Under the pieces are notes generated by a model. That model saw only the letters and a program-made list of their open reading frames with translations, did no database searches and was not told the origin of the DNA. Below, piece after piece: positions 1-64,000 of a DNA stretch of 64,000 nt. Both the position numbers and the translations under genes were made by a program. This stretch comes from Candidatus Heimdallarchaeota archaeon (lineage in GTDB: Archaea > Asgardarchaeota > Heimdallarchaeia > JABLTI01). The DNA lies in the NCBI GenBank assembly GCA_018238155.1, contig JABCTZ010000022.1, positions 56,385 to 120,384 of the forward strand, given 5' to 3'. Position 1 is the first letter of the stretch. Every line of letters begins with the position of its first letter.

Positions 1-463
1 TTTCAGCTATTCCCCCAATAATTGCTTTTATCATGTCTTGTTCTTTATCATAATGTTTCTCTATGGCATGAACACAAATTTCCCCATCATTCTGGCTAAT
101 GATATTGTGTCCTTCTTTTTCGAGATTTTCTTTGGTTTCATAATAGCTAATGATATTCCCGTTGTGAGCTCCGATCATATCTCCATCGCAATCAAAGTGT
201 GGTTGAGCATTTATTTTGCTTGGCTTGCCAAAAGTTGACCAACGCAATTGACCGATACCAATATTTCCTTTCATTTCTGCTAGCTTTAATGATTCAATCA
301 CATAATCGATTGTTCCAACATCTTTTCTGAGATCGATCACTCCATCCTTATAAACTGCTAAACCGGCGCTATCATACCCACGATAGGCTAATCGTTTACC
401 AATAATCAAAAGCTTCTTTGCAACATCACTTTTTTTTGCTATTATACCAAAAATACCACACAC
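1..463 (-). CDS. glmS: Glutamine--fructose-6-phosphate aminotransferase, N-terminal GATase domain (runs off the window)
   Basis: Manual translation from GTG at 463: MCGIFGII...RLAYRGYDSAG...QLRWSTFG...NAQPH...AHNGNI. Class II GATase motifs. Absent from the ORF track because the window truncates it. Confidence 0.9.
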   Translation of the reverse strand, partial: MCGIFGIIAKKSDVAKKLLIIGKRLAYRGYDSAGLAVYKDGVIDLRKDVGTIDYVIESLKLAEMKGNIGIGQLRWSTFGKPSKINAQPHFDCDGDMIGAHNGNIISYYETKENLEKEGHNIISQNDGEICVHAIEKHYDKEQDMIKAIIGGIAE

Positions 464-988
464 TTTCTATATACCATCCTTAAATTGAGCCAAAAGTACA
501 GATAATTCAACATCTAACTGTAAATTCAAGTTTGGGAAAAATCTACCTAAATTTAATTTTTAGCTTAGTTTTGTAATCTCGTGCAAATAAACACCTCAAT
601 ATTTGCTTACGGATTTAAAATTGTGGTTGTATTCTTCTTTAGTGCTTTTGTTTTTTTTCTTTTTGTTTTATTTTTATTCTAATCCTGTTCGTTTCTTCTT
701 GTTGATTGTCTTTGCTTTCTTGTAGTTCTTGTGGTAATTTTTGCCCATAAGTTTCTTGATTCTTAGACCGATAATGAGTGCTAATTATTGAAAGTTCATT
801 CTACCAATGTTAGTACTTACTTAGGTTAAGAGTCTTGGAGAATGCTTAACATTGTGTCAATGGTCACCTTAATAGAATTATTTCTTTCCACAATCTTCTT
901 TCCTCGTATCTACCAACAACTCAACCACACTTTCGAAGAATTTAGTTTAAAAAGAGTTAAAAAAAAGGAATATTATTTGTACACTCTT

Positions 989-1675
989 TTAAACTTCATC
1001 AACAAAAGCACCAAATCCTCCACCATATGTTCCTTGGAGGATGAACGCTAAAATGAGTAAAAGAAGGCCGTTTACAATTAAAATTGAAAAAATACCTCCT
1101 CTAAATATTAGAGACTTCATTTTATAGTATTTGTCTTCAGAGTCCTCCTCATCATCCAATTCATACACATATTCATCAATTTCATCAGCTTCACTAATGT
1201 CTTCTTCAAATTCAACTTCATCGTCGTCTTCATCTTCTTCATATTGGTATTCATCATCATCTAAATACTCATGTTTAGTTGATCGATCTTTTTTCTGTTG
1301 CTTGTCCTTGATGATTTCTTTGTATATTTTAGACTTCGTATTTTCTCTTCTAACCATTTTATAAACGAAGAAATTTCGATAAGCCATATCACCAAGTACA
1401 GCAAAACCAAAAAACACCATACCAACAAGACCAATAACTGCTACTGGATTGACATTTTCAGGGAAGCCAACATAATAATCTATGAGAATAATCGTTCCGG
1501 CAATAAGAAAGGATGGAATGGTCATTAACAGAATTAGAGCCCACTTTGGTAATTTAATTTCAGGTAATTTGAATTTTCTGTTTTCTTGTTCAAAATCATT
1601 TTCAACAAGAATATCATCATCATTTTCAATTGCAGTTTCCTCTATAATTTCGTTTTCCGCAGACACTAAAATCAC
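989..1675 (-). CDS. Hypothetical membrane protein with acidic low-complexity regions
   Basis: Three hydrophobic segments separated by D/E-rich tracts. Confidence 0.75.
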   Translation of the reverse strand: MILVSAENEIIEETAIENDDDILVENDFEQENRKFKLPEIKLPKWALILLMTIPSFLIAGTIILIDYYVGFPENVNPVAVIGLVGMVFFGFAVLGDMAYRNFFVYKMVRRENTKSKIYKEIIKDKQQKKDRSTKHEYLDDDEYQYEEDEDDDEVEFEEDISEADEIDEYVYELDDEEDSEDKYYKMKSLIFRGGIFSILIVNGLLLLILAFILQGTYGGGFGAFVDEV

Positions 1676-1869
1676 CTGTTAATAGGATTAATAATAATAA
1701 TTTATTCTAAAAGGATTGTCAATAGTTTGTATAATACTATTTCACAATTGTTAGAGCTACAATCGCATTTATGACACAAAAAGAATATTTATGAAGTGGT
1801 ATCATTTTACCATAATACGAACTTAAACTCAGACCAATTATTATAGTTAAATTTGTCGGTGCATACTTA

Positions 1870-2880
1870 ATGTTTACTATCGGATTTGTAGGAATTGATA
1901 ATGCCGGAAAAACAACTATTATTGATATTTTTTCCAAGCAAAAATTATCACAAACTATTCCTACAGTTGGAGTAAATCTTGAACAAATCGGTTTTTCTGA
2001 AATAGATTTTGAAGTAAATATTTTGGATATGGGCGGTCAAAAGCACTTTAGGTTATTATGGGTTGATTATCTCAATACTGTTGATGCAATTATCTACGTT
2101 ATAGATTCTGGCGATCACGAACGTTTAGATGAAACTTTAAACGAATTCAGAAAAATGCTTGTTTTAACTGAAGTTAATGCTGTTCCAATTTTGGTTTTAC
2201 TTAATAAAACGGATTTACCCGATTCTATGAATGCTATGGATATTGGTGATAAATTATCTGTTTTCCCAGAATTAGCGAATAGAAATTGGAACATCATCGA
2301 AACAAGTGCAGTCACAACAAAAGGGCTCATTGAGATGTTTAAGTGGACCTACTCAAAGGTCACTACAAAAACAATTGAATTTGATGTTGAATACAGAGAA
2401 AGTGATGACAAAAAATACTATACTCCTTGCCCTCTTTTGCTGAAACTCAATGATGGTAATTATTGTATAAATCATGACGAGTTCACTCAAATAAAATTAG
2501 TCCCGTTAGACTCACTCTTTAATTCAGAAATACTTGAAACAGAGGACATAATTAAAGATACCAAAGAAGAATTTAAGAAAACAGGGGATAAAGTTTGTTT
2601 CAATAGTATTTTTGTTTCTGATGCAGACGAAATAATCCACTGTGCAACAGACAATTCAGATATTGAAGTCGAAAGTGTCAATGCAAGTAAAGAAGAATAT
2701 ATTGATTCTTATAATATGATGCATTTAACTGGTGGAGTGATTTGTTCAGAATGTTTGTATAAAATACTCTTCTCAGTGCTTAAACGTAAAATAAAAGCAG
2801 GAATTGAACTGCACAATGATGAAATAGAAAGTGTTAAGGAAGCCGAACAAAGACGCTCTACAGATTTAAGTAAATGTTAG
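1870..2880 (+). CDS. Arf-family small GTPase with a C-terminal Cys-containing extension
   Basis: GIDNAGKTT, PTVG, DMGGQ, NKTD and ETSA motifs; about 170 extra C-terminal residues. Confidence 0.9.
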   Translation: MFTIGFVGIDNAGKTTIIDIFSKQKLSQTIPTVGVNLEQIGFSEIDFEVNILDMGGQKHFRLLWVDYLNTVDAIIYVIDSGDHERLDETLNEFRKMLVLTEVNAVPILVLLNKTDLPDSMNAMDIGDKLSVFPELANRNWNIIETSAVTTKGLIEMFKWTYSKVTTKTIEFDVEYRESDDKKYYTPCPLLLKLNDGNYCINHDEFTQIKLVPLDSLFNSEILETEDIIKDTKEEFKKTGDKVCFNSIFVSDADEIIHCATDNSDIEVESVNASKEEYIDSYNMMHLTGGVICSECLYKILFSVLKRKIKAGIELHNDEIESVKEAEQRRSTDLSKC

Positions 2881-3302
2881 TAGTAATTATTGTTTGTATT
2901 TTATAATTACAGTATCATATACCTCTTTGCAGTCTTTGTTGATATTTCTCTGGTTAAATAATTCAGATATCTCTCTAGCTACTTGGATTGCAATAACGAT
3001 ATATTTTCCATCAATTGTATTAGCTATCTCATTTGAAATTTCAAAAACTATTTGATATTATTTTATTAAAGCAGACATGGTTTCACCACTCATTTCTGAT
3101 TCATTGACAGAGGAGTCCCCTTTGTAAGCATAGATTTCTTGTTTTAAACAGAATCACTACTAGGCATATTTCTAATGGATTTGAAGTGAGTGTTATTTTT
3201 AGTTTTTTGGGATAAAATTTTAAGGAGAATATACTAGTTTGTTCTCAATTACAAATTAAACCTTTGTAGAAATAAAAGAAAAAAATTGTTGAGGAACGCA
3301 AG

Positions 3303-4643
3303 TTGAATGGTAAAGAAATAATCCAAAAAGTTCGCCAAAAAATGAAAGATCATCATGATTTATTCGCTCGAGCTATCCCTTTGATTGCTTCTGAAAATAT
3401 TACTAGTAAAGAAGTAAGAGAAGCAACATTATCTGATTTCAGTCATAGATATGCAGAAGGATGGCCTGGAGAGCGTGTTTATGCCGGATGTCAGCATCTA
3501 GATGAAGTAGAGTTTATTTGTATGGATTTAGCCAAAGAAGTATTTGGTGCAAAATTCGCAGATGTTCGACCAATATCTGGAGTAGTAGCTAATTTAGTTC
3601 TTTATTCTGCATTCACTAACCCAGGAGATATTAGTATGTCTATCAGCATTCCTTGTGGTGGTCATATATCAACGGGACCTTTACACACAAGTAAGGGTGC
3701 ATATATGGGTGGAACTGCAGGAGCAGTTCGAGGATTAAATGTTAAATACATCCCATTCGATAGACGCGGATTAGTTATTGACGTAGAAAAAGCAGAAGAA
3801 GCAATAAAAGAATTGAAACCAAAATTACTCCATTTTGGAGCTTCAGTATTCCTATTTCCACATCCTGTTAAAGAACTCGCTCCAGTTGCTAAGGATTTAG
3901 GTGCAAAAGTTACTTATGATGCTGCACATGTTTCAGGTTTAATTGCATGTGGGCATTTCCAAGATCCTTTAGCTGAAGGCGCAGAAGCTATGGCTTTTTC
4001 AACCCACAAAACAATGTTTGGACCACAACATGGTTGTGTAGTCTCATCAAGTGATGATGAAGAAACTACTAATAAAATTAAGAGAGCTACCTTCCCAGGT
4101 ATGACCAGCAATCATCATTTACACAATGTTGCAGGATTAGCAATTGCCCTTGCTGAAATCAAAGAATTTGGCAAAGAATATGGTGGGCAAGTTATTAAGA
4201 ATTCACAAGCATTAGCAAAATACCTTGAAGCAGAAGGATTCTTCGTTTGCGCAAAAGATAAAGGCTATACTAAATCACATACCTTATTAGTCGATGTCAG
4301 TCCATTACAAGAAAAATCAGGATTAGGAAAAGACATCGAAGAAGACCTTGAGAAAGCAGATATTATTCTCAATAGAAATTTACTACCATGGGACATGTAT
4401 GAAGGAAGAAATTACCTAAACCCAGGTGGAATTAGAATGGGCACTTCTGAAATTACAAGACTAGGTATGAAAGAATCTGAAATGAAAGAAATTGCAAACT
4501 TTATGCGTAGAGTAGTCATTGATCGTGAAGAGCCTACAAAAGTTGCTAAAGATGTCAATACTTTCAGAAGCGCTTTCCAAAAACTTCACTATTGCTTCAG
4601 CTCCAATGAAGATGCTTACAAATTCATAGAGATAGTAAAATAA
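3303..4643 (+). CDS. glyA: Serine hydroxymethyltransferase (archaeal type)
   Basis: LIASEN, YAEG, YDAAHV, STHKT (PLP lysine) and GIRMGT motifs. Confidence 0.97.
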   Translation: MNGKEIIQKVRQKMKDHHDLFARAIPLIASENITSKEVREATLSDFSHRYAEGWPGERVYAGCQHLDEVEFICMDLAKEVFGAKFADVRPISGVVANLVLYSAFTNPGDISMSISIPCGGHISTGPLHTSKGAYMGGTAGAVRGLNVKYIPFDRRGLVIDVEKAEEAIKELKPKLLHFGASVFLFPHPVKELAPVAKDLGAKVTYDAAHVSGLIACGHFQDPLAEGAEAMAFSTHKTMFGPQHGCVVSSSDDEETTNKIKRATFPGMTSNHHLHNVAGLAIALAEIKEFGKEYGGQVIKNSQALAKYLEAEGFFVCAKDKGYTKSHTLLVDVSPLQEKSGLGKDIEEDLEKADIILNRNLLPWDMYEGRNYLNPGGIRMGTSEITRLGMKESEMKEIANFMRRVVIDREEPTKVAKDVNTFRSAFQKLHYCFSSNEDAYKFIEIVK

Positions 4644-4741
4644 CAAAATTATGCTCTATATTAGAGCTAAAAACAGCTGGAAAAGACTATAATAAACAAT
4701 AGTGCTTTTCTTTTATTTTTCTTTTTGTAAATTCAAATTAT

Positions 4742-5302
4742 TCAAGGATGTAAGTAGCCAGTTTTTCTCCTCACTTCTTTACCATCTTTATTGATATATG
4801 AATAATCAATTCTTAAATAATATTTCTTTATATTGTATTTTTCCAACTTGCAATTCTCAAGTGTGTATGTTACTTTATCTTTTGGTGCAAGCTCAAATAC
4901 TTTTGTGCCTTTAATAGATTTGATTTCATCAAAATAATTGTAACTCCATCCTACAGTTTTTAATACGTAAAATTCGATTTTATGTAAAGTAACAATTGTA
5001 TCAAAATCACCCATATTACGAACAATAAATTGTAAATTAATTATAAAATCAAATGAATAAGAGAAATATCTACGTTTTTGAGGTTTAAATGCTATTTTGA
5101 TAAATTGTATTTTTGCATCCTTTGGTATTTTTGATTCTATTTCCTTTATCCTTAATTCTTCCATTTTCTCGTCATAACGTTTTTTTCTTACAACTTCAAA
5201 AATTTTGAATATAGCTAGTATTATTCCAAAACCTAGAGAAACAATTGTTAAAATTTCCCAACCACTATCTATTGACCAATCAACTGCCATAATAAATCCC
5301 AA
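4742..5302 (-). CDS. Hypothetical protein: N-terminal TM helix plus beta-rich domain
   Basis: ORF track; hydrophobic N-terminal helix. Confidence 0.6.
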   Translation of the reverse strand: MGFIMAVDWSIDSGWEILTIVSLGFGIILAIFKIFEVVRKKRYDEKMEELRIKEIESKIPKDAKIQFIKIAFKPQKRRYFSYSFDFIINLQFIVRNMGDFDTIVTLHKIEFYVLKTVGWSYNYFDEIKSIKGTKVFELAPKDKVTYTLENCKLEKYNIKKYYLRIDYSYINKDGKEVRRKTGYLHP

Positions 5303-5348
5303 TTGAAATTTAACAATGAATTATATGAATCTTTTCAATGAAGGAACA

Positions 5349-5663
5349 TCAAGCAAAATACAAAATTACTGTAACAACAATTGAAATTATTGCTAAACCT
5401 AAAGCTACAAAGGAAATTTTATTAGCTCTACTAGCTTTTCTATTTGCTTCCTTGTTTTCTGCTAAACTATCTTGGTCATAGCGTAACTTAATTCTCACAT
5501 CTGGGTTATTAACAGTAATCATTACTAACTCGAGTAATCCACCACTTTCATATTCATATTTTTCAATAACTTTACGGCTAGTAAGACCGATTATAGCTGA
5601 AGTTGCATGTTTAAGCTTTCGTTTGATTCCTTTGAGAAAAGAATAAAAACTTTTTATCTTCAT
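5349..5663 (-). CDS. Hypothetical tail-anchored membrane protein
   Basis: C-terminal TM helix; ATGA overlap with the upstream gene. Confidence 0.6.
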   Translation of the reverse strand: MKIKSFYSFLKGIKRKLKHATSAIIGLTSRKVIEKYEYESGGLLELVMITVNNPDVRIKLRYDQDSLAENKEANRKASRANKISFVALGLAIISIVVTVILYFA

Positions 5664-5839
5664 TTAACTCTACCCCTAATCGCTTGTAGAATCGTTCTAC
5701 CAGTTCTTTGTGCTGACATTTTTTTGAACCCGTTTTTCCTTTGTTGTATTTTGCCTTTCAAGACAGCAAAATTGTGCATAATTGACACAATCGGTTTGTC
5801 TAGTTGAAAAGTAAAATTATCTAATATTCTTTTTTTCAT
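5660..5839 (-). CDS. Small basic hypothetical protein (59 aa)
   Basis: Manual translation MKKRILDNFTFQ...QAIRGRVK; ATGA overlaps with both neighbours. Confidence 0.5.
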   Translation of the reverse strand: MKKRILDNFTFQLDKPIVSIMHNFAVLKGKIQQRKNGFKKMSAQRTGRTILQAIRGRVK

Positions 5840-6180
5840 AATTCTCCCTCGATAACCATAAACAAAGTATCAACTACTTCGCTAATATCCTTACAAGCAT
5901 ACACTCTGTCATAACTGCTCATATCCACAAATTCATCGTGGAGAATTTTGTAATGAATTACTTCGGTAGTAAAATCATCATCAATATATGCGGTAAATCC
6001 TTCACTCTGCATTGATCCAGCGAATGAATGGTCATATAATTCGTAATGGAATTTTACTTGTCCATTGCGAATGCTTATTTTTGCTGTATCATTGAATCGG
6101 AATTCTTCCTCAAGACTTTGTTTAATAAAAAGCAAATTGCTTTCTTTTCTAAATCTTCTACGTTTTAATATCTGTAACAT
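5836..6180 (-). CDS. Hypothetical protein
   Basis: ORF with a purine-rich RBS, translationally coupled to the next gene. Confidence 0.6.
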   Translation of the reverse strand: MLQILKRRRFRKESNLLFIKQSLEEEFRFNDTAKISIRNGQVKFHYELYDHSFAGSMQSEGFTAYIDDDFTTEVIHYKILHDEFVDMSSYDRVYACKDISEVVDTLFMVIEGEL

Positions 6181-6204
6181 TTTTTTCCCCTACCCTTTTC
6201 TTTT

Positions 6205-6350
6205 TTATCCATGTCCTTGACTAACATCAGCATCAATTTTATAATCACTGAAATCTGTCTTTTTCTTTTTATTTCGCCCCTTCTTTAACGGATTTTCTCC
6301 ATAGGAAGAAAAATCAAAAATTATTTCTTTTTTACATCAATTTCTGTCAT
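6205..6350 (-). pseudogene. Small ORF broken by a 1-nt deletion in an A-run
   Basis: MTEIDVKK continues in another frame as EIIFDFSSYGENPLKKGRNKRKK...GHG*. Confidence 0.4.
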
Positions 6351-6356
6351 TTCTAT

Positions 6357-7309
6357 TTAACCCACCCCAGATTTTTCCATCATCCCCAAAGATGTTCTCA
6401 ATCTTTTACCACCTTTTTTTATGAAGTTATTATGGTCTATTGGTTTTGCAATAAAATCTCGATAATCTGATTGTCCTTTTGTTGCAATATATTCACTATA
6501 ATCATCTTGAACTGTTTGTGAATCTCGATAAGCATCAATATCATTTTTTTTGTTGGTGGAATTGTTTGTGTATAATCTTGTTGAACTTGTGTAGCTTCTT
6601 CTGGATTGCGTCTAAGTAATCCAGTTGCTTGAATACCAAGCCAGGGTCTCGCTCTACTCTTCAATGAAAAATTTCTCATCGGTTTAACAACTAAGTTCCC
6701 GATACGAACTTTAGCATCTATTTTTGATTTATTTGATTTGGCAATAATTTTATCGTTCAGGATCATCTCTACATGCCATTTTTCTCTGTCATCATTCTCG
6801 TATTGAAAATTAACAATCTGTTTTGTATCAAATTGTATTTGTGTTTCAAAAGACCATTCATTTTTATCTTCTGCAGTGAATTCAACGATTTGGCTTTCAT
6901 TGATTATAAAAGTATGATTTACTCCGTTTTCTTCTTGCTTTGATTGAACGAAAACATTATCATCTCGTGCTGTGAAAATCTTTTCTATCCATTGACCGCC
7001 TTGTGGTCTAACTGAAAATGTGTAAGTTTCATCTTGGAACAAATTAGTTAATTGATATGTTTTTGCTTGAATTTTTTCCGCAATATTCAAATTGAACCCT
7101 TTTACTAGAACATCAAAACTATCAACAATATTTGATTTCCAAGTTATTAGTGCTGAATCACTTGTTGGTTTGATTTGTAGATTAGTGATTGCACTTTCTT
7201 CTTGTTGATTTTTGAAAAATCGTCCTGTAAATCTATTATTTTTTAAATTTTGAAATTTCTCTTTTTTACTCGCAACTATTTTTATTTTTGCATTTATCCT
7301 TTCTGTCAT
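6357..7309 (-). CDS. Fibronectin type III-like domain protein; probable frameshift in the A8 run near 6544-6551
   Basis: ITNLQIKPTSDSALITW...YQLTNLFQDETYTFSVRP is an FN3 pattern. The ORF track stops at 6437, but the shifted frame continues NDIDAYRDSQTVQDDY...GVG* to 6357. Confidence 0.6.
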
Positions 7310-7423
7310 TTTTTGTTTTACCTCTCATATAAATTTGAAAGGGATAGAAAGAAAGCACATTTTGGAGGAATGTTTAAAAAATTATTTAAGCGAAATCTCC
7401 CTACCCCAAATCAGCATAATTAT

Positions 7424-7723
7424 TTAAATTGCAATATCCAACAAATGAATTGTTGCACTTTTTGGTCGCCCATCTCCAATAGCGAATGTCTTTTCCGCTT
7501 GCGTTATCTGTTTTGTATGACCAAAATTCATTGTTCTTGTTTCGGCAATTCCTGAACGAATTTTGTTAATGATCTGACCTTGACCGATTTGCATCTGTCC
7601 AACTTGCATTCTTCTACTTCTCTTTATTCCAACAACATTTTTTACGTTTTGAATGATTGCTTTTCCTCTTGTTCTAACATTAGATAATATAGTATTTGAA
7701 ATTATGATTACCCCCAATTTCAT
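7424..7723 (-). CDS. Basic hypothetical protein
   Basis: ORF track; same orientation as the rest of the element. Confidence 0.5.
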   Translation of the reverse strand: MKLGVIIISNTILSNVRTRGKAIIQNVKNVVGIKRSRRMQVGQMQIGQGQIINKIRSGIAETRTMNFGHTKQITQAEKTFAIGDGRPKSATIHLLDIAI

Positions 7724-7854
7724 CGGTTGATTTGTTTTTAAAGCAGTTAATCATCTGCTATACGAAAAGTGATTTGTATTATATCTTACTTTGCGTTCTT
7801 TAGATTAATTAGTCTTTTGTTTGTTTAAACGTTTCTTTTAACTATTCTGTAACA

Positions 7855-7986
7855 TTAACTCAAAAAGAACCCACCAAAATCAATACTTATTTTTTCTTTT
7901 TTACATTCTAAGCATTTTCGTTTATTGTTTTCTACTATTTGATTAGTTTTTTTACCACAATTTGAGCAGTAGACATATACTTTCAT
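7855..7986 (-). pseudogene. Small zinc-ribbon protein, frameshifted
   Basis: MKVYVYCSNCGKKTNQIVE / NKRKCLECKKKKISIDFGGFFLS*: two CxxC pairs in different frames. Confidence 0.5.
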
Positions 7987-8090
7987 TCATCTATCACCCC
8001 TTTTTCATTCTTCATTCTTTTTTCTCACCTATGCGGTTTTCTCATTTTTTTCATATTGTATTGAATAGTATTATATTTAATAGTATTATT

Positions 8091-8118
8091 TTTACGAACA
8101 ATAGTAAATGTTCGTAAA
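8091..8118. repeat. Perfect 10-bp inverted repeat with 8-bp spacer (candidate dif/lox-like recombinase site or terminator)
   Basis: TTTACGAACA-ATAGTAAA-TGTTCGTAAA, about 10 bp beyond the recombinase stop codon. Confidence 0.6.
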
Positions 8119-8127
8119 GTATGCTGT

Positions 8128-8800
8128 TCATAAATCTGCATAACTCATATCTTCTCCTAGTCCTTCTATTGGTCTTGCATACAGTTTTGTAGTAGATGGT
8201 GACTTGTGCCTCGCTAATCGAGAAGCATTAATTGAATCACGATATTTATCTAAAACTTGTGAAATATAATATCGCCTGAGTTGATGAGCAGTCAAAACCT
8301 TTCGTTTTGGATACTCTTTTGGTAAAAATTTGTTGATTTTTGTTATCTGATATGCTAAAGTATCATAACTACCAACAAGATGTTTAATTTTTGTTATGCC
8401 TTGCTTCCGTAAATTTGTAATCAAATCGTGTAATGGTTTATTGATTGCAATTGCTCTCATAGATTCCTCAGATTTTGGTGTCCAAAAACCAGCATAACGT
8501 TTCTTATGTCGTTTTTTTGCTTGTTTTTGATTGTCTTTGTATTCATATTCTTGCCAATAGTAACATTTTCTTCGTTTACAATGACTACAAGAACACTTCA
8601 CAGGCGATAGTTTAATTGAACCATATTTGCCCCCACCATCAATAATATGTTTGTCAAAATCAAAGTGGTACATCTCAGATAATCTTAAACCTGAAAATGC
8701 AAACATCTTCAAAAATAGTAAACTCTTTTCAAATCGTTTTGGTTGTTCTTCTACTAACTCTTCTAATTCTTTTATTACTAAATGTAATTTGCCAAATTGA
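8128..8800 (-). CDS. Tyrosine recombinase catalytic domain (N-terminus apparently deleted)
   Basis: SGLRLSE (R), WTPKS (K), AHQLRRYY (HxxR), ARHKS (H) and TTKLYAR (Y). The frame is open to about 8800, with the first start at TTG 8712. No core-binding domain. Confidence 0.85.
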
Positions 8801-9209
8801 ACCTAAACCAGCTGGTGCATCAAAAATTACATACTCTGCTGTTAATTCTGAATGGTTGATAATATCAGCAACAAATTGCGACATACTTTCCCCAACGACT
8901 GACTTAACTGAACCCACCAACATTGAAGTACATATTACTTCAATCGGATTTGCTTCTGTATTATGCACCCAAATGAAAGGTAATATTTTTCCGCCATCAG
9001 AAATTTGCATAAAATTTTCCTTGAAGGAATTCCCAGAAAATTCTGAATAACTTGAACTTGAAATATCTAAATCTATGTAAGCTACCCTATGTGTTTTTGA
9101 TAATTCTTTGGCAAGTAACATCGCAAAAGTGGTTTATCAAGTGAATTAACTCAAGAGTTAATACAATACCTGAACCACCTTTGATAGATGCGTTTATCAC
9201 TGATTTCAT
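8729..9209 (-). CDS. ParA/MinD/Mrp-family ATPase with a 31-nt intron; C-terminally truncated
   Basis: join(9209..9167, 9135..8729) gives MKSVINASIKGGSGKTTFAMLLAKELSKTHRVAYIDLD...EYVIFDAPAG (deviant Walker A, A' and B motifs). The ATG overlaps the upstream stop (TAATG). Confidence 0.88.
9136..9166 (-). other. Bulge-helix-bulge (tRNA-endonuclease type) intron, 31 nt
   Basis: 10-bp exon stem, CAGG/CUUG central helix, UAU and AUA bulges, intron hairpin. Canonical cleavage restores the frame and the Walker A lysine. Confidence 0.88.
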
Positions 9210-10477
9210 TACTCATCCTCTTCCACTATCAAATCTTCATAATTGATTTGTTGTTGAAATATTTCCCGCGTTTCATTATGAACTGGTGGTGGTGGTATAT
9301 CTACATGCGGTCGTGGATTTGTCAACACCTCAAATTCACGTGTCTTAGCATCTTGATTGACATTAGATTGACCAATTCTACTATCCTTGGGCATAGGTCT
9401 ATCAGTTATCGTCTGTATTAGTTGAGTCCCTACCCCTCGGTCAATGGCTTTATCTAAGAGCTTCATACCATCAGTTGAAAATGATTGACTTGCTTGAACC
9501 TTTACTTCAGCTAAACGTGCATCAAAAAGCCTATTTTCGAGAGCTTTAATCTCCGCATCTTTTTCTTTAAGTTCAGATTTATGCTCTCGTTTAATATCTT
9601 TTAATTCCTCTTCGATACGTTCAACTTTCTTTTTGTATTCTTCTGCTTGATACTGTGCTACGTCGATTTGTCCATCTTTATCATCTAATTGCTCATCAAA
9701 TCGTTCTTGTATTTTTTCCCATTCTCTTTCTTTTTCTTTATATTCCATATCCAGTTCGTATTTTTTATAAAATTCTGTAAAGTTTTGTGGTTTTGTTTCT
9801 TGAACAGAATGTCTAGAGAATCTTCTATCATCTACTGAATGTTTATTATCACCATAGTAATTAAATAACGCATCATCATATGCATCAATGATTTGTCTTA
9901 TTTTACCCTTACTTTTCGTTCCTGCATCCCAGATTTCAAAATAATGCCTCACTTCTTTACTATCCAATAGTTCTCTATTTTGTTCAGATTTTCTACTGAC
10001 ATCTTGAATGAATTTCTTATTACACCCATAATCAGTTAAAACTTCTCGAAGAATTTCTGTGTGGATTTGGTATTTTTGTAATACAGGTGGTTCTTTTCTC
10101 TGTGTGTAAACAGGTTCCTCATCATCATATTCATCTTCATGATCATCTTCAAAATAATTTTCAACTTCTCGACGAGTTTGTGGTCGTTCTTTTTCCAGTA
10201 ATGGCACTTTATCTTCTATATCTTCGTTTAATTCCTCTTCCAATTCAGCAATTCTTTCCGCTTTTTTCACTTGTGAATCAAAACTTTGTTCTTGTTCTTC
10301 TTCTTGGTCAAAAGAAAGAATAATCATTTCATCAGTTATTTGTGGGCTAAAACGATGGTTGGCAATTTTTGTAAATTTCTTCCCACAGGATAAACATTCT
10401 GCCCAAGTTTCAGAACTTGTAGTCCATTGAAACTTTGTTTCTTCATTACATTCAGTACATATTGAATTTGTTGTCAT
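9209..10477 (-). CDS. Zinc-ribbon plus coiled-coil hypothetical protein
   Basis: N-terminal CTEC...CLSC, acidic linker, long heptad-rich C-terminal half; first gene of the ATPase operon. Confidence 0.75.
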   Translation of the reverse strand: MTTNSICTECNEETKFQWTTSSETWAECLSCGKKFTKIANHRFSPQITDEMIILSFDQEEEQEQSFDSQVKKAERIAELEEELNEDIEDKVPLLEKERPQTRREVENYFEDDHEDEYDDEEPVYTQRKEPPVLQKYQIHTEILREVLTDYGCNKKFIQDVSRKSEQNRELLDSKEVRHYFEIWDAGTKSKGKIRQIIDAYDDALFNYYGDNKHSVDDRRFSRHSVQETKPQNFTEFYKKYELDMEYKEKEREWEKIQERFDEQLDDKDGQIDVAQYQAEEYKKKVERIEEELKDIKREHKSELKEKDAEIKALENRLFDARLAEVKVQASQSFSTDGMKLLDKAIDRGVGTQLIQTITDRPMPKDSRIGQSNVNQDAKTREFEVLTNPRPHVDIPPPPVHNETREIFQQQINYEDLIVEEDE

Positions 10478-10653
10478 ATCATAAACTCCTCTTCAAATAT
10501 ATTGGGTGTTGGATTATAAGCTCCCAAAGCACTCCGAAAGAGCTAGAAAAGCATTATATTAATGTACAGAAAAACAAAGATATTCTTAACTGTTGCGTAC
10601 ATCATATATGATTTTATTATGGAAAATATGAAAAAAGTATACAAATTGATTTC

Positions 10654-10828
10654 TTCATAATGGAATGAAAATCCATTCATAATGAACTCATATTCAATTC
10701 ATTATGAGCCATAATGGAAAACTTTCATAATGAAACAACATCAAAAGTATTATACTTTCATTATGTTTTTAATTAAGTATGAATGAGCATAGTGGAAAAT
10801 TGTATGAGAAAGGAAATTCCCATAATGG
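10654..10828. repeat. Cluster of CATWATG palindromes (parS-, iteron- or operator-like)
   Basis: CATAATG or CATTATG at 10656, 10678, 10700, 10710, 10726, 10759 and 10821, in non-coding DNA. Confidence 0.7.
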
Positions 10829-11069
10829 TTTAGAGTATGAGAATCTACTCAATACCCTCCCCCCTATACTCTATGATATTACTCATAAATCACGTAAACA
10901 AGATTATCTATAATTTGAGAAATTAGATTTGATTCCTCTAAAACATTCTAGAAAAAGTTTCCTTCAATGATTTTCTGAAATCAACCATAAATATATTCCA
11001 TGCTTGAACTTCTCGAACATATTTTTTATGTTAAATGTATGAAGAAGAAAAAAAAGTTGAATGGCATAT

Positions 11070-12209
11070 TCATGCCATATAAAATAATGCGGAAGTATTT
11101 CCGTCGAATTCTTGGGGTTTATCAAAATTTCCATCAAAAGGAGGGGACGTATATGGAAAGGCTTTAAAAGCAAAAGTGAAAACAGTTTCCATTGAAGTAG
11201 TTGCACTGCTCTTGTACTGTAAAAGCCAAGCAAATTCTAAGAAGTAATATGTCCAAAAACCATTTTGTTTATCAGGAAAACCATATCCAACACCCTTTTC
11301 AGTACATGTGGTAGTGCAATAAACACGAGCATTATTACCCATATTCATCAAGTCAGATCCAAAGCCACCTGAACGGCAATGGTCCAGAAAGACGAAAATT
11401 CTTGCTGCTAATGCATTCTCAAGTATTGCTGTAAGTTCCGTATCATAAAAATTACCATTTTCACCATTTTCTCCAGAATCACAGTCCCAAGCACATATGT
11501 AGGATGACCCTATACCATCACCACTACCATGTCCAGAGGATATAAAAGCAATAATGTCATTGTCATCAGCCATGTTGACCATATTGGTTAGAGCTTGTTT
11601 GATATTGTATTCAGTTGCTTTACCATCATATTTTGGATAGTTTGACGCGTTACTATCACCATAGACCCAAATGTGATCATAATCCATCTGAGCTCCTGAC
11701 AGGTGATTATACCAATCTGTAGCATCTTCATCACAGAAACTAAGATCCCCGCCAACTTTATAATCGGAGATTCCAACAATGACTGCAAATCTCATACTAT
11801 GACCTACAACGTTAACAGTAACTTGATTAACAGCATAATTACCAGCAGCATCAAACGCAATAGCTGTTAGAAGGTGGGTTCCATCATTGACCGAAAAACC
11901 GGCATTCATAATATCGTATGATTTTTCATAAGGAGCAGTATTGTCATAGCCGAGATTAAAACTACCTAAAGCAAAAGACACTCTTGTTACGCCAACGTTA
12001 TCATTTGCATTTGCTCGAACAGTAAATGCACCAGATATTGTTGCACCCGTAGAATGGCTAGTAATTGCTACTGTTGGAGGAGTAGTATCAGCGGGAGGAG
12101 GATCTGGACCTGGAACAAATCCAAAACCCAGAGCGTTTGATATTGGCATCAAGAAAAAGCTCAATCCAAAAAATATCAATAATAATTTTTTTAAAAATCG
12201 TTTTTTCAT
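11070..12209 (-). CDS. Secreted caspase-family (C14, metacaspase-like) peptidase with an Ig-like domain
   Basis: Signal peptide, DTTPPTVAIT Ig-like domain, FAVIVGISDY, SSGHG and LDHCRSG His/Cys dyad. Confidence 0.85.
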   Translation of the reverse strand: MKKRFLKKLLLIFFGLSFFLMPISNALGFGFVPGPDPPPADTTPPTVAITSHSTGATISGAFTVRANANDNVGVTRVSFALGSFNLGYDNTAPYEKSYDIMNAGFSVNDGTHLLTAIAFDAAGNYAVNQVTVNVVGHSMRFAVIVGISDYKVGGDLSFCDEDATDWYNHLSGAQMDYDHIWVYGDSNASNYPKYDGKATEYNIKQALTNMVNMADDNDIIAFISSGHGSGDGIGSSYICAWDCDSGENGENGNFYDTELTAILENALAARIFVFLDHCRSGGFGSDLMNMGNNARVYCTTTCTEKGVGYGFPDKQNGFWTYYFLEFAWLLQYKSSATTSMETVFTFAFKAFPYTSPPFDGNFDKPQEFDGNTSALFYMA

Positions 12210-12321
12210 TTATCATTTCACCTATTAATTTTACCTTTTCATAACTTCTTCCCCTAAAAAAGGGTTAAATTTATAACTATTCTATCAATTTATAAATTTA
12301 CTTTGAAGCTTATTCAACTCT

Positions 12322-13275
12322 TCATTTAAAATCATCCAATGTGATACTATCCAGAAGATTGGCTATCACTTCGATTTTTGATTCAATTTGCCTTTGTTTT
12401 TCCATATTGGAAGAATCTTTAAAGTACATTAACGCTTCATTTAACTCAGTTTTAAACTGAAAGAGCTTACTATAATGTTCAAGTGTAAGTTGATTATGTG
12501 GTAACCGAAAGAAGTTATTCAACTGTTCTTCAATCTGGGAGATACTTTTTGAATAGATCAAATCCTTAAATTGAATGTATTCATCGGTAATTTGTAAACC
12601 AAGGTCTTCTTTCAGTTTTTTCTTCTCTATCAATCCCTCTAGTCGTTTTTGTTTCAAATTTACTTTCTGTGAGAGCTGAGCAAAGGAGATTTCCCCTTGA
12701 GTTTCCTTAGCAATCAATAGTACTCCTTTTGTCTTTTCATATTGTTTTTGCATTTTGTTTGTGAACATCAAATACAAACTGAAAGTTATTATTGATACAA
12801 TGGATACTATCAGATCAATAACTAATGCAATCATTCCAGCGTATTTACAATTAAAAAATCTTATAGACTCTATTCTAATAACTGTCATCATAGATAAATG
12901 CCATTCCAAGTTATTTCTAATTTCTATAATAGTCCGAGGTGGCATCCGTATATAATTAGTTTTACAAGCAAATACTGTTGAAGGTTCTAATCGAAACTGC
13001 CATGAGTTATCATACGATACAACAATTCCATATATAAATATGTGAGAACTAAGATTTGTCTCATAAACTTTTCGTATCTGTTCCCAAATACTACTATTGG
13101 ACATATCAACTGCTAGCTGATTTCCATCAATGTCTTCTATAATTGCCCATCTGTTGGTCTCATGTTTAATATCTTCTGAATTATTAATAATGAGAAAGTA
13201 AGTCGGAAACCCAAAAAGTAATACCAAAATTACAAACAAGGAAAATAACGCTATTATTTTTCTTCGCTCTTTCAT
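12322..13275 (-). CDS. Hypothetical two-TM membrane protein with a cytoplasmic helical domain
   Basis: Two TM helices flanking an external domain. Confidence 0.7.
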   Translation of the reverse strand: MKERRKIIALFSLFVILVLLFGFPTYFLIINNSEDIKHETNRWAIIEDIDGNQLAVDMSNSSIWEQIRKVYETNLSSHIFIYGIVVSYDNSWQFRLEPSTVFACKTNYIRMPPRTIIEIRNNLEWHLSMMTVIRIESIRFFNCKYAGMIALVIDLIVSIVSIITFSLYLMFTNKMQKQYEKTKGVLLIAKETQGEISFAQLSQKVNLKQKRLEGLIEKKKLKEDLGLQITDEYIQFKDLIYSKSISQIEEQLNNFFRLPHNQLTLEHYSKLFQFKTELNEALMYFKDSSNMEKQRQIESKIEVIANLLDSITLDDFK

Positions 13276-13756
13276 TCTGTATCCCTTCTCTAATTATACA
13301 ATTACCATTTTTCAAACTCTTCTTTAGTAAATCTACTTTAATAAAAATCTTCTCTGCTTAATTTGGTGAAAATTAAATGTTATTAAAAAACTATTCACCA
13401 CATGAAAGATTGGAGCTCTAGCAGATTCATATATTTTTCTATGAGAACTGTGAAAGAGCTCTGTGCAAAGCAACAGCTAACAGTAACAGCGTTGTATTGA
13501 AACAAAGGGATTTCCAGGAAGTTTCTTCTATCATTTACATAAACCTGATTTCAACAATAGATAACGATTGCTCTCTATCAAGTGCTTCATAAATTAATTC
13601 TCAACTATTCATTCTTTTTCTTCACCTTTAGTGAATTAATTACTTCATTTGTTTCAACAACAAAAGCAACAAATCTACAAATATCCCTAATACCTTCTTT
13701 ACGTTCTTCACTCATCAAAACGCCTTCTTCACCTTTCATGATCCGTTTCAAATTGA

Positions 13757-14590
13757 TTATTCTGTGTTGAATTCTTTCTTAGGATTGAACCAACCACCAT
13801 CTTTTTCGATTTTAAAACTATCTGTGCCAATTTTAATTTCATGTTGTCCTACACCATAATACTTGGAGATTTCAACGTCACCATTCCAAGTGACAGAAGC
13901 ACTGTTACCAATAGTTTCGATAGATTCAAGATGCCCATAAGAACCATCATCAATATTCAAATAAGTTCCTAATCTAATTTCGTAATCTGTTCCACCATTT
14001 ACAGTTACAGAAACTGTGTGACTGAAAATTACAGAATCCTGTTCGTATGGGAATGATGCGTGATTTTGAGGATCAAGTAAATCTATAGAAATGTCAATGT
14101 TGGTAAATTCGTATGTATTAAAAATGGCAACATTAGTTTGTTTTGTTCCTAATGTCAAAATTACAACATAAATATCTTGTTTCAATGTTATGATAAAATA
14201 GAAGGTATGCATACCAAAAGTGAATCCAGCATAATCAGCAGATACTGGTATAATGAAAGGATCTGCAGTATGCCAAGTATTCGTTGTTCCATTAACTACA
14301 CTTGTTCCATCGATTACTAAAACCCACTCGACGTATAAACTTGACATTTCCATAGGATCAATTTGAACATGTGCACAAAAATGCTGAACATTAGATTCGT
14401 CGCATCCGAAAAATGTCTCTCCATCGCCAACTGAATTTGAATAATTAACATTATAAGCACTCCAACTATCAACGTCAGGAGCAACATAATGTACTGTAGG
14501 TAAACCAACAATTATTACAACTACTAAAGATACTAATAATTTCCTTTTCATTTTTTTACTTCCTAAGTTCTGGTCTTTCAACACCGACAA
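13757..14590 (-). CDS. Secreted or membrane-anchored beta-rich protein, possibly truncated
   Basis: MKRKLLVSLVVVIIVGL signal anchor; Ig-like composition. Confidence 0.65.
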   Translation of the reverse strand: MSVLKDQNLGSKKMKRKLLVSLVVVIIVGLPTVHYVAPDVDSWSAYNVNYSNSVGDGETFFGCDESNVQHFCAHVQIDPMEMSSLYVEWVLVIDGTSVVNGTTNTWHTADPFIIPVSADYAGFTFGMHTFYFIITLKQDIYVVILTLGTKQTNVAIFNTYEFTNIDISIDLLDPQNHASFPYEQDSVIFSHTVSVTVNGGTDYEIRLGTYLNIDDGSYGHLESIETIGNSASVTWNGDVEISKYYGVGQHEIKIGTDSFKIEKDGGWFNPKKEFNTE

Positions 14591-14700
14591 GAGGCATCTT
14601 ATCGAAATGAGATTATTAATAAAACCTTTATCCTTTTCTTACAATTCTAAAGATGAAAGAAAAAACATAAATCTTGTGGTTGAGTAAAAAAAGAAAAACA

Positions 14701-16275
14701 TTAAGCTTTTTCTGCTAATGCTTCTTTGTATTTCTCAAGTCTTTGAATCATTGAATTAATTTCTTTACGAGATAATTCAGGTTCAATTTCTATTTCTTTT
14801 CTTTCCTCGATTAATTGGTCATCTGCTTCTCTTTGTATGGAATACACTTCTTTCATTTCTTCAACTTCAGATTTAAGTTCAATGAAAGTTTTCTCCATTT
14901 TGATGTTTTCGTTGAGCAGTTCGTTGTAAGACTTTTCTAGTTGCATATATTTTGCATCATCTTTTTCGAGGTCAAATAATCGCATATCAACACATTTTTG
15001 CATTTCAGAAATAATTTTAGATTTAAGTTTTTGATAGAAAGATTTTCTATCTCCATAGTGATAATCACTCATAACCGAAGAATCTTCTCCAGAACCATTT
15101 CCTCGCCAATGTCCCATCAATATCTCGACAATTGTGCTGTCCATTTGTGCTTCTTCACGACATTTTCGATAGAAGGTTTTGCGGAAGTGTGAGGGAGTTA
15201 TATTGTTTTCAATTTCAGCTAGCTTAACTAACTTGGTGGTGATTCTTCTGATACTGCCAGGATAAATTCGTTTCTTTGAATAAAAGCTTGTAAAGATGAA
15301 TGTTTCACCATCTATTGAATCAGTATAATGATATTGTTTCCGTAAATGTGATTGAATTAACTCAAGTGCTTTCTTTGATATCACGCCATAAAAACCGATT
15401 CTCGTTTTGCTCCTTACGTGATGAAAAAGATAGAATTCTTCTGTTAGTTCTTGAGGATTGAATGGATCAATGAGATGTTTAATTGACTTGTATTGTAATC
15501 GGCACACATCAATATTTGATAGTCCTGAGCTCCAGAGAGTATGTAAAACTGCTCGTTCAAATAAATCAGCGTGATAAAGCATTGCTCTAAAATCTTCTTT
15601 CTGTATTGATTCCTTAAAATTCTCTAGTTCAAAATCCTCTTCACTCATTATCCCTTTTGTGACTGTTGGGAAATCTTGTTTTCGCCATTGAAATTCAATA
15701 TCAAGAAATTCTCTAAAGAAAATTTTCACATAGTTTACTTCTGTCCAAGCGACTTTGTGCTTTACTTTTTGCACTCGCTTATCATAGAAATTTTTTAACA
15801 TACTTTTGATTATTCCTTTGCTCAAGAGATTTTTCTCAGAATTTTTCTTCAACTTTGTTGGCGTTGTATCGTGAAAAACACAAAAGTTAGTTAGTGCTCT
15901 TGTAACATTATCGGTTGTTCCTTTGTTCGAGTAATAATTCTTCCAACTTTGCATTAACACATCATCATTAAAGCGATTCTTCTTTTTCTTTGGGTTTCTT
16001 TCAATTTTTATCTTTGCTCCATAGAATCTTAGAAAACGTCTTACGTGTGAGGCAGATATTTTTGTTGATTTAGTTTTTAGTTGATATTCAAGCAGAAAAG
16101 GAATTTCTTTTTCAGCAGATTTGAGCAATTCTTCAACCGTAGAAATTTTACGATAGTTCATATAATTTATTACCGAATAAATATGACTTCGTTTTGTGTT
16201 ACTGTTTTTTATTTCACTTTCTACGAACTTGACTAATTTTTCATTTTCTGTTAAGGGATTTTTAGGTTTTGGCAT
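14701..16275 (-). CDS. Large tyrosine recombinase/integrase-like protein with a C-terminal coiled coil
   Basis: LWSSGLSNIDV, RSKT, SHFRKTF, LMGH and DYHY motifs; two core-binding-like helical repeats at the N-terminus. Confidence 0.85.
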   Translation of the reverse strand: MPKPKNPLTENEKLVKFVESEIKNSNTKRSHIYSVINYMNYRKISTVEELLKSAEKEIPFLLEYQLKTKSTKISASHVRRFLRFYGAKIKIERNPKKKKNRFNDDVLMQSWKNYYSNKGTTDNVTRALTNFCVFHDTTPTKLKKNSEKNLLSKGIIKSMLKNFYDKRVQKVKHKVAWTEVNYVKIFFREFLDIEFQWRKQDFPTVTKGIMSEEDFELENFKESIQKEDFRAMLYHADLFERAVLHTLWSSGLSNIDVCRLQYKSIKHLIDPFNPQELTEEFYLFHHVRSKTRIGFYGVISKKALELIQSHLRKQYHYTDSIDGETFIFTSFYSKKRIYPGSIRRITTKLVKLAEIENNITPSHFRKTFYRKCREEAQMDSTIVEILMGHWRGNGSGEDSSVMSDYHYGDRKSFYQKLKSKIISEMQKCVDMRLFDLEKDDAKYMQLEKSYNELLNENIKMEKTFIELKSEVEEMKEVYSIQREADDQLIEERKEIEIEPELSRKEINSMIQRLEKYKEALAEKA

Positions 16276-16504
16276 TTTTTATCACCGACAAATTGTTTAT
16301 AGTCCTAATATAAAAAATGTACTTTATTAATGTTTTTGTATCACAATTCAAATTTATTGAAATTTATTAGTGCAACCATTCTTAATACAAAATACAAGAG
16401 GAATAAATCCTCTTTTTCTCTTTTCTTATGATGTCCCCAAAAGAAATCCATAAATACCATATCAATTATTTTATCTTTATAATTTAAAAGTGAGAGTTAT
16501 TTTA

Positions 16505-18241
16505 ATGAAAAAGAGTATAAAATTAATATTACTTCTAGAGGTTCTTTTGATATTTTCTGGAATTTCTAGCCTTATAATTTCGAGTAGTGTTGCTATTCCC
16601 GTACAAGAAACGGGTACTTTTTCAGCACAAGATTTCCTAACGCCTACAATAACAAGTTGGGAACACTATAGCAGTAATTCATATGTGAAGTTTACTGCAG
16701 TAGATATTGATAGTACAGGAAACGTATATGTAACTGGAATGATGATAAACGCAACAAACACCTATTCAATTGTAGTTAAATTCGACTCAAATATGAATGA
16801 GGTTTGGAATACTACAGAGATCCTAATAGGCAATGGTCATATAACTGATATTTCTGTGGATTCTGAAGGTTATATTTACACTGTTGGTTACAGAGAAAAT
16901 ACTGCTCCTCCCAATGAGTATTTTGGTTTTTATTATAAATATAATAACACTGGTTTTCAGCAGTCTGGCTCCACTTATTATAGTTCATACACAAGTCTAG
17001 TAACTAGTGCTATTGATGATTTGGGCTATCAAGAAATTGTTTTTTGTGGGTATCTACAAAATTATGATGGTTCATATAATGCAACAATAGTTGAAAGAGT
17101 AGATCATGGATTGAATGGAACTTCTTGGTCGAATACTTTTACTCCAACTAACAAAGAACTTTATCTTTTTGATATAGAAGCAAGCAGTCTTGGAGATATA
17201 TTAGTTACAGGTTGGGTGAATTCGTCAACAAACCATAAAGATATTTTTATTGGAAAATTTAGTGGAACAATGGGAGGCCAAATTTGGAACAACACTTGTT
17301 TTTCGGGTCCAAAAAATGATCTTGCTAACGAAATAGAGTTAACTGGAAATAACATCTATGTTGCAGGTGAAAAAGAATCATATTCTAGTGATATATTTTC
17401 AGATGCTTATTTAGCTAAACTCGATTTGAATGGTGATGTTGTTTGGAATGCAAGTTTCGATTGTAAACCTAACGAAAATCAAGGTGAAAGTGTTTATGGT
17501 TTAGCGATAACCGACAATGACAATGCAATAATCTGTGGCTATGACTTAGGTACGTATAGCTTTATAGCTGAATTCTCAAGTGCAGGTTCTCTTCTATGGA
17601 ATTATACAATAGATTTTAGTGCAATGTATTTTGAAGATGTCGAATATAGAGCTACTGATGGAAAAATATTTGCTGTAGGAACTAAAGATAGTTCAGGCAA
17701 CTATGCGGGTGGGATATATGTTTTTGATTATCACCCTCCTCAGAATGACGCCAACTCTGGTGACGATGCTGGTGATAATTTCAGTTCAGCATTACTCATT
17801 TCAGCTGGAACACATCAAGGTTCACTCTATCTTGATGATATCAATGATTGGTATCAGTTTTCAGTTACTATTGGAGATCGAATAGACGTGTCATTAACTG
17901 GTGATGTTGGAACCGATTTTGATATTTGGTTAAATGATCCAATAGGTACTAGTAAAGCTTCAAGTGCTGCATTAACCTATCCTGATGCATTCTCCTTTGT
18001 TGCAGATTCAAGTGGCAATTGGCGTGTATTAGTAAACAAAATTACAGGTGAAGGCGATTATTCTTTAACTATAACAATAACTTCTCCGTCTACTTCACCA
18101 ACACCAACTTCTCCCTCTCCAACACCAAGCCCAAGTGGTAATTTCTTTGCCGATAATTGGTATTGGTTTGCAATTGGAGGTGGTGGTTTATTGGTGCTTG
18201 TAATAGTCATTGTAATTGTCAAAATTGCAAGAAGGAAATAA
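16505..18241 (+). CDS. Cell-surface protein: beta-propeller repeats, PPC-like domain, S/T/P linker, C-terminal TM
   Basis: Signal peptide, VDIDSTGNVYVTG-type repeats, DDINDWY...DFDIWL, SPSTSPTPT linker, TM followed by RRK. Confidence 0.8.
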   Translation: MKKSIKLILLLEVLLIFSGISSLIISSSVAIPVQETGTFSAQDFLTPTITSWEHYSSNSYVKFTAVDIDSTGNVYVTGMMINATNTYSIVVKFDSNMNEVWNTTEILIGNGHITDISVDSEGYIYTVGYRENTAPPNEYFGFYYKYNNTGFQQSGSTYYSSYTSLVTSAIDDLGYQEIVFCGYLQNYDGSYNATIVERVDHGLNGTSWSNTFTPTNKELYLFDIEASSLGDILVTGWVNSSTNHKDIFIGKFSGTMGGQIWNNTCFSGPKNDLANEIELTGNNIYVAGEKESYSSDIFSDAYLAKLDLNGDVVWNASFDCKPNENQGESVYGLAITDNDNAIICGYDLGTYSFIAEFSSAGSLLWNYTIDFSAMYFEDVEYRATDGKIFAVGTKDSSGNYAGGIYVFDYHPPQNDANSGDDAGDNFSSALLISAGTHQGSLYLDDINDWYQFSVTIGDRIDVSLTGDVGTDFDIWLNDPIGTSKASSAALTYPDAFSFVADSSGNWRVLVNKITGEGDYSLTITITSPSTSPTPTSPSPTPSPSGNFFADNWYWFAIGGGGLLVLVIVIVIVKIARRK

Positions 18242-18462
18242 GTGAATACCATGTTGAGAAAGAGCTTTGTTTTTTCTCTTCCAATTTATTTTTTTTATCT
18301 AAAACATCAGAGAAGCACCTATAATACTATTTTTGGAGACGACAAAAAACGTGCTCTTCAAGAAAAGGTTTAAATTCAAGTCAAAATATTTTAAGAACTA
18401 CTTAGAATCAATCATTTATTATTTTTCTTAGAAACAAGATACAATATTCTGGTGCTAAAGAT

Positions 18463-18699
18463 ATGTCCATTAAACGAACTAAATCCGAATTACCGTTGGC
18501 GCCCATCGAAAGGATGATCAAAGAAACGACTAATTTACTTGTCTCAGAGAGTGCTTCTCTTGAATTACGAAAAGTTATCACTGAGATTATTGAAGAGCTC
18601 TCTTTAGATGCTGCAGATCTAGCTATTTTTTCCAAAAGGAAAACAATTAAGGATAGAGATATTGCTTTAGCCTATAAAAATAGAAAGAAAGTTCGCTGA
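18463..18699 (+). CDS. Archaeal histone (HMf family), variant
   Basis: ELPLAPIERMIK...VSESA...KRKTIKDRDI histone-fold pattern. Confidence 0.9.
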   Translation: MSIKRTKSELPLAPIERMIKETTNLLVSESASLELRKVITEIIEELSLDAADLAIFSKRKTIKDRDIALAYKNRKKVR

Positions 18700-18849
18700 C
18701 TGAGCTTTTTCTATTCACTCTTTTTTGTCAATAGCATTTTTCATATAAAGTTAAGCTTTTAAACAACGACGTATGTTTATAGTAAAACGGTATGAATGAA
18801 ATATTCACATCTTATCTGATGAACAAACTCGACCGTTCACTAAGGCGAA

Positions 18850-20457
18850 GTGATTATGTCAAAACGAATAACTATCGATGATTTAGTTTTAATTTTTGGT
18901 GAAAACTTTATCCCTCCTGAAATTGATAAAAAAATAGTTATGAAACATTTTGAGGTAAGTTCAAATCGTATTATTGGTGAAAAGACAATTGACAAATTAA
19001 AAAAAGCTCTATTAACTTCTATTGAAGCAGCAAAAGCAGAACAATTCAAAGTTCGGGGAGGAGTAATTAATTCTCCATTTGATCAATTAAAGCCCGAATC
19101 TATCACATCAATGCAACAATCACCAACCTCACTCGAAAAAAAGCCTGTGGAAAAAGAAGTTGTTAAAAAAGACAAATATGGGCTGAGTTCTATTAAATCA
19201 GGCTTAGTATCGAAACGAATAGAAAAAAGAACAAATGGGCAAAACGATTTAACTGAAAAGAACAGAGCAAATGAACAAAATAGTACTGCTAAAATTGATG
19301 ATTCTTTACTGCCATCTATTGAGGATTTAACTATACTTTCAGGTGGTCAATTGGTTCGAAAAGAAGGAGAAGCAATACAGCAGGTGCAAAAAGAAGTTGC
19401 CATACGAGAATATCAAGCTCAAGAAGAATCCAGAAGTGTTCGTTGGGGTCAAGAATTTACTAAAAATCGCGAAGGAAAAACACAAGAAATTAATAATCCA
19501 TCGTATATTTTTCACTCAAATTTGTGGCAATTTGAAGAAGCACGAGAACAATCTAAAAAGAGTAGATGTGATATTCTCCAACATGCCGTTTTAGATATGT
19601 TAGCAAACAACATCAATGTAGTAATGCTTGAAAATGAGACAGAACCATTTTTTGTAGTTGAAGGATACGGTTTAATAAAATCTAAGGATTCATTAAAGGA
19701 TAAAATTAGTATTCATGAGCAGATTCAGTTGATTGTTATTTCAAGTGATGCTTGGCAAATTGCTCTAAAGAAACCTGAAGCAATGATTCGGGGAATAGAT
19801 CGTTCGAATATTAATAGATCTCATTCAATTGATATGACTAGTGTTATCCCTTTAGCCAACGTGAGAACAAAGATAGTTGAATTGGATAACAAATTCAAAA
19901 TAGAATTTCAAGAGCCAAACCCCATAATGGATAAAACTTTGCTTGCTTTGCAGAAACATAGAAAAAATGTCGTATGGACTTGTGGAGCATCTACCATTAC
20001 AAATTTACGTGAAGCTGTAAATGGACACAGAGCATTTATTGATAGACCTCATAATTCTCTAAACATGGTAGTAATAGGTACTAATCAAGCATTTCATCCC
20101 ATAAAAATCAAATTCGATCAAAGTGGTAATTTTTCTGTTGAAGAACTATTACCGGGATATTGTACAAAACATTCTATTTTATCAACCGCTGCAATCAAAG
20201 ACATTTTTGGTTGCATTCCAGCAATATATGATTCAAGTAGTTTGGGGACACCAGAAAGCGAAGTAGTGAAAATTGCTGAATCAGTATATAAAAGATTAGG
20301 ATATAGTGCAATCGAAACAACATTTGATTTAGGATATGTTTTGGGAAACGCAAATGATGTTGCTCCAATTAGCAAATTAGATATTATTCTTCCATTACCA
20401 CATCAAGAAATGCAAGAAAAAATGGAACGAAAAGGATTTAACTTTATCTTTTTATAG
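18850..20457 (+). CDS. Hypothetical protein
   Basis: 535-aa ORF co-oriented with tiaS; no motif recognised. Confidence 0.75.
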   Translation: MIMSKRITIDDLVLIFGENFIPPEIDKKIVMKHFEVSSNRIIGEKTIDKLKKALLTSIEAAKAEQFKVRGGVINSPFDQLKPESITSMQQSPTSLEKKPVEKEVVKKDKYGLSSIKSGLVSKRIEKRTNGQNDLTEKNRANEQNSTAKIDDSLLPSIEDLTILSGGQLVRKEGEAIQQVQKEVAIREYQAQEESRSVRWGQEFTKNREGKTQEINNPSYIFHSNLWQFEEAREQSKKSRCDILQHAVLDMLANNINVVMLENETEPFFVVEGYGLIKSKDSLKDKISIHEQIQLIVISSDAWQIALKKPEAMIRGIDRSNINRSHSIDMTSVIPLANVRTKIVELDNKFKIEFQEPNPIMDKTLLALQKHRKNVVWTCGASTITNLREAVNGHRAFIDRPHNSLNMVVIGTNQAFHPIKIKFDQSGNFSVEELLPGYCTKHSILSTAAIKDIFGCIPAIYDSSSLGTPESEVVKIAESVYKRLGYSAIETTFDLGYVLGNANDVAPISKLDIILPLPHQEMQEKMERKGFNFIFL

Positions 20458-20492
20458 AGAATGGTCTTGAATTCTTCTAGGTCTTGTAAATT

Positions 20493-21836
20493 ATGAAGAA
20501 TGTGCTGCATATTGGATTTGATGATACAGATTCTCTCAAAGGCTCTTGTACAACTCATCTAGCTACTTTGATCATTCAAGAGATATTTGATCAAATAACA
20601 TTCCTTGATTTTCCAAATTTAATCAGATTGAATCCCAATATACCGTACAAGACACGAGGAAATGGCGCAGTTGCACTCAGAATCAAAGGAGAAGAAAAAG
20701 ATCTCGAGTATTGTAAAGAGATTGTCATCAATAAAGTAAAGAATCTTTCTGAAGTTGATGATGAAAATACAAATCCGGGAATAGCTTTTGTTGAAAATGA
20801 GGTACCAAAAGAAATTGTTGCTCATTCAAAAAGGGCAATGTGGGATGTCATTTCAATAAAAGAAGCAGAGGAATTTAGCTCTTTTTCAAATGTTGAAGTT
20901 ATCAAATTTAAACTAGGGAGAGGTATTATCGGTGCACTTGGAGCCATTGGAAATCCATTGAAAGATGATTTTACATATGAGCATTTGAGTTATCGAGAAC
21001 CTAAAAATTTCGGTACAAAACGTCTTGTCGATAGTGAAAGTATTTATTTTGCAGATAAGGAAACACCTCTAACTTTCAACAACATTGATTATGAGTACAA
21101 TTCCATTATGATTCTTCCCAGAGGTGCGGACCCGGTATTCACGGGCATACGTGGAGAAACAGTTGAAGCGGTTAGAAAAGCATACAGTCTAATTAGCCCC
21201 TTAGAAGAACTTCCAATGCAAATGGTTTTTCGAACGAATCAACATACAAACCAACACTTTACCAAGCAATTTTCAATAAATGAATTGAAACCATATATCT
21301 CAGCCATTGTTGATGCTGATGTTACAAATAAACCACACTATATTGAAGGGAGTCATCTAATATTTTCTGTTGAGGATTCTACTGGAAAAATCGATTGTGC
21401 TGCCTACGAACCCACAAAACGATTTCGTGGTCAATTAAGTAAATTGCTTATTGGAGATAAGATCACTGTTTTTGGAGGAATCAGACCAGCAGAAGAAAAA
21501 CATCAAATGACAATTAACATTGAACGTCTGAAAATAAATGAACTTGTTAAGAAAAACAAATTCGAGAACCCATTCTGCTCCAATTGTCAATCTAGATTAA
21601 AATCAGCAGGGAAAAACAAGGGATACAAGTGTCCCAAATGCTCAACCAAATATCGAGAATTACAACCAAATGAAATCGAGATACCAAGAGAATTAACAAT
21701 TGGAGAATATTTACCTCCAATGATAGCCCAAAGACATCTAACAAAACCGAAAGTGAGAGGGAACAGAGATAATTCATCTACACAGAAGCAGATAAAAGAA
21801 ATCAATACTATTCTAGCTGCTTTGGTGGAAAATTAG
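20493..21836 (+). CDS. tiaS: tRNA(Ile2) agmatidine synthetase
   Basis: IGFDDTDS...CTTHL, RLNPNIPYKTRGNGA, OB fold, C-terminal Zn ribbon, HLTKP. Confidence 0.95.
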   Translation: MKNVLHIGFDDTDSLKGSCTTHLATLIIQEIFDQITFLDFPNLIRLNPNIPYKTRGNGAVALRIKGEEKDLEYCKEIVINKVKNLSEVDDENTNPGIAFVENEVPKEIVAHSKRAMWDVISIKEAEEFSSFSNVEVIKFKLGRGIIGALGAIGNPLKDDFTYEHLSYREPKNFGTKRLVDSESIYFADKETPLTFNNIDYEYNSIMILPRGADPVFTGIRGETVEAVRKAYSLISPLEELPMQMVFRTNQHTNQHFTKQFSINELKPYISAIVDADVTNKPHYIEGSHLIFSVEDSTGKIDCAAYEPTKRFRGQLSKLLIGDKITVFGGIRPAEEKHQMTINIERLKINELVKKNKFENPFCSNCQSRLKSAGKNKGYKCPKCSTKYRELQPNEIEIPRELTIGEYLPPMIAQRHLTKPKVRGNRDNSSTQKQIKEINTILAALVEN

Positions 21837-21937
21837 TTTTTTCAAGTATAAAGCATCAAAAAAATGATATACGGAATATTTTAATAGTATCTTTAAAATC
21901 TCTCTTTTAGAGACTCTAGCAAGAGGAGAAATAGATC

Positions 21938-22378
21938 ATGATTTCTATTGACAAATATGAATTTGATGAAAATCTGTATTATTACACTAAAGGAGATGGG
22001 CACGTATGGGTTAAGAAACTCGACGATGGAAAAATACGTGTTGGTTTTGATGACTTTGGTCAACAACTCGCGGGGAAAATCCTATTTGTCAGAACGGTCT
22101 CTCCTGGAAAAGAAAGACCAAAAGGTAAAAGCTTAGGAACAATTGAAACAGGTAAATATGTTGGTGCAATTAAATGTCCGGTCAATGGAACCGTTGTTGA
22201 AGTAAATCCGGCAATAAAAGAATCCCCATCACTCATTAATGATGACCCATATGATAAAGGTTGGATTGCGATTATTGACCCCAGTAATCTTGAAGAAGAT
22301 CTAAAAGAAGATTTCGTATTTGGTGAATCCGAGTTAAAAGAATGGATGGAAAAAGAAATCGAGTCTCATGTTAAATAA
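21938..22378 (+). CDS. gcvH: Glycine cleavage H / lipoyl carrier protein
   Basis: IETGKYVG (lipoyl Lys), INDDPYDKGWI. Confidence 0.92.
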   Translation: MISIDKYEFDENLYYYTKGDGHVWVKKLDDGKIRVGFDDFGQQLAGKILFVRTVSPGKERPKGKSLGTIETGKYVGAIKCPVNGTVVEVNPAIKESPSLINDDPYDKGWIAIIDPSNLEEDLKEDFVFGESELKEWMEKEIESHVK

Positions 22379-22523
22379 GAACGCTAATACTAAATTCTTT
22401 TTTCCCTTTCTCTTTTTATTTTCGTTTCTAATTTTGTTTCTTTGACATAATAGTTTTAAATGGAATACTGTAATACCTTGTTGTTTATTTTAAACTGAAC
22501 AGATACGCGAGGAAATATTACCA

Positions 22524-23411
22524 ATGGAATTCGCACCAATTATTGAGAAGGTTGCATTCAACTTAATGAAATATTCCGCTACTGTTTTACCAGATAACGC
22601 TATCAAAGCAATAAAAACTGCTTATGAAAAAGAAAAAAGCACTACTGGAAAAGCACAACTAGGAGCAATCATTAGGAATTTTGAATCTGGAGCCGAGAAG
22701 AGCACTCCAATGTGTCAAGATACAGGTATTCATATTTACTATGTTGAAATTGGGGCAGATTGCCCAATTGATGACCTTGGAAAATTTAGGGAAGCATTTA
22801 CTAATGCTTCCAAAAAAACTACTACTGAAGTACCAATGAGACCAAATGCGGTCGATCCTTTTGGCAGTAATTCAGGTGATAATACAGGAAGATATATCCC
22901 TTGGATTAACTGGGAGATTGTTTCAGGTGACAAAATCAAAATCACTGCTTTTCCAAAAGGTGGTGGAAGCGAAAATATGAGTACAGTCAAAATGCTCAAA
23001 CCTGGTGTTGGACTCAAAGGTGTTATGAAAGAAGTGGTTGATTGGATGATTAGTGCAGGTGGTCAACCTTGTCCCCCAACTATTGTTGGTGTTGCAATAG
23101 GAGGAGGAGCTGATATTGCCATCAAAATAGCTAAGAAGCAACTAATGAGACCAATTGGTGAACCACATCCACAAAAAGAAGTTGCAGAAATGGAACAGAA
23201 ACTGTTGAAAGCAATAAATAACTCAGGAATTGGTCCAATGGGACTTGGTGGAAATATCACCTCATTAGCAGTTCATATGGACTATGCTATGAGACACCCT
23301 GCATCTTTACCCTTGGGAATTGCTGTACAATGTTGGGCTGCAAGACAATCAGCTGCTGAAATAAGCGCAGATGGTAAGGTAAAATACCTTCATCATGACA
23401 TTAAGGATTGA
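22524..23411 (+). CDS. fumA: Fe-S hydro-lyase (fumarate hydratase/tartrate dehydratase) alpha subunit
   Basis: PMCQDTG, KGGGSEN, QPCPP, CWAAR. Confidence 0.9.
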   Translation: MEFAPIIEKVAFNLMKYSATVLPDNAIKAIKTAYEKEKSTTGKAQLGAIIRNFESGAEKSTPMCQDTGIHIYYVEIGADCPIDDLGKFREAFTNASKKTTTEVPMRPNAVDPFGSNSGDNTGRYIPWINWEIVSGDKIKITAFPKGGGSENMSTVKMLKPGVGLKGVMKEVVDWMISAGGQPCPPTIVGVAIGGGADIAIKIAKKQLMRPIGEPHPQKEVAEMEQKLLKAINNSGIGPMGLGGNITSLAVHMDYAMRHPASLPLGIAVQCWAARQSAAEISADGKVKYLHHDIKD

Positions 23412-23416
23412 GGAAA

Positions 23417-24028
23417 ATGGCAGAAGTAAAATTAACAACTCCAATATCAGAAGAAGATATTCGAAAACTCAAAGCAGGAGATACATTGTATATCAGTGGT
23501 AAGATGTTCCTTGCAAGAGATGAAGCACACCTTCGAGCAATTGAATTATTTGATGAAGGAAAAGAGCTTCCTTTTGATTTCAAAGGATTAGCTGTTTTTC
23601 ATTGTGGACCTATTGTAAAACAAGATGACACAGGTCAATGGCATGTTATTGCTGCAGGACCAACGACTTCATCGAGAATGGAAATTTTCCAAGATGAATT
23701 CATAAAAAGGTTCAGAGTAAGTGTTGTTATCGGTAAAGGTGGAATGTTTGAACGCACCACAGCAGCAATGAAAAAATATGGTTGTGTATATGCTGCTTTC
23801 ACTGGTGGTGCTGCAGTTCTTGCTGCAGATGGAGTCAAAAGAGTGGAGGGTGTCGAATGGTTAGATTTAGGCACTCCAGAAGCTTTATGGGTTTTCGAAG
23901 CAGAGAATTTCGGTCCTTTGACAATTGCAATTGATAGTCATGGAAATAATTTATTCAAAGATATTGCTGACAAAGCTGATAAGAATAGAGCAAAATCTTA
24001 TGAAATTATTGGTGTTTCAAAAGATTAA
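23417..24028 (+). CDS. fumB: Fe-S hydro-lyase beta subunit
   Basis: ARDEAH, HCGP, GPTTSSRM, IGKGGM, IDSHGN. Confidence 0.9.
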   Translation: MAEVKLTTPISEEDIRKLKAGDTLYISGKMFLARDEAHLRAIELFDEGKELPFDFKGLAVFHCGPIVKQDDTGQWHVIAAGPTTSSRMEIFQDEFIKRFRVSVVIGKGGMFERTTAAMKKYGCVYAAFTGGAAVLAADGVKRVEGVEWLDLGTPEALWVFEAENFGPLTIAIDSHGNNLFKDIADKADKNRAKSYEIIGVSKD

Positions 24029-24603
24029 TTATCTTCTTTTGAAATCCTATTTTCCTTTTTTTCCAAGTCTTTAGAATAATAAACCCAAAAATAACCATTT
24101 TTCTTAGTTTTCTCCCCATCTTCAAAACCCAGTTTTTGAGCTAGTTTTTTCATCCCAAAATTATCTATCCGTGTACATAATCTCGCTCGTTTGAATTTTA
24201 ATTCATGCCCTCTTTTTAAGATGTATTTCATTAATTCTTTCCCAATCCCTTTTCGTTGAAAACCTTCAGCTACAGTTATTCCTATATCAAAATCTCCTTC
24301 CACTAAATCTTCCTCTTCTTGCCAATCACCAAAGAGAGTAACCAACCCAACTATCCCACTTGGATTGTCTCTAAGTCGCTTCCAGGGCAATACTTTGCGA
24401 ATAAATCTTCTTCCCTCTTCCTCTATCTCCTCTTTGGATAATACTGCTACATAAACTTCCCATAATCCCATAACTATATTATTAACCCAGTCCTCAACAA
24501 GTTCTTCAGTATCACTCATCATACCTACTAATTGTTTATCAATTGGTTCGATGAGATCATATAATCCTTGCCAATCATCTGATTGAATGAGACGAATTTC
24601 CAT
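24025..24603 (-). CDS. GNAT family N-acetyltransferase
   Basis: FQRKGIGKEL acetyl-CoA motif; DN...AQKLGF. Confidence 0.85.
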   Translation of the reverse strand: MEIRLIQSDDWQGLYDLIEPIDKQLVGMMSDTEELVEDWVNNIVMGLWEVYVAVLSKEEIEEEGRRFIRKVLPWKRLRDNPSGIVGLVTLFGDWQEEEDLVEGDFDIGITVAEGFQRKGIGKELMKYILKRGHELKFKRARLCTRIDNFGMKKLAQKLGFEDGEKTKKNGYFWVYYSKDLEKKENRISKEDN

Positions 24604-24726
24604 GTATTGTTCACTGGTAAATAACTGTAAATTTGATATTTAAAAAAGTAATTTTCATGAGGAAAATTCATTTGAATTGCCTTATAACACCAAAACTTTT
24701 TGAGGTGCAAATTATAAGCAAGACAC

Positions 24727-25758
24727 ATGGCAGATTTGAACCTTCTTTGGGCTATTATTGCTCAATTATGTGCAACTTCTCTGAATTTCATTGGTATGAC
24801 CATTCAGAAGAAAGCAGCAAATGAACTACCAAAAATCGGTTTAGAAGCAGGTTTACTAAAGTCAGTGAAAAATTTTCTACTTAATAAAGAATGGATAATT
24901 GGTTATGGATTGAATGGTGTTAGTGTTCTATTAAATTCTCTAGCGCTAGCATTGGCAGCAATTTCCATTATCCAACCACTATTTGGTTTCGGTTTAATTG
25001 TTTTAGTTGTATTCTCACACTTTTACTTAAAAGAGAAAATAACTCAAATTGATATTATAGGTGTTTTAATTGGTATTACTGGGTTGATTGTCATTGGACT
25101 TACAGCAGTTCAACCAGATCAACTTCTTTACACAGACTTATTGATAAAATTCTTTGATTTACGCGGAATAATTTTCCTAGGTGTATCTCTATGTTTAGCA
25201 ATTATTTTGTATTTAACAAGTGAAAAAATAACTAAAAATGTTTCAGTTATTCTCTTAACTGTATCCTCTGCAATCTGGACTGCAACTTCTTTTCTGTTTT
25301 ACAAAGCAATAGCAACGGCAGTTAGAGATCTAGGATTTGTCTCAGCGTTTTTTGGAGAAGGTTGGCTTTATACTTGGTCTTTTATTGGATTAATTGCACT
25401 GGTAAGTTCTATTGGTCTAGTTATGTTAAATATTGCTTATCAAAATGGACAATGCGTAATTGTTGTTCCAATTTGGTCATCTCTTCAAGTTGTATTACCA
25501 ATTCTTGCAGGAATCATAATATTCGAGGAATGGTTAAATTTCTCTGCAAAAACAATTATTTGGCAAACAATTGGAATAGTAGTTATGCTAGTTTCGCTAG
25601 TTATCCTATCAATTAGCAATGGAAAGAAGGAAGATTCTTGTGTTTTAATACAAAAAGAAAACAAGAATATCAAAGAATCTGCTGAATCAACGCCTATCAA
25701 ACCAAGTATGGAGAAATCTTTGGACCAAAACGAATTGCTTGTTGATAGTCACAAATAG
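24727..25758 (+). CDS. DMT-superfamily transporter (NIPA-like)
   Basis: About 9 TM helices; GMTIQKK, SIIQPL, AYQNG...VVP. Confidence 0.75.
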   Translation: MADLNLLWAIIAQLCATSLNFIGMTIQKKAANELPKIGLEAGLLKSVKNFLLNKEWIIGYGLNGVSVLLNSLALALAAISIIQPLFGFGLIVLVVFSHFYLKEKITQIDIIGVLIGITGLIVIGLTAVQPDQLLYTDLLIKFFDLRGIIFLGVSLCLAIILYLTSEKITKNVSVILLTVSSAIWTATSFLFYKAIATAVRDLGFVSAFFGEGWLYTWSFIGLIALVSSIGLVMLNIAYQNGQCVIVVPIWSSLQVVLPILAGIIIFEEWLNFSAKTIIWQTIGIVVMLVSLVILSISNGKKEDSCVLIQKENKNIKESAESTPIKPSMEKSLDQNELLVDSHK

Positions 25759-25816
25759 TAAATATTAAATGGTCTAAAGGCTAATTATTGTTACTATTAC
25801 TAAAATGTGATATAGC

Positions 25817-26695
25817 ATGAAAAAAGAATCACTACGTTGTGCTTCAAGTGATGGAGCCTTTTTGTTTCAAGTACCACATGATGAAACAATGTTTTCACTT
25901 GAAACAAGCATCCTCTTATCAAGTAGCCTTTATGCTATCTCGGTTTTCTTAGAAAGAGGAGACCTCTCCTTTGGAGGCGAAAAACTTTCAATAATTCGGT
26001 TGAATTTTCATCCACCTATACCAGATAATGAAGATGATGAAGAAGAAGCTTCTGATGAGGAAAATGAAGAAGGATATGTCATTCATAGTATATACAAAAA
26101 TGGTTTTGGATTTCAAAGTATATTTCATACAAGTGAAATCACCAATGAACTTAGTGAATTTGAAAAAGCTTTTCTGGAATCAGTTGTAAATCATGTTCTG
26201 GAAAAATTAGCGAAAGCAGGATTTCAAGTTTCAGATATTCCCTTCTTACAAGATAATGTCGTTATTAATGATGTTGAACAAATGCTAAATGAAATTGATG
26301 TAAAATATAAATCTCTAGCTGCAAGTTGGGCGCTTGCTGCTGACTCTAATTGCGAAGATAATCGTTATGATTTTTCCAATGTATACTATCATGGAAAAAT
26401 TAATGTGAAAGATCTTTTCTATGATTTGGCTGAGCATGCAGATGAATCAATAGACAAGCTATTACTTAGTAAAGAAGGAAAAATGACCCTCTTCAGAATT
26501 GCTAAGAGTTTAGTTGGATTATCAGGACTTTTGTATAGCGATGAAAATACAGAAAAGATTAGTGATGAAGAGCTTAATTTCGCTCATTCTGAAATCATTT
26601 TAGAAACCTCTCAAAGTAAAAGATTATTCCGATTAGATGTTCGAGCATATAATATTATTGAAGAGCAATATTGTGATATTACTATAATGGGATAA
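25817..26695 (+). CDS. Hypothetical protein (possibly longin-like N-terminus)
   Basis: ORF track; acidic insertion; the fold guess is weak. Confidence 0.65.
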   Translation: MKKESLRCASSDGAFLFQVPHDETMFSLETSILLSSSLYAISVFLERGDLSFGGEKLSIIRLNFHPPIPDNEDDEEEASDEENEEGYVIHSIYKNGFGFQSIFHTSEITNELSEFEKAFLESVVNHVLEKLAKAGFQVSDIPFLQDNVVINDVEQMLNEIDVKYKSLAASWALAADSNCEDNRYDFSNVYYHGKINVKDLFYDLAEHADESIDKLLLSKEGKMTLFRIAKSLVGLSGLLYSDENTEKISDEELNFAHSEIILETSQSKRLFRLDVRAYNIIEEQYCDITIMG

Positions 26696-26703
26696 TTCAA
26701 TGA

Positions 26704-27618
26704 TTATTTTTTCTGGCTTGACCGCATATAATCAAATAGATATAATTGAGCCAAACCCGCCCATTTTCCATACTGACTGACCATCTTTTCTCTGCACTCT
26801 TCAAGGGATTTTTCTTTCCCTCTGAAAAACATTTTACTAACTCCCCTCTGAATCCAAATATCTGTTGGTGGGGCATCAATCTTGCCCAGACCATATAAGA
26901 GAAACATATCTGCAACTTTTGGTCCTATTCCTCGAAGTTTTATTAGCATTTTCTTTGCTTTATCAGTAGGGATTTCATAGAAATTCTCGAGTCTTACTTG
27001 AAAATTTGCTATTTCTTCAGTAGTAGTAATAATATAATCTTCACGATATCCAAGACGAGCTTCTTTCAAGAGATGCTTATTTCGAAATAACGTTTTTGGG
27101 TTAGGAAAAGAGTACACCATGAAATGATCTGTAGGAAATTTTTCTCCAGCCAATTCTTTTATTTTTCTAATTTGAGTATTGAATTTCCAGACAGAATTAT
27201 TTTGAGTCATAATTGAACAAATAAGGCTCTCGAATAAATCATGTGCTCGAGTTAAGCGTAATCCTTGCCTATCATTAAACGCTTTAGCTAGAGGGTCACT
27301 CTTGAATTCTTCATAGAACTGAAGTAAATTCATATCCAGACCGAAAATAGTTCGAAGATATTTTTTCAGTTTTTTTACATTATTCTCAGAAAGAGACCCA
27401 GATGGGTCTGCAAGTTCAGCTTGTATTTTTGTTTTTTTCTGACCTATTCGGCAAACAATAGTTTTTGTTGTTCCTGGAACATTTATTACAAAATAGTATT
27501 TCTCTAATTTATCACTCATGGGAATCGGAAATGAACTATGTCCAGATTCTATCGTTCTCCTTAAATTAATTGGTCCTTTTGTAGGTAGACTGAGAGGAAC
27601 CCATTCATTCATTGCCAT
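26704..27618 (-). CDS. HhH-GPD DNA glycosylase, OGG1/AlkA family
   Basis: FESLICSIMTQN, LGYR, LRGIGPKVAD (catalytic K), PTDIWI, AGLAQLYLF. Confidence 0.88.
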   Translation of the reverse strand: MAMNEWVPLSLPTKGPINLRRTIESGHSSFPIPMSDKLEKYYFVINVPGTTKTIVCRIGQKKTKIQAELADPSGSLSENNVKKLKKYLRTIFGLDMNLLQFYEEFKSDPLAKAFNDRQGLRLTRAHDLFESLICSIMTQNNSVWKFNTQIRKIKELAGEKFPTDHFMVYSFPNPKTLFRNKHLLKEARLGYREDYIITTTEEIANFQVRLENFYEIPTDKAKKMLIKLRGIGPKVADMFLLYGLGKIDAPPTDIWIQRGVSKMFFRGKEKSLEECREKMVSQYGKWAGLAQLYLFDYMRSSQKK

Positions 27619-27708
27619 TAGTATTTAACCTTCTAAGCTCTTATCTCGCAGAGATTTTATCTGTCAAAAAGTCTTTTGCTTGTTTTCAAAACAAATTTGA
27701 GCATTAAG

Positions 27709-28755
27709 TCAATGACGAGAACTAGTTATTGCATTGCGAACTTTTTCCTCGTACTTGAAGAAGGCTTCTTGTATTTTTCCAAGGAATTCACCACTTTCTT
27801 TGAACTTCTCAGAAGAGTAGTCTCTAGCACTTACAGCAAAAGCCATCATTCTTGTTGCAGTATAAACTTCATAAAAGAATATCCGGTTTCCAATATCTGG
27901 TAATTTAACCTTGGAATAATAGGTATTATAAAAATGGTGTCTATATCCATCCAGCTCAGGATATAAAGAGAAAAAGAACAATGTCCACCCTGCATCTAAT
28001 GCGGGGTCGCCCAAACGTGAATATTCCCAATCAATCAAGCCGGTTACTTTTGCCCCATTAACCATAATATTTCTTGGTTGAGGATCTCCATGTAGAAGAG
28101 AGAACCTATCTAACTTGAGTTGTTTCTTGAAAGACATGAACCATTTTCCAAGTGGATCAATATAATATCCTGCTTTTTTTAAGAAGCTCAGAGACCGATT
28201 AATATCATTTAAAATATATTTGTCATAAGGTATTTCTTCTTTGATGATTCCTTTTGGTGTCTCCATTCCATAATTCTTAAAACGGTAATTATGTAGATTA
28301 ACTAAATATTGTACAAATCCTGAAATTACTTTGTCAAAATCTGCCGGAGTATATGTTTTGATGGCTTGTTCAAGCGTTACTCCCGGAATTCGTTCTATAA
28401 TTGAAAATGGATAACCCAATAATCTTGTATCAACTTCTAGCAAATAGGGTTTTGGTACGGGTATGGGTGCACCTTGTAATCTACCTAATTTATTGAACTC
28501 TCTTTGAGGTTTTAATGAATCGTGTTTTTCAGGATATATTCTTAATACAACACTCTTTCGGATTTCTTGTCCTGAAAGTATAAAATTGATATCAAAGAAG
28601 AATACTTTGTTTGACATTCCAGATTGAATTCGTTCAGGAGTATCTATAGAAACTAATTGTGCTGTTTTAGGAATAAGTAACCAAATCTTACCTGATTCTA
28701 AAAGGTAATTCTTTAATCTTTGTTGGATTTCAACAACAGATAATAATGGTTTCAT
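27709..28755 (-). CDS. APH-family phosphotransferase
   Basis: LLHGDPQPRNIM, LIDWE, GDPALD. Confidence 0.88.
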   Translation of the reverse strand: MKPLLSVVEIQQRLKNYLLESGKIWLLIPKTAQLVSIDTPERIQSGMSNKVFFFDINFILSGQEIRKSVVLRIYPEKHDSLKPQREFNKLGRLQGAPIPVPKPYLLEVDTRLLGYPFSIIERIPGVTLEQAIKTYTPADFDKVISGFVQYLVNLHNYRFKNYGMETPKGIIKEEIPYDKYILNDINRSLSFLKKAGYYIDPLGKWFMSFKKQLKLDRFSLLHGDPQPRNIMVNGAKVTGLIDWEYSRLGDPALDAGWTLFFFSLYPELDGYRHHFYNTYYSKVKLPDIGNRIFFYEVYTATRMMAFAVSARDYSSEKFKESGEFLGKIQEAFFKYEEKVRNAITSSRH

Positions 28756-28886
28756 AATCCTTGTTCTCCTGAGTAATGTCTTAAGCTAGTTGTCTTATTA
28801 TAGCTACTCTTGATTAATGGAATAATTCTTCTTCTTACATTTATTTTATACTTGTTATTTGAAGTTTAGGGTTGAGTAAAAAATCT

Positions 28887-29780
28887 TTAGAGAGCGTCAA
28901 ATAACGAAAAAATCACATTAGCAACTGTTTTTGAAGTAATATCATTGACATCTAGTAGAGGGTTTACTTCTACAACTTCTAAACAACGAATTCTTTTTGC
29001 TAATTTTGCAGTGATTTCAAAAAGCTCTCGAGTGGTCAATCCACCAGGTTCAGGCACACTAACACCTGGAGCAAAGGCAGGATCAAGAACATCAATATCT
29101 AAAGAAACATAGAGATTCTTATGTTTCTCCAAAATTTCATCAATAAATTTATTTCTTTTTAAACCATCTTTGACATCAGAAGCAGATAAGATTTTCATCT
29201 TATTTTGTCTTGCAAACATTACTTCTTCCCAACCAAAGTTATGACCATGTTGACCAATGAAATAAACGTTTTCGGGTAGGATTAATTTCTGGTCAATAAT
29301 CCTTTTCAATACTGTTGCCCGTGAATGCAAATTACCTTCAGGATATTCATTCATCAAATCAAGATGAGCATCTATCCAAATAATGGCATCTAATTTTTGA
29401 TTGCTAGAAACAAATCCCTTTGTCGTACCCAAAGCAATTGAATGATCTCCACCCAAAATTATTGGTATAGCATTTTTATTGATAATTGTTTTAACTCGAG
29501 CTGAGAGTTGATTTTGTATCCCATCATAAGTAAGTCCTAGATCAATGTCACCATAATCTAAAACATTGAATTGATGAATTGATTGCTTCAGAAGCCCTTG
29601 CCCCGAATAAAACTGGGAGCTTTTACGGATGTTTTTTGGTGCGAGTATTGAACCTTTAGTATAAAAATCAATATCACCTTCAAATGGTGCGCCAACAATA
29701 ACAGCATCAACATCAATAGCAGATTCAATTTCTTCAACTAAGAACGTTCCACAGAATTCTTCAGTCATCTTTCTCAACAC
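28887..29780 (-). CDS. speB: Agmatinase / ureohydrolase family protein
   Basis: GGDHS, DAHLD, SLDIDVLDPAFAPG, PEPGG. Confidence 0.8.
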   Translation of the reverse strand: MLRKMTEEFCGTFLVEEIESAIDVDAVIVGAPFEGDIDFYTKGSILAPKNIRKSSQFYSGQGLLKQSIHQFNVLDYGDIDLGLTYDGIQNQLSARVKTIINKNAIPIILGGDHSIALGTTKGFVSSNQKLDAIIWIDAHLDLMNEYPEGNLHSRATVLKRIIDQKLILPENVYFIGQHGHNFGWEEVMFARQNKMKILSASDVKDGLKRNKFIDEILEKHKNLYVSLDIDVLDPAFAPGVSVPEPGGLTTRELFEITAKLAKRIRCLEVVEVNPLLDVNDITSKTVANVIFSLFDAL

Positions 29781-29974
29781 AAAATTGGTTACTAGATATT
29801 TTAATTATTTCTTTGATAAAGAATTATTTCATATAACCTATTTTATCTATTATTACATAATAAAAGAACTTTTAACCTCAGAGTATTGAGCTTTATTTAG
29901 ATAAACAAATCTCCAAAAATATCTATCCAAACAAGATAGGCAGTTATTTGATTATTCATCTTGATGTGTTTCTG

Positions 29975-31222
29975 ATGGCTAAAGAAGTACAAAAACAAAA
30001 AGAATCTGATTTTGGACCAAATTTAAAAGATTTCAGTGGATTGATCAGGGCAAGTAATATCTTTCTCTCACAATCGAATAGAACTCGAAAAGCTATGTTA
30101 AACCAAAGCGAAACACTTCTTGAATTCCGTGATTTGCTCATTAAAACCAAAAAGAAGAGAAAAATTGTTCATGTTACTGGTATGGGTCGCTCTGGCAGAG
30201 CAGCACAATTCTTTGCTGAACTTTTAAAAGATCTTGGTTACAAGATATCAATAATTGGGAAAACCCTTGCGTTACCTGTTTCAGTAGATGATGTTGTAAT
30301 AAGTTTCTCAGGTTCAGGAAAAACTACAACCACTGTAGCAAATGTAGGTGTTTGTGTAGATGGAGGAGCGAAAATCGTGACCTTGACTCAAAATGAAAAC
30401 TCACGACTGGGTAGGTTAGCAGATATCTGTCTTTTAGTACCAAAACCTAAGAAATTACAGAGAGCAGAAGAACCACTTGAGATTGAAACAGATAAGGGAT
30501 TTGTTGTAGCTGTTAGTCAAATTCCAGATGATATGAAAAGCTCACTCTCTCCAATGGGTACTTTATTTGAATTGTCAGCTCTATTAGTATCAATATGTAT
30601 AACCGGAATGCTTCATAGTGAAGATGAATCAATTAAAGCATTTCAGAGTACTATGGATTCAGTAATTGACAATGCAGAAAAAACTGTTCAAAAAATCATT
30701 AAAAAAGAAAAGACACAAGATGAGATTATTAGAGTAATGAAATTCTTCATTGACCTTAGTCCATCATCAACAAAGAAAGTATTTTGGGTTGGTGCAGGTC
30801 TAAGTGGTATTGTTGCTTCAATGCATGCTATGAGATTTCAGCATTTGGGTTTCAATATTCATTTACAAGATGATTGGAGATTCAGAAAGAAAAACGACAT
30901 CATTGTGGCAATCAGTGGGAGTGGTAGTACTCCGTTTACAAATAGCTTCATCAAAGAAGCTAAGAAAAAAGGCATGGCAACTATAGGATTCACTTCTTTA
31001 GTTGATTCAGAATTTGGTAAACACACAGATATAACAGTAAAAGTAACGGGTAGATTAGACCCGGATAGCTGGTATAATAGACTGTCTGAATCTAAACCAT
31101 TTATTGAAACGCAATTTGAATATGCTGCCGCAATAGTCATTGAAAGTATAATTGCTCAATTAGCAATCCATAAAGGAATTACAGAAACAGAAATGAAAGG
31201 TCGGCATGCAAACATTGAATGA
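29975..31222 (+). CDS. Tandem-SIS protein, duplicated 6-phospho-3-hexuloisomerase-like
   Basis: Two PHI-like units: GMGRSG...SGSGKT...PMGTLFE and GAGLSG...SGSGST...RHANIE. Confidence 0.85.
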   Translation: MAKEVQKQKESDFGPNLKDFSGLIRASNIFLSQSNRTRKAMLNQSETLLEFRDLLIKTKKKRKIVHVTGMGRSGRAAQFFAELLKDLGYKISIIGKTLALPVSVDDVVISFSGSGKTTTTVANVGVCVDGGAKIVTLTQNENSRLGRLADICLLVPKPKKLQRAEEPLEIETDKGFVVAVSQIPDDMKSSLSPMGTLFELSALLVSICITGMLHSEDESIKAFQSTMDSVIDNAEKTVQKIIKKEKTQDEIIRVMKFFIDLSPSSTKKVFWVGAGLSGIVASMHAMRFQHLGFNIHLQDDWRFRKKNDIIVAISGSGSTPFTNSFIKEAKKKGMATIGFTSLVDSEFGKHTDITVKVTGRLDPDSWYNRLSESKPFIETQFEYAAAIVIESIIAQLAIHKGITETEMKGRHANIE

Positions 31223-31312
31223 AAAATAGAAAAGAACCTCAAATTGCATAATTGACAACACATTTATTTGAGAAAAATTGAAACAGAAAATATCACAAAG
31301 AACGTGAGAATA

Positions 31313-31711
31313 TTGACTGATCGCGAACTAGAAAGTCTACGAGAAAAGCGTAAAAGAGAATTATTGTCACAATCACTCAAAAAAGATCTTGCACAGAAAA
31401 ATCAAGATGATGCAGTTCGCAAGGAACAAGAACGAGTGATACGATCAACAATGATCGTCAATCAATTTTTAGAAATTGATGCACGAGAATACATGGAGTG
31501 GCTATCTCGCGCTAAACCAGTTGTTGCCCAAACAATAAAAGATACGATTATTTTAATTGTACAAAAGAAAATGCTTCAAAAACCGTTAACAAAAATTGAG
31601 CTGAGAAAAATCGAAAGGGAAATTACCGGAGAAGAATCTAAAATAAGAGTTAAAAGAAGAGGGAAAGATGCAACAGATTTGAATGAAGTTATAAAAGGAA
31701 ATGAGGAATAA
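31313..31711 (+). CDS. PDCD5-like DNA-binding protein
   Basis: DRELESLREKR..., DAREY...KP, IRVKRRG. Confidence 0.75.
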   Translation: MTDRELESLREKRKRELLSQSLKKDLAQKNQDDAVRKEQERVIRSTMIVNQFLEIDAREYMEWLSRAKPVVAQTIKDTIILIVQKKMLQKPLTKIELRKIEREITGEESKIRVKRRGKDATDLNEVIKGNEE

Positions 31712-31751
31712 TTAAAAATTAATTGCTTATTTTTCTTTGTTCATTCTTTTT

Positions 31752-32735
31752 TCAAACTTTAATTTCGTAGATTATTCTCTCAATTTCTTTTAGTATTCCT
31801 TTAATTGTTGGTGTGGCAGTACCCACACCTTTCTTAGCTTTGGATTCAAAAAGGAAAAGACTGATGTATGCTAATTGTCTTTTTGATTTTCGATTTCTAA
31901 TAGCTTCTATCCAAACAATGTGTTGTTGAGCAGAAATCCATCCATATTCATCGCGCTCTTCTAACGACAAGCTAATTTTCCAAATGAGGGATGAAATGCT
32001 TTCATGAATAATATCCAATGTTTGTTGTGCATGTTTATCAGTAGAAAAGCTGTAAATACCTTCTCCTCTTTTATTATAAATTGAAAATCCCGTACATGCA
32101 GGGAAAACCGTCATGAATTGTTGTATGATTTTTTGGATTACTTTCTTTTGTTCCTGGGATATGACAAATTCTGCAGAAGGAAAATTGATTGTATCGTGAA
32201 TTTTCTGTACGGAAATTTCGACTATTTCTTTCAATTTATGGTTTTGTTCAAGTCTATCAAGTTGACCAAGATAATGTGATATTTCTTTATCTAAATCATC
32301 AATTAAATCATCAGAGGTAACAACAAAATCTTCTTTTTTCACAGATAATTCCATAGCATAAAGAGCTAAATCACCGGCATTTTCTAGATTTATCTTCAAA
32401 GCTCTTGCAATAATAGTTGGATTTGCCTCAGCTAATTCTTGTATAGTCATGTAACCCATTGTAGTTAATGCTTTATTTATCCCCAAAGGAGGATCCCCTT
32501 GAAATTCCTTTTGTACCATTAGCATATGCGATTTTATCGCAGCAATAAATAGCTGTTCAGCAATAGTTATAGTCGAATCGATAATATTCATAATTGTAGG
32601 AGGTAGAATTTCTACAAGTTCAGGTATGGTATTATAGCCAGCTGATTTTAAACGCTGCAAATATAGTTGTTTTAATTCTTGCTCTTTATCTGCGGTCATA
32701 AGGCTCCCATCCATTAGTGAAGTTACAAACTGCAC
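31752..32735 (-). CDS. Protein with two RadA-N-like HhH repeats and a roadblock/profilin-like C-terminal domain
   Basis: LKSAGYNTIPEL and LTTMGYMTIQELAEA repeats; CTGFSIYNKRGEGIYS. Confidence 0.65.
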   Translation of the reverse strand: MQFVTSLMDGSLMTADKEQELKQLYLQRLKSAGYNTIPELVEILPPTIMNIIDSTITIAEQLFIAAIKSHMLMVQKEFQGDPPLGINKALTTMGYMTIQELAEANPTIIARALKINLENAGDLALYAMELSVKKEDFVVTSDDLIDDLDKEISHYLGQLDRLEQNHKLKEIVEISVQKIHDTINFPSAEFVISQEQKKVIQKIIQQFMTVFPACTGFSIYNKRGEGIYSFSTDKHAQQTLDIIHESISSLIWKISLSLEERDEYGWISAQQHIVWIEAIRNRKSKRQLAYISLFLFESKAKKGVGTATPTIKGILKEIERIIYEIKV

Positions 32736-32903
32736 ATTTTACAAGTTAATTTAACGTCATTCATTCTTATTGGTTTTGTTATTAACATTATCTTCAAAAA
32801 ACACTAGTAATAACATTAGATTAGAACTTTTCATACTAGAAAATTCAAACAAAATGAATGTAAGATATTATATATTTGAAACATTATAATTCAACATGGA
32901 AGG

Positions 32904-33686
32904 TTGCAAATGAATTTATATTCAGATGATTTTTATAAATTAGAAGCCCCTCCGGCAGTAGAAATTAATGTTCGTCCAAATATTCTCTATACAGAAGAAT
33001 ATTCGTATTTAACTAGAGATGAACTTGAGGTGCTTTTTCTATTGGCTACAACTGAAATGTCTGCAGAAGGTATGACATCTTTTTCGTTCTCAGGTATTAA
33101 AAGACAATTAGGAAAGCATCAACAAAAAATCACCAAAGCAATTAATAGATTAGTCTCAAAAGGACTCATCAGTAAAAACAACACGGGTTATTCCATTTCC
33201 CATAAAGGCACTTCAGTATTATCCCAGGTAATAAAATTACAAAATACCGTAGATATGCATAAAGCATCAGATAAATATCTTGAGCAAAGGATTGTTTTTA
33301 ACACTAAAATTTCTCTCGAAGAAATTACTATTCGTCTGGTAGGTAAATGGTTTGGATCTTTCAGATATATTTCTCATACAGAAGGAAAGCAGCTCATTGT
33401 TCGATGGCAATTAGTAAATACTAAATCATCAGCTACTTTGAAACTCTTACCTGATGAGGTAATATTAAACATCATTCCAGATAGTAATGATTTATTGCAA
33501 TTTTCTTATGAAGAAGCATTAGAAGATCTATCACAATATATTATATCTATAGTTACTGATCTTGGAGTACAATCAACAATTGAAAGTGAAGGGTGGCGAA
33601 ATAGCTCTATCTCAGAAATTGAATATGCACAGAGATTATCCTCTTGGTTAGGGAACTATAATGCGGCATCTCTTTCTGAAAACTAG
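32904..33686 (+). CDS. Winged-helix protein
   Basis: FSFSGIKRQLGKHQQKITKAINRLVSKGLISK...YSISHKG. Confidence 0.75.
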   Translation: MQMNLYSDDFYKLEAPPAVEINVRPNILYTEEYSYLTRDELEVLFLLATTEMSAEGMTSFSFSGIKRQLGKHQQKITKAINRLVSKGLISKNNTGYSISHKGTSVLSQVIKLQNTVDMHKASDKYLEQRIVFNTKISLEEITIRLVGKWFGSFRYISHTEGKQLIVRWQLVNTKSSATLKLLPDEVILNIIPDSNDLLQFSYEEALEDLSQYIISIVTDLGVQSTIESEGWRNSSISEIEYAQRLSSWLGNYNAASLSEN

Positions 33687-33836
33687 TTATTCTTTGAATA
33701 ATGGAAATATTTTTTCAAGCTATTTTTAACGGCGAATGAGTTATTTTTTGATATAAAATAGACATTATTAGACCTAGTCATTTTATATAATAATATAACA
33801 AGGTATCATAGGATAAAATAATGTGAGGTTGATAAA

Positions 33837-34484
33837 ATGCAACCAACTAAGAATTTTGAAGAACAACTTTCTAAAGGAACAACAACTGTTGGAATAAAAT
33901 GCAAAGATTGTGCAATCCTTGTTGCGGATATGCGAGCAAGCATGGGAACATTAGTTGCTTCAGATCACGCCAAAAAAGTTCATTCATTAAATGAATTTAC
34001 AGCAATAACTATTGCAGGGTTAGTATCTGATGCACAATATATCATAGATATTATGCAAGCACAAATTCGACTCTTTGAGTTGGATCGCAAACGTTTACCA
34101 AAAACGTCTATGATTGCTAATCTAGTGAAGAACATGCTCTACGGTCAATATCGAGCCTATTTCCCATATTACGTCCAATTAATTATTGGCGGTTGGGATA
34201 AAACTGGACCACACATCTTTTCATTTGATATGGCAGGATCCCTATCTGAAGATGACTGGTTTTCATCTGGTTCTGGATCACCTGTTGCTTTTGGTGTTTT
34301 AGAAGCATTATACAAAGAAGGTATGACCGAAAAAGAAGGCATGAAAGTTGCCCTCAAAGCATTGAAAGCCGCAATAAAGCGTGACACTGCAACTGGCGAT
34401 GGTATTCGCGCAGTGGTAATTGATAGCAAAGGATTCAGAGAGCTATCAAAACAAGAAGTAATTGAACATGGAGGAGACCTCTAA
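33837..34484 (+). CDS. psmB: Proteasome beta subunit
   Basis: Propeptide followed by G-TTTVG; ADMRAS; SGSGS; RDTATG. Confidence 0.95.
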   Translation: MQPTKNFEEQLSKGTTTVGIKCKDCAILVADMRASMGTLVASDHAKKVHSLNEFTAITIAGLVSDAQYIIDIMQAQIRLFELDRKRLPKTSMIANLVKNMLYGQYRAYFPYYVQLIIGGWDKTGPHIFSFDMAGSLSEDDWFSSGSGSPVAFGVLEALYKEGMTEKEGMKVALKALKAAIKRDTATGDGIRAVVIDSKGFRELSKQEVIEHGGDL

Positions 34485-34485
34485 A

Positions 34486-35193
34486 ATGTTTTCACAACCA
34501 AGTCAATTCGGATATGACAAAGCAACGGTTATCTTCTCACCAGATGGTAGAATTATCCAAGTAGAATATGCACGAGAAGCAGTTAAAATGGGTAGTACTG
34601 CTGTTGGTCTTAAAACAAATAATTGTGTAGTACTAGCAGGTCAGAAACGAGCTTTTGAACTAATTGAATCAGCTGACAAAGTATTCAAAATTGATGAGCA
34701 TATTGCCTCTACTTTTTCAGGTTACTCTGCAGATGGCAGAGCTCTTTTATCTCGTGCTCGTGTTGAGTCCCAAATTGAAAGAATAACTTATGGAGAAGTA
34801 ATTGATCCAGAAGTTCTCTCTGAAAAGATAGGTGATTACTTACAATCCTTCACTCAATATGGAGGTGTAAGACCATTTGGAATCGCTGTTCTGTTTGGTA
34901 GTGTGTATGAAAGTGACACTTTCCTTTACTTCGTTGATCCTGGTGGAGCAATCTTCAGTTGTTTAGCAACAGCTATTGGTGCAAATGAAGGTGCAGCAAA
35001 AGAAGTTTTGAAAGCTGGTTATAAGAAAACTCTTAGCAATAAAGCAGCTATTAAACTTGCTTTAGATGCCCTCAAAGCTGCAGCAGATGAAGAGGAAGGA
35101 AAGATCACTGCTGAATTAGCTCTCATAGATACTAAAACAGGTAAAGTACAAATTTTAAATCAAAAACAACTTGATGAGTTATTGAAAGCTTAA
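34486..35193 (+). CDS. psmA: Proteasome alpha subunit
   Basis: GYDKATVIFSPDGRIIQVEYA, TQYGGVRPFG. Confidence 0.95.
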   Translation: MFSQPSQFGYDKATVIFSPDGRIIQVEYAREAVKMGSTAVGLKTNNCVVLAGQKRAFELIESADKVFKIDEHIASTFSGYSADGRALLSRARVESQIERITYGEVIDPEVLSEKIGDYLQSFTQYGGVRPFGIAVLFGSVYESDTFLYFVDPGGAIFSCLATAIGANEGAAKEVLKAGYKKTLSNKAAIKLALDALKAAADEEEGKITAELALIDTKTGKVQILNQKQLDELLKA

Positions 35194-35227
35194 ATTCTTT
35201 CAATTCTCTATCTTTATTTTTCTAATT

Positions 35228-35950
35228 TTATGATAAATTGCCATTTATTTTTAAAAGTAATTCAGGTAAATCCTTCAATAATGGAATGATATATGTTGGG
35301 TTATATTCAGCTAATCTTGCACCATAAATTGGACCGAATTCACCTAGAATACTTACCATTCGAACATTAGCTCTTTGTGCTGCAACGATATCAGTTGGAA
35401 GATCACCAATGTAAAGGCATTCACTTGATTTCAAACCTAGCCCTTTGACTCCTTTAAGTATGCTTTCTGGATGAGGTTTTGCATGATTACAATCATCTCG
35501 AGTAATAATTACATCAAAATCTCTCAAACTTGGTATCTTCTTTAAAGCTCTCTCAATAACATTTCTCTCAGCAGAAGTTACTAAACCCATTTTGTATTGA
35601 GTAGCTAATTGTTCGAGTGTTTCATTTGCATAAGGTAAAGGTACAATATTCATTTTACTTTTATAGTACATAACACTACCAGTGATCATAAATTTTAATC
35701 TTTGAAAAGCATTCAAAGTTCTAACATTACTTATCTCTAAAAATTTCATCAATGCATAAAGTGGACTAACCTTCTCACCTGACAATAATCGCTTCAATGT
35801 CTGATGCAAAGTTTTAATAACCAGATCTTGTTTAATATCTGGTTTTGCTTTTTTTAATGCCCAGAGATATGGCCAACCTATTCGAGCCATCAACGAGGAA
35901 ATCACGCCATCAAAATCAAACAGTATTCCAGTAACAGGTGTTTCCTTCAT
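35228..35950 (-). CDS. HAD-superfamily hydrolase
   Basis: FDFDGV, KPHPE, YIGDLPTD. Confidence 0.9.
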   Translation of the reverse strand: MKETPVTGILFDFDGVISSLMARIGWPYLWALKKAKPDIKQDLVIKTLHQTLKRLLSGEKVSPLYALMKFLEISNVRTLNAFQRLKFMITGSVMYYKSKMNIVPLPYANETLEQLATQYKMGLVTSAERNVIERALKKIPSLRDFDVIITRDDCNHAKPHPESILKGVKGLGLKSSECLYIGDLPTDIVAAQRANVRMVSILGEFGPIYGARLAEYNPTYIIPLLKDLPELLLKINGNLS

Positions 35951-36121
35951 TATTATTAGTCCTATGAATTTCTACCATAAAGTTATCTCTCGACATTAAA
36001 GTTTATTGATGTAGAAGTAAATCCATTTTTCATAAAAAACACACTTGAATTGAGATATTCAGAAATATTCATTTAATTAAAGAAGGAAATATTTACAAGA
36101 ATATAAATTATCATTCGGGAT

Positions 36122-36991
36122 GTGAATTGTACATTGCCTAAACACATGAAAACTCTAACAGAATATATTCGAGACTTACATAGTGATGAAACCAAAGTGC
36201 AAATTCAGGCAGCAATCGCTTTAGGAGAATGGGACAATGACCGAGCAGTTACACCACTTATTAAAGCTCTCTCTGCAAAGAATGATGATTTTAGGAGAGA
36301 AACCGCTCGAGCACTAAAAGAGATAGGAAATAAAAGAGCGATTAAACCACTATTAGATGTTATTTATAATGACCCTTCTCCCGAAGTGCGAGCTGAAGCG
36401 GCATATGCTCTCGGTTATTTTGCCCTATCTAGCAAACAAGTTGATGTGCTCATAGATTCGCTCAATGATGAACATTATTTAGTTAGACAAAACATAGTCT
36501 TTGCTCTAGGAAAGATAAAAAGAAGAAAGAGTGTATTGCCACTATTAAAATTGCTTGTTAGTGAAGAAAATTATAATGTAAGGGAATTAATTGCTTGGTC
36601 TCTAGGAGAACTAAAAGATAAAAGAGCAATTCAACCTTTAATTATAGCTTTAAGTGATACACATATTGCAGTGAGAAAGAATGCTGCTTTTGCTCTTGGT
36701 AGATTAGCGGACTCTTCAGCAACTACTGCACTAAAAAATAATCTCCTTCGAGATGGAGAAGCAAAAGAGAACGCTTGGGCTCTAAGTAAAATTTTAAAGA
36801 AACGTTCTGTTGTAAAATTGCTAAAACAGAGTTTTAAGAAGAAGAAGAAAGAGAAAGTATATGAGGATTGTGTGGAAATTTGTAGAGTATTATTTGAAAT
36901 AGAACGTAAAAGTGCAGAGAAGCTCATTAAAGAAATGCTAAATGAAATAGATTTCGCTCACTATCACGATGAAATTAAAGCTATAATCTGA
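36122..36991 (+). CDS. HEAT/PBS-lyase repeat protein
   Basis: Repeated VRxxAAxALG...AIxPLI units. Confidence 0.9.
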   Translation: MNCTLPKHMKTLTEYIRDLHSDETKVQIQAAIALGEWDNDRAVTPLIKALSAKNDDFRRETARALKEIGNKRAIKPLLDVIYNDPSPEVRAEAAYALGYFALSSKQVDVLIDSLNDEHYLVRQNIVFALGKIKRRKSVLPLLKLLVSEENYNVRELIAWSLGELKDKRAIQPLIIALSDTHIAVRKNAAFALGRLADSSATTALKNNLLRDGEAKENAWALSKILKKRSVVKLLKQSFKKKKKEKVYEDCVEICRVLFEIERKSAEKLIKEMLNEIDFAHYHDEIKAII

Positions 36992-37005
36992 AGAAATTCT
37001 AAAGT

Positions 37006-37719
37006 CTAATCTTCATCAGTTGAAACAATGACTGCCTCTAAAACATCATCTAACAATGGTCGATCTTGATCAAGTGGAGGTCCTTCTATTGCTTGCGCCT
37101 TACCAATTTTGGGTGCTTCGCCTAAATCACGTAAACCACTACTTCTTCGCACACTCGTAGTTGCGGGTCCAACTGCAACCCTTGATTGAGAAATTGCTCG
37201 AGTTAGCTTTGATTCCATTTGGTCGATCCTTTTTATTAATTGCAAAACCTCTTCATTACTCATTTCAGCTGTAACTGGTTTCTTTTTCCCTTTTGGAGAC
37301 TTTTCTTCTTTAGGCATAATCTTGCTGAACTTCATTCCCAAGTCTTCAATTTTCTCAAGTATTTTTTCATTTGCTTCATCTGATAATTGAAATTGATCTG
37401 TTTGATTGATTGTTCCAGCTTCAACAGGAACTAAATGACCAATATCTTCTTTCAAAGTTTGAATGAAAGAATGTAATTCATCTAATCGCTTAGAAGTGTT
37501 AGGATCAGTTGTGCTGAGCGTTTCGGAATATTTGGGTGGAGGACTTTTGGTAGATGCAGAACCAAAATATTGCTCATGAAGTGCAGAAATAGCATTAGTA
37601 ATAACTTCTTCCACAGAAGAATACTTAGTTAGAAGGTCTTCAATTTCATCTTTGGTATCAGATTCATATATATAGTCCAAATTGAATCTTGGTCCTCTGA
37701 TTTTTCTACCACTCAACAA
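37006..37719 (-). CDS. Hypothetical protein with coiled coils
   Basis: ORF track. Confidence 0.65.
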   Translation of the reverse strand: MLSGRKIRGPRFNLDYIYESDTKDEIEDLLTKYSSVEEVITNAISALHEQYFGSASTKSPPPKYSETLSTTDPNTSKRLDELHSFIQTLKEDIGHLVPVEAGTINQTDQFQLSDEANEKILEKIEDLGMKFSKIMPKEEKSPKGKKKPVTAEMSNEEVLQLIKRIDQMESKLTRAISQSRVAVGPATTSVRRSSGLRDLGEAPKIGKAQAIEGPPLDQDRPLLDDVLEAVIVSTDED

Positions 37720-37872
37720 TCTTTAGCTCCATCAACAAAACAATAATTTCTATTTATAGTCTTTTGTTCCTCATCCATTTTTATTTTTTTGTTTAACTGA
37801 TAAAAAGTGACCGTTCATTACTATTCATTTTTTTCATTATATTATTTTAATCTTGTTCCTATTAAGACCACC

Positions 37873-38655
37873 TTAACGTTTAAACAACCATTTTTCATCT
37901 TTAAAGAGTTCTTGTCCAATTCTCACAGCGTCTGTCTTTTCTTTTTCAGAAAGCTTGCCAGGAACAAGTGATACTTTCAAAGCATTTCCAAGTCCTTCTA
38001 TCAAAGCATTACCTATTTCATCAAAGGATGGAGTAGTACCTAATTCTAATTCAAGACTTGAGACTCTTTCTTTCGCGTGGGAAATCAATTTTGCTTTTAT
38101 CTTTTCATCAGGTACGATCAACAATGAGAACATCTTCTCTACGTTAACTTGTCTCAAAATGGTGCCATGCTGTAATACAACTCCATTACGACGTGTTAAA
38201 GCACTTCCAGAAATCTTCTTGCCAGATTTTTTGAGAATAATATCATTTATAGGTTTAAATTCTGATTCAACATTTAGCTTTGCTAATCCATCAACGACTC
38301 CCCCACAAATCAATGCATAAATTTTCATAATATCTTGTGGTATACGTTTATCTGAAGTCAAACAGTTGACGGAATAAGTTAATTCCCCATCAATATCATG
38401 ATATACTGCTCCACCACCAGTAATTCGACGAATGTAATCTACTCCCATTTTCTTACAATTGTCAATATTGATGACCTTTCTCATTGATTGAAAATAGCCA
38501 ATGGAAACTGATGAGGGGTTCCAACGATACAGACGAATAGTATTAGGTGATTCGCCTGCAGCAACAGCTTCAAGTACAGCTTTATCTAATCCCATATTAA
38601 AATAACAATCGCCGGGTGTTTTTTCCCAAATTAAGCGCCATTCTGAATCGTTCAT
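37873..38655 (-). CDS. lplA: Lipoate-protein ligase A family protein
   Basis: RRITGGGAVYHD, NDI, GKKISGSA, LQHGT. Confidence 0.9.
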   Translation of the reverse strand: MNDSEWRLIWEKTPGDCYFNMGLDKAVLEAVAAGESPNTIRLYRWNPSSVSIGYFQSMRKVINIDNCKKMGVDYIRRITGGGAVYHDIDGELTYSVNCLTSDKRIPQDIMKIYALICGGVVDGLAKLNVESEFKPINDIILKKSGKKISGSALTRRNGVVLQHGTILRQVNVEKMFSLLIVPDEKIKAKLISHAKERVSSLELELGTTPSFDEIGNALIEGLGNALKVSLVPGKLSEKEKTDAVRIGQELFKDEKWLFKR

Positions 38656-38721
38656 AAGTATCAACACAAACACTAGAAGAAAAGCATTTCTAAAAAATGA
38701 ATAATTAAAGAGCAGCTCCTC

Positions 38722-39219
38722 TCAAAAACCATATAGAGATTGAAGAAATGGTATATAGACGAATATTGAAAATATTGTTTTGAATATTATATGTAAAACT
38801 GCTCCAACAGCAGCGATTATTATTGAATTTCTTATTTTGTGATCAGTACTACCAAGATTCTTGGCCTCAAAAGCATAAAAGATTGTTAAAATTAACCACT
38901 TTGTTCCACCCATACATAATGTAAGCCAAGCAAATAACCAAGCAAATTTGAGTTTATTCTCAATTTGTTCTTGAGCATAAGATTCCCGTTGATCATAAAT
39001 TGTTTGTTGACCATACATTTGTGAGGGTGAGCAATCACCAAGCTGTCTCAAATTATCGGATTGACAACTATCTCGCGGACTTGGAGGGGATGTATTTGAT
39101 GATTTAAAAGGACCCATCTTCTGTTCTTTTAAAGCTCCTCCACATGTTCCACAAAAAAGATCATTTTTATTGACAATTGCTCCACAATGAGAGCAAATAA
39201 CAAATTTTTCTGATGACAT
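38722..39219 (-). CDS. Zinc-ribbon membrane protein
   Basis: CSHCG...FCGTCG plus C-terminal TM helices. Confidence 0.75.
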   Translation of the reverse strand: MSSEKFVICSHCGAIVNKNDLFCGTCGGALKEQKMGPFKSSNTSPPSPRDSCQSDNLRQLGDCSPSQMYGQQTIYDQRESYAQEQIENKLKFAWLFAWLTLCMGGTKWLILTIFYAFEAKNLGSTDHKIRNSIIIAAVGAVLHIIFKTIFSIFVYIPFLQSLYGF

Positions 39220-39318
39220 TTTCTCCTCTTTCCTAAAGTAAAAGTTCATTAGACTTTAGAATCTTATTTGTAATCACTATATTAAAACTTGTTCAAATTA
39301 TTTTATGCTATTACAGCA

Positions 39319-40308
39319 CTAATTCAAAAATTCAACAAAGTATTGTTCAACCTCTAACAATTCTTTGGAGAGTAAATCCCTTGGAAAATTATACAGTTCT
39401 TTGCCAGGAGATTCATTATAAAATGGTCTATTACAATGGGGGCAACCTGATGTTTTGAATGGTTTTCCTAAAACAAGTGCATTTTTAATTTCAGCAGTTG
39501 ATGTTCCAAAATCAATAATAACCCCTTCTTCTTTTGAAAAGGACATATTTGAAGAGGAGCTTTTCCCTTTGAAGATCAAGTGTCTTGCAAGTTGGATTCT
39601 TCTATATGAAGCCATCTCAGGTTGAGGTCGTTTTTCTAAATCCGTTCCACGTACAGCAGTAAAAGCAAATAAACCGACAGTGATTTTTTTATCATAAAAT
39701 CGTTGAATGAAATCCACTGCCTGTTTTTCTGTTTCACCCAAACCTATGATTAAATGTGTGCTAACAAACCTATTGCCAAAGACTTCTGTTGCATCTACAA
39801 ATGCTTTTTCGAGGATTTGCCAAGTGATATCCACACCACGTTTAGATCCCTTGATTTCCTCAAATAATTCCGGAGTAGCACAATCAAAAGAAATTCCAAC
39901 TCGTTTAACACCCAATACTTTCATTTCTTCCAATACTGTCTTGTTAACAGGATAGCTACAAACCGTAAGAGGTATGGTAATAGAGCTTTTTGAGAGCATT
40001 GTTAGAATATTCATTAAATCTGCTGTTGAGTTATCAAATCTAACAGTTTGGATACAAATTCGTTTTATCCCTGAATCAATTGTTTCAAATCGTTCTATCA
40101 ATTTAGACAATTCATAAACAGGCCAAAGCACTCGAGACAATTGATTAGTACTCCCTTTACTATCGCGAGCTTGGGAGCAAAACATACAATTTGATTTGCA
40201 ATGAAGCTCGGAAAAAAGCATCAAATAAGCTGTAGTTGGTTTAACAAGCACTTTGATTTGTTCTAAATCCAGCGCAGCTGCAGTGCCGATTGATGCACGA
40301 ATTTTCAT
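39319..40308 (-). CDS. lipS2: Radical SAM lipoyl synthase component, LipS2 type
   Basis: CKSNCMFC plus C-terminal TSGCPHCNRP motif; near lplA. Confidence 0.8.
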   Translation of the reverse strand: MKIRASIGTAAALDLEQIKVLVKPTTAYLMLFSELHCKSNCMFCSQARDSKGSTNQLSRVLWPVYELSKLIERFETIDSGIKRICIQTVRFDNSTADLMNILTMLSKSSITIPLTVCSYPVNKTVLEEMKVLGVKRVGISFDCATPELFEEIKGSKRGVDITWQILEKAFVDATEVFGNRFVSTHLIIGLGETEKQAVDFIQRFYDKKITVGLFAFTAVRGTDLEKRPQPEMASYRRIQLARHLIFKGKSSSSNMSFSKEEGVIIDFGTSTAEIKNALVLGKPFKTSGCPHCNRPFYNESPGKELYNFPRDLLSKELLEVEQYFVEFLN

Positions 40309-40330
40309 TACTTCACACTCAAATATTCAT

Positions 40331-40987
40331 TTAATTTCGATTTAGAGTTGGTACCAACGCTTTTAATTCGACCAGTTCTTTGATATAAAGATGGGATTTA
40401 GAGAGTACATCAAATTGCTCTCGAGAAAACATACCTATTCTGCCAATAAAGAGTATATCGCTATTTTGAGCTCGCTCACAATCTTTGAGAGAATCACCAA
40501 TATATACAATTTCTGTTGAACTTAAATCGAATTCTCTCATTAAAAAGTTAAAATGATCTTTGCCTTTTTCAAAGCCCTTACGATAGCCGAGTATGCCATC
40601 AACTTCCAAACCATTCAATTTGCAATATTTCTCGATAATAGGCTGAGTAGTAGAACTAGAAATAGCTACTTTGTAATTATTTGCTCGAAGATAAGTTATT
40701 GTCTCAATTGAATCTTTGAATAGAGGGAGATCGAAAATACCTTCTATTTTCTTTTGCTCAAACTGTTCAATGACTGTAGAGTTATTTTCATTGCCTGGAA
40801 AAAGCATGCCAATTTGTTGTTCAAAAGGCAATCCAGTAGTACTACGATATTGAGTTCTAGCATCCTCCTCTTCTAAAGCATAATATTGAACCATAAGTTC
40901 AACTGCATACCTCTCGAGAGTAGGCATTGTATCCGCAGTGGTTCCATCGAAGTCTAAAGCAATCAGTCTTATCATTGGAAGATACAT
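40331..40987 (-). CDS. HAD-superfamily hydrolase
   Basis: LDFDGT, YIGDSLKD. Confidence 0.88.
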   Translation of the reverse strand: MYLPMIRLIALDFDGTTADTMPTLERYAVELMVQYYALEEEDARTQYRSTTGLPFEQQIGMLFPGNENNSTVIEQFEQKKIEGIFDLPLFKDSIETITYLRANNYKVAISSSTTQPIIEKYCKLNGLEVDGILGYRKGFEKGKDHFNFLMREFDLSSTEIVYIGDSLKDCERAQNSDILFIGRIGMFSREQFDVLSKSHLYIKELVELKALVPTLNRN

Positions 40988-41155
40988 CCATCTATATTCG
41001 ATATCAATTTTTTTAGTAGATAGTTTTCCTTTTGATTCTTTCTAATGAAACGTTCCTTTTTTTATAAAAAACGAAAAACACGGCAAATTAATCTTGAGGA
41101 AAAAATCTAAAAGTAATAATAAGATATTCTGCTAACATACTTGGAGATTAAAAAA

Positions 41156-42163
41156 ATGGCAAAAACAATTGTTATTACAGGTGCAACATCAGGTTTAGGA
41201 TTATCTCATGCGGTATATTTACTATCAAAAGGATATACAGTCTATGGAACGAGTAGGAAAAGAAATCCTGATTTGAATGAATTGAAAGAAATATATTTAC
41301 GAGATCATACAAAGTGGAAGTTTTCTAACAAAGAAAAAACAGAAGTCATAGCTAAAAAAATTCTAGCACCAAAAAAAATCATTGATAATCTAGATGAACT
41401 CCTGGGAAAAATTCAATTCTATAAAATGGATGTCACTTCAGACAAAGAGGTTAATGACATAATTAAAGAAATAAATGAGAAAGCAAAAGAAGAAAATGGA
41501 AGAGGAATAGATGTTTTGATCAATAACGCAGGTATAAGCTTTTTTGAGAGTGCTGAAGGACTCTCAATGGAAAATTGGCAAAAAACATTTGATACGAATT
41601 TCTTCGGTGTTTTACGAGTAGTAAGAGCTGTTCTACCATTTATGAAGGAACGTGGAGAAGGGCAGATAATAAACACCAGTTCTTTAGGTGCACTGATTGC
41701 TATACCATTCCAATCACACTACTCAGCATCAAAAGCAGCTCTAAAATTACTAACTGAAGGATTGCATGTAGAATTAAGACGATTAAATATCAAAGTCTCT
41801 TTACTCTTACCAAGTGATATAAATACTAACTTTAACAAGAATACCGGAAAGCTCACAAGTGATACTTATGGTAAATTGGACTCAATCAATCTCAAAAAGA
41901 TGATAGATAATAATCCAATGGACAAAAAATCGCCACATTTCACGAAAGCTGAAAAGGTCTGGTCAGTAATAATTCAAAATCTGATTGTAATGCCTCCACC
42001 GATTGCAATATCAAGAAAGATACTTAAAATCATCAAAGCAAGAAAACCAAAAGTAAGTTACTTTGGTGGAGACTTCCTACAAGCATTTCTATTATTATTC
42101 GTTAGAAGATTTGTTACAGAAGACTTTACTTACTTAATTTTGCCAAAATACTATGGAATGTAA
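41156..42163 (+). CDS. Short-chain dehydrogenase/reductase
   Basis: TGATSGLG, NNAG, YSASK. Confidence 0.92.
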   Translation: MAKTIVITGATSGLGLSHAVYLLSKGYTVYGTSRKRNPDLNELKEIYLRDHTKWKFSNKEKTEVIAKKILAPKKIIDNLDELLGKIQFYKMDVTSDKEVNDIIKEINEKAKEENGRGIDVLINNAGISFFESAEGLSMENWQKTFDTNFFGVLRVVRAVLPFMKERGEGQIINTSSLGALIAIPFQSHYSASKAALKLLTEGLHVELRRLNIKVSLLLPSDINTNFNKNTGKLTSDTYGKLDSINLKKMIDNNPMDKKSPHFTKAEKVWSVIIQNLIVMPPPIAISRKILKIIKARKPKVSYFGGDFLQAFLLLFVRRFVTEDFTYLILPKYYGM

Positions 42164-42364
42164 GATTGAAGTCCAAGAGGTTTTTTCCTCACAAATTAGA
42201 GGAGAAAATAATTTTTTAAAAAAAAACTCAAACCAAAATTATTTCTGAAAAAAGTAGTGATACTCAGATATAATTCAATGAATAAGATATATTAATCAGT
42301 TAGCTTTCTTGTATTTGCTCTGTTTGGAAGAAAAATCCTCTCAACGCATAAAAGAAGGTCAATT

Positions 42365-43198
42365 ATGATGAAACTTTCAAGTAAGAATATGAAAATAATT
42401 GGATTTGTTTTTACTCTGGCACTAATAGGTTGCTTTAGTATTAACTCAGTTTCTGCAGCATTCACACAACCACCTACGGGTGGAGTATCAGGTACATTCA
42501 AATACACTGATGGCAAAATCTATTGTGGCGTTGCTTTTGTTGCATGGGTACAGCACTACACAAATTGGAGACCATATAAAGATGGCGTATCTCTAAGTAG
42601 TGGTGGTTACGACTATGTAAGTGTTTTAAGAGACAAAGGATATTATGTAATAAGCGTAGCTGATTTTACAGTGAGCAGCTTTTTTAATGGCTTCCAAAAA
42701 GCACTTTGTATCGCAGATTATTACAACACACGTGTTTTTGCAATCTCTAATTCTCACGGTCTCCCAACAGGAGGATTTTGTGCTTATAATGGATATATTG
42801 ATGCTAACATGTTTCTCGTAAAATTATTCAATCCAAAAATAGTATCTAATTCCCGATTAAATTCTTTAGGTCTCAGCTATATGAAAGGAAAACTAAATGG
42901 TGGGATTAAGGAAATCGTTTACTATGTTGCCTCTTGCTTTGCTTTAGGCGGTTATAGTGCAATAGCATCCTCAACTAATTATCGTCTTCCACTTATGACT
43001 TATGCGAGTAAGGGTACAGTATTTGGTGTAGCTTACACTATTGCTAAATATTCAGATGTAAGTGGTTTTCGATATAATTTTCTAAAGAAAGACCAAACTT
43101 TGAAAACTGCCTACAAAAATGCATGTTGGACAATTTTATACAAAATAAAATCTTGGGGCGGTTTTAGATCAAGATATTACATTCTCCCTGAATTATAA
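42365..43198 (+). CDS. Secreted hypothetical protein
   Basis: Signal peptide; basic and aromatic-rich mature part. Confidence 0.7.
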   Translation: MMKLSSKNMKIIGFVFTLALIGCFSINSVSAAFTQPPTGGVSGTFKYTDGKIYCGVAFVAWVQHYTNWRPYKDGVSLSSGGYDYVSVLRDKGYYVISVADFTVSSFFNGFQKALCIADYYNTRVFAISNSHGLPTGGFCAYNGYIDANMFLVKLFNPKIVSNSRLNSLGLSYMKGKLNGGIKEIVYYVASCFALGGYSAIASSTNYRLPLMTYASKGTVFGVAYTIAKYSDVSGFRYNFLKKDQTLKTAYKNACWTILYKIKSWGGFRSRYYILPEL

Positions 43199-43427
43199 TA
43201 TCTCAAGAGGTTAGAATTATTCTAACCTATTTTCTTTTTTTCTAATTAAAGTAGCAGCTTTCACTCCAATGAAATTTTAGTTCCTACCAATTATACTTGG
43301 TATGAAACAATTAACCTATCTCAGCAGTTCTCTACATCTCTTATAATAGATAATTTAAAATTTAAATAGTGAACCTTCCAAGATCATTATTCAAAGCTGT
43401 GTAACTCATGGAAGAAATGAATTTAGC

Positions 43428-44039
43428 TTAAAGGGGAGAGGGTAAAGCTTCACCAAAAAAGCTTATTGTAATTATAATCTGAAATATTAGAAATACAATG
43501 TAATTTACAAGAACAAGAATGTTAATTGAAATTCCTATACTTTCAAAGGACCATTTACTTCTTTGTGAATCAAATGATTTAGAACCAAGAATAATTCCAA
43601 TAATTGTTGGAACAAGTGCAATTCCAACAGCTAAATAACCAATAAAAATGGGTGTAGTAAAATAAAACCAACCTCTTTTGGGCAAACAAAACCAAACAAA
43701 CCAGGCAGGAAAAGCAATTGTTAAAAGTCCAATGAAAAATGATATAATACCAGCTAATGAACGCTTAGAAGGTTTTCTTCGTTCGGAAGGGGAAAACAAT
43801 ATAGTAAAATCTGAAGCTTTACAATAGATACAAAATTTCACTATAGGACTGTTTTGCTGATCACATTGTCGACAAATCTTTCTTTAAGACAATTGGTTAT
43901 TAGTTAGAAACCATTGATCTTTGAACCTCTTGTTACATTCAGAACATATGGATTTTTTGCTTGGAGTAGATTTAAATTCGAAGCCACAAAAATAACAAAA
44001 TCTTTCAGAATTAGCATCAATATCATTTGAAACTACCAT
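43428..44039 (-). pseudogene. Zinc-ribbon membrane protein with an in-frame TAA at 43884-43886
   Basis: ATG at 44039: CYFC...CSEC...LS*RKICRQC...FCIYC followed by TM helices, all in one frame. Confidence 0.7.
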
Positions 44040-44515
44040 TTACCATCTCTCAATAATATTACGAGTGTTTTGTTATATAAACATATAATTGCTGTAAATA
44101 ATTTGGTATTTTTAAGCTAAAAAAAATAACTGTCTCTAATAGAAAACTATATCATAAGTACTCAAATCCCTTCCCATGAAAGGAGGGCTCTTTAACCTTT
44201 AAACAGATATTTTACTATTCTTGAGCCAAAGCTACAATTATACGACTCTTTCAAAATAAACTAATCTAAATTTGGATGTAAGGTACAAAGAAGCAAACAA
44301 TACCAATCTTCAAGAGAATAATAATCTTCCAATATTTATTACCGTTATCCACTAAAATAAATAGCTGCTACAATATTATCATTAGAAATGTAAAGAGACC
44401 AAAAGTGGTATAAAAAATATTCTGAATCTAGTTTCTTTATTTGGAATTTCTATCTCGCCAATTAGTAACAGCAAACTAATTCCATCTAAAAAAATTACTC
44501 AGCAAAAATTGATTT

Positions 44516-46285
44516 TTAGACCTTCCAAGAATCAGTATCATAATCATATAGCTCATGATAGGGAATGAATTTAGATTTGATTATTTTAATAGTGTAGAAT
44601 GATGGGAAGATATTCGAATCGTTGAACACTTTCTCAATTACATTTCTAATAGGGTGTTGATGATTAGCTCCTGGGATAGTTAGGACAATTGAAGTATAGA
44701 CATTCATTTGTCCTAAAAATGAAAATACTCTAAGTTTCTCAATGACTTCAGCCAATTTTTTTTCTTGAGAATATTCAGGCATTGGAATATCAATAATCAA
44801 TATATCTGATCCTAAGCGATTAAAGTTCAGCATAAATGGAGAGAAAGAAAGAACATCTCTTCGCCTGCTTCTGATTTCAATTTGACTTAGAAAATCAATT
44901 TTAGAATCCAATGTTGAATTTTGTAAGTTATTTTTTTCATATAATTTTTCCAATTCATTTATCCTTACAGAGTAACTTCCTTTAGTTAGGAATCGACCAT
45001 TCAATACCGAAAGAAAAAAAAGAAGATTGTAATCAAGTGAAGATTTACTATCTTTGAATTCAGATGAAAAATCTCTTTTCTCATCTGCGAATAAACATTT
45101 TCTTAGATTTTCATCATTTTCATAGATAAATGATTCAAAATTGTTAATCGTGTTTTTGTAAGGGTAAGATGTAATCGTTCCATAATGGATTTTTCTTCGT
45201 ACCAATTGAATACTATAATTATTAATTAAATCCTTCTTTTTGTAATTAGATAACTCTTTGCTTAAATTATCCCTTACAAGATGAGGACAAATGAAAGTAG
45301 GAGAATAGAGAATATTAGTATCTTCATTCTCACCTTGAAACAAAGATTTCAAATAGGGATTTTCAAGTAGTTTTTTAGAAAGTGTTTCGATACTCTTCTT
45401 ATCTTTCAATTCAATATTGATAAAATAATTATGAAGGTTCATTTTTTGAAAATTGATAACAGCTCTCCAAAAAGTATTGAAAGAAGAAGTTAAACCTCTG
45501 AAATGGCTTCTTATAGTTCTTGGATCTACTTTAAGTGTTTTACTTATTTTTCTTGAAGTGCTCTCTTCATAACCTAATTTTAGTAATAATTCAATTATTT
45601 CTACTAATTTCCAATTAACATAAATTGGAGCAATAACATCTTCGACCTTGACTGTTTGGTTTGTAACCCAATTACTGAATGATTTTACTTTGTTTTGGAC
45701 AGAAATATCTTCGATATTAGAATAAAAGTCAAAAACGTTCTTTGAAGAAATATCATTACTAACTAATAGATTAAGTAAACTTAACCATAACTGATAACTT
45801 ACTCCGGCAATTTCCTCAGGAAAAAAATTTGCTATTATATTTACTAGAAATACATTTTTAATTGAGGATATATTTTCAAGTTCTTTTATAAGTAAGAGCA
45901 ATATTATATTAATCATAATATGATCGAATTCTTTGAAGTCTTTTTTATAATAGAGCAAAAAGCAAGACTTGACCATATAGAAATAGAATAGATATTTTTT
46001 AGGTCTAATTTGTTCTTCGTATATCCAATCTGATAAAATCAATCCTTCATTTTCAATTTTTAAACCAACATCTACTCCAATATCTTCATCTATTTTTTTA
46101 ATAGTTATTTCAGAAGGGATTGATAAAGTGTCTTTTATTCCATAATATATTAGAATGCTTTTTGATGTTTTAGAGAGAGAATTAAGAAAAGAATCTTCAA
46201 GTTCTTCATTATTTGAAAATGTTTCAATAGTATCAAGAAAAGATAAAATATCAGTTCTAATCTTCGAAGTCATTTTCATCATCAT
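44516..46285 (-). CDS. Large wHTH / Lrp-AsnC-like transcriptional regulator
   Basis: TSRKISKTLKVDPRTIRSHFRGL HTH followed by INFQKMNLHNYFI (Lrp-like linker) and RAM-like domains. Confidence 0.7.
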   Translation of the reverse strand: MMMKMTSKIRTDILSFLDTIETFSNNEELEDSFLNSLSKTSKSILIYYGIKDTLSIPSEITIKKIDEDIGVDVGLKIENEGLILSDWIYEEQIRPKKYLFYFYMVKSCFLLYYKKDFKEFDHIMINIILLLLIKELENISSIKNVFLVNIIANFFPEEIAGVSYQLWLSLLNLLVSNDISSKNVFDFYSNIEDISVQNKVKSFSNWVTNQTVKVEDVIAPIYVNWKLVEIIELLLKLGYEESTSRKISKTLKVDPRTIRSHFRGLTSSFNTFWRAVINFQKMNLHNYFINIELKDKKSIETLSKKLLENPYLKSLFQGENEDTNILYSPTFICPHLVRDNLSKELSNYKKKDLINNYSIQLVRRKIHYGTITSYPYKNTINNFESFIYENDENLRKCLFADEKRDFSSEFKDSKSSLDYNLLFFLSVLNGRFLTKGSYSVRINELEKLYEKNNLQNSTLDSKIDFLSQIEIRSRRRDVLSFSPFMLNFNRLGSDILIIDIPMPEYSQEKKLAEVIEKLRVFSFLGQMNVYTSIVLTIPGANHQHPIRNVIEKVFNDSNIFPSFYTIKIIKSKFIPYHELYDYDTDSWKV

Positions 46286-46389
46286 ATTATATATCCTTTT
46301 TTAGTATTTGTGTTGTTCGAAAATGAAAAATCAGCAAAATAAAGAATATTTGAGAAGATTCTAGAAATAGCATTTCTTCTCAAATTAAC

Positions 46390-46530
46390 TTAAAATATGC
46401 CTGTACTATCGGTGGCATCGTCTTGAGGAGATATAGGACTAATAGCATCGTCAACAGCTATACCACCAGCTATTAATAAGCTCAACAACATTACAACTAA
46501 TGTAGTTACTTTAGGATTGATTTTCTTCAT
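46390..46530 (-). CDS. Small secreted peptide (46 aa)
   Basis: MKKINPK, hydrophobic core, then acidic tail DDAISPISPQDDATDSTGIF. Confidence 0.6.
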   Translation of the reverse strand: MKKINPKVTTLVVMLLSLLIAGGIAVDDAISPISPQDDATDSTGIF

Positions 46531-46883
46531 CTTGTTCGACCTTTGTTTAATAATGCTAGTGTGTGAATAAAGCACACTATTAAGCTACTCTTCTGAAAGA
46601 GCTATTATTTATAATTATCGTAAAAAAAAACCTTATTTAAAAAATATAATGAGTTATTGTGGACGTCTTAATGACAAAAATACTATTTTCGAGGTTAGCA
46701 AGAAAAATATTTTAAAAAACATTCAGAAAAGAAATTTTTTAGTTAAAAGAACATCTAGGAAAACAACACAAAGAACTAAATTTTTTGACTACTAATGATG
46801 AAACATTGTGCAACCGTTTTCTGATTAAATAGTAATTCAAAATTGATTTCGGTATAAAATGTAGAATTAGTCATAAAAAAGAA

Positions 46884-47304
46884 TCATTCCTCTTCTTGAA
46901 CATTCTTAATCGTATCAAGAAAATACTTTACCTCAATTAGATCAAGATCTATTTCTAATACTTTCTGAATTGCTTCAATTGTTTTTTCAAAAGAACCCAA
47001 TTTTCTATAGACATTTGCTAGATTGTAGAGAACATCGACATTATCAAGTTCAATCTCCAAAGCTCTATCCCAATATTCTAATCCAGTATCAAAATCATCT
47101 TTACCTAAGTAATAGACATTTCTAAGATTGAACCAAGCATAAAAAATGAATAGTAACAAGTTTAATTGTATTTCTCCAGTTTTTTATAGCTCCATCAGCA
47201 TCTCCCTTTTGCCCACATTCTTCACCTTTTTCATAGTATTTCTCTGCTTCAGCGAGTTTTTCCTTTTTCGTTATATGTTTCTTTTCTGTTAAAACGAACA
47301 ACAT
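46884..47304 (-). pseudogene. TPR protein, frameshifted in a T-run near 47145
   Basis: AEKYYEKG...AIKNW / YAWFNL...YNLANVYRKLG: TPR units split across two frames. Confidence 0.75.
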
Positions 47305-47563
47305 CTTTCCATAATTAATATAATGTAGATATTAATTTGTTGAATTTAAAAGCAGATAGACATTAGAGGCTAATGAAAATGCAATTCTTGTTCTAATGAT
47401 ATTATTTGAAAAGCATAATGACAATTCTTCAAAAATTAGAGACGATAAATTTGCTACTATAACCTAAATTTAGACTTTATTCAGTTTTTAATTTAATTTC
47501 AAAATGTTTTTATTTCGATTTAACAATAACATATTATCCAATAGGATTAGAGAGAGAATAGCT

Positions 47564-48070
47564 ATGAATGAAACAAGTTACTGCCCCAACTGTGGCGCTG
47601 AAGACAATGATGGAAATATTTTTTGTGGTTCCTGTGGAATAAATATGAAAGAAGGTATGAAACCACCTCAGCCTACTCAAACCATATCTACTACACCATA
47701 CACAACACCTCAAGAGCAAAATATACCACCACAGCAAACTACGCAAAGAATGTATTCGACTAAATTTGTACCAAAACCCCAAGCAAATACTCCAACAACA
47801 CAAGGAACATTTGGGTTAATATTGAGCATAATTACTTTTTTTGGTCTTTCATGGATAAGCTGGATCATCAGAATTGACAGAGCCTATATTGTAGTAATCT
47901 TTTTTGTTATCGGAATTACAGCAATAATTATGTCTGGTCGTTCAATTAAGAACCATAAAACAAGGGGTACTGTGGGATTAATTTTAGGTATATTAGGAAC
48001 ATTGCCAATTTTAGGTGCATTGTTCATTATTGTAATATATCATTTGCTTATGGCAGTTACCATGATTTAA
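47564..48070 (+). CDS. Zinc-ribbon membrane protein
   Basis: YCPNCG...FCGSCG, P/Q/T linker, three TM helices. Confidence 0.8.
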   Translation: MNETSYCPNCGAEDNDGNIFCGSCGINMKEGMKPPQPTQTISTTPYTTPQEQNIPPQQTTQRMYSTKFVPKPQANTPTTQGTFGLILSIITFFGLSWISWIIRIDRAYIVVIFFVIGITAIIMSGRSIKNHKTRGTVGLILGILGTLPILGALFIIVIYHLLMAVTMI

Positions 48071-48300
48071 GCAGAATGAACTGATAAAAAAAACAACAGA
48101 ACTGAAGTACTCGAATCATATCATTGAGTATTTCTTCAATTTTCTAATGGGAATTATTCCTACGATATGATATTCGAGAATTACAGAAAACTATGCGTCT
48201 CTGTGCTAAATGTTGACAATTCACTCGATTTTCAAATCATTAAACCTGAAAGTAAATGAAAAAAAGTCATAAAGGCAATAAATAAAAAAAATAGAAAGGA

Positions 48301-48319
48301 TAGCACCCATTGAGTGCTA
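48301..48319 (-). terminator. Hairpin followed by a U-rich tract downstream of the AOR gene
   Basis: TAGCAC...GTGCTA inverted repeat followed by T-rich sequence on the minus strand. Confidence 0.45.
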
Positions 48320-48332
48320 ATTAAGTATAATC

Positions 48333-50549
48333 TTAGTCTTGTAAGTCTTTTATGAAAGGCATGACCTCTTTAACCAACCATTCTGGCCAGAGTTCTTTTG
48401 CCTTATCAACTTTAATGACAGCAGACTTGTGGTTCCATCCACGTTTCTCGTAGACAACATCTTGAAGCTTGTTGTAACGCTCTACTCGATCCTTTCTTGT
48501 GAGAGCATGGCGTTCTTCAAGAGGCATTTTACGAACTTCTTCAACACTTTTACTGAGAATCTCGGCTAATTGACCATCATAACGATCAAGGCGGGATTCA
48601 TATTCCTCAAGAGTAACAGGTCCTACAGAACGGTAGGGAGGATCACTATCATCGGCTCTTCTACCATGACCTAAACGAACATTGAAAACTCGTTGGAATT
48701 GATAGACACGTTCGCTCATGTGGATCAAACTCATTTCACGTTCTTCAGGAGTTTTACCCATTGGAACACCTGTCATTGACTCATACAATTGAGCATAATA
48801 CTGAATGTGTTCAGGAACTTTGTGAGGTTCAGCAGTCTCTTTATTGTTTGCGGGAACTACATCGTTCCACGGGAGTTTACAAAGTCCTTGTATTGCGAAC
48901 CACGTTCTCCAGTATGGGAACCATGCTAGTGCATTTGCTTTGTCTTCGAATGTTGGCATATAGTTGTGCACTTGGTCAAGGAATATTAACCATGCTTCAT
49001 CGTGTTGTGGTCCTTTTAGAGTAAAGCCGTAGCCACCTTGTTGAGCTAGCGATTCTTTTGTAATATATTCTGAATACTCTAGTCCTTTGTGTTCCATACC
49101 GATGTCTTGTATGAATTTCTCTTGATCTGGAGTTAGGTTATAGTTTTCTTTAAAGTATGCTTTCATCTTCTTGATGCCTTTGCCGAATATTCCTGCGAAT
49201 CCTTTGTCTTCTTTTGCTATTCTATGTAGTACTTCCATAGCATTTTCCCATTCGCCGAATTTCAGTTCTAGTCCATCTGTTCTTTCTTTGTTTAGTATTC
49301 CTGCTTCATAGCATTCCATTACGAATCCCATTGAAGTTCCATAGCTAATGGTATCTAGTCCGTAAGTATCACAGTAAAAGTTTATTTCAACTACATGTAG
49401 TGGATCGAACACGCCGATGTTGCTTCCACAACCTGCTATGGTCTCATATTCTGGTCCATCAACCATTACCATTTGTCCTTTGTATGGTCCTGTTTCCAGT
49501 TTGAAACCTTCTACACAGTGTGCACAGTTTATTGCGCATCCCCGCCAGCATCCGTCCCATCCTTTTCCGGTGTTGGTGAAAATCTTCTCATATGCGGGTC
49601 CCCATAGCGCTTCATCTTTTCCGGTGTCATCTTTCCCATATTTGAAATTATACGTTGGCAGTAGATCAAATTCACTCATTATTGATGGTAAATGTGCTGT
49701 TCCCAGTACTCTCATTCTGTTTTGAGATTCATCTAGCTTTAATATTTCACTTGAGTGGCTTCTTCCTGCTTGTTTTTGTCCTTCTGGATTCTTTGGATTA
49801 TTTGAGGCCATTTTTATTGATGGTGAGTGTGCTACTAACGCTACGATATTTTTGTCTCTGAAGACAGTTCCTGTTCCACCTCTTCCTGCTTGTTTTAGAT
49901 GGTTTAGTTTTCTTTTTGTATCGTACCATGAAAAGTTTAGACATCCAAAATAGGCATTGTCTGCTCCTGGTCCTGCAGATACTACTGAAACATACAGTTT
50001 ATCATCTTTGCCTGTTTCTTTATTCGTTACTGAGTATTTATCTGTTAATTGTTCTGCAAGCAGATGTGATTCTATTGGTAGGTCTCCAGCTGGTTCTATC
50101 CACACTTTTCCTACTGTTCCATCGATAACTATTACAACTGGTTCTTTTGCTTTTCCGGTTATTTCTAGTGCATCAAACCCTGAGAATTTCATCCATGGAC
50201 CGAAAAATCCACCGACATTTGAATCAATAATTATGTCTGTAAGTGGTGAAATTGCTGTTACAATTGATTTTCCTGCACCAGGGTATCCTAGTGTTCCTGC
50301 GCAAGGTCCTGCAGATATACACAAAGCATTTTCAGGATCATTCCATTTTATCACTTTATCCTTTGGCAGACTATTCCACATTAACCAGAGGTCATATCCT
50401 TTTCCACCAATGAATATATCTCTTACTTTTTGCGGGATGTCTTTCTCTACTATGGATAATTTTGAAAGATTTATGTGAAGGGATTTATCTGTGTATCCTT
50501 GCTTCACTTCTTTTGGTTTGTACTCCATTTCAGCTATTTTTTTTGTCAT
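48333..50549 (-). CDS. aor: Aldehyde:ferredoxin oxidoreductase family (W-pterin)
   Basis: FIGGKG, SPLT...DSNVGG, AGRGGTG, CWRGCAINC, GPEYET, CDTYGLDTIS, GLCKLPW. Confidence 0.92.
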   Translation of the reverse strand: MTKKIAEMEYKPKEVKQGYTDKSLHINLSKLSIVEKDIPQKVRDIFIGGKGYDLWLMWNSLPKDKVIKWNDPENALCISAGPCAGTLGYPGAGKSIVTAISPLTDIIIDSNVGGFFGPWMKFSGFDALEITGKAKEPVVIVIDGTVGKVWIEPAGDLPIESHLLAEQLTDKYSVTNKETGKDDKLYVSVVSAGPGADNAYFGCLNFSWYDTKRKLNHLKQAGRGGTGTVFRDKNIVALVAHSPSIKMASNNPKNPEGQKQAGRSHSSEILKLDESQNRMRVLGTAHLPSIMSEFDLLPTYNFKYGKDDTGKDEALWGPAYEKIFTNTGKGWDGCWRGCAINCAHCVEGFKLETGPYKGQMVMVDGPEYETIAGCGSNIGVFDPLHVVEINFYCDTYGLDTISYGTSMGFVMECYEAGILNKERTDGLELKFGEWENAMEVLHRIAKEDKGFAGIFGKGIKKMKAYFKENYNLTPDQEKFIQDIGMEHKGLEYSEYITKESLAQQGGYGFTLKGPQHDEAWLIFLDQVHNYMPTFEDKANALAWFPYWRTWFAIQGLCKLPWNDVVPANNKETAEPHKVPEHIQYYAQLYESMTGVPMGKTPEEREMSLIHMSERVYQFQRVFNVRLGHGRRADDSDPPYRSVGPVTLEEYESRLDRYDGQLAEILSKSVEEVRKMPLEERHALTRKDRVERYNKLQDVVYEKRGWNHKSAVIKVDKAKELWPEWLVKEVMPFIKDLQD

Positions 50550-50778
50550 TCTTTCTTTCACCATCAAGTGTTTTTTTATTTTTTTCTCATTCTTTCTTTT
50601 TGACTTGTTTTTTCTCTTAGTCACATACAATCAACAATCGCTTAACTTTAAATCTTATGGCACCCATTCGATAGGTTTCTCAAGACATAACGCTTTCTCT
50701 TTTTTAGCAAAGTTTTAAGCGACAAATTTCCTTTAAACTTTAATACGTTCAATGTGATAATGTATAAGAGGTTTATTA

Positions 50779-51954
50779 ATGGAGAAGAAATTTAAGAAAA
50801 TTGAAATTCATAATTGTCATACCCACACTTTTCTGTATGAGGATGTCCCATCTAAGTTTTTACCTCTTCGCTTGATTCGAGTTCTAGCCAGAAGAGGTTG
50901 GAGTATTGCTCGATTTCTAAATAAAATCGACCTTACAACTGATGGTGATGTTTATGATCGCTATGCTAATTTTATTCGAATAATGAAATGTCCCACCCAG
51001 GAGCAAACTTTCGAGTATCTCACAAGATTTTATCCAAAGAACGCTAGATTTGTTATTTTAGCTATGGATATGCAATTTATGGGTGCAGGTAATGTTGGAA
51101 GAGATTATACTAAACAACTTGATGAGCTTTCAGAATTGAAGAAGAAGTATCCTGATAGAGTTTATCCCTTTATTGGTGTTGATCCTCGGAGAGCTAATAT
51201 TGAAGATCTTGTTAAGGAGTACATCGAAGATCATAATTTTTGTGGGATTAAACTTTATCCTCCTTTAGGTTATTTCCCTTATGATTCTACTTTAATGCCA
51301 ATTTATCATTACGCTCAATCACATGGAATTCCTATTATTGCTCATTCTTCAAAGAGTGGTCCTATTTATTGTCGTTTTAAGAGAAAGGAACTCATTTCTA
51401 AAATCAAAAGCGAACTTGATCCTAGCACAGGTATTCAACCACGCTTTGATGGTAAGAGTAGAAAGGAATTGTGCAACTATTTCACTCATCCAAAGAACTA
51501 CAAAGTTCTTCTTAATAAATTTGAAGGCTTGAAAGTGTGCTTGGCACATTTTGGTGGTGCATCTCAATGGCAGAAGTTTCTCAATCCGTCTACAATTGGT
51601 GTCTGTGAGAAGATGAAGAAGAAAGAGTACAAAAATATTGATACTGATGAAGACTGGTTTTCGATTATCTATGACATGCTCAAAGAGTATAAATCACTCT
51701 ATACAGATATCTCCTTTACATTAAATAATAGAGACTATTTTCCTCTACTGAAAGTCTTGTTATCAAATGCTAAAGTTCGAGAGCAGATTCTTTTTGGGTC
51801 TGATTTCTTCATGGGTGAAGTTGAAACCTCAGAGCGTTCTTTTGGTATTGATCTCCATGGAATTTTAGGAACAGATGATTTTGAACTCATCTCTCAAACC
51901 AATCCCCGATTATTCCTTAGAAATTGTTTACGTAAGCCCAAAGCTTCAAAGTGA
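50779..51954 (+). CDS. Amidohydrolase_2 family protein
   Basis: CHTH, GIKLYPPLG, LAHFGG, YTDIS, LFGSDF. Confidence 0.88.
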   Translation: MEKKFKKIEIHNCHTHTFLYEDVPSKFLPLRLIRVLARRGWSIARFLNKIDLTTDGDVYDRYANFIRIMKCPTQEQTFEYLTRFYPKNARFVILAMDMQFMGAGNVGRDYTKQLDELSELKKKYPDRVYPFIGVDPRRANIEDLVKEYIEDHNFCGIKLYPPLGYFPYDSTLMPIYHYAQSHGIPIIAHSSKSGPIYCRFKRKELISKIKSELDPSTGIQPRFDGKSRKELCNYFTHPKNYKVLLNKFEGLKVCLAHFGGASQWQKFLNPSTIGVCEKMKKKEYKNIDTDEDWFSIIYDMLKEYKSLYTDISFTLNNRDYFPLLKVLLSNAKVREQILFGSDFFMGEVETSERSFGIDLHGILGTDDFELISQTNPRLFLRNCLRKPKASK

Positions 51955-51982
51955 TGGGATTCTTTTATTGAATCCCTATTTT

Positions 51983-52693
51983 TTAAAACAGATATTGTTG
52001 TGCTGTTCCCCATAGAACTTTGTGAAACGCTTCTGCATATCGTACTCCTGCCATTCGTCCAAACATTGTCAATTGTGCTTCGATATATTTATCGACAGGC
52101 CAATTTCCATAAGCTTCTTTGTATACTTCTAGTACGGCCTTTATCTTCTCCCTTTGATTGCTAACATCGACAAAAAATGGGTCCCCGGAATTTAGTGAAT
52201 ATTGGAAAAAAGTTGTGTAGACGCTTACTGGTGTTCTATGAGGTTCAAATTTGCTCTTTGAATTTTTGTAGCGCATATATGATATAGCATCTAGTACAAT
52301 TGTGTAAGTATACCGATGGTCTGGATGTCCTAACCCTATTTGATCTGACTGAGACCAAGTAATAATTATATCTGGCTTTATTTCCTTGAAATGTTCAGCT
52401 AATTTTTTAGCGTTTTCTACTGAAGGAAACACTCCTGAATCCGGTAAATCAAGTAAGCGATATTCTGCACCTAAAATCTTTTCAATTTGCTTTGCATGTC
52501 CTGCCCTTTTTTCGATTATTTCTTCTGGTGAACAGCATATAGATGATGCATTTTCTCCTCTCGTTAAAAATATCACATAAACATCATCGCCTTTCTCTCT
52601 ATGATTAGCTAAAGTTCCAACTACACTTGCTTCATCATCCGGATGGGCGAAAATTGCTACAACATTTTTTGTTTTTTTATTTTCTTTTGACAT
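51983..52693 (-). CDS. PIG-L/LmbE family deacetylase
   Basis: AHPDDE, HPDH, YAEAF. Confidence 0.9.
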   Translation of the reverse strand: MSKENKKTKNVVAIFAHPDDEASVVGTLANHREKGDDVYVIFLTRGENASSICCSPEEIIEKRAGHAKQIEKILGAEYRLLDLPDSGVFPSVENAKKLAEHFKEIKPDIIITWSQSDQIGLGHPDHRYTYTIVLDAISYMRYKNSKSKFEPHRTPVSVYTTFFQYSLNSGDPFFVDVSNQREKIKAVLEVYKEAYGNWPVDKYIEAQLTMFGRMAGVRYAEAFHKVLWGTAQQYLF

Positions 52694-52838
52694 ACTATAC
52701 AGTAGGCGTTTCCCTTAAAAAAAATTTGACTTTGCAAATTAAAGTTTCTCACTTGCTTTTCAATAGTTAGTAATATTGAAAGAAATTAGATAAAAAAAAT
52801 AGTGCTATCCGAGGACAAACAGCCTCTAAGCAAACTAA

Positions 52839-53381
52839 TCATCTTTTTGATCTTTCAACTAATTTTGCTGTTATCTTATTGAAAGCTTCTTCAACATTCT
52901 CTCCAGTTTTTGCACTGGTTTCAATGTAAGCTAAGGCTTTAATTTTCTTAGCATAAGCCATTGCATCTTTCCTTGATACACTTCGTAAATCTTCTAAATC
53001 GTTCTTGTTTCCAACTAGAATTGGTACAACATCTTTTCCGGCATTTTTGATCAAATCAACATGCCAATTATGTAATTTTGTCAGAGTTGCCGGTCTTGTT
53101 AAATCGAAGACTAGTAGTGCTGCTTTTGCCCCTCTAAAGAACATTGTTCGAAAAACATCGAATCTTTGTTGTCCAGCAATATCCCATATGGATAGAGTTA
53201 CCATATCATCTCCAACTTTAACATATTTACTGTATGGTTCCATCCCTACAGTAAGCAGATAATCTGATTTAAATTTCCCACTGATGAATTTCAGTGTTAA
53301 GCTTGTTTTACCTACTGCTGCTTCTCCAATTAACAACACTTTGAAGATATATGATGATTCTTTTAGTTTTGAACTGCTCAT
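52839..53381 (-). CDS. Rab-like small GTPase
   Basis: GEAAVGKTS, WDIAGQ, GNKND, ETSAKTG; no C-terminal prenylation cysteine. Confidence 0.92.
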   Translation of the reverse strand: MSSSKLKESSYIFKVLLIGEAAVGKTSLTLKFISGKFKSDYLLTVGMEPYSKYVKVGDDMVTLSIWDIAGQQRFDVFRTMFFRGAKAALLVFDLTRPATLTKLHNWHVDLIKNAGKDVVPILVGNKNDLEDLRSVSRKDAMAYAKKIKALAYIETSAKTGENVEEAFNKITAKLVERSKR

Positions 53382-53406
53382 TGTATTTGCCCTCTTATTT
53401 TTCTTT

Positions 53407-53658
53407 TTAAGAGCTTACTATTCTTGTCCCTTCAAACACCAATTTCGGTCGTTCTTGGAGCATAATTGATTGTTGATCAGAATATACTCCAACGCTAGAG
53501 TATTCTGCTTCATATTTTGAGCCACATATTGGACACTCAAAGTAAAGCTTCTTTTCCACTTCACTCAATAGTGGTGTTGGTGGGAATATCTGTCGACATT
53601 GTTTATTTTTGCATCTGAAGATTATTAATGGATCGATGCTTGCTAAGTCCTTGTACAT
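53407..53658 (-). CDS. Small zinc-finger protein
   Basis: CKNKQC...CPICG. Confidence 0.65.
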   Translation of the reverse strand: MYKDLASIDPLIIFRCKNKQCRQIFPPTPLLSEVEKKLYFECPICGSKYEAEYSSVGVYSDQQSIMLQERPKLVFEGTRIVSS

Positions 53659-53826
53659 CCTCGATTACACCTGCGTTTCCAGGATAGTTATCCGCACCAT
53701 TTAATCCAATGTATTTTCTATTAAATGGTTCTTGATTCTAAAGTCTTTACCTCTAGACATTTTTATAAAGTTTTATAGGCTTTTTTCTTCGATTTTTCAG
53801 CTATATTAATAATTTTGTATGTTCTT

Positions 53827-54261
53827 CTACAAAAGTAATTCCTTAATTTTTTCAGCCCATTTCAAGGTAAAATCCCTCTCAATGTCCTCATTTCGTAATT
53901 CAGCTTTTAACATCATTGGAATTTCGTCAATGACAGGATAATACGTTTCACATTCCGAACATTTAATGATCCCTGAAATTATTTCTTTTGAAAAACATTC
54001 TTTGCAATCCTTTGCATAGCTTACTTTGCTTGCTTCTGCAGTAGCAGCCAAAGTTTTAATAGAACCGTCTGCAGTATCTGTTTTTTCATTGGATAATATC
54101 AAATCTTCTTTTCCACAATAGTATTTACAAACCACTTTAGTAATTTCATCTGCTTGAGGGATTTTTGGTTCAGAAATCTCTCGTTCTTCAAAGATGCTTA
54201 CTTTTAATGGCCATGTTTTATCAATCGGGCAAGCAAGAATGTCTAATAATCGTAGTTTCAA
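53827..54261 (-). CDS. trm112: Trm112-family methyltransferase activator
   Basis: LLDILACPIDK...GIIKCSECETYYPVIDEIPMML. Confidence 0.85.
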   Translation of the reverse strand: MKLRLLDILACPIDKTWPLKVSIFEEREISEPKIPQADEITKVVCKYYCGKEDLILSNEKTDTADGSIKTLAATAEASKVSYAKDCKECFSKEIISGIIKCSECETYYPVIDEIPMMLKAELRNEDIERDFTLKWAEKIKELLL

Positions 54262-54374
54262 TTTGCTTTCTACTCCTTAGCAAAATCTCTCAATTGCTTT
54301 AGTTTTTACCTATTTGAAAGCTTTCGTAATATCATTTAAAAGAATACTTATGTTTGAATGTATCAGGATAGGTA

Positions 54375-55115
54375 TCAAATAACGCAACAATATGCGAATT
54401 TTTTTAGCATTTGTCCTAAACTATATTGTAGAAAATGCCTCCGACGAATGGTATCTAGTTCATTTGCGGACAGCTGTAGTTTCTCGTTTATCAACCATTT
54501 CGTTGCTTTTCTTGCAGTTTCAATTGGCTTGTCATGCCAAAAATTTTTAACATGAAATTCCCATGGTTTGAATTCATTCGGATAGAGAGAATCAATAGCT
54601 AAAAACGGAGAACTATTATAGAGAGTTTGTAACATCCCCCCTAACCCAAATTTCTTAAATGTGTCATAATTTATCATATCAGGAATTTTTTCTTTAGTAA
54701 TACCTAACTCGTTTATAATATAGTTAATTGCATCATGTGATCGCTTCTTTCCTACATCACCACTCCAGATACCTGTCATACCTTTTGAAAACTGCCAAGG
54801 TTTAAATTTTCCCAGGTAAGTATAGTCTAATGCTTTAAAATAAGATGAATCAAAATGCTCTACTAATAAACGAAATAATCCTATATCATGAAATATTTTT
54901 GCATTGATTTTCTTTGGTACTTCATCAAAACTCAATTGTAAATGATCTTCTATGAGATATTTTAATGCAATTCTTGAATGTTCTTTACCATTTGCACATC
55001 GTCAAAAACCATAGGGGAGAATGAAGTTTTTGTTGTTCAGTTTTGACTTGATTAATAGTCTAACTTCTTCTTCTGAAAGATTAACTAATCGCTCTATAGA
55101 ATTCTTTATTGTCAT
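54375..55115 (-). pseudogene. DUF4046-like repeat protein with an in-frame TGA at 55002-55004
   Basis: ATG at 55115...PYGF*RCANG in frame with the 54375-54935 ORF; repeated YPxxFKPWxF...W...AxxxLI units. Confidence 0.7.
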
Positions 55116-55309
55116 GTTATATTCTCCTGTTTTCTTGTTTAATTTTCCTCAAATTCAATTTGATTTTTTGCTTGAGACTTTTATCGCACTCTCAAAGTTA
55201 TCTCTAGAATTTTAAATTTAAAGATACAAAAAAAGCAATTCATAGCAAAAATAACATTATTATACGTGATACCGAACATATCACATCTAATTGATTGGGA
55301 TGACGCAGT

Positions 55310-55993
55310 ATGCAAACCAGGGATGAAATTTTAGCTAAATTAGCAGAAGACAAACACGCATATTGCTCAGCAAATTTATCCGGAGCAGATCTTAGTGGCG
55401 GCTCTTTGGAAAATGTTGATTTCTTTGATACTGATTTGACGAATGCTAATCTTGAAGGAGCTATTTTAGATGGAGCTTGTCTTGATGCAGCTGTCCTTGA
55501 AGGAGCAAATCTTACAAAAGCTTCTTTGAAGAAAACGAAACTAGAATCGGCAAACCTTCAAAAAGCCAATTTAACTGAAGCTGATTTCTTTGAAGCACTC
55601 CTACCTGATGCCCGATTGGATGAAGCGATTGTTGAAAAAACAAACTTTAGCAAATGCGACATGGAAAATTGTTCATTTTATGAAGCAAAAGGGAAAGGAA
55701 CAAAATTTAATTATTCAAAACTCTATCTTGCGAGTTTAGATTATAGTGATTTATCTGAAGCGGATTTTACTTTTTGTAATCTTCAATTCGCTTCTTTTCG
55801 CGAAGCATCACTTGTTGGAGCGGTTATGAAAAAAGCTCTTCTGAAAGAAGCACGACTAATCAAAACAAATCTCGAAAATGCAGATCTATCGGGAGCTATT
55901 TTGGAGGGCGCTGATTTACAAGGCGCAAATATAAAGGGTACTATTTTCACAGGTGCGAGAATGAAAGGAATTAAAAATAAACCTTCTGCATAA
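55310..55993 (+). CDS. Pentapeptide repeat protein
   Basis: A(D/N)Lxx repeats throughout. Confidence 0.93.
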   Translation: MQTRDEILAKLAEDKHAYCSANLSGADLSGGSLENVDFFDTDLTNANLEGAILDGACLDAAVLEGANLTKASLKKTKLESANLQKANLTEADFFEALLPDARLDEAIVEKTNFSKCDMENCSFYEAKGKGTKFNYSKLYLASLDYSDLSEADFTFCNLQFASFREASLVGAVMKKALLKEARLIKTNLENADLSGAILEGADLQGANIKGTIFTGARMKGIKNKPSA

Positions 55994-56116
55994 CGCTTCA
56001 CTTGTTATCTTCACATAAAAAGAGTCTTTTTTGCTATTTTTTTTCAGAGAAAACGTTTTTGTAGTAAAAGGACAATATAGTTACTTATACCGACAATATT
56101 CAACGAGTGTTTAGAA

Positions 56117-56626
56117 ATGAGTGAATTTGAATATATTAAAATGTTGGAGCAAATTAGAAATGAACGAAATCAAAAGCAACGCGAAGAGCTTTTTGATTTC
56201 ATTGGTGAAAACGGTGATGATCGATTCGTTGAACCATTAACAGAACTTCTTAGAACAAATGACAACCCAAAATTAAGATCTTCATTGTATACTACATTCT
56301 CAAAAATAGGCACCGAATTAGCTGAACAAGCTATCCAAACCCAAATTAAAACCAAATTGCCAAAAGATAATGGAAAGAAAATAACAAAGAAATCATGGAA
56401 AGAAGCAGTTGATTTTCTCGAGACTAATTTAGAAGCTAGCTTCATCCGAAAAGTAGAAGGCGTAATTGAATCGGAAGGACGTCTTTGGAGTCGTAAAAAC
56501 AAAGGTGAGATTGGAGTTTATATTCGCAATCTATTACGCAATAATGGTTTTAACTGGGGCGAACAAGCAATGAATATTTACTGGCCATGGCTTATTGAAG
56601 ACGTTTTACAACAACAAAATAAATAA
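56117..56626 (+). CDS. Hypothetical protein with a HEAT-like N-terminus
   Basis: GDDRFVEPLTELL...LRSSLYTTFSKIG. Confidence 0.7.
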   Translation: MSEFEYIKMLEQIRNERNQKQREELFDFIGENGDDRFVEPLTELLRTNDNPKLRSSLYTTFSKIGTELAEQAIQTQIKTKLPKDNGKKITKKSWKEAVDFLETNLEASFIRKVEGVIESEGRLWSRKNKGEIGVYIRNLLRNNGFNWGEQAMNIYWPWLIEDVLQQQNK

Positions 56627-56669
56627 AAAAAATTAAGTTTGAGAAGATGAAATTCTTCTCTTTTTTCTT

Positions 56670-57035
56670 TTAATCTTCAACCGTTGCTTCCTTTGTAGGA
56701 ATGAACAGAGTTTTTGAAACCTTCACCAAACTGGCTAGGAAAAATGCTGCTGCAACTGGGAAGAGAAATATTGTGATAAATATTAATCTAGTAAAACCTA
56801 ATTCTTCATTACCAAATGAGAGCAAGCCTGCAAAGAAATCCCAAAATTTGAAATAGAGGAAAAATAACGCAAAAGCTCCAAATAACGCTATGAGTCTTAT
56901 AATGTCCCATATTGAAACTCTATCTCGAAATTTCTCTTTATCTTCTTCTTCAAAGTATTCCCATTCTTCTTCTTCTTCTTCCTCATCTTCGATTTCGGTA
57001 TAGTATTCATCGTCATCGTAGTCTTTTGAGCTCAT
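56670..57035 (-). CDS. Small two-TM protein with an acidic N-terminus
   Basis: D/E tract followed by two TM helices. Confidence 0.7.
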   Translation of the reverse strand: MSSKDYDDDEYYTEIEDEEEEEEEWEYFEEEDKEKFRDRVSIWDIIRLIALFGAFALFFLYFKFWDFFAGLLSFGNEELGFTRLIFITIFLFPVAAAFFLASLVKVSKTLFIPTKEATVED

Positions 57036-57133
57036 GGTTCTACCTCATGTATCACTATTCTTACAGCAACTCTTGAGTTAATTATCAGTTTAAAAAAGTT
57101 TTTTCTATAAAGGATTTTCTATCTCTTTTAAGA

Positions 57134-57883
57134 TTGGTTTTTAACAAAGTATTTAGTTTATTTAATAAAGTAGTAACACCCTTTACATTGCAAAGAGATA
57201 TTTGGAGAAGATTAGTCTTGTTTGGTTCAAGGAAAAAAAAGAGTCCCTGTAGATTTTGTGATAATAATGTCGAATTTATGAAACAGTATAATGACTATTT
57301 TTGTCCAAAATGCGAGCGTTTTCAATCTGAAGATTCTGTTAAAGAAATAAAGCTTTTGCCAATATTTAAACTAAAAAAGTATAATTTCGCTGCTCAGAAA
57401 TATGCCTATATTATTTATAATTCATTAGGCTCAAGAATCGCTTTTGCAGAAAAAAGAGATGTAACTAAATTTGTCTCAGATAAGAAATACAATATTAGAT
57501 ATTATTTCTTTAATGATATGAAGCGAATTGTTGGCTCAGTGGACGGAAGTTCAGGTGCTGCGAATAAAATATCAGAAGCAAGTTGGAAAATATTTGACTA
57601 TGGTAGAAATTTACGCGCTGAAATAAGACATATATCTGAATCGGATACTTGGCAAATTCTTGATACTAATGGAGAAATAATTGCTTTGAGAGACCCAGAA
57701 GACAATCGCTCATTAAAAAATAAAATGAGACAGTTTACTTTTGTTAATCCTGAAAATCGAGAGGAGGTCTACTTCCAAACTAATAGAAAAGCGGGATTTG
57801 TTTTGCAAATTCTTAGTGATAAACTCGATCCTCATATTGGATGGGGATTTATCGTTGCACTTCATCAAAGAGCCTATGCTTAA
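57134..57883 (+). CDS. Zn-ribbon plus LURP-one/scramblase-like beta-barrel protein (tentative)
   Basis: CRFC...CPKC, repeated (W/Y)xIxDxxGxxIA hairpins and a terminal hydrophobic helix. Confidence 0.6.
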   Translation: MVFNKVFSLFNKVVTPFTLQRDIWRRLVLFGSRKKKSPCRFCDNNVEFMKQYNDYFCPKCERFQSEDSVKEIKLLPIFKLKKYNFAAQKYAYIIYNSLGSRIAFAEKRDVTKFVSDKKYNIRYYFFNDMKRIVGSVDGSSGAANKISEASWKIFDYGRNLRAEIRHISESDTWQILDTNGEIIALRDPEDNRSLKNKMRQFTFVNPENREEVYFQTNRKAGFVLQILSDKLDPHIGWGFIVALHQRAYA

Positions 57884-57887
57884 ACAA

Positions 57888-58526
57888 TTACACTCTCTTG
57901 GAGTATCTACCTCGAGATGCTATCTCTCTTATTTTTTCTTCTATTTGTCCACCATATTGTGAAGTTTCCTTATATCCTTGAATTATTGCATTCCATGAAT
58001 CTTCGTAGATATCTTGGTGGGTGCTAATGAATGCTCTTTCGAGAAGATATACATCAATTCCAAAATCCTCCAATCTATCAGAAATGTATCCTAACCCAAA
58101 ATCAACAAATATTAGTTCATTATTTTTTGATGAGAGAAGTATATTTGATGTAGTTAAATCCCCGTGAATAATATTAGCGTGATGTAATTTACCTACGTTT
58201 CTTCCGATTTCTTTGCAAATATCAATTATTTTTTTAGTTTTAAAACTTGGTAAAAGATTTTTCAGTTGATCCCCTTCAATTAATTCCATTATAATGGTCG
58301 TTTGAGGGATATCGATTTCATAAATAAAAGGAGTCTTTACACCTGCAAGTGATTTAGCTTTAGCAAGTAATTTTGCTTCATGTATTGTTCTCTGTTTTCG
58401 AAAGTAAAAGTCCAATTCCTTTATTCGATAGGTTTTAGCTATTCGCTGTTTGTAAATAGCAGGTAAATCGAGCCAATCCTTAATGTAAAGTTTTGATTCG
58501 GCTCCACGGAAAGTTTCCTTCAACAA
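57888..58526 (-). CDS. bud32: KEOPS kinase Bud32
   Basis: RGAES, KQRIAKTYR, IIHGDLTTSN, VDFGLG, RGRY. Confidence 0.93.
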   Translation of the reverse strand: MLKETFRGAESKLYIKDWLDLPAIYKQRIAKTYRIKELDFYFRKQRTIHEAKLLAKAKSLAGVKTPFIYEIDIPQTTIIMELIEGDQLKNLLPSFKTKKIIDICKEIGRNVGKLHHANIIHGDLTTSNILLSSKNNELIFVDFGLGYISDRLEDFGIDVYLLERAFISTHQDIYEDSWNAIIQGYKETSQYGGQIEEKIREIASRGRYSKRV

Positions 58527-58656
58527 AGAATGACCTCATCGCTTTCATTTACTATTTAAAACTAATAAATTAATAGATAAAAATTATTAATTTTCTATTA
58601 TAATCTGAGAATAGGATTAATATCCAAAAGGGTGGGAGGAGAGGGAGGATAATTAT

Positions 58657-58830
58657 TTACTTCCCTTTTTGCTTATATTCTGTATAACCACAACTTCCAC
58701 AAGTTCTTCTGTCTTTGTGCTCAGCAAGGAAAGATCCTTTACATCGAAGGCATTCTTTCTTAACTCGCTGAATACCTGATTTATCTACTTTGTAATATGT
58801 CCAAACTTCTTGATTTTTCTCTTTAGGCAT
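58657..58830 (-). CDS. rps27ae: 30S ribosomal protein S27ae (eS31)
   Basis: Manual translation YYKVD...KECLRCKGSFLAEHKDRRTCGSCGYTEY; conserved operon position. Confidence 0.93.
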   Translation of the reverse strand: MPKEKNQEVWTYYKVDKSGIQRVKKECLRCKGSFLAEHKDRRTCGSCGYTEYKQKGK

Positions 58831-58861
58831 TAGTATTCACCGTATCTTCTATTCTTCTATT

Positions 58862-59155
58862 TTATTCCTTTTTAGGTGCTGGGGGAATATTTCGTTTGAT
58901 TAAGTGTTCTGGCTCAACAGTTTTTAGTGTTTCTTGTGTTTTGTATGCATGAGCAATTCCAACACTTTTGCGAATACCAGTCAATTGTTCAATTTTTTTG
59001 ATAACAACTAAACTAGCATCATAATTAATCATTGCAGCCAACTTTTCTTTAACCTCTAATCGTTTTGGGGTTTCTGCTTCAGATTCAATCTCAAAGTTAA
59101 CTTCGAGTCGATCTAGAAGCTTGTTGGTGTTTTTATTTACTACTTTTATCTTCAT
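58862..59155 (-). CDS. rps24e: 30S ribosomal protein S24e
   Basis: NKLLDRLEV, TPKRLEVKEKLAAM, EPEHLIKRN. Confidence 0.93.
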   Translation of the reverse strand: MKIKVVNKNTNKLLDRLEVNFEIESEAETPKRLEVKEKLAAMINYDASLVVIKKIEQLTGIRKSVGIAHAYKTQETLKTVEPEHLIKRNIPPAPKKE

Positions 59156-59729
59156 TTTTATTAACCTTCATTCGTTCGATAAGCTTTCTAAATTTGAACT
59201 TTATGTCTGCTGTTACTTTAATTAGCACAACCCCTTCATGAGGTTGACCATAAATGATGAAAGCTCCTTCAGGACTTTCAATCACTGCTGGAAATACCAA
59301 TAAATCCTCTTCTCCATCTATAAAAAGAACTATTGGTTCCTTTGATTTATTATTGGAAGAGTCAATTAGTTTTCCTATTTGTTCAGCGATCATTGTCCAT
59401 GATTCAGCTGTTACCATCGCTGGGGGATTTTTCATCTTTATTACTTTTGCGTTTGGAATCAAGATATTTTTGAATTTTCGGCGTAAGTTTTTGCCATCTA
59501 TTATAGAGATATTCGGGATGTAACCTGAATTGATAGCTTTTTGTACACAAAAATCTCCAACGAAAATTGTTAAACGCGGTTTATCACATTCTATTCGTTT
59601 TAATAGGTTCTTTGTTGGTGACTCAGTAATCAATTCTCCTAACGGTTGTTTTAGTTCCTCTCTCATTTCAACAGGTAAGAAATAATCTTGAGATGAGAAA
59701 TTTTTTTCTTTTTTCATAACTAAATTCAA
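59133..59729 (-). CDS. GTP-dependent dephospho-CoA kinase (DUF359)
   Basis: LKQPLG, VGD, IDGK, NPPA, DGEEDLL, YGQP. Confidence 0.9.
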   Translation of the reverse strand: MNLVMKKEKNFSSQDYFLPVEMREELKQPLGELITESPTKNLLKRIECDKPRLTIFVGDFCVQKAINSGYIPNISIIDGKNLRRKFKNILIPNAKVIKMKNPPAMVTAESWTMIAEQIGKLIDSSNNKSKEPIVLFIDGEEDLLVFPAVIESPEGAFIIYGQPHEGVVLIKVTADIKFKFRKLIERMKVNKNEDKSSK

Positions 59730-59779
59730 CCAGTCAATATTAGAAGAACAAAAAGTGAAACAAGAGTAAAGATAAAAAA

Positions 59780-59965
59780 TTATCTCACTCGTAAGGCGTA
59801 AGTTCCGGGTTTTTTGATATTTAATTTCTTAGCTATTTCAGATTGCTCAGGATTGATTATATGAACTTCTCCGGAATAATCTTTAGAAAAGTTATGAGTT
59901 TTACAATTTGGGCATTGGTTGCCTTCATCAACTATTCTGTGGCAGGTTTTACATGCTTTAGCCAT
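59780..59965 (-). CDS. spt4: Transcription elongation factor Spt4 (RpoE'')
   Basis: KACKTCH...CPNC...PEQSEIAKKLNIKKPGTYALRVR. Confidence 0.95.
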   Translation of the reverse strand: MAKACKTCHRIVDEGNQCPNCKTHNFSKDYSGEVHIINPEQSEIAKKLNIKKPGTYALRVR

Positions 59966-60012
59966 TTTTTGCACCTTATCATACTTTGTTTAATAAATAT
60001 AAATTAATCATT

Positions 60013-60762
60013 CTATTTCTTTTTCGTTGTGGACTTTTTTGTAGTAGATTTCTTTTCGTCAGTCTTCTTTTCAGAAGCTTTCTTAGTGGAAGATTTCTTT
60101 TCATCAGTCTTCTTTTCAGAAGCTTTTGATTTAGATTTAGTTTTTGAATCGGATTTGGTCTTTTTAGCAGCTTTTTCTTTAGTATCTTTGGTCTTTCCAG
60201 CAGGTTTTTTAACTTTTGTTGTAGAGGATTTCTTCCATTCCTCAACCCAACTATCAACACCAAGACCTGCTTGTCTCATTGTTACACCAATTCTTATTTG
60301 AGACTTACCAATGGTTACAGCTATTATTCTAGCTCGTACTCTATCACCAACACTGATTGTCTTCCCACTTTCACGACCCATTAAGGCACCTTGCTTTGCA
60401 CTGTAAGAATAGAAATCATCAGCAACTTGACTAACATGGCATAATGCATCAACACAACCGAGACGTAAAAAGACACCGAAATCAGTAACTTCTACAACAT
60501 CACCAATAATAAATTCCCTGTCCTCGGGAAGATAATTCAAAGTACTAAATATAACATCATAGAAAGCTGATCCATCACCAGGAACCAACCTGCCAGGACC
60601 TATCTCCATGAGATCAACTACAACGATAGTAAGTCCCAATTCTTTACTGATTGTACCTTCGAATGTCTCTCTACAGATTTCTAGTACAACATCTTCAAGG
60701 TCTTCGCCAAATCTCTTTGGGATAACTCTAATTGTATCGCGAACTTCAGCAACGTAGTAAAT
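60013..60762 (-). CDS. rpoE: RNA polymerase subunit E' (Rpo7) with a Lys-rich tail; apparent ATT start
   Basis: (M)YYVAEVRDTIRVIPKRFG...PGDG...FGVFLRLG...DALCHVSQ...GVTMRQAGLG. Confidence 0.93.
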   Translation of the reverse strand: MYYVAEVRDTIRVIPKRFGEDLEDVVLEICRETFEGTISKELGLTIVVVDLMEIGPGRLVPGDGSAFYDVIFSTLNYLPEDREFIIGDVVEVTDFGVFLRLGCVDALCHVSQVADDFYSYSAKQGALMGRESGKTISVGDRVRARIIAVTIGKSQIRIGVTMRQAGLGVDSWVEEWKKSSTTKVKKPAGKTKDTKEKAAKKTKSDSKTKSKSKASEKKTDEKKSSTKKASEKKTDEKKSTTKKSTTKKK

Positions 60763-60852
60763 TGTTCTGTCTCCTACCGACTTTTTTTGTTGGTTCTTCC
60801 CTGCCTATGCTCCGAGCCTTCTCAATCTTCGAGTTGGATTTCCTCTCTTGAG

Positions 60853-61500
60853 TCAGTTTTGTTCATGGTCAAGGATTAGATGCATCTCAGCACCTCTAGC
60901 ACTTTTGCGGATGCTTTTATTCCTTTGCATTTCTCCGCTACAGATTGCCGATTCTGAGATTGATTTTTTAGTCTTTTGGTTGCTATTTCTATTGATTATT
61001 GTTCCTTTTGTTATTATTATTTTTCCGCTCAGATAGTCATTTATTGCTAAATTTGCCATTAGTAGTAAGTGGTTTCTCAAGCTATTCTGCTCGTAGGTCA
61101 TTGACTCTATTATTCGTTTTAATTCTTTTGAGTTGTAGATGTAATTGTTAGTTTGTATGCGGAATCTTGTCTTTTTTCTATTTCTTCTGCTAATTGTTTG
61201 AATGCTATTTTCCCATTTTGATAGTCATATCTCGTTAAAGTTTTGAAAGGTTTCTTCCTCGTTATGTAAGAAGCTAATCCATCGTAATATCTAATCAAAG
61301 GCAGTAGTTTGTTTTCAGTAGTTGTTCCGTTGTGATGGTTCAAACATGCATTTCTAATTTCTGCATCTTTAATTATTATTTCTTTGAATATCTCGCTTGG
61401 GTGTTTTTCTGTATGCACAAAATCGCGAAGCATTAACGCTATAAGCAATCTTTGTAATTCTTTAGGATAATTTGGTCCCAACCCTTTTCTGATTTTTAGT
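60853..61500 (-). pseudogene. Fragmented HD-domain gene with Cas10-like permuted motif order
   Basis: LRDFVH...NHHNG...YYDGLAS, then after a frameshift SLRNHLLLMANLA. Confidence 0.55.
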
Positions 61501-61735
61501 TTCCTTCTCTTTTGATCTTGTTCGTATTACTTCTTGTAAGGCTATTTTTTCAAGAACAATTTTTCCTGCGCCATTATTTACCCCCCACCGAACCCTAGTT
61601 CTGGCATAAAGAGAATACTTTGTAATAGGAATCCTAAATCTTCTCGAGATAGTTCTTCTGGTGGTTCTATTTTTAGTGTGAATCGTCCTGCTATATAACG
61701 CTCTCCAAAATCCTGTATTGTTTTCTTAGCAGACC
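61500..61735 (-). pseudogene. RAMP (Cas7/Csm3-like) C-terminal fragment
   Basis: FGERYIAGRFTLKI...DLGFLLQSILFMPELGFGGG/VNNGAGKIVLEKI: glycine-rich loop with a frameshift in a G6 run. Confidence 0.55.
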
Positions 61736-62038
61736 AATTATCGGAAGTTGAGGAATACGCAATTTTCTCATTGATAAAACTGTTAGTGATTAAATATCGA
61801 GAAATTGGAATATTGAGAAGTTATGGTGTTAGTAAATTACTACTGTATTTTAAATGGGAAAGAACTCAAAATAGATATGACCCAAGAGATGAATTGGAAA
61901 AAATATGTTGTGAGAAACTAGAACAAATTACCTGATGTTTAAATGGAAATCAACTTGTAAGAGGAATTTACATTCGTTTTTCCATTTTTTGTTAGAAAAA
62001 GGATTAAGAGAATTTAGAATTCTTTTCTGCATTCTCTT

Positions 62039-64000
62039 TTAGTTTTCAGGTTGAATTTCAGTTACCCTTTTCTTTCGGATAATAATTACTCCTAATACTG
62101 TTGCTACTATTATCATTGCACCACCAATCGGCCCAACAATATAAGGCCATATGGGATTCTTAGGTTCTACTACTATTATTGCTGGCACTGTATGGTTAAA
62201 GAGTAGTATATCATCCCATCCCCTATACCAATATTTGCTACTACAATATAGTTATCTTCCACCACCAAGTCTCAAAGTATGCTATTATTGATTCTATAGT
62301 CCAATTTCAAGACAGTCGACTTCTCTTCTAAAGCAAAGATATTGATCGTGCTAAGTCCCCTTGTGTAAAGGTAATTGTTTTCAAGGCAGAGACCGAAATG
62401 TGTTCCATCAATTATCCAAGATACTTGTTCTACGTTGTTTGTATCATTGATGTCATAGGTTTTCAAATCTCCGCCAATACAAGTATAAACCATCTTTCCT
62501 CTTACACCTGCGTCTGAAAATTCATTTCCACTAATGTAGAAATTTGGAGAAAAGCTCAAATCAGAATTAAAAATTCTCGAATAGATAAATAATCTAATTC
62601 CGCTACTTTCTGTCAACACGTAAACGAAATCATCGGATATTCCCACTTTTATATAAATTGCGTACATTTCTTCGAATCTTTCAATTACTTGTGGTTGATT
62701 TATATTTGAAACATCTATAACTAAAAATTCACCACTTTCTTGTTACCCTCCAATATAATTCCCTAAAAAGAGATAGTTATCCTTTAAAGCGAAACATCTA
62801 GCTTTTGCTTCTGGTAAATATTCACCAATTTTTATTGGATCCTCAATATTTTGGATATCAATAAATTCTACTCCAATATTTTCTAGTAATACGAAGAGAA
62901 TATTTCCCAGTTTACAGATATCTACTATACTACCATTAGTATGATAGGTACTTATTGTTTGTAATGCAGTTGATTCTGTAGCATTTATTATTGTTAAGCC
63001 CTCTAATCCCATTGCAACGAAAAGATAATTTTCTGAGAGCATTATTTCATTTAGTTCACCAAATCTGCTTATGAATTCATATTTGTATGTCGAATTTAAT
63101 TGAATTATTTCTATGCCGTTTTTGCATCCTAAGAAAATTGTATCATCATTGATTTCTACAGTCATTATCTCACTTGATGCATTATAGTTAGTTATTTCTA
63201 ATATGTTAGTTGGATCTGCGCAGTTCATCAAAGTTATTTTCTCGTCTTGAGTTATAAGAAGAGAATTATTATCACTAGCGATAATGTTATCAGGTTTATC
63301 AATTGATAACTCATTCACTTTCTGGATGTTAGTTGTATTACTTGCATCTAAAACCTTCAAGGTTTCTGAATTATTATTGAGAAATGCATAATTGTTGATA
63401 ATTTCTACATTATCATAATTCTCTCCATCTGTATAATTTCCAACTTTGATTGGATTGTCACCCTCGGTTATATTATAGATTTCTAAACCGCTTTCCCCTC
63501 CTACTACAAATAAAAGGTTATTCTGACAAATAATTTCTTTTACTGTTTCTCCATTCGATAGAGTATTAGCATGAATTGGTTCTGCTATGTTAGTGATGTC
63601 TACTATTTCAATATCTAGTTCTCCTTTTATGATATACATATACTCATTATTAATTTCGAAATCAGAAATTATTCCTTCAGTTTGAAAATGACTCTTTTGT
63701 TCTGGTTTAGTATCATTTTTAATATCTAAAATATCGATTCCATTTTGTTTTAAGGCAATAATTAGGAAATCTTCCACCAAAATTGATTGCCTAGCGAATG
63801 TATTATTGTGATAGCTACCAATTGTTACTGGATTTTTTGGATCACTTATATTGATAATAAACAATTCCTTATTTCCTCCAACAAGATAAAGCAGATTATC
63901 ATTTTCTATAACGTTTTTCACATCACCAAAATTTCTGCTCCATCCATCCAGTGGAGATATTTTATAATCAATAGGATTAAGACTATTAATTTGATAAGAA
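62039..64000 (-). pseudogene. LVIVD-repeat surface protein with several lesions (5' end outside the window)
   Basis: Repeated IxDISNPxxP units; in-frame TAA at 62743, TGA at 62272, and a frameshift near 62200 before the C-terminal TM and RKKR. Confidence 0.8.

What the first reader, a model, noticed from the sequence alone, without database searches (positions are those of the whole stretch)
9125..9182. tRNA-type bulge-helix-bulge intron inside the Walker A motif of a protein-coding gene
Seen: the minus-strand RNA reads AAAGGUGGUU-CAGG-UA^U-UGUAUUAACUC-UU-GAGUUAAUUCA-CUUG-AU^A-AACCACUUUU. The exon flanks form a 10-bp stem. CAGG pairs with CUUG as a 4-bp helix, each strand has a 3-nt bulge 3' of that helix, and the intron closes a hairpin. 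Cutting after the second nucleotide of each bulge removes exactly 9166..9136 (31 nt) and gives MKSVINASIKGGSG-K-TTFAMLLAKEL..., a complete ParA/MinD/Mrp deviant Walker A. Unspliced, the frame shifts and soon stops. The junction deduced from protein homology and the one predicted by the BHB rule coincide, and it splits the catalytic Lys codon. Established: the archaeal EndA endonuclease and RtcB ligase splice BHB introns in tRNA and rRNA; mRNA cases are rare (crenarchaeal cbf5 is the classic one). Inference: pre-mRNA splicing in an Asgard mobile element, which would make the ATPase dependent on host EndA. Gene callers would miss such introns. Caveat: this gene copy looks 3'-truncated, so it may no longer be expressed. 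I cannot verify novelty without a search.
Basis: partly seen in the sequence, partly recalled or inferred. Interest (0 to 1): 0.96.

Follow-up and report, generated by a model that had tools for sequence, protein, structure and literature searches.

The report
tRNA-type intron in ATPase gene
A 31-base insert shaped exactly like this archaeon's own tRNA introns splits the key lysine codon of an ATPase gene on an integrated mobile element; this would be a rare protein-gene intron cut out by the tRNA-splicing enzymes, but no RNA data exist and this gene copy is truncated.

Summary
On the minus strand, 31 nt (9166..9136) interrupt the Walker A Lys codon of an Mrp/NUBPL-type (ParA-superfamily) ATPase gene. 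Unspliced, the frame stops after 40 codons. Removing the 31 nt gives ...KGGSGKTTF..., which aligns without a gap to every homologue found. About ten related loci, two of them in the same genus, all lack the insert.

The RNA can form a canonical hBHBh' motif: an 11-bp outer helix, a 4-bp central helix, two 3-nt bulges and a 24-nt hairpin. The rule-predicted cuts fall exactly at the homology-defined junction. Six 31-nt tRNA introns of the same genome have the same build. The genome encodes an alpha/beta EndA pair and RtcB.

Most likely (about 0.72) this is a recently gained BHB intron in an mRNA of an integrated element in an Asgard archaeon.

Weak points:
- No RNA run is available.
- There is one occurrence only, so covariation cannot be tested.
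- This copy has lost ATPase residues 134-417 and the start of the next gene in a deletion of about 1.06 kb.

The published coding-region precedent is crenarchaeal cbf5. This scan has already noted similar mRNA introns in other Asgard and DPANN genomes, so this is a new member of a known kind.

The parts
9209..10477 (-). Upstream 422-aa gene (zinc ribbon plus acidic coiled coil). Its stop overlaps the ATPase start codon (TAATG), so the two genes are probably co-transcribed.
   Evidence: ORF list. The homologous 418-aa gene sits directly upstream of the ATPase gene in L008. It has a weak Zn_Ribbon_TF hit.
9167..9209 (-). Exon 1: MKSVINASIKGGSG plus the first base (A) of the Walker A Lys codon.
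9136..9166 (-). 31-nt BHB-type intron: 1 nt of the 5' bulge, a 24-nt hairpin, the 4-nt 3' strand of the central helix (CUUG) and 2 nt of the 3' bulge.
   Evidence: It is a clean 31-nt gap against four intron-less relatives in an automatic alignment. It has the same build as six 31-nt tRNA introns of this genome. It is unique within the genome and across the 83 genomes of the class.
9124..9183 (-). Complete hBHBh' motif: outer helix 9183..9173 with 9134..9124, central helix 9172..9169 with 9141..9138, bulges 9168..9166 and 9137..9135, and predicted cuts at 9167|9166 and 9136|9135.
   Evidence: Folding and energy evaluation; pair counts.
8729..9135 (-). Exon 2: the last two bases of the Lys codon, then TTFAMLLAKEL... 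Homology to the family ends near residue 133 (about 8790). Twenty unrelated codons and a stop follow.
   Evidence: phmmer hits P0002, P0003 and P0004; alignment; tblastn.
8789..8790 (.). Deletion junction. About 1.06 kb present in the syntenic element L008 is missing here: ATPase residues 134-417, the spacer and the first 25 or so codons of the recombinase gene.
   Evidence: Synteny and translations. A sediment-metagenome contig is identical over 8755-8789 and then continues with different sequence that extends the recombinase frame.
8128..8789 (-). Short tyrosine recombinase gene lacking its start. It is homologous to the 234-aa recombinase that follows the ATPase gene in L008.
   Evidence: PF00589, E 1.8e-12 for the L008 homologue.

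Best explanation
The 31 nt are a bulge-helix-bulge (tRNA-type) intron within the coding region of an Mrp/NUBPL-type P-loop ATPase gene. The gene belongs to an integrated plasmid- or virus-like element in an Asgard archaeon.

Proposed mechanism (inferred, not shown): in the transcript, the two halves of the Walker A coding sequence pair, because the KGG and TTF codons are reverse complements. Exon CAGG pairs with intron CUUG, and the intron closes a 24-nt hairpin. This presents two 3-nt bulges 4 bp apart. The host (alpha-beta)2 splicing endonuclease cuts after the second base of each bulge. RtcB then joins the exons, restoring GGT-AAA-ACC (G-K-T) and the reading frame, and releases a 31-nt intron that is probably circularised.

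The intron is a recent gain of this one lineage. Related elements have the empty site, and some already carry the stem-loop that supplies half of the motif. In the assembled copy a later deletion of about 1.06 kb removed two thirds of the gene. Here the intron therefore sits in a gene remnant, while an undeleted variant appears to exist in nature.
For: 1. The insert is defined independently of any fold. The spliced protein aligns without a gap across the junction with P0002, P0003 and P0004. MAFFT places a single 31-nt gap exactly at GGTA|AA against L008, L024, L025 and L026.
2. The BHB cut rule gives the same two positions. No other 31-nt excision gives GGT AAA ACC; this follows directly from the sequence.
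3. The geometry and cut rule were checked on the genome's own tRNA-Pro(GGG), Pro(UGG), Arg(UCU) and Tyr(GUA) introns. Six 31-nt tRNA introns share the 1+24+4+2 layout. 31 nt is the modal tRNA-intron length reported by ARAGORN.
4. Chance is low: 1.4e-5 to 2e-3 for random 31-mers at this site.
5. The motif is the strongest of 118 strong motifs in the genome.
6. It works only in the sense RNA, because it relies on G-U pairs.
7. The enzymes are encoded: a catalytic alpha EndA (best PDB matches 2cv8_A and 3p1z_B), a divergent second EndA paralog that I read as lacking the catalytic His and that matches the N. equitans EndA-complex chain NEQ261 (beta-like), and RtcB. This fits the (alpha-beta)2 type reported for Asgard archaea (PMC5829648).
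8. The 134 codons after the intron are free of stops in a 32% GC genome, so the frame was kept until recently.
Against: - There is no transcript evidence.
- It is a single occurrence: none of about ten family loci carries an insert, so covariation cannot be tested.
- The gene is truncated in this assembly, so nothing selects for splicing now.
- The strictly canonical fold is 1.3 kcal/mol above the MFE and makes up about 4% of the computed ensemble. The MFE of the tRNA-Pro control does not show its BHB either.
- BHB-like motifs are common by chance: 65 in a shuffled genome at the strong threshold.
- A genome-wide test for motifs that join open frames showed no enrichment over mock excisions.
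- No read data cover the 31 nt.
Confidence: 0.72

Rival explanations
1. A hairpin-forming insertion arose by chance as part of the decay of a dead gene. It resembles a BHB by accident and was never spliced in a working gene.
For: The gene is truncated. The insert is unique and no donor was found. BHB-like motifs are frequent by chance. The ORF-joining screen showed no excess.
Against: The cuts coincide exactly with the homology junction, at p about 1e-5 to 2e-3. The layout is identical to the genome's 31-nt tRNA introns. The insertion is clean, with no duplication or loss of flanking bases. The remaining 134 codons are intact. The deletion looks recent, because a variant 100% identical up to the breakpoint lacks it. 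EndA recognises shape alone, so even then the transcript should be cut.
Confidence: 0.15
2. It is an EndA cleavage site that serves regulation or mRNA turnover rather than productive splicing. Examples would be control of the ATPase level, or release of a small circular RNA with a role of its own.
For: The motif is a good EndA substrate on paper. Haloferax has a BHB intron in the 5' UTR of HVO_1309 that affects expression (PMC7714728).
Against: The excision restores the frame and the catalytic motif exactly, which pure degradation does not require. The 31-nt RNA has no relative anywhere searched.
Confidence: 0.06
3. An assembly or sequencing artefact introduced the 31 nt.
For: The genome is a 46-contig draft assembly with 5.9% contamination. 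No reads covering the site could be examined.
Against: Artefacts do not create a novel hairpin with a 4-nt complement to the flanking exon and the layout of the host's tRNA introns.
Confidence: 0.03
4. Translational recoding: ribosomes hop or bypass across the 31 nt, as in phage T4 gene 60.
For: There is a hairpin directly after a Gly codon and a frame that needs repair.
Against: There is no matching landing codon: the take-off codon would be GGT, and no GGN lies at the 3' end of the insert. No stop codon follows the take-off site. The structure fits the BHB rule far better.
Confidence: 0.02

Closest known systems
BHB intron in the cbf5 pre-mRNA of Crenarchaeota (Watanabe 2002; Yokobori 2009, PMC2738675)
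   Same: It is a short ORF-less intron (cbf5 introns are 16-44 bp) inside a coding region. It interrupts the codon of a catalytic residue and is removed by the tRNA splicing endonuclease in a host with a heterotetrameric EndA.
   Different: cbf5 is a conserved housekeeping gene whose intron is inherited across two orders, and its splicing was shown experimentally. Here the gene belongs to a mobile element of an Asgard archaeon. The intron occurs in one copy only, relatives have the empty site, splicing is not shown and the copy is truncated.
[quoted passage not shown]
   Same: The length (31 nt), the layout (1 + 24-nt hairpin + 4 + 2), the bulge size, the cut positions and presumably the enzymes are the same.
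   Different: The host RNA is an mRNA. The outer helix is 11 bp of coding sequence rather than a 5-bp anticodon stem. No sequence similarity to any tRNA intron was found. The preprint reports no mRNA case.
BHB intron in the 5' UTR of HVO_1309 mRNA, Haloferax volcanii (PMC7714728)
   Same: It is an mRNA substrate of the archaeal splicing endonuclease.
   Different: That intron lies in the untranslated leader and does not interrupt a codon. It has been verified in vivo and in vitro.
Putative 12-bp 'introns' inserted into genes of an archaeal virus (Peng et al., as cited in PMC2738675)
   Same: These are short insertions that appear in protein-coding genes of an archaeal mobile genetic element.
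   Different: They are 12 bp long, preserve the frame, have no demonstrated BHB and were not shown to be spliced. The present insert shifts the frame and has a full BHB.

Membership tests
Archaeal bulge-helix-bulge (hBHBh') intron | Two 3-nt bulges on opposite strands separated by a 4-bp helix | tested here: met
   The central helix CAGG/CUUG has 4 of 4 pairs (one G-U). The bulges are UAU and AUA. The geometry was calibrated on the genome's tRNA introns.
Archaeal bulge-helix-bulge (hBHBh') intron | Flanking helices h and h' of at least 2 bp on either side | tested here: met
   The outer helix has 11 bp. The inner helix has 2 bp, then a U-U mismatch, then 7 bp plus a terminal C-G that would leave only a 2-nt loop.
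Archaeal bulge-helix-bulge (hBHBh') intron | Cuts after the second bulge nucleotide give a functional ligated product | tested here: met
   The product restores KGGSGKTTF and aligns without a gap to intron-less homologues.
Archaeal bulge-helix-bulge (hBHBh') intron | The host encodes the splicing endonuclease and an RtcB-type ligase | tested here: met
   PF01974 is found twice (93 and 65 bits) and PF01139 once (573 bits).
Archaeal bulge-helix-bulge (hBHBh') intron | Splicing is observed in RNA (exon junction, excised or circular intron) | not testable with these tools
   No RNA run was listed. The two DNA runs do not cover the site.
Archaeal bulge-helix-bulge (hBHBh') intron | The motif is conserved, with compensatory changes, in related intron-bearing copies | tested here: inconclusive
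   No other intron-bearing copy was found: 83 genomes of the class, 1.84 billion protein representatives, and genome and metagenome contig scans.
Mrp/NBP35/NUBPL-type P-loop ATPase (ParA/MinD superfamily, PF10609) | Deviant Walker A, KGGxGK[ST] | tested here: met
   It is present only after the 31 nt are removed. The homologue P0002 matches PF10609 with E 5e-41, and L026 with E 1e-27.
Mrp/NBP35/NUBPL-type P-loop ATPase (ParA/MinD superfamily, PF10609) | A complete NTPase domain (about 230 aa) plus the family's C-terminal domain (about 410 aa in total) | tested here: not met
   The window copy ends homology at about residue 133. The 130-aa fragment alone gives no Pfam hit.

The most novel reading that the evidence does not exclude
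This is a freshly gained mRNA intron caught next to its empty site. The Walker A coding sequence of this element family is a natural palindrome (the KGG and TTF codons are reverse complements), and in intron-less relatives it already forms a 9/10-bp stem with a 7-nt loop. The intron landed between loop positions 6 and 7 and brought the 4-nt complement of the loop.

That would support arrival of BHB introns guided by RNA structure, for example by reversal of the endonuclease/ligase reaction followed by copying back into DNA. Such a route could reach any transcript that mimics an anticodon arm, including mRNAs of mobile elements. The mobile elements could then carry such introns between hosts.
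Probability: 0.15. Interest if true: 0.85.

Novelty: new member of a known kind. Interest (0 to 1): 0.6.

Why it matters
In the papers I could search, introns in archaeal protein-coding sequences that are removed by the tRNA-splicing enzymes are documented only for cbf5, plus one 5'-UTR case.

A case in an Asgard archaeon, the closest prokaryotic relatives of eukaryotes, and on a mobile element matters in three ways:
- Gene callers miss such genes.
- Protein expression can depend on EndA and RtcB.
- These mini-introns can colonise mRNAs.

This insert is also young. Related elements show the exact empty site, and the site supplies half of the splicing motif by itself. That makes it a concrete test object for the open question of how BHB introns arrive, which the 2026 Asgard tRNA-intron preprint leaves unresolved.

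Its weight is limited by the missing RNA evidence, the single occurrence and the truncated gene.

Tried and rejected
- RNA evidence: no RNA holder was listed for the locus.
- DNA reads: the two sediment runs with a small share of the words cover only 8602-8789 and parts of 9758-10500, not the intron.
- Intron donor: blastn-short of the intron against the genome gave only 16-nt and 14-nt matches. These lie at window 57068 and 15353, have no hairpin context and are chance. A pattern search with up to 3 mismatches across the 83 genomes of the class found only the window itself.
- Intron-bearing homologues: none in the protein representatives, genome contigs, viral contigs, metagenome contigs or the class genomes.
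- Word-based protein search: it found only the window's own fragment.
- Genome-wide BHB scans:
  - Minimal motifs are abundant (14,718).
  - A test for motifs (L 22-45) that join open frames showed no excess over mock excisions shifted by 1-2 nt (239 against 229-253).
  - The top candidates are adjacent genes (hydantoinase A/B-like on C1; a gene start on C8) or low-complexity sequence.
  - C24:14219-14253 lies in a continuous ORF.
  - In-frame strong motifs need no splicing.
- Anticodon-loop likeness: the 7-nt loop CAGGUAA resembles a tRNA-Thr(GGU) anticodon loop. I rejected this as meaningful, because any hBHBh' intron leaves a 7-nt loop and the genome's tRNA-Thr(GGU) has no intron.
- Taxonomy: the Atlas look-up of RtcB was uninformative.
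- Pfam: the 130-aa fragment alone gave nothing.

Full report
**What is in the sequence.** On the minus strand an ORF starts at 9209, and its start codon overlaps the stop of a 422-aa upstream gene (TAATG). It reads MKSVINASIKGGSG and then runs into 31 nt (9166..9136). After these the frame is shifted and closes after 40 codons (ORF 9209..9087). Removing exactly these 31 nt gives a 150-codon frame, MKSVINASIKGGSGKTTFAMLLAKEL..., with the Lys codon split A|AA. No neighbouring 31-nt excision gives GGT AAA ACC; this can be read directly from the sequence.

**The insert is defined by homology, independently of any fold.**
- An exhaustive phmmer search with the 134 residues after the insert found three relatives among 1.84 billion representatives: P0002 (417 aa, 53% identity), P0003 (62 aa, 75%) and P0004 (409 aa, 35%).
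- All three carry an uninterrupted KGGxGK[ST] motif, and the spliced product aligns to them without a gap across the junction.
- P0002 matches PF10609 (NUBPL/Mrp-type P-loop NTPase, ParA/MinD superfamily) with E 5e-41 over its first 230 residues, and it has a further C-terminal domain of about 180 aa.
- Further members came from genome and metagenome contig scans and from the 83 genomes of the class: L008 = L009 (genome G081, same genus), L011 (G076, same genus), L024, L025, L026 (the closest, 64% identity), L028 and L029. None has an insert at Walker A.
- An automatic DNA alignment places one 31-nt gap exactly at GGTA|AA, with no duplicated or missing flanking base.

**The fold.**
- The outer helix has 11 bp (9183..9173 with 9134..9124).
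- Exon CAGG pairs with intron CUUG.
- The bulges are UA^U and AU^A.
- The rest of the intron is a 24-nt hairpin in which 9 of the first 10 positions pair.
- I checked the geometry and the cut rule (after the second bulge nucleotide) on the genome's own tRNA-Pro(GGG), Pro(UGG), Arg(UCU) and Tyr(GUA) genes, where the rule reproduces the 37/38 splice sites.
- The MFE of the 78-nt region is -25.9 kcal/mol, z = -5.0. It is a register variant. The strictly canonical BHB lies 1.3 kcal/mol higher and makes up about 4% of the computed ensemble. The MFE of the tRNA-Pro precursor does not show its BHB either, so this is not a serious objection.
- The structure persists in a 241-nt context. It cannot form in the antisense RNA, because two G-U pairs become A-C.

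**Chance.**
- Random 31-mers placed at this site give a minimal BHB with cuts at the insert's ends in 0.2% of trials. They also give a hairpin this good in 1.4e-5 of trials.
- The motif alone proves little. At a strong threshold the genome has 118 such motifs against 65 in a shuffled genome, although this one is the strongest.
- A screen for motifs that join open frames showed no excess over mock excisions.
- The other top candidates turned out to be adjacent genes, in-frame sequence or low complexity.
- The argument therefore rests on two independent definitions of the same 31 nt coinciding.

**Fit to the host.**
- ARAGORN finds introns in 13 of the 25 tRNA genes it detects, most often 31 nt long.
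- Six of these (Pro-GGG, Pro-UGG, Ala-UGC, Ala-GGC, Ser-UGA, Ile-GAU) have the same layout as the insert: one bulge nucleotide, a 24-nt hairpin, the 4-nt strand of the central helix and two bulge nucleotides.
- The genome encodes two EndA paralogs and RtcB. One paralog has the catalytic residues and is closest to crenarchaeal catalytic subunits (2cv8_A, 3p1z_B). The other is divergent, appears by my reading of its sequence to lack the catalytic His, and matches the N. equitans EndA-complex chain NEQ261, which from recall is the structural beta subunit.
- This fits the (alpha-beta)2 enzyme reported for Asgard archaea (PMC5829648).
- The genome has two ESCRT-II (EAP30) genes above the Pfam cut-off. 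This agrees with earlier notes of this scan that call it a Heimdall-group Asgard archaeon. I did not verify the lineage further. The public record of its congener G081 is labelled 'Ca. Bathyarchaeia' by its submitters.

**The element and the truncation.**
- L008 is collinear with the window over at least 11 kb: a 418-aa zinc-ribbon/coiled-coil gene, the 417-aa ATPase, a 234-aa short tyrosine recombinase (PF00589, E 1.8e-12), an FN3 protein and small ORFs.
- Only 3 of the 11 genomes of the genus carry this ATPase, which fits a mobile element.
- In the window, homology to the ATPase ends near residue 133, and the recombinase frame begins about 25 codons into the gene. About 1.06 kb has therefore been deleted, at 8790|8789.
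- A low-depth contig from a sediment metagenome is identical to 8755-8789 and then continues with other sequence that extends the recombinase frame. A second contig is identical over 8602-8781. An undeleted variant of the same element therefore appears to exist, and the deletion is recent or possibly an assembly join.
- The copy assembled here cannot make a complete ATPase.

**A gain, with the empty site visible.**
- The insert's sequence occurs nowhere else in the genome or in the 83 genomes of the class, so no donor is known. This agrees with the 2026 preprint's finding that Asgard tRNA introns rarely form sequence families.
- The intron-less relatives L008, L024 and L025 have AAAGGTGGTT-C(A/T)GGTAA-ATCCACTTTT at the site. 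This is a 9/10-bp stem with a 7-nt loop, because the KGG and TTF codons are reverse complements.
- Other members use other codons and pair at only 4-6 of the 10 positions.
- The target thus supplied the outer helix and one strand of the central helix. The intron supplied the other strand.
- Any hBHBh' intron leaves a 7-nt loop, so I do not treat the anticodon-arm likeness as independent evidence.

**Comparison with what is known.**
- In the library I could search, coding-region BHB introns are documented for crenarchaeal cbf5 only. Those introns are 16-44 bp and also split a catalytic codon (PMC2738675). There is in addition one 5'-UTR case in Haloferax (PMC7714728).
- Searches for Asgard cases found only tRNA and rRNA work.
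- This scan has, however, already noted BHB introns in protein genes of other Asgard and DPANN genomes, several of them 31 nt long and conserved with compensatory changes. I did not re-test those notes.

**Verdict.** I put about 0.72 on a true EndA/RtcB-type mRNA intron. The main rival, at 0.15, is a look-alike insertion in a decaying gene. It is a new member of a known kind. It is of particular interest as a young gain on a mobile element, and it is limited by the absence of RNA data, its single occurrence and the truncated host gene.

Noticed in passing
window 8789/8790: This is the breakpoint of a deletion of about 1.06 kb that fuses the ATPase remnant to a recombinase gene lacking its start. 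A sediment-metagenome contig is identical up to 8789 and then differs, so an undeleted variant seems to exist.
   Followed up: partly
L008:6027-6053, L024:3027-3053, L025:3027-3053: Intron-less relatives already form a 9/10-bp stem with a 7-nt loop over the Walker A codons. Other family members with different codon choices do not.
   Followed up: partly
whole genome (G000): ARAGORN detects only 25 tRNA genes. Thirteen have introns, most often 31 nt long with a common 1+24+4+2 layout. Many tRNA genes are presumably missed because they carry several or non-canonical introns, as earlier notes of this scan say.
   Followed up: partly
L008 (DATKZI010000032.1) = G081:C32: The public record is labelled 'Candidatus Bathyarchaeia archaeon'. 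The genome table nevertheless places it in the same genus as the window's genome, which carries ESCRT-II genes typical of Asgard archaea. The label may be wrong.
   Followed up: no
L005:948-1236: In this metagenome contig the ATPase gene stops after residue 62 and the downstream sequence is unrelated to the full-length relative L026. The gene may be disrupted or the contig chimeric.
   Followed up: no
G000:C1:57688-57709: Two long ORFs (705 and 547 codons, hydantoinase/oxoprolinase A- and B-like by eye) could be joined in frame by removing a weak 22-nt BHB-like motif. I take them to be two adjacent genes, but this was not tested by homology.
   Followed up: no
window 11070-12209 (-): A secreted-looking protein has a Big_7 Ig-like domain followed by a caspase (Peptidase_C14) domain. 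It lies within the block that is collinear with the related element L008.
   Followed up: no
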